Of a stretch of DNA of 32,000 nucleotides, positions 1 through 32,000 are shown in pieces; the stretch's first letter is position 1, and each line of letters begins with the position of its first letter. Below the pieces are notes generated by a model. It saw only the letters and a program-made list of their open reading frames with translations. It was not told where the DNA came from and did not search any database. The DNA is from Vibrio vulnificus CMCP6 (GTDB taxonomy: Bacteria; Pseudomonadota; Gammaproteobacteria; Enterobacterales; Vibrionaceae): assembly GCF_000039765.1 (NCBI RefSeq), contig NC_004459.3, positions 2,511,127 through 2,543,126 on the forward strand. The letters are read 5' to 3'. The position numbers and the translations under genes are program-made.

Positions 1-46
1 CTTACACTTATGCAAAAGAAAAGATAAGCCTAAGATTGATGTAGAC

Positions 47-457
47 ATGAATTACTGCTTTGTTAATGTTTCTAGTGGTGACGGTTTGGCTTTGGCTTTG
101 AACGTTAAAAATACTGGATTGCGCAAAGTAACAATCAATTCATACGCGTGGAAATATAAGCTTCCAAGATCTTTACCAATCTCAATTTCGACCTTTCATA
201 TGCAAAATGAGCTAAACTCTTTATCCACCTCTTTGCCAGCAAAGTTAGAAGAGGGGGAAAAAGCAGTGTTTCTCAATAAATATGATGTGTTAAGTAGTGC
301 AGGATTCCTAAATAATCATAATAAATTTATGGCGTGGCTTGCTGTACAACGTATGAAGGTCCAAATCGATTGCACAACCTTTGAGTATGAAATCCCATTG
401 CCTAGACCTCAAAAACAGGATCTCTGGAGAGCTTACTTGGAAGCAAAAAAAATATAA
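47..457 (+). CDS. hypothetical protein (cassette ORF, possibly 5'-partial)
   Basis: 136-aa ORF. Its TAA stop overlaps the R'' box of attC#1. The frame stays open upstream to the window edge, so the true start may lie outside. No motif recognised. Confidence 0.5.
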   Translation: MNYCFVNVSSGDGLALALNVKNTGLRKVTINSYAWKYKLPRSLPISISTFHMQNELNSLSTSLPAKLEEGEKAVFLNKYDVLSSAGFLNNHNKFMAWLAVQRMKVQIDCTTFEYEIPLPRPQKQDLWRAYLEAKKI

Positions 458-577
458 CAAATTGTTCAAGAGTGATTCGGCACGCGTGGCATTTTTACTA
501 TGCGTTAGTTTTAGTGGTTAAGGTGGTATGCGGGAGCTTCGGTATTGCGTGCCTCACACCTTAACAAGGCGTTAACT
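452..577 (+). repeat. attC site #1 (VCR-like integron recombination site)
   Basis: R'' ATATAAC ... R' GTTAACT. Internal imperfect dyad (..AAGAGTGATTCGGCACGCGTGGCA.. / ..GCCTCACACCTTAACAAGGCGTT). Confidence 0.9.
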
Positions 578-918
578 GGCGCAGAAAATACGAAAGCACA
601 TTGATACGGTTTCTAGGTTCGGAGGTTTAGCGTGTTCGGTCGGTTTCCTTAGCTGAGGTAATGCGACTAATTTCAGTTTGGTACTTAAGTTTACTGATGT
701 GAAAGGCGGCATAAAGCCTTCTAATAATATAAGGCGTTCGCGATTAGTTCGGCGCACTTACATCGCCGAAGTATGGTGTTGTGAGACGCATTTCAAACTA
801 AAGATCAACGGTATTTTTTTTGTTAAACACATATTTGAGTTAGCTTTGCTAATCATTAATTAGCAAAACGAGCTTTGGCGAAAGTGGCTGAAAAATCGGC
901 GAAAACTGAAAGGCGCTC
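578..918 (+). other. cassette with no convincing ORF (unique sequence)
   Basis: Bounded by attC#1 and attC#2. Only two overlapping 61-aa ORFs on opposite strands, neither with an RBS or a motif. Contains an AT-rich perfect hairpin TTTGCTAAT-N5-ATTAGCAAA at 846-868. Confidence 0.4.
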
Positions 919-1044
919 AGTTAACAAACTGTTCAAGAGGGATTCGCAACGCGTGGCATCTTCACTATGCGTTGGTTTAAGTGATTAAGGTGGTATGCGG
1001 CGGCATTGGTATTGCGTTGCTCACCCCTTAACAGGGCGTTATGT
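919..1044 (+). repeat. attC site #2
   Basis: R'' AGTTAAC ... R' GTTATGT; same dyad architecture. Confidence 0.9.
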
Positions 1045-1664
1045 ACTTTATTGGAATATTGAACTTTATGGATGATAGCTTAGCAACTTGGCGTCAATAC
1101 TACGAAAAATCATTGTTACGCCCCCACAATTCGCGCACTGAAATCGCAATTGAGTTGAATCAGTCTGGACTGCAAACCGCTGTCGATTGCGGTTGTGGAA
1201 CGGGAAGTGAGATAGCGTATCTAGAGCAGCAAGGTTATCAGGTGTATGGCTTTGATATTAACCCAGACTCTGTTGCGATATGTTCTGAAAGGTTTAGTTC
1301 CAAACCACTGGTTAAACTTTCAGAGTGTTCATTTGAGTCTTTCAAATATCCTTCTGCTGGTATAGTGATAGCAAACTCAAGTTTGTTCTTTGCTGACCCG
1401 CTAGAGTTTAAAAATACATGGCGTAAAATTGCCTCTTCTATTGCGGTTGGTGGTGTCTTTGTCGGTGATTTTATGGGGCCCAGAGATAGTTGGGCAACGA
1501 ATTATCGTTTACCTACGGCGCCGTTGAGTAAAAAACAAGTTGAGCTCTTGTTTAAAGAGTTTGAAATAGTCAGTTTCAAAGAGCGTGATGAGCCTGGCGC
1601 AACAAGGATTGGATATCCTAAGCATTGGCATATCTTTTCAGTGATTGCCGTAAAACGTACATAA
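1041..1664 (+). CDS. class I SAM-dependent methyltransferase
   Basis: Motif I VDCGCGTGSE followed by GYQVYGFDINPDSV (acidic motif II). The first ATG (1041) lies inside the attC R' box, so ATG 1068 (MDDSLATW) is the more likely true start. The TAA stop lies in the R'' of attC#3. Confidence 0.7.
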   Translation: MYFIGILNFMDDSLATWRQYYEKSLLRPHNSRTEIAIELNQSGLQTAVDCGCGTGSEIAYLEQQGYQVYGFDINPDSVAICSERFSSKPLVKLSECSFESFKYPSAGIVIANSSLFFADPLEFKNTWRKIASSIAVGGVFVGDFMGPRDSWATNYRLPTAPLSKKQVELLFKEFEIVSFKERDEPGATRIGYPKHWHIFSVIAVKRT

Positions 1665-1785
1665 CAAGGCGTTCAAGAGGGATTCATGCCGCGTGGCATT
1701 TTTAGTATGCGGTTAGTTTTAGTGGTGAAAGTGGTTTGCAGAAAGCTGGTTTAAGCGGCATTCACCCCTTAACGCAGCGTTATGC
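1659..1785 (+). repeat. attC site #3
   Basis: R'' ACATAAC ... R' GTTATGC. Confidence 0.9.
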
Positions 1786-1824
1786 TTACAATCAAATTTT
1801 TATTAACTAAGGTTGTTTAACAAT

Positions 1825-2262
1825 ATGAAAAATATAGCAATACTGACACTATCTTCTCTAATGCTCTTTTCTTCTTACACTTTTGCTAGAGATGATATTG
1901 GCTCATATTCCATAGAAAACGCTCTGAGCTCAGAGGCCGCAAAAAACAAGCTAGGTACAGATGTAAAGTTTTACTTTGGAGAACAGAAATTTCCTAAAGT
2001 TGTGGCAGAGTTTGGCGAGTTCAAAACGAACAAAAAGACAAATGCATTTAATAAAACAGATGAAGAGGCGTGTAACTGGGTCTTTTTGTCGGCCATGATA
2101 GTACTGAAAGAAAGAGCAATCAAAGAAGGTGGTAACGCGGTCGTTGATATCAAATCCAACTACAAAAACAACCTAACTTCAAGCGTTGACACTTTTCAAT
2201 GTGGTGCTGGGACAATGGTCGCTGGCGTTGCATTGACGGGTAAAGTCGTGAAGCTAAAGTAA
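1825..2262 (+). CDS. secreted/periplasmic protein of unknown function
   Basis: N-terminal signal peptide MKNIAILTLSSLMLFSSYTFA/RD. The ORF track starts at TTG 1813; ATG 1825 is preferred. The conserved-looking C-terminal block is GGNAVVDIKSNYKNN..FQCGAG. Confidence 0.6.
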   Translation: MKNIAILTLSSLMLFSSYTFARDDIGSYSIENALSSEAAKNKLGTDVKFYFGEQKFPKVVAEFGEFKTNKKTNAFNKTDEEACNWVFLSAMIVLKERAIKEGGNAVVDIKSNYKNNLTSSVDTFQCGAGTMVAGVALTGKVVKLK

Positions 2263-2389
2263 GCATAACAAGGCGTTCAAGAGGGACTTGGCACGCGTGG
2301 CATTTTCAATTTGCGTCGGTTTTGGTGGTTAAGGTGTTATGCGGTCACTTTTGTATTGCGTGCCTGCGCCCCTTAACGCGGCGTTATGC
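2263..2389 (+). repeat. attC site #4
   Basis: R'' GCATAAC ... R' GTTATGC; GGGACTTGGCACGCGTGGCA subtype. Confidence 0.9.
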
Positions 2390-2733
2390 TTAATCAAATA
2401 AAATCAGTGGTTTATGGTTTTTCTTTGCTCCCTTAGCTTTTCTGTTTGGTGCTTGTCGGTAAGTTGACTTCATTGGGCGCTGTTTTTCGGACACTTATTC
2501 TTTGGCGTTGGAAGTTCAGAGAATTGCCTCAATCAATTCTCGGGCAAGCGCGAGGTTAGGGCAGTTGGCTCAATCAGAACTTTGAACTTAGGTTTTTGAG
2601 TTTAAGCAGCCAAATTTTAAAGTCTGATTTTCAAAACTATGAGTCATTTCGGTTTTCTGTGTTTTGGCTTTTGTGTGTAAATCAAAGTCGAGTTAATCTT
2701 GGTTCTATTAAAACGTAACCCATTGAAGCTTAA
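2390..2733 (+). other. ORF-less paralogous cassette, subtype A (copy A1)
   Basis: About 345 bp and T/G-rich on the + strand. No ORF of 60 aa or more lies inside it. Homologous to 12-13 other cassettes in the window. Confidence 0.8.
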
Positions 2734-2860
2734 GCATAACAAGGCGTTCAAGAGGGATTCATGCCGCGTGGCATTTTTGGTATGCGGTGAGTTTTGGTGG
2801 TGAAGGTGGTCTGCGGAAAGTTGGTTTAGGCGGCACTCACCCCTTAACGCAGCGTTATGC
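2734..2860 (+). repeat. attC site #5
   Basis: R'' GCATAAC ... R' GTTATGC. Confidence 0.9.
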
Positions 2861-3203
2861 TTAATCACGTAAAATCAGTGGTTTATGGTTTTCTTTGTTC
2901 CCTCGGCTACTTGGTTTCGAGTTTGTCGGCAAGTTAGCTTCATTGGGCGCTCTTTTCTGGACACTCATTCTTTGGCGCTGAAAATTCAGAGAATTGCCTC
3001 AATCAATTTTCGGGTAAGCACGAGGTTAGGGCAGTTGGCTCAATCAGAACTTTGAACTTAGGTTTTTGAGTTTTAGCAGCCAAATTTCCAAGCCTGATTT
3101 TCAAAAATTATGAGTCATTTCGGTTTTCTACATTTTGGCTTTTGTTTGTAAATCAAAGTCGAGTTAATCTTGTTTCCAGAAAAACGTAACCCATTGAAGC
3201 TTA
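2861..3203 (+). other. ORF-less paralogous cassette, subtype A (copy A2)
   Basis: Nucleotide-level homologue of A1, sitting in tandem with it. Confidence 0.8.
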
Positions 3204-3331
3204 AGCATAACAAGGCGTTCAAGAGGGATTCATGCCGCGTGGCATTTTTGGTATGCGGCGAGTTTTGGTGGTGAAAGTGGTCTGCGGAAAGTTGGTTTAG
3301 GCGGCACTCACCCCTTAACGCGGCGTTATGC
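3204..3331 (+). repeat. attC site #6
   Basis: R'' GCATAAC ... R' GTTATGC. Confidence 0.9.
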
Positions 3332-3681
3332 TTAATCACCTAAAATCAGTGGTTTATGGTTTTTCTTTGTTCCCTCGGCTTGTTAGTTTCGAGTTTGTCG
3401 GCAAGTTGGCTTTTTTGAACGCTGCTTTTCGGACACTTATTCTGTGGCGCTGGAAATTCAGAGAATTGCCTCATTCAATTCTCGGGCAAGCGCGAGGTTG
3501 GGGCGGTGGCTCAATCAGAAATCCATTTCTAGGCTTTCAAACTTCAAACTAGATTTGCCAAAATTCCTAACCTGAATATCAAAACTATGATTCATTTCAG
3601 TTTTCTAAGTTTTGGCTTTTGTTTCTGAATCAAAGTCGAGTTAATCTTGTTCCCAGAAAAACGTAACCCATTGAAGCTTAA
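3332..3681 (+). other. ORF-less paralogous cassette, subtype A with variant middle block (copy A3)
   Basis: Homologous 5' and 3' thirds. The middle block (..AATCCATTTCTAGGCTTTCAAACTTCAAAC..) differs from A1/A2. The 74-aa ORF 3328-3552 uses a frame that other copies do not share. Confidence 0.8.
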
Positions 3682-3808
3682 GCATAACAAAGCGTTTAAG
3701 TGGGATTTGGCACGCGTGGCATTTTCGGTTTGCGTTGGGTTCGGTGATTAAGTCGCTGTGCGGTAGCTTTTGTATTGCGTGCCTGCACCCCTTAACGCGG
3801 CGTTATAT
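3682..3808 (+). repeat. attC site #7
   Basis: R'' GCATAAC ... R' GTTATAT. Confidence 0.9.
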
Positions 3809-3834
3809 TTTTAATCAATTTTCGAGTCGAAATC

Positions 3835-4299
3835 ATGGATGAAAGAAGTAGAGTTTACCTGGAACAATATCTGAACTCTTTACCTGATGAGGTCGCTTCC
3901 AAATACACTTCGTTCAGCTCAGACTATTTCTGTGCAGATGAACACAATGCTAATCTCTGTGCCGAGTTAATCCTTCGTGGTGAAAAGCGTGCATCATGCA
4001 GCTTAGACTATTGGTACAGTGAAAAAGGCGAGCCAATGCCGGTTGTTGGACACCTTCAAGTCGTGACAAATTGGGATGGTATACCGATTTGTATTATAGA
4101 AATGACGTCTGTAACCAAGCAAAAATACAGCGAAGTAACACCGGAGTTCGCTGCTTTAGAAGGTGAGGGTGACAAGACTCTGGCTTGGTGGCGAGAGGCG
4201 CATTGGAACTTCTTCTCAAAAGAGTGCGTAGTGTTAGGAATATCACCGTCGGAAGATATGTTGCTGGTACTAGAGCAGTTCAAAGTAGTGTGCAAATAA
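3835..4299 (+). CDS. ASCH domain protein (YhfF/COG4405-like)
   Basis: 154 aa. The blocks LILRGEKRASCS, PICIIEMTSV and EFAALEGEGDKTLAWWREAHWNFF match the ASCH family pattern as I recall it. Confidence 0.75.
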   Translation: MDERSRVYLEQYLNSLPDEVASKYTSFSSDYFCADEHNANLCAELILRGEKRASCSLDYWYSEKGEPMPVVGHLQVVTNWDGIPICIIEMTSVTKQKYSEVTPEFAALEGEGDKTLAWWREAHWNFFSKECVVLGISPSEDMLLVLEQFKVVCK

Positions 4300-4301
4300 A
4301 A

Positions 4302-4428
4302 ATATAACAAGGCGTTCAAGAGGGATTCATGCCGCGTGGCATTTGTGGTAAACAGTGAGTTTTAGTGGTGAAAGTGGTCTGCGGAAGGTTGGTCTAGGCG
4401 GCATTCACCCCTTAACGCAGCGTTATGT
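4302..4428 (+). repeat. attC site #8
   Basis: R'' ATATAAC ... R' GTTATGT. Confidence 0.9.
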
Positions 4429-4773
4429 TTAATCACGTAAAATCAGTTGTTTGCACTCTTTTTTGTTCACGTAGCTTTCAAGTTTTTCCCTTGTCGGCAA
4501 GCTAACTTCAGTGGTCGCTGTTTTCTGGACTCCTATTCGCGGGCGCGAAAAATTCGGAGAACTGCCTCATTGAAGTCCAGTGTGTTGGCGAGGAGAGTGA
4601 GGTGTTCTCAATTCCAAAGTTAGAGTTCCAGTTTTCGGTTTTTCACGCTAAAACTCAATGTTAGTAAAATCAAATTTATGAGTTAATTCAGTTTTTTAGC
4701 TTCTGGTTTTGGTTTTCAACGGTAAGTCGAGTTAAGCTCTTGGTATCGTAAAACTTAATCCTTTGAGTCTTAA
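4429..4773 (+). other. ORF-less paralogous cassette, subtype B (copy B1)
   Basis: Shares the 5' block (TTAATCACGTAAAATCAGTTG.., CTTGTCGGCAAG..CAGTGGTCGCTGTTTTCTGGAC) and the 3' block (TATGAGTTAATTCAG..GTAAGTCGAGTTAAGCTC) with subtype A. The middle differs. Confidence 0.8.
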
Positions 4774-4900
4774 ACATAACAAGGCGTTCAAGAGGGATTC
4801 ATGCCGCGTGGCATTTTTGGTATGCGGTGAGTTTTGATGGTGAAAGTGGTCTGCGGAAAGCTGGTTTATGCGGCATTCACCCCTTAACGCAGCGTTAGTT
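4774..4900 (+). repeat. attC site #9
   Basis: R'' ACATAAC ... R' GTTAGTT. Confidence 0.9.
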
Positions 4901-4935
4901 GCTAGAAGATAAATTCGTATCAAAGGAGAAGCAAA

Positions 4936-5169
4936 GTGGTACATGCTTACGGCGCTGAGGAAACAAAAGCGTTCTGTTGTAACTGCAAAAAAGTTACGGT
5001 TCATAAGTATGAGAGCTTTTCAAAAACAGAACCTAAAACTGAAGCAAGAGGTTTCTTTTCTGGGTTATTTGCTGCAATAGCAAGTGCTTTGATGGAAGGT
5101 GAGCCAACAGGTGATTATAAATGTAAGGTTTGTGGCACCAACCTTAGCACGCCAGACTACTTGGACTAA
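4936..5169 (+). CDS. small zinc-ribbon protein (CxxC..CxxC)
   Basis: 77 aa with a GTG start 7 nt after AAGGAG (4923-4928). Two Cys pairs, CCNCKK and CKVCG, flank a short hydrophobic stretch. Confidence 0.55.
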   Translation: MVHAYGAEETKAFCCNCKKVTVHKYESFSKTEPKTEARGFFSGLFAAIASALMEGEPTGDYKCKVCGTNLSTPDYLD

Positions 5170-5194
5170 GTTCTTTGGCAAACATCAGCTGCGC

Positions 5195-5321
5195 AACTAA
5201 CAAGGCGTTCAAGTGGGATTCATGCCGCGTGGCATTTTTGGTATGCGGTTGGTTTTGGTGGTGAAAGTGGTTTGCGGGAAGTTGGTTTGTGCGGCATTCA
5301 CCCCTTAACGCGGCGTTATGC
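5195..5321 (+). repeat. attC site #10
   Basis: R'' AACTAAC ... R' GTTATGC. Confidence 0.9.
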
Positions 5322-5350
5322 GCTAATTGGAAAAATGACAGGAGTTAACA

Positions 5351-5710
5351 ATGAATCAGCATGAAAAGCTCAATTATGTAGAATTTGCAGCGAAAGACTT
5401 GGAGTCAACGAAGGCATTCTTTTCAAAGGTTTTTGGCTGGAGCTTTGTTGACTATGGGCCTGAATACGCAGCTTTTTCAAATGAAGGTTTAGATGGTGGT
5501 TTTTTCAAATCTGAGCATTCTAGTCGTACTGAAAATGGTGGCGCACTCTTAGTTTTCTTTAGTTCAGATATTGAAAGCACATTGGATAAAGTTGTGAAAA
5601 ATGGCGGCGATATCATCCGTCCAATCTTTGAGTTTCCTGGTGGTTGTCGTTTTCATTTTGTAGAGCCAGGTGGCAATGAATTTGCTGTTTGGTCTGAAGC
5701 ACGCGCATAA
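5351..5710 (+). CDS. VOC family (glyoxalase/bleomycin-resistance fold) protein
   Basis: 119 aa. The pattern LNYVEFAAKDLESTKAFFSKVFGW..., then GGxFFKS, then FHFVEPGGNEFAVW is typical of VOC. The RBS is ACAGGAG. The TAA stop lies in the attC R''. Confidence 0.75.
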   Translation: MNQHEKLNYVEFAAKDLESTKAFFSKVFGWSFVDYGPEYAAFSNEGLDGGFFKSEHSSRTENGGALLVFFSSDIESTLDKVVKNGGDIIRPIFEFPGGCRFHFVEPGGNEFAVWSEARA

Positions 5711-5831
5711 CAAGGCGTTCAAGAGGGATTCATGCCGCGTGGCATTTTTGGTATGCAGTGGTTTTTGGTGTTGAAAGTGGTCTGCGGAAAGTTGGTTTAT
5801 GCGGCATTCACCCCTTAACGCAGCGTTATGT
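5705..5831 (+). repeat. attC site #11
   Basis: R'' GCATAAC ... R' GTTATGT. Confidence 0.9.
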
Positions 5832-5833
5832 GA

Positions 5834-6358
5834 ATGGAGCTCATCTTGAAAATATCAGTCGTCAAAAGTGGTGAAATTGAGGCGTATGAAGCGTCACTTA
5901 ATGCACATCTAAACTCAGTTTTTGGTCAAGATTCTACAGTTAATTTTAACCAAGAATTCGTTTGTGCAGTTCTCATTGAAGACGATAGTCAGATTGTTGC
6001 TACCGGTTTTGCTTATAGCCGGTTAATGTCACAGGGCTCCATCAACTTCAAAGCAGGCATAGTTGGCGGTATAGCGGTTGCAGCAAATAAGCGTGGTCTG
6101 GGTTTAGCCAAGGTTATCGTAAAAGAACTGGATAAATACTTGGTGTCTTTTGGTGTAACTCATTCTTTTCTCTTCGCTTATGAGCCAGATGTATATCGAA
6201 GTTCAGGGTATTCAGAGTTAGTTTGTCCTATTCATTACTACGATATGCAGCAGAAAAATTGGAACGAGTTTGTCTACCGTGGAGGCATGGTTAAAGCTTA
6301 CAATGTTGGTCACGCTCTAAGCAATCAAGTTATTGAGTTTAATGGTTGTGTGTATTGA
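5834..6358 (+). CDS. GNAT family N-acetyltransferase
   Basis: 174 aa. The acetyl-CoA motif-A-like segment is VAANKRGLGLAKVIVKEL. Confidence 0.6.
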   Translation: MELILKISVVKSGEIEAYEASLNAHLNSVFGQDSTVNFNQEFVCAVLIEDDSQIVATGFAYSRLMSQGSINFKAGIVGGIAVAANKRGLGLAKVIVKELDKYLVSFGVTHSFLFAYEPDVYRSSGYSELVCPIHYYDMQQKNWNEFVYRGGMVKAYNVGHALSNQVIEFNGCVY

Positions 6359-6375
6359 GCGCGCTGGAAAAATTC

Positions 6376-6502
6376 ACATAACAAGGCGTTCAAGAGGGAT
6401 TCATGCCGCTTGGCATTTTTGGTATGCGGTGAGTTTTGGTGGTGAAAGTGATCTGCGGAAAGTTGGTTTGAGCGGCACTCACCCCTTAACGCAGCGTTAT
6501 GT
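6376..6502 (+). repeat. attC site #12
   Basis: R'' ACATAAC ... R' GTTATGT. Confidence 0.9.
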
Positions 6503-6528
6503 GCTAGGGAAAGAAATCAGGTTTGGTG

Positions 6529-7062
6529 ATGAAAAGAATTAATGTAATAGGTACAAGTGGTAGTGGTAAAAGTACTTTCAGTCGCCAACTTGCTAGCAAG
6601 CTTAAATACCCATATTTGGAAATGGATGCGATATTTTGGAAGCCAAATTGGCAAGAGTCTACAGATGAAGAGTTCTACGCAAATCTAACTGAGAGTCTAA
6701 GTGGCGAACATTGGGTGCTTGATGGTAACTATAGCCGGACAGCCGAAATCAAATGGGCTAGGGCTGACACCATCATTTGGGTGGACTATTCCTTTTCTAG
6801 GACGTTATTTCAAGCTGTGAAACGAGCGTTAACTCGTATTGTGACTAAACAGGAACTGTGGGGTAAAACGGGCAATGTTGAGTCATTCAAAAAGTCGTTT
6901 CTTAGCAAAGATTCGATTATTCTCTGGACATTGAAAACGTATAAAACAAATCGTATTCGTTATACAGAGTTACTTAATGACCCGAGGTATAGCCACATAA
7001 AGTTCGTTAGAGTAACTAGCCCGAAAAAGGCTAGGGTGTTCATCGATGAGCTGCGCACATAA
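6529..7062 (+). CDS. P-loop NTPase/kinase (adenylate-kinase-like, topology-modulation FlaR-like)
   Basis: Walker A GTSGSGKST at the N-terminus, then WVLDGNY. The ORF track starts at TTG 6523; ATG 6529 is preferred. Confidence 0.65.
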   Translation: MKRINVIGTSGSGKSTFSRQLASKLKYPYLEMDAIFWKPNWQESTDEEFYANLTESLSGEHWVLDGNYSRTAEIKWARADTIIWVDYSFSRTLFQAVKRALTRIVTKQELWGKTGNVESFKKSFLSKDSIILWTLKTYKTNRIRYTELLNDPRYSHIKFVRVTSPKKARVFIDELRT

Positions 7063-7183
7063 CAAGGCGTTTAAGAGGGATTCATGCCGCGTGGCATTTT
7101 TGGTATGCAGTGAGTTTTTGTGGTGAAAGTGGTCTGCGGAAAGCTGTTTTAGGCGGCACTCACCCCTTAACGCAGCGTTATGT
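7057..7183 (+). repeat. attC site #13
   Basis: R'' ACATAAC ... R' GTTATGT. Confidence 0.9.
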
Positions 7184-7530
7184 GCTAAGTGTGCAAACAT
7201 TCCTTTACTAATAAATTAAAGGGGCTTTAGGCAGAGGTATTGTGGGAAAATTAATTGATATTGTCTGTTAATTGCGCTTGCATATGGTGATTAATGTCAC
7301 ATTTCTGAATTAAAAAAGAGCTAGATTTTAGTCTGTTTTTTGATGATTTTTTCATCTATCAATTTGTTTTAGGTGAAAAAAAACCTCAGAACAGACGCTG
7401 ATTTTTGTTTAGAGTACCACCTTGTTGTCTAAATACCAAGTTAGTTATTTCCCGAGTTATGTAGCTATATAACGCCCTATTAAGGGGTCGTTGTGCTCGA
7501 TCGTTTTTCTGTCCATTGGTTCCTGCGTAG

Positions 7531-7559
7531 TTGACCAAAAGGGATGTTTTCACTAATTT
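7531..7559 (+). promoter_or_regulatory. candidate sigma70 promoter inside a cassette
   Basis: TTGACC-N17-TAATTT, about 35 nt upstream of the small ORF at 7595. The -10 element is weak. Confidence 0.25.
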
Positions 7560-7594
7560 TGAAACCGAGATTAGAGCTTTAGTAAGGAATTGAT

Positions 7595-7765
7595 ATGAAA
7601 GGTAATGTTGACAGTGAGAGGCGTCGTTTGATTGAGAAAAGCATCAAACTAAACCCAACCCAGCAGGGATCGGATTGCTACTTGAGGAACATTTCTTTAA
7701 GCGCATTGATCAAATCCACTTTGGTTGGGGTAGCCGCTATTATTTGGGCTTTATCGCATTTCTAG
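7595..7765 (+). CDS. small hypothetical protein (56 aa, C-terminal hydrophobic tail)
   Basis: Falls below the ORF-track cutoff. ATG sits 6 nt after TAAGGA. The sequence is MKGNVDSERRRLIEKSIKLNPTQQGSDCYLRNISLSALIKSTLVGVAAIIWALSHF. It is the only plausible ORF in a 610-bp cassette. Confidence 0.4.
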   Translation: MKGNVDSERRRLIEKSIKLNPTQQGSDCYLRNISLSALIKSTLVGVAAIIWALSHF

Positions 7766-7793
7766 GTTTTCTAGCTAGGCAAGTGTAGATAGC

Positions 7794-7921
7794 ACATAAC
7801 AAAGCATTTAAGAGTGATTCCCAACGCTTGGCATTTTCAGTTCAAGGTTGGGTTTCGTGTTTAAGGCGCAATGGTTCAGGTTTGGTGGTAGCGTTGCTCA
7901 CACCTTAATGCGGCGTTAGCT
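7794..7921 (+). repeat. attC site #14
   Basis: R'' ACATAAC ... R' GTTAGCT; GATTCCCAACGCTTGGCA subtype. Confidence 0.9.
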
Positions 7922-7959
7922 GTTTTCGTCAAGTTTAGTAATTTAGTTAAAGGATAAAT

Positions 7960-8859
7960 ATGTACAACTTAATAATTGGGTATACAGGACCGAGTGAGAG
8001 CGAGAATGAAGTTATTGTTTCTGCTTCAAGGTTTCTCGAATACACTGACTCTGAAACGCAAATGCGATACAGAAACTTGAACGCAGATAATGTCCGAGAG
8101 CTAAAAGACTTCCCTGCACTATTTTTGCAAGAACATTGCCCTGATGGAGCTTTTGTAGCCAACATCACTAATATCACTCGTTCATATAGAGATTATAAAA
8201 TTACGTTTGAAAGAGATGATAGCTATGGTGTAATCCCGAAAGAAACAATAGAAGACTTGGCTATTGAGTTAGGCATCGAGGAATTTGAGTTCTATCGAAC
8301 GCATTGGGCAGTCAAAAGCTCAAACTTGGCAAATATCTTAAGTCCCATCGAAACTCCAGTCCGTCCTACTTCACCAGTTGAATTCGAAGCTGAAAACCTA
8401 CCGCCAGAGGACGGTTCTAGTTTTAATAAGAACCAAGTATTCATAGTGCATGGGCATGACGAACACGCCAAGAACGATGTTAAAGCATACGTTGAATCTA
8501 AAGGTTTAGAGCCAATAATTCTTCATCTACAGGCTAGTGGTGGAAGAACTATCATTGAGAAGATTGACCACTATAGTAATGTTGGATTTGGTATCGTTCT
8601 TTATACTGAATGTGACCTAGGAGCTAAAAGGGATACTTTGAGCTTTAAATGGAGAGCTCGTCAAAACGTAGTTTTTGAACATGGCTACCTCATTGCAAAA
8701 CTATCGAGAGAAAGAGTGGCAGCCTTAGTTAAAGGTTCTGTTGAAACCCCAAATGATATTAGTGGGGTTGTTTACGTTTCTATGGATGCTGCGGGAACGT
8801 GGAAAGATGAGTTAGATGCAGAGTTACGCAACGCTGGGTATGAGATTCCAAACAGCTAA
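7960..8859 (+). CDS. two-domain protein: unknown N-terminal domain + C-terminal TIR-like (CAP12/Pycsar-effector, PF10137/COG4271-type) domain
   Basis: 299 aa. The C-terminal blocks are VFIVHGHDE, GRTIIEKI, VGFGIVLYT, RARQNVVFEHGYLIAKLSRERV and PNDISGVVYV. The RBS is AAAGGA. The TAA stop lies in the attC R''. Confidence 0.75.
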   Translation: MYNLIIGYTGPSESENEVIVSASRFLEYTDSETQMRYRNLNADNVRELKDFPALFLQEHCPDGAFVANITNITRSYRDYKITFERDDSYGVIPKETIEDLAIELGIEEFEFYRTHWAVKSSNLANILSPIETPVRPTSPVEFEAENLPPEDGSSFNKNQVFIVHGHDEHAKNDVKAYVESKGLEPIILHLQASGGRTIIEKIDHYSNVGFGIVLYTECDLGAKRDTLSFKWRARQNVVFEHGYLIAKLSRERVAALVKGSVETPNDISGVVYVSMDAAGTWKDELDAELRNAGYEIPNS

Positions 8860-8979
8860 CAAACTGTTTAAGAGTGATTCGCAACGCGTGGCATTTTTAC
8901 TATGCGTTGCGTTTAGTGTTTAAGGCGATATGCGGCGGCTTCGGTATTGCGTTGCTCACACCTTAACAGGGCGTTATGT
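8854..8979 (+). repeat. attC site #15
   Basis: R'' AGCTAAC ... R' GTTATGT. Confidence 0.9.
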
Positions 8980-8984
8980 GTTCT

Positions 8985-9014
8985 TCCAACACCAGCGTAT
9001 CTACTGGTGTTGGA
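8985..9014 (-). terminator. perfect 11-bp stem hairpin downstream of the - strand lipoprotein gene
   Basis: TCCAACACCAG-N8-CTGGTGTTGGA, 23 nt past the stop at 9037. No U-tract follows on either strand, so terminator function is uncertain. Confidence 0.35.
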
Positions 9015-9036
9015 GCCTAGAAAGACAGCGTCAGTT

Positions 9037-9354
9037 CTAGATCATAGGGCCTCTGGGGCAGCCAATTGAAATTACTTCCCCGTAGCTTGTTGTGGGCGTG
9101 AATATCATGGCTAAATCAAAGGGTAGAAAAACAACATCTGTAGCTAAATTTATTGGTACTGCCACTAACGATAAAGGGCTTAAAGCGTAGTCGACCGCTG
9201 TTCCCCGAAAGAAGCAAGGCAGACGGACTACTGACAATGCCGTTCCGGAAAATGGTTTGCCATAACCTCCGTAACCATGTGCATCCATCGATGAGCAACC
9301 AGACGTTAAAGTAACAAGTAGTAATGATAGTACTATTTTTAAACTGAATTTCAT
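9037..9354 (-). CDS. YceK/YidQ-family lipoprotein
   Basis: Signal peptide plus lipobox LLVTLTSG/C. PFSGT and PINLATDVVFLPFDL resemble the YceK/YidQ pattern. It is reverse-oriented relative to the array and has about 150 bp of AT-rich sequence upstream. Confidence 0.6.
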   Translation of the reverse strand: MKFSLKIVLSLLLVTLTSGCSSMDAHGYGGYGKPFSGTALSVVRLPCFFRGTAVDYALSPLSLVAVPINLATDVVFLPFDLAMIFTPTTSYGEVISIGCPRGPMI

Positions 9355-9502
9355 TTACCTAGACCTTAGCTAACGTTTTATTAATGAATGAATATCAGAT
9401 AACTTTATAGCTAGCGCTAATCGTTTTCTAATGATTGGTTGTTTTTGAATCAAAAAATGTGCTATTGACGAAGAAATACTAATTTTCATAGAGTTAGCAA
9501 AC

Positions 9503-9629
9503 ACATAACAAGGCGTTTAAGCGGGATTCATGCCGCGTGGCATTTTTAGTATGCGGTGAGTTTTGGTGGTGAAAGTAGTGTGCGGAAAGTTGGTTTATGC
9601 GGCATTCACCCCTTAACGCAGCGTTATAA
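9503..9629 (+). repeat. attC site #16
   Basis: R'' ACATAAC ... R' GTTATAA. Confidence 0.9.
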
Positions 9630-9643
9630 GCCTTAATTGGATA

Positions 9644-10183
9644 ATGGTAAATATGGAAACAGAGAGACTTAAACTACTACCTCCTTCAATGGAGTATCAA
9701 CCTTTGATGCTCGAAGCGATATTGGAAAGCCAAGACGAACTTGGTGTCTACCTTCCGTGGGTTCCATATGCTTTAACAGAAGCTGGTTCCATTGAAACTA
9801 CGCAACAAGCTATCAATAACTTTGAGAATTTTGAAGGTGAGTTACGCTATTCAATCATAGAAAAAAGTACAGGGCACTTTCTTGGTGCAATAGGGTTAAT
9901 CATCCGTGATAAAACGGTTCCGTACTTTGAAATTGGTTATTGGTTACGTAGTTCAAGTGTTGGTAATGGTTTCATTTCTGAAGCAGTGAAAGCACTAGAG
10001 TCATATGCGTTTAATGAGCTTAACGCTAACCGAGTTGAAATTAAAGCAGCCGAACACAACTTGAAAAGTCGAGCGGTAGCTGAGCGTTGCGGGTATGTTT
10101 TTGAAGGTATTTTACGTAATAACCGAAGGTTGCCGTCAGGCGATTTGAGTAGCACGGCAGTTTATTCGAAAACAGGCACTTAG
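9644..10183 (+). CDS. GNAT acetyltransferase, RimJ/RimL-like
   Basis: N-terminal ETERLKLLP signature, then IGYWL and GNGFISEAV. The alternative start is ATG 9653. The stop lies 3 nt before the IS30 left end. Confidence 0.7.
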   Translation: MVNMETERLKLLPPSMEYQPLMLEAILESQDELGVYLPWVPYALTEAGSIETTQQAINNFENFEGELRYSIIEKSTGHFLGAIGLIIRDKTVPYFEIGYWLRSSSVGNGFISEAVKALESYAFNELNANRVEIKAAEHNLKSRAVAERCGYVFEGILRNNRRLPSGDLSSTAVYSKTGT

Positions 10184-10185
10184 TA

Positions 10186-11263
10186 TCAAGTTTGAAGTGC
10201 GACACTTTTTACAGGTGCGCATGAATATACTCCGTTGGTGTCCTATACCCAAGTCTTTTGCGTGGGCGCGTATTTAATTTGTGTGCAATTTCATTGCAGA
10301 GCTTCTGTGTTACGTGTGACATAGAAGTTCGTTTTGGTAAGTATTGTCGTATCAAACCATTGGTGTTTTCATTAGTCCCTCGCTCCCATGAATGGTATGG
10401 ATTTGCAAAGTAAAACAGACAGTTATGATGTTTTTCCAGTTGTGCATAACCATGAAATTCAGTGCCGTTATCCGCAGTTATCGTCTTAAAAGGTAAGTCA
10501 GAGCGGGTCATGATTTTGCTCATTCTTACGTTGAGCGACTCGCTTGTTCTATCGTCCATTTGCCCTATAAAAGTGTAGCCAGTCATTCTGTCGACTAAAG
10601 TTACGATACAGTGCTTGGTTCCGCGGCCAACGACGGTATCAATTTCCCAATGGCCAGGCTCATTTCGATGCTCAGCTTTTGCAGGTCTTTCGGTAATATG
10701 ACGCTTTGCTGCCAGCCGACCTCGGCTGTCTTTTGAGTTATATCTTTTGCGCCTTTTCTTGGTCGATTGGCGTAGATGTTTCCATAGTGTTCCACCGAGA
10801 GTTTTGTCGTTCCAAATATGCTGATAAATGAGCTCGTGGCTCATTGTTGGATAGCCTCTTACCCTTAGGTATCCGACGATTTGGTCAGGGCTCCAATCCA
10901 GTCGTAGCAAGGCTTCAGGTAACCTGAAGTCGATTTCGCTATAGCGCTTGTTTCTGCGCGAGCGGCTTAGCCGGTTGCGAGCCATCTGTTGGGCTCTCCA
11001 TGCTTGATAGGAGAACCTTCTAAAGTGTCTGTTGTATCGGGAATTACGTTCAATTTCTCGATAGATAGTAGCTTTGTGACGACCTAGTTGTTTAGCTATT
11101 TTAGCGGTACTAATTCCTTGCTTTCTGAGCGCAGAAATCATATACCTTTCGTTCTCAGTGAGGTGCGTGTATCTCATGTTTTTTACTTCTTGGCGGGAGC
11201 AAACTTCATGATTATCGCATCTCACTGTTTTTATGTTCAGAGGTGTCGCACTTCGTACTTGAA
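10186..11263 (-). mobile_element. IS30-family insertion sequence
   Basis: About 1.08 kb. Terminal inverted repeats are TCAAGTTTGAAGTGCGACAC (10186-10205) and GTGTCGCACTTCGTACTTGA (11243-11262), matching at 18/20. A single transposase gene fills the interior. No unambiguous target-site duplication was seen. Confidence 0.85.
10209..11177 (-). CDS. IS30 family transposase
   Basis: N-terminal HTH LTENERYMISALRKQGISTAKIAKQLGRHKATIYREI. DDE core: HWEIDTV, ITADNGTEF and YHSWERGTNENTNGLIRQY. The ORF-track start at 11273 runs through the IR; ATG 11177 (MRYTHL) is preferred. Confidence 0.9.
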   Translation of the reverse strand: MRYTHLTENERYMISALRKQGISTAKIAKQLGRHKATIYREIERNSRYNRHFRRFSYQAWRAQQMARNRLSRSRRNKRYSEIDFRLPEALLRLDWSPDQIVGYLRVRGYPTMSHELIYQHIWNDKTLGGTLWKHLRQSTKKRRKRYNSKDSRGRLAAKRHITERPAKAEHRNEPGHWEIDTVVGRGTKHCIVTLVDRMTGYTFIGQMDDRTSESLNVRMSKIMTRSDLPFKTITADNGTEFHGYAQLEKHHNCLFYFANPYHSWERGTNENTNGLIRQYLPKRTSMSHVTQKLCNEIAHKLNTRPRKRLGYRTPTEYIHAHL

Positions 11264-11271
11264 TCCAAGGC

Positions 11272-11399
11272 ATATAACAAGGCGTTTAAGGCGGATTCAC
11301 AACGCTTGGCGATTTCAGTTCAAGTTGAATTTAGTGTTTAAGGTACAATGGTTTAAGTTTGGTGGTTAGCGTTGTTCACCACTTAACGCGGCGTTATAT
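11272..11399 (+). repeat. attC site #17
   Basis: R'' ATATAAC ... R' GTTATAT. Differs from attC#18 at only one internal position. Confidence 0.9.
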
Positions 11400-11413
11400 G
11401 AAAAGGTCGAAAT

Positions 11414-11977
11414 ATGTACAAGTTTCCGGGAATATTACCAGAACACTCAGCTCCAGAAGTCTGGAGGCTACAACAGTTCTTACTTCAAGAAGCAGAAAGC
11501 TTATTGGGGCGAATCGAGCAAGATAAGAAAGTATATCAACCTACGTTTTCAGAAAATACTACGAGTGGTCCATGTATTATTAATAGCGTTAACTTTGATG
11601 GAGCTTGGGCTAAGTTGAGTCATAATTCTAAAGGTTATTGGCCCTGTGCTTTATATGAACTAGCGCATGAAACAATTCATTTGTTAAATCCAGTCGCTGG
11701 TTATACAAACTTTCTTGAAGAGGGTGTTGCAGTGGCATTTTCTGTCGATATGTCCAGTAAGTATACTCAGCATCCAATGTCGCCTTCAGATAAATTTTAT
11801 TCTAGAGCGCATGAATTGGTACAGAAGCTACCAGATGGCATTTATGAAAGTGCAAAGAAAATAAGGGAACGTTGTGGTTCTCTTGGTAACGCTTCAGTAG
11901 ATGCTCTTGCTGAACTGTTTCCAGAATTGGACGCTAAAATTATAGAAGAATTATGTTCAGAGTGTAATTTCACATAA
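11414..11977 (+). CDS. putative zinc metallopeptidase (HExxH)
   Basis: 187 aa. HETIH at nt 11666-11680, followed by EEG 12 residues later. No signal peptide. Confidence 0.5.
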   Translation: MYKFPGILPEHSAPEVWRLQQFLLQEAESLLGRIEQDKKVYQPTFSENTTSGPCIINSVNFDGAWAKLSHNSKGYWPCALYELAHETIHLLNPVAGYTNFLEEGVAVAFSVDMSSKYTQHPMSPSDKFYSRAHELVQKLPDGIYESAKKIRERCGSLGNASVDALAELFPELDAKIIEELCSECNFT

Positions 11978-12099
11978 CAAGGCGTTTAAGACGGATTCAC
12001 AACGCTTGGCGATTTCAGTTCAAGTTGAATTTAGTGTTTAAGGTACAATGGTTTAAGTTTGGTGGTTAGCGTTGTTCACCACTTAACGCGGCGTTATGC
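11972..12099 (+). repeat. attC site #18
   Basis: R'' ACATAAC ... R' GTTATGC. Near-identical to attC#17. Confidence 0.9.
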
Positions 12100-12443
12100 T
12101 TAATCAAATAAAATCAGTGGTTTATGGTTTTTCTTTGTTCCCTCAGCTTTTGGTCTTGTACTCGTCGGCAAGTTGGCTTCAGTGGCCGCTATTTTCTGGA
12201 CACATATTCTTTGGCGTTGGAAGTTCAGAGAATTGCCTCAATCAGTTTTCGGGTAAGCGCGAGGTTAGGGCGGCTGGCTCAATCAGCAATTTGATCTTAG
12301 GTTTTTGAGTTTTAGCAGCCAAATTTTAAAGTCTGATTTTCAAAAATTATGAGTCATTTCAGTTTTTTAGGTTTTGCCTTTTGTTGCCTAATCCTAGCCG
12401 AGTTAATCTTGTTCCTAGTAAAACGTAACCCATTGAAGCTTAA
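12100..12443 (+). other. ORF-less paralogous cassette, subtype A (copy A4)
   Basis: Homologue of A1. The 70-aa ORF 12096-12308 starts at the ATG of the attC R' box. Confidence 0.8.
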
Positions 12444-12570
12444 GCATAACAAGGCGTTCAAGTGGGATTCATGCCGCGTGGCATTTTTGGTTTGCGGTGA
12501 GTTTTGGTGGTGAAGGCGGTCTGCGGAAAGTTGGTTTATGCGGCATTCACCCCTTAACGCAGCGTTATGC
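12444..12570 (+). repeat. attC site #19
   Basis: R'' GCATAAC ... R' GTTATGC. Confidence 0.9.
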
Positions 12571-12913
12571 TTAATCAAATAAAATCATTGGGTTATGGTT
12601 TTTCTTTGTTTCCTTAGCTTTTGGGTTTTGTGCTCGTCGGCAAGTTGGCTTCAGCGGGCGCTGTTTGCTGGACATCAATTCTTTGGCGCTGAAAATTCAG
12701 AGAATTGCCTCAGTCAATTTTCAGGTAAGCGCGAGGTTAGGGCATCTGGCTCAATCAGCAATTTGAACTTAAGTTTTTGAGTTTAAGCAGCCAAATTTTA
12801 AAGTCTGATTTTCAAAATTATGAGTCATTTCGGTTTTCTATGTTTTGACTTTTGTTTGTAAATCAAAGTCGAGTTAATCTTGTTCCTGGTAAACGTAAAC
12901 CATTGAAGCTTAA
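12571..12913 (+). other. ORF-less paralogous cassette, subtype A (copy A5)
   Basis: Homologue of A1, in tandem with A4. Confidence 0.8.
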
Positions 12914-13040
12914 GCATAACAAAGCGTTAAAGTGGGATTCGTGCCGCGTGGCATTTTTGGTATGCGGTTGGCTTTGGTGGTGAAGGCGGTCTGCGGGAAG
13001 TTGGTTTAGGCGGCACTCACCCCTTAACGCGGCGTTAGGC
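12914..13040 (+). repeat. attC site #20
   Basis: R'' GCATAAC ... R' GTTAGGC. Confidence 0.9.
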
Positions 13041-13062
13041 GCTATTCACTTTAGGATTAGGG

Positions 13063-13542
13063 ATGAACGTAGAATTTAAAGTGATCAATTTGGCGCAAGA
13101 TTATGATTTTTGCGTAGCTGCTCGAAAGGATGCTTACTATTGCAGTTTCGAGACCTTTTCGGGTTTTGATGATTTCATAGCAGGTTATCGAGAACGAGTC
13201 CAAGAAAGGCAATCTGAAGCAGGTTGGTTTTACATCCATATCTGGTTGGATGGAAAATTGGTAGGGCAGTTAGAGTTTCGTTCTTTTTCATCCGAGCCAG
13301 AGACTGGTTATGTTCATTTGGTTTACTTGTTGCCTGAAGTTCGCGGTTCTGGTTTGAGCCAGCAAGTTCAGGTCTACATCGAAACAGAATTAGCACGAGC
13401 TGGTTGTGATCGTGCTGTGCTTTCCGTGAGTAGAACGAACGCAAGGGCGTTAAGGTTCTATAAGCGTAATGGTTGGGTATATTGTTGCGCTAATCCGAAG
13501 CACGCTGAAACTGATTTTTACCAATTACAGCTGCGCGCCTAA
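13063..13542 (+). CDS. GNAT family N-acetyltransferase
   Basis: 159 aa. Motif A is LLPEVRGSGLSQQV, and ARALRFYKRNGW follows. Confidence 0.7.
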   Translation: MNVEFKVINLAQDYDFCVAARKDAYYCSFETFSGFDDFIAGYRERVQERQSEAGWFYIHIWLDGKLVGQLEFRSFSSEPETGYVHLVYLLPEVRGSGLSQQVQVYIETELARAGCDRAVLSVSRTNARALRFYKRNGWVYCCANPKHAETDFYQLQLRA

Positions 13543-13663
13543 CAAAGCGTTAAAGAGGGACTTGGCACGCGTGGCATTTTCAATTTGCGTCGGGTTTAGT
13601 GGTTAAGGTGTGATGCGGTCACGTTTGTAGTGCGTGCCTGCGCCCCTTAACGCGGCGTTATGT
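13537..13663 (+). repeat. attC site #21
   Basis: R'' GCCTAAC ... R' GTTATGT. Confidence 0.9.
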
Positions 13664-13676
13664 GCTTGGAGGATAA

Positions 13677-14126
13677 ATGGATATTTCCTATGAACTTGTA
13701 ACTCAGGAAGATCAGCAGTTAATTTTAGCTTTAGGCGAATCTGTTAACGAAGAGTTTGTTATTCCCTATCTGAGCTCCGACGGTCAGGAAGCTATGCGAA
13801 ATGCTCGTAAAGGTGATATTGAGCAGGCTACAAATACTGACATCTACACTTCAATTAAAGCTGTTAAAAACGGTGCAATAGTCGGTTATGTTGCTTGGAG
13901 AGAAGGGAACTATATTGCACAGTTATATGTCAGTGCAAAGAATCAGAATCAAGGGATTGGCAGAGGCTTGATTAACCAAATGAAAAGACATAGTGGGGTT
14001 TCAAGCATTGAATTAAAAGCCTCAGTTAACGCAGTAGGTTTCTATAAGCGGCTAGGTTTTCAGTCCGTAGATACTGAGCAAGTTAAAAATGGTATTCGTT
14101 ATGTGCCGATGGTCTTAAAGCTGTGA
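13677..14126 (+). CDS. GNAT family N-acetyltransferase
   Basis: 149 aa. LYVSAKNQNQGIGRGLI followed by AVGFYKRLGF. Confidence 0.7.
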   Translation: MDISYELVTQEDQQLILALGESVNEEFVIPYLSSDGQEAMRNARKGDIEQATNTDIYTSIKAVKNGAIVGYVAWREGNYIAQLYVSAKNQNQGIGRGLINQMKRHSGVSSIELKASVNAVGFYKRLGFQSVDTEQVKNGIRYVPMVLKL

Positions 14127-14132
14127 CTACGC

Positions 14133-14258
14133 ACATAACAAACTGTTTAAGAGTGATTCGCAACGCGTGGCATTTTTAGCATGCGTTGGTCTATGTGATT
14201 AAGGTGGTATGCGGCAGCTTCGGTATTGCGTTGCTCACACCTTAACAGGGCGTTAGGG
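14133..14258 (+). repeat. attC site #22
   Basis: R'' ACATAAC ... R' GTTAGGG. Confidence 0.9.
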
Positions 14259-14299
14259 CTTTTTATTACTTATGTGGTTAATTTATACAAGGACAATAG

Positions 14300-14758
14300 A
14301 TGAACGCTAGAACAATACTATCCATTGGTATTCGAATTTTTGCAGTGTTTTTGATTTTGGAAGCAGTTTACACGACTTCTTCGCTTATGGCAGTTAAGGA
14401 TATTGCCCGTGAAAATATGGGGTTACTGGTCGTCGCGGCAGCTTATGCCGTAATAGCTATAATTGCTTGGAGTTTTCCGTTTACCATAGCTAAAAAATTA
14501 ATGCCAATTGAGGTCAACACAGAAGAAGTAACATCTATAAGCGCATTTGATCTGGCAAGGGTTGGTGTAGCGTTGATGGCTCTCAACTTAATTATTAACA
14601 GTGCATGGTCAGTGATACCAGCAATCATCTCAATATCAAGTCACTACGGTGGTGACCCAACGTCATCACTGTCGTCATTGATGATGTTGGTTGTAGGAGT
14701 ATCTCTATTAGTAGGCAACAGAAAGGTTGCATACATCTTAGTCGCTAAGCAGCCCTAA
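14300..14758 (+). CDS. integral membrane protein (about 4 TM), unknown function
   Basis: 152 aa with four long hydrophobic segments. The RBS is AAGGA. The TAA stop lies in the attC R''. Confidence 0.6.
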   Translation: MNARTILSIGIRIFAVFLILEAVYTTSSLMAVKDIARENMGLLVVAAAYAVIAIIAWSFPFTIAKKLMPIEVNTEEVTSISAFDLARVGVALMALNLIINSAWSVIPAIISISSHYGGDPTSSLSSLMMLVVGVSLLVGNRKVAYILVAKQP

Positions 14759-14878
14759 CAAACGCTTTAAGACGGATTCACAACGCGTGGCATTTGTGTT
14801 TTGCGGTAAATTTAGTGAATTAGGTGGTGTGCGGAAGCTCTGGTATTGCGTTGCTCACCACTTAAGCGGGCGTTAGGT
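14753..14878 (+). repeat. attC site #23
   Basis: R'' CCCTAAC ... R' GTTAGGT. Confidence 0.9.
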
Positions 14879-14893
14879 GAATTTGGGGAAATA

Positions 14894-15409
14894 ATGCAGC
14901 AAATTTTGGAAACTGAACGTTTAATTCTTAGATCATTTAAGCAGTCTGATGCTGAGCAAGTATCAGTATTAGCTGGTGATAAACGAATCGCAGAAATGAC
15001 AGCAAACATACCGCATCCATACGAAGTTTCAGATGCAATTTCATGGATTGAAACACATGAAATTGGTTTTGCCAGCGGAGAGAGTATTGTTTATGCGATT
15101 GTACATAAAGAATCGTTAGAGCTTATTGGGGCCGTGAGTTTGCCAAGCTTAAAAGATGGCCAAGGTATATTAGGTTATTGGTTGGGTGTCGATTTTTGGG
15201 GGCAGGGTTATGCGACAGAAGCTTCAAAGGCGCTAATTGAGTACGCAAAAGAATCTCATGGATTGAGAGAGTTAAAGGTTATGCATCTTGTTGGTAATGC
15301 TCGTTCAAAGTCAGTTATCGATAAACTTGGCGTTACTTACATAGAAAATCAAACACTTCGTATGCAAGGTGGTGAACGCGAGGTTTGTGTTTATATTTCA
15401 GCGGTATAA
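14894..15409 (+). CDS. GNAT acetyltransferase, RimJ/RimL-like
   Basis: LETERLILRSF at the N-terminus, then LGYWLGVDFWGQGYATEA. The ORF-track start 14846 lies inside attC#23; ATG 14894 is preferred. Confidence 0.7.
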   Translation: MQQILETERLILRSFKQSDAEQVSVLAGDKRIAEMTANIPHPYEVSDAISWIETHEIGFASGESIVYAIVHKESLELIGAVSLPSLKDGQGILGYWLGVDFWGQGYATEASKALIEYAKESHGLRELKVMHLVGNARSKSVIDKLGVTYIENQTLRMQGGEREVCVYISAV

Positions 15410-15413
15410 ATTC

Positions 15414-15540
15414 ACCTAACAAAGCGTTAAAGAGGGATTCATGCCGCGTGGCATTTTTGGTATGCGGTATGTTTTGGTGGTGAAAGTGGTCTGCGGGAAG
15501 TTGGTTTAGGCGGCATTCACCCCTTAACGCAGCGTTATGT
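15414..15540 (+). repeat. attC site #24
   Basis: R'' ACCTAAC ... R' GTTATGT. Confidence 0.9.
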
Positions 15541-15559
15541 TTTATTGGGAAACTTTAAT

Positions 15560-15973
15560 ATGTCAGATTTAATTCAAGAGATTAAAAGCCTAAGTTCACA
15601 CCAAATTATCTATTCATTGGCTTTTTCTGCAGCCATTATATCTCCGGGCTTGCTTATAATTTTTACATACAAGAGAGAGCTGTTTTTAAATCTAGATCTT
15701 ATTAAGCTTCTGATGCTATCAGTTAGCCTGTCAGTTCCAATTATTGTGTGTGCAACTTTACTTGCAGTGTATGATACGGACGAACAGTCATTGGATAAAA
15801 TAACTTTTTTTGGCTACTTTATTAGTTTGATTTTAGTGTATCCAACACTGTTTTCTGCTTATCTGTTATCTTTTTCATTTAAAACGTTTTCTTTTATGCT
15901 GTTAGGTTCATATCTTGGGCTCTTTTTTATGACTTGGTTTAATAAAAAATCATCAACGCTGAAAAAAACATAA
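15560..15973 (+). CDS. integral membrane protein (about 4 TM), unknown function
   Basis: Hydrophobic segments run through most of the protein. ATG 15560 is preferred over TTG 15545. The TAA stop lies in the attC R''. Confidence 0.55.
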   Translation: MSDLIQEIKSLSSHQIIYSLAFSAAIISPGLLIIFTYKRELFLNLDLIKLLMLSVSLSVPIIVCATLLAVYDTDEQSLDKITFFGYFISLILVYPTLFSAYLLSFSFKTFSFMLLGSYLGLFFMTWFNKKSSTLKKT

Positions 15974-16093
15974 CAAGGCGTTCAAGAGGGATTCATGCCG
16001 CGTGGCATTTTTGGTATGCGGTGATTTTTGTGGTGAAAATGGTCTGCGGAAAGTTGGTTTAGGCGGCACTCACCCCTTAACGCAGCGTTATGT
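15968..16093 (+). repeat. attC site #25
   Basis: R'' ACATAAC ... R' GTTATGT. Confidence 0.9.
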
Positions 16094-16108
16094 GCAGCAG
16101 GAGATTGT

Positions 16109-16582
16109 ATGACAAAAAAGGAAGAGCTAAGTAAACTTGAATACAAAATGTTCAGCCAGGCAATGCGTGGGTTTCATGAACCAGAAGGTTCTATCGCTAG
16201 GATATTGACTATTCACCTGATAACAGAGGCAGTCTTAGAGAAAATCATAGGTTTAATATTAGATAGGCATGCTTCAGCGGTTCTGAGTGTCAGCCTTTCA
16301 TATAGACAGAAATTAGAACTATGCTCTAAGTTACAATTTGAAGATGGCGAGAGGGTTCTCAATAGTTCCGTGGTTGGTTCTCTAAAAAAGCTAAATACAC
16401 TACGAAATAACCTAGCGCATAAGTTGGATCATGAAGTCACCAAGGAAGAGCTACTTTCTGTGTTTTACGTCATAGAGCCCAATATTCCCGACGAAGTGTT
16501 ATCATCTGATTTAGAGGTGATTGTAAAGTCATATCATGCCCATATATTCCCTTTGATGTTTGGTCGGAAAGTAAGCACATAA
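16109..16582 (+). CDS. HEPN-motif (Rx4H) protein, putative RNase/abortive-infection-type effector
   Basis: 157 aa, helical-looking. LNTLRNNLAH carries R99 (nt 16403) and H104 (nt 16418). The RBS is GCAGGAG. Confidence 0.55.
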   Translation: MTKKEELSKLEYKMFSQAMRGFHEPEGSIARILTIHLITEAVLEKIIGLILDRHASAVLSVSLSYRQKLELCSKLQFEDGERVLNSSVVGSLKKLNTLRNNLAHKLDHEVTKEELLSVFYVIEPNIPDEVLSSDLEVIVKSYHAHIFPLMFGRKVST

Positions 16583-16701
16583 CAAACTGTTCAAGCAGAT
16601 TCGGCACGCGTGGCATTTTGGGTTTGCGGTGAGTTTTGTGATTACGGAGTAGTGCAGAGGCATTTGTATAGCGTGCCTCACTACTTAACAGGGCGTTATG
16701 C
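16577..16701 (+). repeat. attC site #26
   Basis: R'' ACATAAC ... R' GTTATGC. Confidence 0.85.
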
Positions 16702-17045
16702 TTAATCAAATAAAATCAGTGGTTTATGGTTTTTCTTTGTTTCCTCTGCTTTTGGGTTTTGTGCGCGTCGGCAAGTTGGCTCCAGTGGGTGCTGTTTGCT
16801 GGACACTTATTCTTTGGCGCTGAAAATTCACAGAGTTGCCTCAATCAACTTTCGGGCAAGCGCGAGGTTAGGGCGGTTGGCACAATCAGAAATTTGATCT
16901 TAGGTTTTTGAGTTTTGATTACCAAATTTCAAAGTCTGATTTTCAAAACTATGAGTCATTTCGGTTTTCTACGTTTTGGCTTTTGTTTGTGAATCAAAGC
17001 CGAGTTAATCTTGTTTCCAGAAAAACGTAACCCATTGAAGCTTAA
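16702..17045 (+). other. ORF-less paralogous cassette, subtype A (copy A6)
   Basis: Homologue of A1. It carries the compensatory A-T to G-C change in the conserved hairpin (16831-16853). Confidence 0.8.
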
Positions 17046-17172
17046 GCATAACAAGGCGTTCAAGAGGGATTCATGCCGCGTGGCATTTTTAGTATGCGGT
17101 TAGTTTTAGTGGTGAAAGTGGTCTACGGGAAGTTGGTTTGTGCGGCATTCACCCCTTAACGCAGCGTTATGT
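17046..17172 (+). repeat. attC site #27
   Basis: R'' GCATAAC ... R' GTTATGT. Confidence 0.9.
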
Positions 17173-17506
17173 TTAATCACGTAAAATCAGTTGCTTGCAT
17201 CTTTTTTGGCTTTCTAATTTTGGTCTTGTCGGCAAGTGACTTTAGTGGTCGCTGTTTTCTGGACTTCAATTCGTGGGCGCTAAAAATTCAGAGAACTGCC
17301 TCATTTAATTTCAGTGTGTTTGTAAGTTGAATGAAGCGATCCTAGTTTCAAAGTCTGAGCTCCAGTTTTGGTATCTCACGCTAAAACTCAATATCAGTAA
17401 AATCAAATTTATGAGTTAATTCAGTTTTTTAGCATCTGGTTTTGGTTTGCAGAGGTAAGTCTAGTTAAGCTATTGGTGTCGTTAAACTTAACCCTTTGAG
17501 CCTTAA
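17173..17506 (+). other. ORF-less paralogous cassette, subtype B (copy B2)
   Basis: Homologue of B1. Confidence 0.8.
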
Positions 17507-17633
17507 ACATAACAAGGCGTTCAAGAGGGATTCATGCCGCGTGGCATTTTTGGTATGCGGCGAGTTTTGGTGATGAAAGTGGTCTGCGGGAAGTTGGTTT
17601 GTGCGGCATTCACCCCTTAACGCAGCGTTAGGC
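17507..17633 (+). repeat. attC site #28
   Basis: R'' ACATAAC ... R' GTTAGGC. Confidence 0.9.
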
Positions 17634-17666
17634 GATTCGGATAAACTGAAGTGAAGAGATATAAAA

Positions 17667-18242
17667 TTGCCAATATATAATGTCAAAATCGAAAATTTAC
17701 CTGAGCAATTTCCAACTCACAATCATTCGCCTTTGTTTTGGGAAAGTTTAGGGCGAACAATCGCAACATATGGCTTTCTCGAAGAGATATTGCTTAGAGC
17801 AATTTTTGCACTGAGCGTAACAAAGGAACACAAAGAAAGTGACCTCGAATTAGTCTACGAGAAATGGGCAGGGTTGATGGAGCGTTCATTATCAGATCAA
17901 TTAGGAAGTTTAATTGACTCTTTCAGTAAGCAAGCTCGAACTCATCAGTGCGTTTCGTCGGATATTGAACAGTTAGTACATGATTTACGTGAAGCCTCAA
18001 AACTAAGAAATGTTTTATGCCACGGTTCTTGGGCTGTACCGGATTCGTGCGGAAAATCGGTCCCATTTTTTGTTAATAAAAACAAAGAAATATTTGATAC
18101 AGCAATAGATGTTACTTATCTCAATCAAGTCCAACAACATGTCAAAGAATTGAGTTGCTCGGTTATCAATACAGTGACTCAAAAAGGCTTTCGTTTTCCA
18201 GGTACAAATGGTCCTGGGCGAGAGGTTTGGGAATTCGCCTAA
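17667..18242 (+). CDS. HEPN-motif (Rx4H) protein, unrelated in sequence to 16109-16582
   Basis: 191 aa. ASKLRNVLCHGSW has R at nt 18006 and H at nt 18021. The only in-frame start after the upstream stop is TTG 17667, preceded by GAAGAG. The TAA stop lies in the attC R''. Confidence 0.55.
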   Translation: MPIYNVKIENLPEQFPTHNHSPLFWESLGRTIATYGFLEEILLRAIFALSVTKEHKESDLELVYEKWAGLMERSLSDQLGSLIDSFSKQARTHQCVSSDIEQLVHDLREASKLRNVLCHGSWAVPDSCGKSVPFFVNKNKEIFDTAIDVTYLNQVQQHVKELSCSVINTVTQKGFRFPGTNGPGREVWEFA

Positions 18243-18362
18243 CAAACTGTTCAAGAGGGATTCGCAACGCGTGGCATTTTTGCTATGCGTTGGTTTTAGC
18301 GATTAAGGTGGTATGCGGCGGCTTTGGTATTGCGTCGCTCACCCCTTAACAGGGCGTTATGT
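18237..18362 (+). repeat. attC site #29
   Basis: R'' GCCTAAC ... R' GTTATGT. Confidence 0.9.
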
Positions 18363-18382
18363 TCACAAGATGGATTGTAGAT

Positions 18383-18712
18383 ATGGATGAAAAAGTACAA
18401 ATAGCTTTTGGTGTTTGGGCGGGTGTTTCACTCCTCGGTTATGTGTTGTTCTATGCGAATAAAAATACACAGTTTAAGAGGAAATATTATCCAGCATTCT
18501 CTGTCGTGACAGGCGCTTTATTTTTGTTCATTGTTAACTTGATGGGCTTCTTTAAACATCAATTCTGGATTGTAATTGTCCCCATTGTTGCGCTAATAAC
18601 TTTTATGAACATACGTGGTGCTAAGTTTTGCGACAACTGTGGGAAATCAAACTTTACGCAATCGTTAAAAGATAGAAAAATCGAATGTCAAAAATGTGGG
18701 CATACTATTTGA
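18383..18712 (+). CDS. membrane protein with C-terminal zinc ribbon
   Basis: Three hydrophobic segments, then CDNCGK..CQKCGH. The track start 18359 is the ATG of the attC R' box; ATG 18383 is the more likely start. Confidence 0.55.
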   Translation: MDEKVQIAFGVWAGVSLLGYVLFYANKNTQFKRKYYPAFSVVTGALFLFIVNLMGFFKHQFWIVIVPIVALITFMNIRGAKFCDNCGKSNFTQSLKDRKIECQKCGHTI

Positions 18713-18721
18713 GCAATGTGA

Positions 18722-18847
18722 ACATAACAAGGCGTTCAAGTGGGATTCATGCCGCGTGGCATTTTGGGTTTGCAGTGAGTTTTGTGGTGAAAGTGGCCTG
18801 CGAAAGGTTGGTTTGTGCGGCATTCACCCCTTAACGCGGCGTTATGT
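18722..18847 (+). repeat. attC site #30
   Basis: R'' ACATAAC ... R' GTTATGT. Confidence 0.9.
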
Positions 18848-19199
18848 TTAATCACGTAAAATCAGTTGGTTGCATCTTTTCTTTGCTCCCTCGGCTGGTT
18901 AGTTTCGAGTTTGTCGGCAAGTTGGCTTCAGTGGGCGCTGTTTGCCGGACATCAATTCTTTGGCGCTGGAAATTCAGAGCGTTGCCTCAATCAATTTTCG
19001 CGCAAACGCGAGGTTAAGGCTGTTGGCTCAATCAAAAATCAGCTTTCACTTACTTGTTGTCAAAGCTTGAATTGTTAAAATTCCAAGTCTGATTTTCAAA
19101 AGTTATGAGTCATTTCAGTTTTTTAGGTTTTAGCTTTTGTACGTGAGTCAAAGCCGAGTTAATCTTGGTTTTGGTAGAATGTAAGTCCTTGAAGCTTAA
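18848..19199 (+). other. ORF-less paralogous cassette, subtype A-like with third middle variant (copy A7)
   Basis: B-like 5' end (CAGTTGGTTGCATC), A-like core and a unique middle (..CAGCTTTCACTTACTTGTTGTCAAAGC..). Confidence 0.75.
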
Positions 19200-19326
19200 A
19201 CATAACAAAGCGTTAAAGAGGGACTTGGCACGCGTGGCATTTTTGGTTTGCAGCTTGTTTAGTGGTTAAGGTGGTATGCAGCAATTTTTTTATTGCGTGC
19301 CTGCGCCCCTTAACGCGGCGTTAGCT
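19200..19326 (+). repeat. attC site #31
   Basis: R'' ACATAAC ... R' GTTAGCT. Confidence 0.9.
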
Positions 19327-19339
19327 GGTAGGAGGTTAT

Positions 19340-19732
19340 ATGGAAATTAATACCGACTTTGAGAAGATGAGCTTTCATGATGTATCTATCAATGATGTTT
19401 CCAGAACTGACTCCAAGATCATCATCGTTCTCAGTGGTATTTTCATCAGCAAAGAGCACCCAAGTTCCAATGGAAAAGATCTAATTGTTCAGAATGGGGT
19501 GATGACTCTATACAACGTGTCTAATGAAAAAAGCCTCACTTGGTTGAATGATGTGGCACCTGTCAGTCACAAAATTCCAGAGTACCCGATTGATGAAATC
19601 ATGAATGCGAAGTTTGATGGGAGTACATTCCACTTTGATGGTTTTAAGGAAACGATGCCTTGGCATGAGTGGTTTATTCAGGCAACAAGTTTCAACTTGG
19701 TAGCTTTCGATGTTGTGGAAACAACCAGCTAA
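19340..19732 (+). CDS. hypothetical protein
   Basis: 130 aa. Strong RBS GGAGG 6 nt upstream. The TAA stop lies in the attC R''. No motif recognised. Confidence 0.6.
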   Translation: MEINTDFEKMSFHDVSINDVSRTDSKIIIVLSGIFISKEHPSSNGKDLIVQNGVMTLYNVSNEKSLTWLNDVAPVSHKIPEYPIDEIMNAKFDGSTFHFDGFKETMPWHEWFIQATSFNLVAFDVVETTS

Positions 19733-19854
19733 CAAGCAATTTAAGAGGGATTCACAACGCTTGGCACTTTTGCTTCTACTTCAAATTTAGTGTTTATGGC
19801 ACAATGCGTTAGGTTGGGTGGAGGCGTTGTTCACCCCTTAATTGGGCGTTATGT
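19727..19854 (+). repeat. attC site #32
   Basis: R'' AGCTAAC ... R' GTTATGT. Confidence 0.9.
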
Positions 19855-19867
19855 GCTTTGGGAGAAA

Positions 19868-20278
19868 ATGGAAATGGATATTCCCGACAGATTCAAAAAT
19901 GTAAGATACGTTTCATCCCGCATTCCGGGTTGCAAAGATGATTCAGACTTAACGCTTGGAGCTAACTGTCAGGTCTTTGCTTATAACCTGCTCAGAGACT
20001 TCGGTCTAAATCCACCTAACTACCGTTCTAGTGAATTGTGGGATGACTCGGAGTTTAGTGAGGTGGTCACTGAGTTTAAGCCGTTAGATATCATGATGTA
20101 CAACGACTCTACTGACTCATACGGAGCACACGTTGGGGTGTATGTCGGTAATGGACTCGTCTACCACCTTTCTTTATCCAATGGCGTACCCATGTTTGAG
20201 CGCCATTTAGACTTACTTCAACAAAGTAAGTATCAGTTTTTTATTGGCGCTAAGCGTATAAAACAGTTTGGTGCATAA
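19868..20278 (+). CDS. NlpC/P60 (C40 peptidase)-like protein, no signal peptide
   Basis: The Cys block GANCQVFAYNLL and His block GAHVGVYVGNGLVYHLS resemble the NlpC/P60 catalytic motifs. The track start 19790 lies inside attC#32; ATG 19868, after GGGAG, is preferred. Confidence 0.55.
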   Translation: MEMDIPDRFKNVRYVSSRIPGCKDDSDLTLGANCQVFAYNLLRDFGLNPPNYRSSELWDDSEFSEVVTEFKPLDIMMYNDSTDSYGAHVGVYVGNGLVYHLSLSNGVPMFERHLDLLQQSKYQFFIGAKRIKQFGA

Positions 20279-20289
20279 CGTAAGTACGC

Positions 20290-20415
20290 ACATAACAAAC
20301 TGTTCAAGAGGGATTCGCAACGCGTGGCATTTTCACTATGCGTTGGTTTTAGTGATTAAGGTGGTTTGCGGCGGCTTTGGTATTGCGTTGCTCACCCCTT
20401 AACAGAGCGTTAGGC
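20290..20415 (+). repeat. attC site #33
   Basis: R'' ACATAAC ... R' GTTAGGC. Confidence 0.9.
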
Positions 20416-20432
20416 AAATAAAAGGAAAGCAT

Positions 20433-20738
20433 ATGACACTTGGGTCCTTAATTCTTCTTTCATTTCTACACATTGCAGTTTGTTTTGTTAGTCCTTTTGT
20501 GTTTTTTGTTGCCGTATTTCAATTGCGTGAATTTGAACTTTCTAAATATCACGCAGATATCTGTATGGCGTTAGGTGGAGCATATGTCATTTCGACAATT
20601 GTGAGCGTAATTATCGTTTCTAATTATTACCTCGCTGATAGTCAGGCTCCTTACTATTGGTGGTTTGCAATGCCTTGGACGTTATTGGTCACTATTATTG
20701 TGTACGTTTTGAAAGTAGCGAAGGTTAAATTTGCCTAA
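20433..20738 (+). CDS. small integral membrane protein (3 TM)
   Basis: 101 aa, hydrophobic throughout. The RBS is AAAGGAAAG. Confidence 0.55.
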   Translation: MTLGSLILLSFLHIAVCFVSPFVFFVAVFQLREFELSKYHADICMALGGAYVISTIVSVIIVSNYYLADSQAPYYWWFAMPWTLLVTIIVYVLKVAKVKFA

Positions 20739-20859
20739 CAAGGCGTTCAAGAGGGATTCATGCCGCGTGGCATTTTGGGTATGCAGTGAGTTTTAGTGGT
20801 GAAAATGGTCTGCGGTAAGTTGGTTTATGCGGCATTCACCCCTTAACGCGGCGTTATGT
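20733..20859 (+). repeat. attC site #34
   Basis: R'' GCCTAAC ... R' GTTATGT. Confidence 0.9.
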
Positions 20860-21205
20860 TTAATCACGTAAAATCAGTTGGTTGCATTTTTTCTTTGCTT
20901 TCTCGGTTTTCTAATTTTGGTCTCGTCGGCAAGTTGGCTTAATAGGGCGCTGTTTTCTGGACATCCATTCTTGGGCGCTAAAAACTCTGAGAATTGCCTC
21001 AGTCGATTTTCGGGTAAGCACGAGGTTAGGGCATCTGGCTCAATCGGAAATTTGAACTTAGGTTTTTGAGTTTTAGCAGCCAAATTATAAAGTCTGATTT
21101 TCAAAAATCATGAGTCATTTCAGTTTTTTAGCTTCTGGTTTTGGTGTGCAAAGGTAAGTCGAGTTAAGCTCTTGGTATCGTAAAACTTAACCCTTTGAGT
21201 CTTAA
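20860..21205 (+). other. ORF-less paralogous cassette, A/B mosaic copy
   Basis: B-type 5' end, A-type core (hairpin, GGCTCAATC block, TTGAGTTTTAGCAGCCAAAT) and B-type 3' end (TTAGCTTCTGGTTTTGG..GTAAGTCGAGTTAAGCTCTTGG). Confidence 0.8.
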
Positions 21206-21332
21206 ACATAACAAGGCGTTCAAGAGGGATTCATGCCGCGTGGCATTTTTGGTATGCGGTGAGTTTTAGTGGTGAAAGTGGTCTGCGGAAAGCTGGTTTA
21301 TGCGGCATTCACCCCTTAACGCAGCGTTATGT
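21206..21332 (+). repeat. attC site #35
   Basis: R'' ACATAAC ... R' GTTATGT. Confidence 0.9.
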
Positions 21333-21668
21333 TTAATCACGCAAAATCAGTTGCTTGCATCTTTTCTTGGCTTTCTAGTTTTGGCTTTGTCGGCAAGTTA
21401 ACTTCAGTGGCTGCTGTTTTCTGGACTCCAATTCATTGGCGCTAAAAATTCAGAGAGTTGCCTCATTGAAATACAGTGTTTGGGTGAGGTGAGTGCAGCT
21501 TGCTCAGTTTCAAAGTTAGAGCTTCAGCTTTCGTTTCTCACGTTGTGATTCAATGCAAATTCAATCAATTCTATGAGTTAATTCAGTTTTTTAGCCTATG
21601 GTTTTGGTTTGCAAAGGTAAGTCGAGTTAAGCTCTTGGTATCGTAAAACTTAACTCTTTGAGTCTTAA
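21333..21668 (+). other. ORF-less paralogous cassette, subtype B (copy B3)
   Basis: Homologue of B1. Confidence 0.8.
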
Positions 21669-21795
21669 ACATAACAAGGCGTTTAAGTGGGATTCATGCC
21701 GCGTGGCATTTTTGGTATGCGGTTAGTTTTTGTAGTGAAGGTGGTCTGCGGAAAGCTGGTTTAGGCGGCGTTCACCCCTTAACGCAGCGTTATGC
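21669..21795 (+). repeat. attC site #36
   Basis: R'' ACATAAC ... R' GTTATGC. Confidence 0.9.
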
Positions 21796-21823
21796 TAAAT
21801 CCCCTTAAAGATAGGATATCATC

Positions 21824-22066
21824 ATGAGTTTAGAGCAAATTACCGAGTTTTTGGGTTGGTGTACGTTGATAAATATTGTGATTCTGTCTCTTAGTACAGT
21901 TTTAGTGCTGCTACTAAAAAGTAAGATTTTGTCGTATCACAGTAAGTTGTTTGATATTTCCAAGCCTAGGCTAAATGCATTGTATTTCAGCTATCTCGGT
22001 CACTACAAAGTGATCACCTTAGCTTTCTTTTTAGTACCTTATCTCGCCTTAAAGGTGATTTCTTAG
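21824..22066 (+). CDS. small membrane protein (2 TM)
   Basis: 80 aa with two hydrophobic helices. Confidence 0.55.
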   Translation: MSLEQITEFLGWCTLINIVILSLSTVLVLLLKSKILSYHSKLFDISKPRLNALYFSYLGHYKVITLAFFLVPYLALKVIS

Positions 22067-22084
22067 TATCACTTTGAATTTTTA

Positions 22085-22208
22085 GCATAACAAACAATTC
22101 AAGCAGACCCTCAACGCTCGCCGATTTTGTTTTGCGTCGGGTTTTGTGTTGCCGAGTAATGCGGAAAGTGAGCCAGGGCGTTTCGGGCTACTTAATTGGG
22201 CGTTAGTT
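22085..22208 (+). repeat. attC site #37 (divergent subtype)
   Basis: R'' GCATAAC ... R' GTTAGTT. The central part is unlike the majority type, but the AAGCAGACC../..GGGCTACTTAATTGGGCGTT dyad is retained. Confidence 0.75.
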
Positions 22209-22233
22209 GCTTTCAGAAATAATAGGTAAGTAC

Positions 22234-22806
22234 ATGAAAGATAGATTGGTCTCATTTGATCTTGAAACAGATCTAGTTATGTCATTGCGGTGCTTACTTG
22301 ATGCTTTATCTCAAATAGAAGTAGGGCAAAACTCGTATTTTAAATGGGCAGTAATATACGGACATAATTCGGTTCAATCGGCAATGTGTTTAGCTCTAAT
22401 TACTTCAGATTCACGTCTGGTACGGAAAAGAGACAGCTACCATGCTGATTATGGCGATTTAGATAATATTGAATGGCTCTATGAAAAATTGCGTAAGGAG
22501 GATTTCCTCCCTTACATGGGAAGTCAAATCATTGATAACCAGCGATTTAAAAAGGAAAGCGTCAGTCGCTTACAGACAACTCGGAACACATTTATTCATC
22601 AACATCCATCACAGTATGTCTTTACGTTTAAGGAACTAACCGAGTTACTATTTTTATCAGTTGAGCTAGTTGATTTCCTCGTTAATGAAAGTGAGCGTTT
22701 AGCTATAGACGGTCATACACAAAGTCAAATTAAGAGCTTGGTGGGTGAGTTGAGTACGCAACTAACAAACTGTTCAAGAGGGATTCCCAACGCTTGGGAT
22801 TTTTGA
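22234..22806 (+). CDS. HEPN-motif (Rx4H) protein, third unrelated example; C-terminus encoded by attC
   Basis: LQTTRNTFIHQHP has R at nt 22582 and H at nt 22597. ATG 22234 is preferred over TTG 22207. The ORF misses the TAA in R'' and reads 42 nt into attC#38 (..TNCSRGIPNAWDF). Confidence 0.5.
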   Translation: MKDRLVSFDLETDLVMSLRCLLDALSQIEVGQNSYFKWAVIYGHNSVQSAMCLALITSDSRLVRKRDSYHADYGDLDNIEWLYEKLRKEDFLPYMGSQIIDNQRFKKESVSRLQTTRNTFIHQHPSQYVFTFKELTELLFLSVELVDFLVNESERLAIDGHTQSQIKSLVGELSTQLTNCSRGIPNAWDF

Positions 22807-22886
22807 TTCCAATTTGAGTATTGTGTTTACGGTGGTAATTTTAGGTTAGGTGGTAGCGTTGCTCACCCCTTAACAGGGCGTTAGGT
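22760..22886 (+). repeat. attC site #38
   Basis: R'' AACTAAC ... R' GTTAGGT. Confidence 0.9.
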
Positions 22887-22920
22887 GAATTGCGATAATT
22901 CAACAAGATCGGGGGATAGA

Positions 22921-23295
22921 ATGAGCGAAATTAAGAGATGTGATGTAAATGAAGAATGGGCACACTCAGGTTACGTTGTAGCTGGAGATTATGTTTTCCT
23001 TGGTTATTGTGTTGGCAATGTTGGGAAAAGTGTCGAAGAACAAGTAAACGGAGCTTTTGATGATATGGCTAGAAAGCTTGAAATGGAAAATCTAACGTTA
23101 GATAGTGTAGTGAAAATCGATGTTTTGCTCAGGGATGTATGGAATATTCCATTAGTAGAGAAAGTTATCAAAGAACGTTTTAAGAATGGCTATCCTGCGA
23201 GAAAAACGATTTCTACTGATTTTGCTCATAGAGGTGGAGAGTCATCAGGTCTTCATGTGCAAATAGATGGTGTCGCTTATATCGCAAAAAAATAA
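22921..23295 (+). CDS. RidA/YjgF/UK114 family protein
   Basis: About 124 aa. VVKIDVLLRD, NGYPARKTIS and HVQIDGVAY fit the RidA pattern. ATG 22921 follows GGGGGA. Confidence 0.65.
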   Translation: MSEIKRCDVNEEWAHSGYVVAGDYVFLGYCVGNVGKSVEEQVNGAFDDMARKLEMENLTLDSVVKIDVLLRDVWNIPLVEKVIKERFKNGYPARKTISTDFAHRGGESSGLHVQIDGVAYIAKK

Positions 23296-23317
23296 GCCAT
23301 GTGCAATCCAGTTATTC

Positions 23318-23443
23318 ACCTAACAAATTGCTTAAGAGTGATTCGCAACGCGTGGCATTTTTGGCTTGCGTTGGGTTTAGTGATTACGGCGCAATGCGGA
23401 GGCTTGGTGAAGGCGTTGCTCACACCTTAGCAAGGCGTTAGAA
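23318..23443 (+). repeat. attC site #39
   Basis: R'' ACCTAAC ... R' GTTAGAA. Confidence 0.85.
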
Positions 23444-23456
23444 AGTTTAGGAAAAT

Positions 23457-23897
23457 ATGGTGTTAGAATTAAGAAAGTCGGTGATATCAGAAGCCAGGGC
23501 TTTTGTTGAAATGGAGTGTTCTCATGATACAAAAGGCTTTGTTATCCCTTATTCACTAGAAAAGCACGCAAGTCTAATAGAGAGCAATGACGTAATTTAT
23601 CTGTCTTTGTACTACGAAAACGAGTTGTCAGGCTTCATAATTTTGTCGCAAGAAAGCCAAGATGTCGTTGAGTTCAGGAGAATTGTTGTTGCTTCCAAAG
23701 GAAAGGGTCTTGGTCAACTCGCAATTAAAGAGATGGAACAGTATTGTGCGGAAAACTTAAACTGTTCAAAAGTCTGGTTAGATGTATTCGAATCAAACTC
23801 AAGAGGAATATATATTTATAAAAAGCTGGGCTATACGCAATTTAAAGAAGCGTTCTATGAAGGTAAGAAATTGTTATTCATGGAAAAAACGTTCTAA
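23457..23897 (+). CDS. GNAT family N-acetyltransferase
   Basis: 146 aa. RRIVVASKGKGLGQLAIKEM followed by IYKKLGY. Confidence 0.7.
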   Translation: MVLELRKSVISEARAFVEMECSHDTKGFVIPYSLEKHASLIESNDVIYLSLYYENELSGFIILSQESQDVVEFRRIVVASKGKGLGQLAIKEMEQYCAENLNCSKVWLDVFESNSRGIYIYKKLGYTQFKEAFYEGKKLLFMEKTF

Positions 23898-24019
23898 CAA
23901 AGCGTTTAAGGCAGATTCCCAACGCCTGGCATTTTTCATTCCATCGTCGGGTTTTGTGTTTACGGTGGCAAGGTTAGGTTTAGTGGTGGCGTTGCTCACT
24001 ACTTAACGCGGCGTTATGT
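23892..24019 (+). repeat. attC site #40
   Basis: R'' TTCTAAC ... R' GTTATGT. Confidence 0.85.
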
Positions 24020-24364
24020 TTAGTCACGTAAAATCAGTTGGTTGCATCTTTTCTTTGTTCCTTCGTATTTCTAATTTTGGTCTTGTCGGCAGGTTAACTT
24101 CAGTGGTCGCTGTTTTCTGGACTCCAATTCGTGGGCGCTAAAAGTTCAGATAGTTGCCTCATTGAAATGCAGAGTGTAGGCGAGGTGAGTGAAGTGATTT
24201 TGATTTCAAAGTTAAAGTCCGGCTTTTCGGTTTCTCACGTTAAAACTCAAAGTCAGAATATTCAAAATTATGAGTTAATTCAGCTTTTTAGCGTCTGGTT
24301 TTGGTTTTCAAAGGTAAGTCGAGTTAAGCTGTTGGTATCGCAAACTTAACCCTTTGAGCCTTAA
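24020..24364 (+). other. ORF-less paralogous cassette, subtype B (copy B4)
   Basis: Homologue of B1. The 72-aa GTG ORF at 24131-24349 is not conserved in B1-B3. Confidence 0.8.
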
Positions 24365-24491
24365 ACATAACAAGGCGTTTAAGAGGGATTCATGCCGCGT
24401 GGCATTTTTGGTTTGCAGTGAGTTTTGGTGGTGAAAGTGGTTTGCAGAAAGTTGGTTTAGGCGGCATTCACCCCTTAACGCGACGTTATAT
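24365..24491 (+). repeat. attC site #41
   Basis: R'' ACATAAC ... R' GTTATAT. Confidence 0.9.
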
Positions 24492-24960
24492 GCAATGGAT
24501 TGGAATGTTTATGAAAGGATTAAATGGCATCTTAAACGGTTTCACCTGGAGAATCGGTTTCTCAGTTGCAATCATTCTGAGTGGGTTGGTTTATACAAAG
24601 TTTGTTGAACCGTCGCTCGGAAATATTCTTGAAGACAAAGAAATCGACGACAAAGCAATTGAGTATTTAGCGGATTTCAAAACTGCCTATGGTTTAACAT
24701 TGAAAAATGTCTTCAAAGATGGGGACGACGTGCGTTTAGCTGTCGTACAGGAAAACCTTACGGAAGACGCATTATATTCTCGTGAAGTTTTAGCATCTGC
24801 GTTTGATGTGAATGGTAATTTTATTGGTAATTGTATCGGCGAAAATGAACTTTTCATTATGCAGCCAAAGGAAACCTCTTATCTTGAGATCAAATGTGCA
24901 TTTGTACCGTCGCAAGTCGAGCAAATCGATTCGTTTAAGTTAAGAATTAAGCCGATTTAG
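24490..24960 (+). CDS. hypothetical protein with N-terminal membrane anchor
   Basis: The track start 24418 lies inside attC#41. In-frame ATGs occur at 24490, 24505 and 24511. There is a single hydrophobic helix, WRIGFSVAIILSGLVY. Confidence 0.55.
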   Translation: MQWIGMFMKGLNGILNGFTWRIGFSVAIILSGLVYTKFVEPSLGNILEDKEIDDKAIEYLADFKTAYGLTLKNVFKDGDDVRLAVVQENLTEDALYSREVLASAFDVNGNFIGNCIGENELFIMQPKETSYLEIKCAFVPSQVEQIDSFKLRIKPI

Positions 24961-24978
24961 CAAGCGCCAGAAAATTGC

Positions 24979-25105
24979 ATATAACAAGGCGTTCAAGAGG
25001 GATTCATGCCGCGTGGCATTTTTAGTATGCGGTTAGTTTTAGTGGTGAAAGTGGTTTGCAGAAAGCTGGTTTATGCGGCATTCACCCCTTAACGCAGCGT
25101 TATGT
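24979..25105 (+). repeat. attC site #42
   Basis: R'' ATATAAC ... R' GTTATGT. Confidence 0.9.
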
Positions 25106-25118
25106 TAATGGAGTTCGT

Positions 25119-25595
25119 ATGAGAGTAATGTTGGTGCTATCTGCAATTGCTTTTTCAGCATTAGGTGCATCTGTAGATGATGCGAAGTTGAATATCAGTG
25201 AAGGTAGATTTGAACAAGGAAAAAGTGAGTTAGAACTTTTGGCTTCAAAAGGTGATGCTGAAGCACAGTACGAGCTTGGTCGTCTATATTTTGGAAGTAG
25301 TGACATGGAGCAAGATTACTCTAAAGGTATCCCGCTTTTACGGAGTTCTGCAGGACAAGGTTATCCAGTGGCTCAAGTTGATCTTGCGGAACTGTACTTA
25401 TATGGAATTGGGGTGTTACAAGATTTTAAGGCTGCATATATGTGGGCGAATATTGGCACTCATAATGGAAACAAAAGAGGTGAGGATGTTCGGAATCAAG
25501 CCGGAAAACTGCTCGCAAAAGAAGATATTAGCAAGGCTCAAGACTTATCTCGTTTTTGTTTAAAAAGTGGGTACGTAGATTGCGGTGAGTATTAA
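25119..25595 (+). CDS. Sel1-repeat (SLR/TPR-like) protein with signal peptide
   Basis: Signal peptide MRVMLVLSAIAFSALGA. Sel1-like repeats: GDAEAQYELGRLYFG and GYPVAQVDLAELYLYGIGVLQDFKAAYMW. ATG 25119 follows GGAG. Confidence 0.7.
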   Translation: MRVMLVLSAIAFSALGASVDDAKLNISEGRFEQGKSELELLASKGDAEAQYELGRLYFGSSDMEQDYSKGIPLLRSSAGQGYPVAQVDLAELYLYGIGVLQDFKAAYMWANIGTHNGNKRGEDVRNQAGKLLAKEDISKAQDLSRFCLKSGYVDCGEY

Positions 25596-25721
25596 CATAA
25601 CAAAGCGTTCAAGAGGGATTCATGCCGCGCGGCATTTTTGGTATGCGGTTGGTTTTGGTGGTAAAAGTGGCGTGCGTAAAGTTGGTTTATGCGGCATTCA
25701 CCCCTTAACGCGGCGTTAGCT
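25595..25721 (+). repeat. attC site #43
   Basis: R'' ACATAAC ... R' GTTAGCT. Confidence 0.9.
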
Positions 25722-25738
25722 AACAAGGAGATTTGAGT

Positions 25739-26518
25739 GTGTCGAGGAAATGTTTTCTTTGTTTCATTCTGATTCTATGGAATAACTTTTCTTATGCCGA
25801 AGTTATTTCGTATCCTAATTGTGAGCGAAGTGAAAGTTTAAAAACGCCGATTCAACTCTATTTGTCCGAAAAAGTACTGGCAACTCGAACTAAGGATGCT
25901 GTTCACCAAATACTCAACAAATGGGTTAATTATTCGAATGTTGTATTACGCAACTCATGTGTCCCAATCGAGCGTTATTTAAGTAAAGTGGAGTTTCTCG
26001 ATGATATTGATGAGACTTGGTTTCAATCTTTAAGTGCAGCGAAAGTATTGCTTACTTTAAGCCTTGGCTACGAACCACCTGAATTGAATAACAGATCTAT
26101 ACCAAGTTTTGTTGGTGTGGTTTTTGATAGCTATAAAGCTAGTTTTGGCGGGTCTAATTGCGGATTATCAAGCGATTCGGGTAACTTTTTCTTCGCTGCT
26201 TTAGATTGCGCAGACTTTGTTATGGAACATGAAATAGGACACTTAAGCGGGGCTCATCATGATCACGAGTCAATTTTATCCTCTCACTCAACTTTAAATG
26301 CTTTTGAGCAAACGACTTATCCTCGGATAAAGTCATTTGCTTATGGTTGGCGCTGCGGTAATTACGGGACGGTAATGTCATTTGCACCCCAAAAGATCCC
26401 AGCTTACTCATCTCCAGAGTTATTTGTGGGTGACCTAGCATGTGGTGACCAACGTTTGGGTGATAATGCGCGTGTTATGAGAACATATGCGCTTAAACAT
26501 ATGCGAAAATTTGATTAG
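25739..26518 (+). CDS. secreted metzincin-type zinc metalloprotease
   Basis: HEIGHLSGAHH (HExxHxxGxxH) at nt 26228-26257. N-terminal signal peptide. GTG 25739 lies 8 nt after AAGGAG and is preferred over TTG 25733. Confidence 0.7.
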   Translation: MSRKCFLCFILILWNNFSYAEVISYPNCERSESLKTPIQLYLSEKVLATRTKDAVHQILNKWVNYSNVVLRNSCVPIERYLSKVEFLDDIDETWFQSLSAAKVLLTLSLGYEPPELNNRSIPSFVGVVFDSYKASFGGSNCGLSSDSGNFFFAALDCADFVMEHEIGHLSGAHHDHESILSSHSTLNAFEQTTYPRIKSFAYGWRCGNYGTVMSFAPQKIPAYSSPELFVGDLACGDQRLGDNARVMRTYALKHMRKFD

Positions 26519-26641
26519 CTAACAAACAGTTTAAGAGGGATTCAGCACGCGTGGCATTTTTGGTATGCGGTGGCTTCGGTGTTGAAGTGCCATGCAGTAG
26601 TTTAGGTATTGCGTGCTTCACCCCTTAACTGGGCGTTATAT
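26517..26641 (+). repeat. attC site #44
   Basis: R'' AGCTAAC ... R' GTTATAT. Confidence 0.9.
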
Positions 26642-26663
26642 TTTCATTCGAGGTAAGGGGTAC

Positions 26664-27131
26664 ATGGAAAGGACTCTGATTTTATTTTGTCTGCTATTTT
26701 CATCTCTTTCTTTGGCATCCAGTTCGAACAATGCTTTTGAGTTCAAAGAGTACTTGGCTACAGAAATTGAAGCTGATGAGCTTAGAAAAGTTGGCTTACA
26801 TTTGGTGACTCTTTGGGAGCAACAGCACGATATTTATATCACGCAAAAAAAGTTTGTTAACTCTGAACTCGAAGAGGCAATAGATTTGATGGTTAACATA
26901 GTCAACGCAGAAAGATGCCTTACAGAAGTTCAAAAACACTATCCGTCAGAGCCGCTTTTGAAATCGAAGTATTTTAGTAGTATTGATTTAGCGTTCGAGT
27001 ATCGAAAGGCAGATGGATACTTATGGAACTTGGTTAGAGAGCATCAAGATGTGGTACTTTCGCGTATTGAGAAAGAGCGCTGTAAAGATATTTTGAGTGT
27101 TAGCGAAATCGAAAATATAACAAAGCGTTAA
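26664..27131 (+). CDS. secreted hypothetical protein
   Basis: Signal peptide MERTLILFCLLFSSLSLASS. The track start 26613 lies inside attC#44. The stop lies 4 codons into attC#45. Confidence 0.55.
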   Translation: MERTLILFCLLFSSLSLASSSNNAFEFKEYLATEIEADELRKVGLHLVTLWEQQHDIYITQKKFVNSELEEAIDLMVNIVNAERCLTEVQKHYPSEPLLKSKYFSSIDLAFEYRKADGYLWNLVREHQDVVLSRIEKERCKDILSVSEIENITKR

Positions 27132-27241
27132 AGAGGGATTCATGCCGCGTGGCATTTTTGGTTTGCAGTGAGTTTTGGTGGTGAGAGTGGTCTGCAGAAG
27201 GTTGGTTTAGGCGGCATTCACCCCTTAACGCAGCGTTATAC
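27115..27241 (+). repeat. attC site #45
   Basis: R'' ATATAAC ... R' GTTATAC. Confidence 0.9.
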
Positions 27242-27252
27242 GTAATGAGAGT

Positions 27253-27558
27253 ATGAAGACATATTTATTGGTAGCAACACTGCTTCAACTGACTCTACTG
27301 AGTTTTTCGAAATATTATGGTTCTATTGCGAAAGATGTACTTAAAAGCGCAGTGGAAGCACAAGGCTCTAATCTTCTATCTTCACTTGATAAGTTTCAGT
27401 ATTACAGTGACCTAGATGATTATTTAGGCTATGTTTCTGCCACAATTTGGGTGATGGTTGTAGTAGCCACAAAGTTGAAAAATGTATCAAGCACCAATAT
27501 GGCAAATTTGGTTATTTGTTTACCATTGTTATTTTATATGGTTTTGATGGCTATTTAG
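27253..27558 (+). CDS. small membrane protein
   Basis: 101 aa with hydrophobic segments at the N-terminus, in the middle and at the C-terminus. Confidence 0.5.
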   Translation: MKTYLLVATLLQLTLLSFSKYYGSIAKDVLKSAVEAQGSNLLSSLDKFQYYSDLDDYLGYVSATIWVMVVVATKLKNVSSTNMANLVICLPLLFYMVLMAI

Positions 27559-27606
27559 CACAAAATTTGAGTGGTTAAATAACGAGAAGTAATGATTGGA
27601 AATTAC

Positions 27607-27733
27607 GTATAACAAACAATTTAAGAGTGATTCAGCACGCGTGGCATTTTTGGTATGCGGTGGTTTTGGGTGTTGAAAGTGGTCTGCAGCGGCTTGGTCA
27701 TTGCGTGCTTCACACCTTAATTGGGCGTTATAT
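27607..27733 (+). repeat. attC site #46
   Basis: R'' GTATAAC ... R' GTTATAT. Confidence 0.9.
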
Positions 27734-28017
27734 CACGACGGTCATCACAGGTAGAGTGTATGGATATCATGACCAAGTATGATTTTTAGACGATGGTTCA
27801 GTGTGAAAGACGTCAAAAGGGACGAATATTAGTTATTTCTATGCTAACCTTGAGGCGCTTTCGCGCTTCTTAATATGGCGCAGCAATTAAAGTAATCGCG
27901 GCAGCGCACTCAAGGTAGTGCGATAACAAATACTTCGGCTTCGATTTTTTGTCTTCTAACGCCTATCTCATTGTATTAAATCACTATTTTAGTCAAATTT
28001 AGCTGACGTTGGTCGTG
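27734..28017 (+). other. cassette with no ORF (unique sequence)
   Basis: 284 bp between attC#46 and attC#47 with no ORF above about 10 codons on either strand. It contains several short GC hairpins, such as GAGGCGC-TTTC-GCGCTTC and CGCACT-N6-AGTGCG. Confidence 0.5.
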
Positions 28018-28146
28018 ACATAACAAAGCATTCAAGACAGATTCGCGCCTACGTGCATTCGTAGTTTACTTTGGGTATATCTGAAAAACGTAGTTTGCTG
28101 AGAGTACGTCACTGACGGCTCTCACTGCTTAATGCGCGCGTTATAT
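28018..28146 (+). repeat. attC site #47 (divergent subtype)
   Basis: R'' ACATAAC ... R' GTTATAT. AACAAAGCATTCAAG pairs with CTTAATGCGCGCGTT. The centre is unrelated to the other attCs. Confidence 0.75.
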
Positions 28147-28180
28147 GCTTTCAAAATCTGTGAGCAAAAGGGAGTTTAAA

Positions 28181-28549
28181 ATGATTCTAAATCATGTCTC
28201 AGTTGGTGTTTCAAATGTGCCATCTGCGGTGGTTTTTTACGATTCAGTTCTATCTGCTTTGTCCATAAAACGGGCTCATTACATCGAGAATGTCGCGGCT
28301 GCCTACGGCGAAAACTTTGAGTTTTGGGTAGGTTACCCATGTGAAAATGCAGCCTCTTCAGGTAATGGAACTCACATTGCTTTCAATGCGCCAAACAAAG
28401 AAGCTGTTGACAAGTTTTATGCTACTGCATTAGAGCTCGGTGGCGAGTGTGCCGGTAAGCCTGGCTTGCGTCCAGAGTACGGTGAGACTTACTATGCAGC
28501 GTTTGTCCGCGATGTTGACGGTAACAAAATTGAAGCAGTCTTTATGTAG
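28181..28549 (+). CDS. VOC family (glyoxalase/bleomycin-resistance fold) protein
   Basis: MILNHVSVGVSNV, GTHIAFNA and AAFVRDVDGNKIEAV are typical of VOC. ATG 28181 follows AAGGGAG. The track start is 28145. Confidence 0.75.
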   Translation: MILNHVSVGVSNVPSAVVFYDSVLSALSIKRAHYIENVAAAYGENFEFWVGYPCENAASSGNGTHIAFNAPNKEAVDKFYATALELGGECAGKPGLRPEYGETYYAAFVRDVDGNKIEAVFM

Positions 28550-28561
28550 CCGAAGCTACGC

Positions 28562-28688
28562 ATATAACAAGGCGTTCAAGAGGGATTCATGCCGCGTGGC
28601 ATTTTTGGTATGCGGTGAGTTTTGGTGGTGAAAGTGGGCTGCGGAAAGTTGGTTTATGCGGCACTCACCCCTTAACGCGGCGTTATGC
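28562..28688 (+). repeat. attC site #48
   Basis: R'' ATATAAC ... R' GTTATGC. Confidence 0.9.
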
Positions 28689-29039
28689 TTAATTACGTAA
28701 AATCAGTGGTTTATGGTTTTTCTTTGTTCCCTCAGCTTTTTAGTTTTGTGCTCGTCGGCAAGTTGGCTTTTTTGAGCGCTGTTTTTCGGACACTTATTCT
28801 TCGGCGCTAAAAACTCTGAGAATTGCCTCAATCAATTCTCGGGCAAGCGCGAGGTTAGGGCGGTTGGCTCAATCAGAAATCCATTTCTAGGTTTTCAAAC
28901 TTCAAACCAGATTTGCCAAAATTCCGAGCCTGATTATCAAAACTATGATTCATTTCGGTTTTCTGTGTTTTGGCTTTTGTGTGTAAATCAAAGTCGAGTT
29001 AATCTTGGTTCTATTAAAACGTAACCCATTGAAGTTTAA
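28689..29039 (+). other. ORF-less paralogous cassette, subtype A (copy A8, mosaic of A3-type middle and A1-type 3' end)
   Basis: The middle block matches A3. The last ~95 bp match A1 nearly base for base. Confidence 0.8.
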
Positions 29040-29166
29040 GCATAACAAGGCGTTCAAGAGGGATTCATGCCGCGTGGCATTTTTGGTATGCGGTGAGTTT
29101 TGGTGGTGAAGGTGGTCTGCGGAAAGTTGGTTTAGGCGGCACTCACCCCTTAACGCAGCGTTAGTA
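29040..29166 (+). repeat. attC site #49
   Basis: R'' GCATAAC ... R' GTTAGTA. Confidence 0.9.
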
Positions 29167-29590
29167 CGGGGGTGGCATCAAAGGTTAAAAGTTTCAGTGT
29201 TTATTGGTTTCGTTTCCTAGCTTTACACCTGCACGGGCATGCCTTTCACGTTCTTTCCGGTGGCACTATATGCGGAGTTTCCGCTTTGACTTCAGCGTTT
29301 ACGGTTTCTAATTTTTTGGCTATTTCGTGGGCGCGGCTTCTTTTGTGTTGTTGGCTTTTTAGCCTTCAATTCTGTACGTTGGTGTGGTTGTAAAAGTTTG
29401 GTGACCGAATCCTTTGCTAATTTGAAACTGGTCAAAATGGGGTAGTTTGGCGCGTTTTTCTTCTAGCCAATTTGCGGTTTGAAGTTGAGTTCTAGTTTGG
29501 CCGTTGTCCCTATAGTTTCAGCGTTTTAAGCCAACAGTTTCGTGCTATATTTCAATATGTTGGTGCATACCAGAAGGTTCAGGAACAGCG
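29167..29590 (+). other. ORF-less cassette, possible distant relative (subtype C) of the A/B family
   Basis: T/G-rich + strand. Shares short blocks with A/B: TCAGTGTTTATTGGTTTCGTTTCCTAGCTTT versus TCAGTGGTTTATGGTTTTTCTTTG..TTAGCTTT, and TTCGTGGGCGC. The only ORF is a 73-aa GTG ORF rich in Cys, Phe and Leu, judged spurious. Confidence 0.45.
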
Positions 29591-29716
29591 TACTAACAAA
29601 CAATTTAAGAGTGATTCGGCACGCGTGGCATTTTTGGTTTGCGTTGGTTTTAGTGGTTAAGGTGGTATGCGGCAGCATCGGTATTGCGTGCCTCACACCT
29701 TAATTGGGCGTTATAT
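29591..29716 (+). repeat. attC site #50
   Basis: R'' TACTAAC ... R' GTTATAT. Confidence 0.9.
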
Positions 29717-29731
29717 TTATTTGAGGCTTCC

Positions 29732-30283
29732 ATGAGAATTGAACATTTTTATAAAGTGGATAATGCTAGAATCATAGCCGACCTTTCTGATGATAATAAG
29801 CACAGGGTATCTCTAACAATCCCTCTTTTAGATAGATCTACAAATAAAACCCTATGTATTATTGGACAAAACCCGAGTAAAGCTAATCAGCTTTGTGCAG
29901 ATAAAACCCTGCATTTTCTAGAGCGATTTGTTTATGAACGAATGCCACAGTACTCGAAGATTGTAATGCTCAACTTATATACAAGGTTTGATACTGCAAA
30001 AGAATTTAAGGTCGATCTACTACGCTTGGATTCTGAGCGAAAGGTTCGGCGAATTTTAAAGGAAAATACAGACTTTCTGCTTGTCTTTGGTAAGCTAAAA
30101 AATCAAGGTGGGTACAAATTCCCTAAAAAATTTTCTCACTTTAAACATCACTTAATGGGTAAAAATAACTACATCATAGGTGTTGACGGTATAAACGATT
30201 ACGCACCACATCCAGGAAATAAAGATATTTACTACGGTAACTATACTTACTCACCAAGACGAGTAAATGTAGAGGAACTTTAA
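29732..30283 (+). CDS. DUF1643-like protein
   Basis: 183 aa. LCIIGQNPSKAN..DKTLHFLERF..IVMLNLYTRFD resembles the DUF1643 signature (NPS.A...D.T...NL) as I recall it. ATG 29732 is preferred over the track start 29684, which lies inside attC#50. Confidence 0.5.
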   Translation: MRIEHFYKVDNARIIADLSDDNKHRVSLTIPLLDRSTNKTLCIIGQNPSKANQLCADKTLHFLERFVYERMPQYSKIVMLNLYTRFDTAKEFKVDLLRLDSERKVRRILKENTDFLLVFGKLKNQGGYKFPKKFSHFKHHLMGKNNYIIGVDGINDYAPHPGNKDIYYGNYTYSPRRVNVEEL

Positions 30284-30409
30284 ATATAACAAACAATTTA
30301 AGAGTGATTCAGCACGCTTGGCATTCTTGATTTGGGTTGAGTTGAGAGTTTACGGTGGTCAAATTGAGAGTCGTGGTCGCGTGCTTCACACCTTAATTGG
30401 GCGTTATGT
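30284..30409 (+). repeat. attC site #51
   Basis: R'' ATATAAC ... R' GTTATGT. Confidence 0.9.
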
Positions 30410-30429
30410 AACAAGGAGAGTTTGGCTAA

Positions 30430-30936
30430 ATGGAAGTAATATCTGAAAGGCTACGGATGAAGCCATTATCGGGAAATGACTTGTCTTTATTTCTACAACT
30501 CCATACAAACCCAAGTGTCATTTCGCTCTGTTTCGATGAACTGCCAAAGTTAGAAATTGAGAGTAAATTTAAATCTCGATTAGCACCTTGGTTTGTAGAT
30601 TCGGAGCATTGGTTATGTTTAGTTGTTGTCGAGTCCACAACGAATAAAGCAGTAGGTATAACAGGTTTTTGTGTTAACGATTCTGTTGCTGAAGTTGGGT
30701 TTATGTTTTTACCCGAATATCATGGGCTCGGGTATGGTACAGAGTCACTGCAAGCCCTCATAAATTATTCAATGTCAGAGTTCGGCATCGATAAATACAG
30801 TGCAGTTGTCACCGAGGGCAACATTGGTTCCGAAAAGGTACTTACAAAAGTGGGTTTTGTGCTCGATAGGATAGTGCCTCAAGCTTATGAAATTGGTGGT
30901 CATTTGTACGCAGACCATGTCTACAAATATGTGTAA
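30430..30936 (+). CDS. GNAT acetyltransferase, RimJ/RimL-like
   Basis: SERLRMKPLS at the N-terminus, then VGFMFLPEYHGLGYGTES. AAGGAG lies upstream. Confidence 0.7.
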   Translation: MEVISERLRMKPLSGNDLSLFLQLHTNPSVISLCFDELPKLEIESKFKSRLAPWFVDSEHWLCLVVVESTTNKAVGITGFCVNDSVAEVGFMFLPEYHGLGYGTESLQALINYSMSEFGIDKYSAVVTEGNIGSEKVLTKVGFVLDRIVPQAYEIGGHLYADHVYKYV

Positions 30937-30943
30937 AATTGTT

Positions 30944-31070
30944 ACATAACAAGGCGTTCAAGAGGGATTCATGCCGCGTGGCATTTTTGGTTTGCAGTGA
31001 GTTTTAGTGGTGAAAGTGGTCTGCGGAAGGTTGGCTTAGGCGGCATTCACCCCTTAACGCAGCGTTATAC
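30944..31070 (+). repeat. attC site #52 (last attC in window)
   Basis: R'' ACATAAC ... R' GTTATAC. Confidence 0.9.
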
Positions 31071-31095
31071 CACTACTGTTCAAAAAGCTTGCGTT

Positions 31096-31113
31096 TATAT
31101 AAAATTTTATATA
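31096..31113. promoter_or_regulatory. perfect 18-bp palindrome, candidate operator overlapping a promoter
   Basis: TATATAAAATTTTATATA lies between a TTGCGT -35-like hexamer (31089-31094) and the HTH gene start at 31146. Confidence 0.5.
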
Positions 31114-31145
31114 TCCTTTACCTCAAAGTAAGAGAGGTAAAGAAC

Positions 31146-31442
31146 ATGACAAGCATTTCATTCGACACAATGATCGCCGAGAATTTCTCGCCTTTTGAAA
31201 TTGTAGAAATGGACGTAAAAGGCAAACTTTTTACAATCATCAACTCTAAAATCCACCAGAAAGGCTGGAGCCAAAAAGAAGCCGCTGTGGCTCTTGAAAT
31301 CACTCAGCCAAGGATTAGTAATCTTAAAAACCTTCATCACGATAAATTTTCAATCGAGGCTTTAATGAAGCTTGCAGATAAATTGGGTTGTGAAATTGAG
31401 GTTAGTACAAAGTCTGGGTTGACTATCGCAATTTCAGAATAA
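31146..31442 (+). CDS. XRE-family HTH protein (HigA/HTH_37-like antitoxin candidate)
   Basis: GWSQKEAAVALEITQPRISNLKNLHHDKFSIEALMKLADKLG is a typical HTH_37-type antitoxin core. ATG 31146 follows AGAGAGG. The track start is TTG 31089. Confidence 0.7.
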   Translation: MTSISFDTMIAENFSPFEIVEMDVKGKLFTIINSKIHQKGWSQKEAAVALEITQPRISNLKNLHHDKFSIEALMKLADKLGCEIEVSTKSGLTIAISE

Positions 31443-31443
31443 G

Positions 31444-31476
31444 CAAAAAAGAGGGAGCGTGCTCCCTCTTAAAATT
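31444..31476. terminator. hairpin terminator between convergent genes
   Basis: AGAGGGA-GCGTGC-TCCCTCT. It is preceded by A6, which gives a U6 tract for the - strand transcript, and followed by TTAAAATT. Confidence 0.6.
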
Positions 31477-31816
31477 AATGGATCCCTTGAGCTGATTTGA
31501 AATCTTTAAACCGTTGTTCAACGGTAGCTTTGATTTTGGGATCTTGACCATTTCTGGATTTAGTGGCAAAAGCCAAAACTTCGATGTGACCATCGACCAA
31601 TGTTGTGTAGAACATACGACCCGCAGGACGACCTTTAACTTTGACCTCTACAACCGAAGTATGAACTGATTTGAACTTTTCGGTATCGAGGCTCGAATAC
31701 TCACCTTTTTTAAGAGTTTCTTCAACATAAGTTCTGAAGGCTTTCTGGGCATCTTTTGGAAGCTTTGCGAACTCACGAGTCGCAGGTTTTGAAACACAAA
31801 CATTAATTTTTGACAT
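31475..31816 (-). CDS. RelE/ParE-superfamily toxin (gp49/HigB-like)
   Basis: 113 aa. LPKDAQKAF..VVEVKVKGRPAGRMFYTTLVDGHIEVLAFATKS matches the gp49/HigB-like toxin pattern. AAGGAG lies 7 nt upstream on the - strand. Confidence 0.65.
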   Translation of the reverse strand: MSKINVCVSKPATREFAKLPKDAQKAFRTYVEETLKKGEYSSLDTEKFKSVHTSVVEVKVKGRPAGRMFYTTLVDGHIEVLAFATKSRNGQDPKIKATVEQRFKDFKSAQGIH

Positions 31817-32000
31817 AAATTCTCCTTTATAGAATTAGTTTTTTGCCATAGGCACTCCTATGACGTGATTTGAAAGTTACAAAAAATTGCATAAGCTATT
31901 TCCTGTTTGTTAATGTGCAAAGTGCACGTTTAGGCATTAAGCCATCTGTTGCCTATTTAGGCGCGGTGAATATAAACTATTTAAGTAAAGAATTCATCTA

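Follow-up and report, generated by a model that had tools for sequence, protein, structure and literature searches.

Roughly a quarter of the cassettes in this integron array contain no evident gene and resemble one another closely, which raises the questions of what these units are, where they came from and whether they do anything. The window, by which we mean the whole 32,000-nt stretch analysed, is a Vibrio chromosomal integron of the V. vulnificus type with ~52 cassettes; this count is affected by an apparent attC split at 6725–6829, which is probably false. No integrase gene lies within the window. The original prediction described 13 paralogous, protein-free copies in a single orientation, making up about one cassette in four, and this description held: 13 of the ~52 cassettes form one paralogous family, all on the + strand and each with its own attC. 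Alignment, a 5′-end pattern and a profile search all identified the same 13 sites. The pattern TTATGNTTANTNNNNNAAAATCA matched exactly the 13 family sites (0 expected), and the profile search of the window recovered the identical copies with E values of 1e-85 to 1e-111. The family body is ~345–360 bp and its attC ~119 bp, with the true body starting ~6 nt to the left of the starts first proposed for what are otherwise real copies. The 13 bodies add up to 4,595 bp, equal to 14.4% of the window, and to 6,142 bp once the attC sites are included, against a predicted 4.5–5 kb and 6–6.5 kb. Pairwise identity among the copies is 58–90%, and the mean column identity of their alignment is 80%.

The copies fall into two subtypes and their mosaics. 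Subtype A comprises cassettes 1 (2384–2854; body 2384–2736, attC 2737–2854), 2 (2855–3325; body 2855–3207), 5 (12094–12564; body 12094–12446), 6 (12565–13034; body 12565–12916) and 7 (16696–17166; body 16696–17048), the body being followed by the attC in each case, as it is in all those listed below. Cassettes 3 (3326–3802; body 3326–3684) and 13 (28683–29160; body 28683–29042) are also subtype A, carry a variant middle segment, and are 90% identical. Subtype B comprises cassettes 4 (4423–4894; body 4423–4776), 8 (17167–17627; body 17167–17509), 11 (21327–21789; body 21327–21671) and 12 (24014–24485; body 24014–24367); in cassette 8 the 5′ T-rich tract is shortened by a 10-nt deletion. Cassette 9 (18842–19320; body 18842–19202) is a mosaic that joins a B-type 5′ end to an A-like remainder. 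Cassette 10 (20854–21326; body 20854–21208) is a clear B/A/B mosaic, being 92–94% B-type over alignment columns 1–40 and 281–360 and 87–94% A-type over columns 161–280. In cassette 2 the conserved core TCGGCAAG...TTGCCTCA lies at 2926–3001 and the GTCGAGTTAATCT block at 3158–3170.

Some of the features first ascribed to the family were not upheld. A possible 14th copy at 29161–29593 was undetected by either profile at E ≤ 10 with filters off, and was rejected as a member; its only match (77 nt, 69%) was to a different gene-less type. It represents another gene-less cassette type, of which the arrays of V. parahaemolyticus and V. floridensis contain homologues. The apparent clustering of copies in runs (5 adjacent pairs versus 3.0 expected) was not significant (P = 0.13). 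The + strand is T-rich as described (0.375 versus 0.319 for the window), but it is not G-rich (0.211 versus 0.238). The repeated AATCA motifs are real and strand-specific, with 49 observed versus 4.1 expected, counts that are not independent because the copies are homologous.

Cassette identity was assessed by looking for a preceding attC R′ site (G|TTRRRY) upstream and an own attC opening with R″ (RYYYAAC). All 50 full-length copies, 13 from the window and 37 from nine other Vibrio records, have R′ (...GCG|TTATG) on their upstream side and R″ (TAACAA) on their downstream side, and every one starts TTATGY directly after ...GCG, so that these copies are all integron gene cassettes. Across the entire alignment only columns 6 and 368 covary, as C-G in 23 sequences and U-A in 23. 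This pair joins the first cassette bases to the R″ box of the cassette's own attC, as expected of a circularising unit. V. mimicus copies residing in an array of the V. cholerae (VCR) type have a vulnificus-type attC of their own; this suggests horizontal transfer and, like the covariation, indicates that the 5′ end and the attC are inherited as one unit. Mobility is presumably provided by integron integrase, judging from the cross-species distribution and from the plasmid-borne arrays that also carry family copies. We also considered the core as a fossil attC. It has only the words TCGGCA...TGCCTCA, at 76–80-nt spacing, in common with one attC type; the family profile gave no + strand match to attC sites at E ≤ 10, and a stem search in the core found nothing beyond 5 bp and no attC-like hairpin. 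Given neither profile match nor hairpin, this origin was dropped despite the suggestive similarity of words.

Do the bodies encode a protein or a structured RNA? Six-frame translation found stops in all six frames of every one of the 13 copies. Substitutions lack 3-nt periodicity (phase entropy 0.54/0.58/0.60, p = 0.70), nor do the indels, at 1, 2, 4, 5 and 7 nt, come in multiples of three. On these three grounds the family is non-coding, as originally proposed. Chance ORFs of 70–76 aa occur in some copies (3328–3552, 12096–12308, 18866–19078, 24131–24349 and, on the − strand, 20874–21104) and might be taken for a degenerate or unrecognised gene; however, they lie in differing frames, reading one conserved block in more than one frame as had been noticed, and are missing from most copies. 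The recurring short ORFs (MSHFGF... on the + strand, MGYV...RLTRL and (M/L)RQ... on the − strand) were rejected as genes, none being conserved across subtypes. A − strand frame, (M/L)RQ...SQLAD...EQRK, does repeat across copies, but is interrupted by an in-frame stop in ~9 of the 13. A structured small RNA fares no better. One of four copies folds slightly better than its own shuffles (z = −2.05), whereas the other z-scores are 0.10, −0.59 and −0.41. RNAalifold consensus folding over 370 columns yielded only −7.28 (+) and −4.67 (−) kcal/mol, with no conserved secondary structure on either strand of the alignment. A cross-family alignment of the core likewise gave no support for a structured RNA, and an Rfam search returned no matches at the gathering threshold or even at E ≤ 1, so that membership of a known Rfam family is not supported. 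It is thus very improbable that the family represents a structured small RNA, or a protein gene or small ORF on one strand or the other.

The family was first regarded as unexplained; in fact a fitting family was described in 2006 and V. vulnificus members were assayed in 2024. Boucher 2006 (PMC1382264) reported a non-coding, highly paralogous cassette family with 45 copies in V. vulnificus CMCP6, with homologues >80% identical in other vibrios and none beyond them, and proposed selfish or regulatory roles, both untested there. Because no sequence is printed in that paper, we infer the identity of the two families from species type, abundance and properties: both are non-coding and paralogous, with ~20% of CMCP6 cassettes there versus 25% here. 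The comparison with the gene-less ‘promoter cassettes’ V1–V13 of V. vulnificus FDAARGOS_663 (Blanco et al., Nucleic Acids Res 2024, PMC11014356) is more direct. V1, V7 and V13 score E values of 1e-81 to 1e-102 against the family profile (nhmmer), with best pairwise identities to window copies of 86–89%, computed from published sequences that contain PDF text-extraction errors. The hallmark blocks are present in all of V1–V13, which likewise include both A and B subtypes and share the attC type, size and orientation of the window copies, although they belong to another strain and include no exact match. Homology over the whole body thus places the window copies in the same family as V1–V13. Five window copies would fail the cut-off of that study for gene-less cassettes (no ORF over 210 bp) because of their chance 70–76-aa ORFs. 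A more distant relative, C2 of V. cholerae N16961, aligns full-length to the family profile (E 1e-20) and has in common the 5′ end TTATGCTTAATC..AAAATCAG, the core and the 3′ end GAAGCTTAAGCA|TAAC, but is far more divergent than V1–V13 (65 bits full-length versus 265–332 bits). The V. cholerae C2 and C7 and V. mimicus homologues have VCR-type attC sites, and in C7 and the V. mimicus long form the core is tandemly duplicated. ORF-less cassettes from Treponema (Tansirichaiya et al., as described in PMC11014356) are also gene-less with experimentally shown promoter activity; they have an atypical integron architecture and were assayed in E. coli.

These published assays bear directly on function. 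On the sense strand, 11 of the 13 V. vulnificus members raised GFP 5–20-fold, a level comparable to that of PcW, a weak promoter of class 1 integrons, while lacZ controls of matched length gave no promoter signal; V13 lifted the trimethoprim MIC of a silent dfrB9 2–4-fold, and the authors report that C2 promoter activity is clearly visible in its native context by RNA-seq (PMC11014356). Our favoured reading, which we consider reasonably likely, is that the window copies are 13 members of this known gene-less family, acting as weak sense-strand promoters and descending from old, shared lineages. Each unit is a genuine integron cassette with a ~350-bp protein-free body and its attC. Its best-supported activity would be weak sigma70-type initiation on the sense strand, by analogy with homologues on which, rather than on the window copies, it was demonstrated. 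Transcription would then continue across the attC and into the promoterless cassette that follows, and such read-through would keep the distal parts of a very long array from being silent. Among the functions first suggested, a promoter is therefore favoured by the homologues, and a structured sRNA is opposed by both the folding and the Rfam results.

Candidate promoters can be proposed at two places. The first, [T/C]GGAC[A/T]-N16-[A/G][A/G]AA[A/G/C]T, lies at cassette positions ~105–132 and is represented in cassette 2 by the sigma70-like TGGACA-N16-GAAAAT at 2958–2985, an element partly conserved in the family. The second, TTGTTT-N17-TAATCT or TAAGCT, lies towards the 3′ end, within the invariant GTCGAGTTAAKCT block. 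BPROM is the promoter-prediction program used in PMC11014356, and the block it chose is a candidate only. Start sites mapped by 5′-RACE in V7 are scattered (12, 107, 134, 159, 165, 185, 252 and 261; PMC11014356); any starts downstream of the GTCGAGTTAAKCT block would have been invisible, since the published nested primers for V7 and V11 (gsp4_R) anneal there. Strong selection for promoter function is not apparent in the sequence: the region contains consensus matches at chance level (3 versus 3.1 in shuffles), and the second position of the candidate −10, a critical one, is not constant, many copies having GGAAAT. Other points also count against the promoter reading. Activity is weak and inconsistent, with no promoter activity in the family members V7 and V12 or in the relative C7 (PMC11014356), and even the strongest member gave only the modest MIC change. 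Furthermore, conserved blocks span ~250 of 350 bp, with 67 invariant and ~100 near-invariant columns among 47 sequences. A ~40-bp promoter does not explain such conservation, and the promoter model leaves unaccounted for why these promoters sit in tandem.

How the copies became so numerous was addressed by comparison with other genomes. Recent neutral amplification in this genome alone is at odds with the presence of the family in at least nine other Vibrio records. No pair of window copies exceeds 90% identity, and for 10 of the 13 the closest window copy is equalled or surpassed in identity by a relative from another genome. Cassette 11 (21327) shares 91% identity with a copy in V. floridensis, cassette 12 (24014) 97% with one in V. 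anguillarum (L124:35420–35773), and cassette 13 (28683) 91–93% with copies in V. proteolyticus and V. vulnificus FORC_037. A genome-collection scan with a 17-base 5′ pattern had V. mimicus, V. floridensis and V. proteolyticus among the matches listed; it also gave chance matches in AT-rich genomes and is not a species census. The sole ‘phage’ match was a prophage record overrunning into a host integron, so phage carriage was rejected. These sequence comparisons indicate that the copies are old, horizontally shared lineages and not a recent local amplification. Copy number would come from the capture of cassettes of diverged lineages (A, B and mosaics) common to Vibrio species, with later reshuffling by recombination between paralogues, and recent duplication in place would not be its source. 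The mosaic cassette at 20854 counts toward this old, recombined origin.

A selfish or neutral origin would read the same distribution differently. The family would then consist of ‘empty’ cassettes with an efficient attC, frequently excised and re-inserted and so spread between Vibrio arrays; promotion would be incidental initiation in AT-rich DNA, and conservation would reflect young age and gene conversion. This was among the two options of Boucher 2006 (PMC1382264), and it accommodates the confinement of the family to a cassette context, the ~90% identity of copies in many species and in plasmid-borne arrays, the recombination evident from the mosaics, and the weak activity with scattered start sites. 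Spurious AT-rich initiation was raised by the authors of the 2024 study themselves (PMC11014356), but their length-matched lacZ controls were silent. Moreover, an attC alone suffices for a selfish cassette, which has no need of a conserved body. Variation is also strongly uneven, with invariant blocks persisting through the deep A/B split and through cross-family comparisons. Neutral drift with conversion does not predict this unevenness and is disfavoured by it, and we judge the selfish or neutral account to be quite unlikely.

The favoured promoter reading also leaves unexplained a module at the 5′ end that recurs across Vibrionaceae. The first ~190 nt consist of a T-rich leader, TGTCGGCAA, about 62 nt and TTGCCTCAWT, plus AATCA repeats. 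A profile of this module built from diverse loci detected several of Blanco's cassettes: C2 (2.5e-35) and also C7 of V. cholerae, P1 (4e-26) and P4 (2e-21) of V. parahaemolyticus and, more weakly, F3 (1.5e-6) and F2 (2e-3) of V. fischeri. The module also occurs in V. mimicus and in a ~430-bp cassette type of V. anguillarum and V. navarrensis. It starts at or near the cassette 5′ boundary in most types and ~45–80 nt inside in F2 and F3. Between subtypes A and B, columns 1–160 are 61–78% conserved, against 45–56% for columns 161–280. We tentatively raise the possibility that these ~190 nt are an ancient, position-fixed non-coding module of otherwise unrelated Vibrionaceae gene-less cassettes, maybe a dedicated cis-element of chromosomal integrons; such an element could bind a protein or control transcription, in contrast to a set of accidental promoters. 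The sharing of the module is possibly new.

Taken further, the cis-element may have been selected for a role other than promotion, as a binding platform or unstructured regulatory RNA, with promotion as a side effect. Besides the breadth of profile matches, the position of the module and its greater conservation between subtypes, the ~12-fold, strand-specific enrichment of AATCA fits such a role, as does the conservation of V7, V12 and C7, which bear the module yet are promoter-inactive. Against this, neither a binding protein nor a matching motif was identified, and there is no conserved RNA structure, the lone candidate being a 5-bp GGCAA/UUGCC pairing with three compensated and three broken cases. 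In addition, the module-bearing P4 and F3 are the strongest promoters in the published assay (PMC11014356), and the module may therefore be no more than the context of a promoter. We regard a selected non-promoter role as unlikely.

The family is therefore already known, and the observation in the window is real and largely explained in print. It bears on the old question of how hundreds of cassettes that lack promoters come to be expressed from one array, in chromosomal integrons whose non-coding share can be large (up to 49% in V. vulnificus CMCP6). Since the answer for this window is mostly published, the finding amounts to another strain's copies and not to a new phenomenon. The residue beyond the promoter model consists of the long invariant blocks, the Vibrionaceae-wide 5′ module and the conserved members that are promoter-inactive. 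If all of V1–V13 carry the module, ~19 of the 30 cassettes of the 2024 study share one element that is unmentioned in the literature examined. Should that module prove to be an element dedicated to regulation or protein binding, integron biology would gain a new component.

The window covers part of a Vibrio chromosomal integron, in which about 52 attC sites, all on one strand, delimit about 52 cassettes. These sites are 116–121 bp long, start with TAACAA, end with GCGTTA, and are of the type carried by the V. vulnificus cassettes of Blanco et al. (2024, PMC11014356). Most of the cassettes contain a + strand ORF, for example for ASCH, methyltransferase, GNAT-type or TIR-domain proteins. The body of a cassette was taken to begin with the first T that follows the crossover G and to end one base short of TAAC; by this definition the family bodies are 343–361 bp (461–479 bp including attC) and together occupy 4,595 bp, or 6,142 bp including attC. 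The original prediction of 13 paralogous copies was borne out in three ways: the copies can be aligned end to end with a mean column identity of 80%, a 17-base pattern from the family 5′ end matched 13 sites (0 expected), which are the 13 copies, and a profile built from the copies recovered the same 13 in the window and no others. The family also proved to be cassette-restricted in other Vibrio records, with attC sequences on both sides of every copy.

Other features of the family claimed at the outset fared less evenly. The + strand is indeed T-rich (and A-poor), but it is not G-rich. The repeated AATCA motifs are real and strand-specific, with 49 occurrences against 4.1 expected, counts that are not independent because the copies are homologous. 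The copies had been said to sit in runs, but the 5 adjacent pairs found, against 3.0 expected, are no excess over chance (P = 0.13). A possible distant relative at 29161–29593 was detected neither by the family profile nor by a broader ‘core’ profile, with filters off and E ≤ 10. That region is a separate gene-less type, unrelated to the family by profile search and T-rich (A 0.18, T 0.38), with homologues in a V. parahaemolyticus plasmid array (L127:2426–2741, 75% over ~320 nt) and, more weakly, in V. floridensis (L004, 71% over 129 nt).

Several other elements of the array were noted. In the cassettes at 572–921, 7178–7796 and 27728–28020 any ORF present is short (61, 56 and 26 aa); the last has a 138-nt match at 81% identity in a V. 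alginolyticus plasmid array (L126), and the first two had no match among the Vibrio loci compared. An IS30-family element (10177–11315; ORF 10209–11273, minus strand, HTH_38 and rve) has inserted into the array next to an acetyltransferase cassette; it shares ~92% identity with ISVvu6 of V. vulnificus FORC_037, whose record holds at least 7 copies. One window protein is encoded in the same gene neighbourhood on CP037931.1, a 3.34-Mb replicon of assembly GCA_004355205.1, and from this, the attC type and the IS element the source was taken to be V. vulnificus or a very close relative. A candidate for anti-phage defence is the cassette at 7960–8859, whose 299-aa product carries a CAP12/Pycsar-effector TIR domain (Pfam PF10137, E 6.6e-35); identical copies of this product were found on 8 contigs of public assemblies. 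Five comparison loci (L121, L123, L125, L127, L128) have proteins annotated as ‘DUF3265 domain-containing protein’ that fall on, or immediately behind, the attC sites following cassettes; these look like translated repeat rather than genes. In the commonest attC type, a scan flagged ATGCCGCGTGGCAT together with the TTTTTGG after it as terminator-like (e.g. 2761–2784, 3232–3255, 4801–4824). According to published data, attC sites do not terminate transcription.

The family is already known, from a description in 2006 and functional tests in 2024. Boucher et al. (2006, PMC1382264) found that non-coding cassettes make up 6–49% of Vibrio arrays, tend to be paralogous, and have >80% identical homologues in other vibrios and none outside them, and proposed that they are selfish elements or have promoter or RNA functions. 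That paper prints no sequence; from the species type, abundance and properties, we infer that its family is the one in the window. Blanco et al. synthesised 29 gene-less cassettes and one ORF-containing control, C7 (PMC11014356). The hallmark blocks of the family are present in all of their V. vulnificus cassettes V1–V13 (Supplementary Table S1), and V1, V7 and V13 matched the family profile with E 1e-81 to 1e-102 and 86–89% identity to window copies, despite text-extraction errors.

Full-length copies were also found in V. floridensis, V. proteolyticus, V. mimicus, V. vulnificus FORC_037 (22 in a 40.8-kb record), V. anguillarum, V. navarrensis, V. alginolyticus and V. parahaemolyticus, some of them in plasmid cassette arrays, including that of a conjugative MOBF plasmid of V. 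navarrensis. Pairwise identity among the 13 window copies is 58–90%, and for 10 of them the nearest window copy is no closer than a relative from another genome; copy 24014 is 97% identical to one from V. anguillarum. In V. mimicus CAIM 602, two copies (L070:4301–4656 and 7258–7611) have a V. cholerae-type attC end (CTTAGGYGGGCG) upstream and a vulnificus-type attC start (TAACAAGGCG) downstream, which is direct evidence for cassette transfer between species pools. Because of this divergence, the equally close or closer outside relatives and the V. mimicus attC pattern, the expansion is one of accumulated old, horizontally exchanged lineages and not a recent local burst, so that recent neutral amplification, named at the outset as the outcome that would count against a function, is excluded. 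Two of the comparison records are unusual. The FORC_037 ‘plasmid unnamed’ (L123, NZ_CP016323.1, 40,850 bp) is made up almost entirely of integron cassettes and ISVvu6 copies, has large internal duplications (e.g. 3355–3707 is identical to 32176–32528) and no annotated replication or mobility genes, and is probably a part of the chromosomal integron that was misassembled or excised. The record ‘Vibrio phage Va_90-11-286_p16’ (L124, MK672802.1) continues beyond the prophage integrase through thrS-infC-rpmI-rplT and a second integrase gene, on the reverse strand, to ~13 kb of V. anguillarum integron cassettes with three family copies and a RelE/ParE-Phd pair; phage carriage of the family was rejected, as these cassettes are host DNA beyond the prophage.

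The family divides into two main subtypes, A and B; copies 3326 and 28683 have a variant middle segment, and recombinants also occur. A and B are 61–78% identical in columns 1–160, 45–56% in columns 161–280 and 65–69% in columns 281–360. Copy 20854 is a mosaic, B-type in columns 1–40 and 281–360 (92–94%) and A-type in columns 161–280 (87–94%). An alignment of 47 sequences, taken from the window plus nine further Vibrio records, contains 67 invariant and ~100 near-invariant columns.

This conservation does not reflect a protein or a structured RNA. As originally predicted, no protein is conserved: every copy has stops in all six frames, the short ORFs (56–76 aa) occupy differing frames from copy to copy, and the frames that recur either have no start codon in subtype B or are interrupted by a stop in the majority of copies. 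Gap runs in the 47-sequence alignment are of 1, 2, 4, 5, 7, 9 or 10 nt, and codon periodicity was not found in it (phase entropy 0.54/0.58/0.60, permutation p = 0.70). No conserved fold was seen over its 370 columns, the RNAalifold consensus being −7.28 kcal/mol on the + strand and −4.67 on the − strand; single-copy fold z-scores were −2.05, 0.10, −0.59 and −0.41. An sRNA had been suggested, but Rfam gave no match at the gathering threshold across the whole window, nor at E ≤ 1 for 2250–4900. Covariation analysis gave a single clear pair, columns 6 and 368 (C-G in 23 sequences, U-A in 23), which is not an RNA feature: it is the pairing of the first bases of the cassette (TTATGY) with the R″ box of its own attC (RCATAAC), as expected for a unit that circularises through that attC.

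Promoter activity has been measured directly for the homologues V1–V13. In the sense orientation, 11 of these 13 family members raised GFP 5–20-fold, approximately the level of the weak class 1 promoter PcW, and V7 and V12 had no activity; antisense activity was ~2.5-fold for V2, V3, V11 and V12 (PMC11014356). V13, the strongest member, increased the trimethoprim MIC of a silent dfrB9 only 2–4-fold, against >500-fold for P4 and F3. Start sites mapped by 5′-RACE were scattered across the cassette, and the authors considered the promoters not locatable in silico and spurious AT-rich initiation possible. Our consensus promoter scan found no excess of promoter-like sites (3, against 3.1 in shuffles). 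A recurring candidate element, [T/C]GGAC[A/T]-N16-[A/G][A/G]AA[A/G/C]T, lies at cassette positions ~105–132, where GGAC is invariant but the critical second base of the −10-like hexamer is variable; some V7 RACE starts (107–185) fall around it. BPROM instead chose TTGTTT-N17-TAATCT within the invariant GTCGAGTTAAKCT block near the 3′ end, with scores above those of PcW (PMC11014356 Table S4), and in B-type copies the hexamer is TAAGCT, the PcW −10 as listed there. The nested RACE primers for V7 and V11 (gsp4_R) anneal on this block, so starts downstream of it were undetectable. Since inactive V7 shares the block with active members, the block alone does not decide activity. On balance we favour weak internal promotion as the selected function of the family: its members would keep downstream cassettes transcribed. 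Against this, the activity is weak and inconsistent among members, and a promoter is too small a target for the conservation seen.

The main alternative is that a conserved 5′ module serves a separate function. In several other gene-less types the family profile matches just the first ~190 positions: these are a ~430-bp type, found in V. anguillarum and V. navarrensis, and one from V. mimicus with a tandemly duplicated core. A module profile built from these diverse loci was run against the cassettes of Blanco et al. and matched C2 (E 2.5e-35) and C7 (1.4e-33; second core copy 4.2e-22) of V. cholerae, P1 (3.8e-26) and P4 (2e-21) of V. parahaemolyticus, and F3 (1.5e-6) and F2 (2e-3) of V. fischeri; C2 also aligned over its full length with the original family profile (E 1e-20). 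The module starts at or near the cassette 5′ boundary, with the signature TGTCGGCAA, ~62 nt, TTGCCTCAWT. A 5-bp GGCAA/UUGCC stem between its motifs had 3 compensated and 3 broken changes in 26 diverse sequences, with nothing else pairing, and is not read as structure. One attC type has TCGGCACGCG...GCGTGCCTCA at a spacing like the module's; descent of the module from attC was rejected, as no profile match or hairpin supported it. The second V. cholerae family (C3–C6 and C8–C10, Supplementary Table S1) has a 5′ end (TTATGCTTCTTAAAGCAAAAATCATCAAAATC) resembling the TTATGCTTAATCA..AAAATCAG of the window family; the profile does not detect these cassettes, so the resemblance may be chance or a short shared motif. 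The module is present in the strongest published promoters (P4, F3) and in inactive cassettes (C7, V7, V12) alike, so that its conservation shows no obvious link with promoter strength. We think a separate module function unlikely, and rank next, as slightly less likely again, that the cassettes are selfish or neutral passengers.

The relation of the module across families, which is without mention in PMC1382264 or PMC11014356, is the sole lead worth following.
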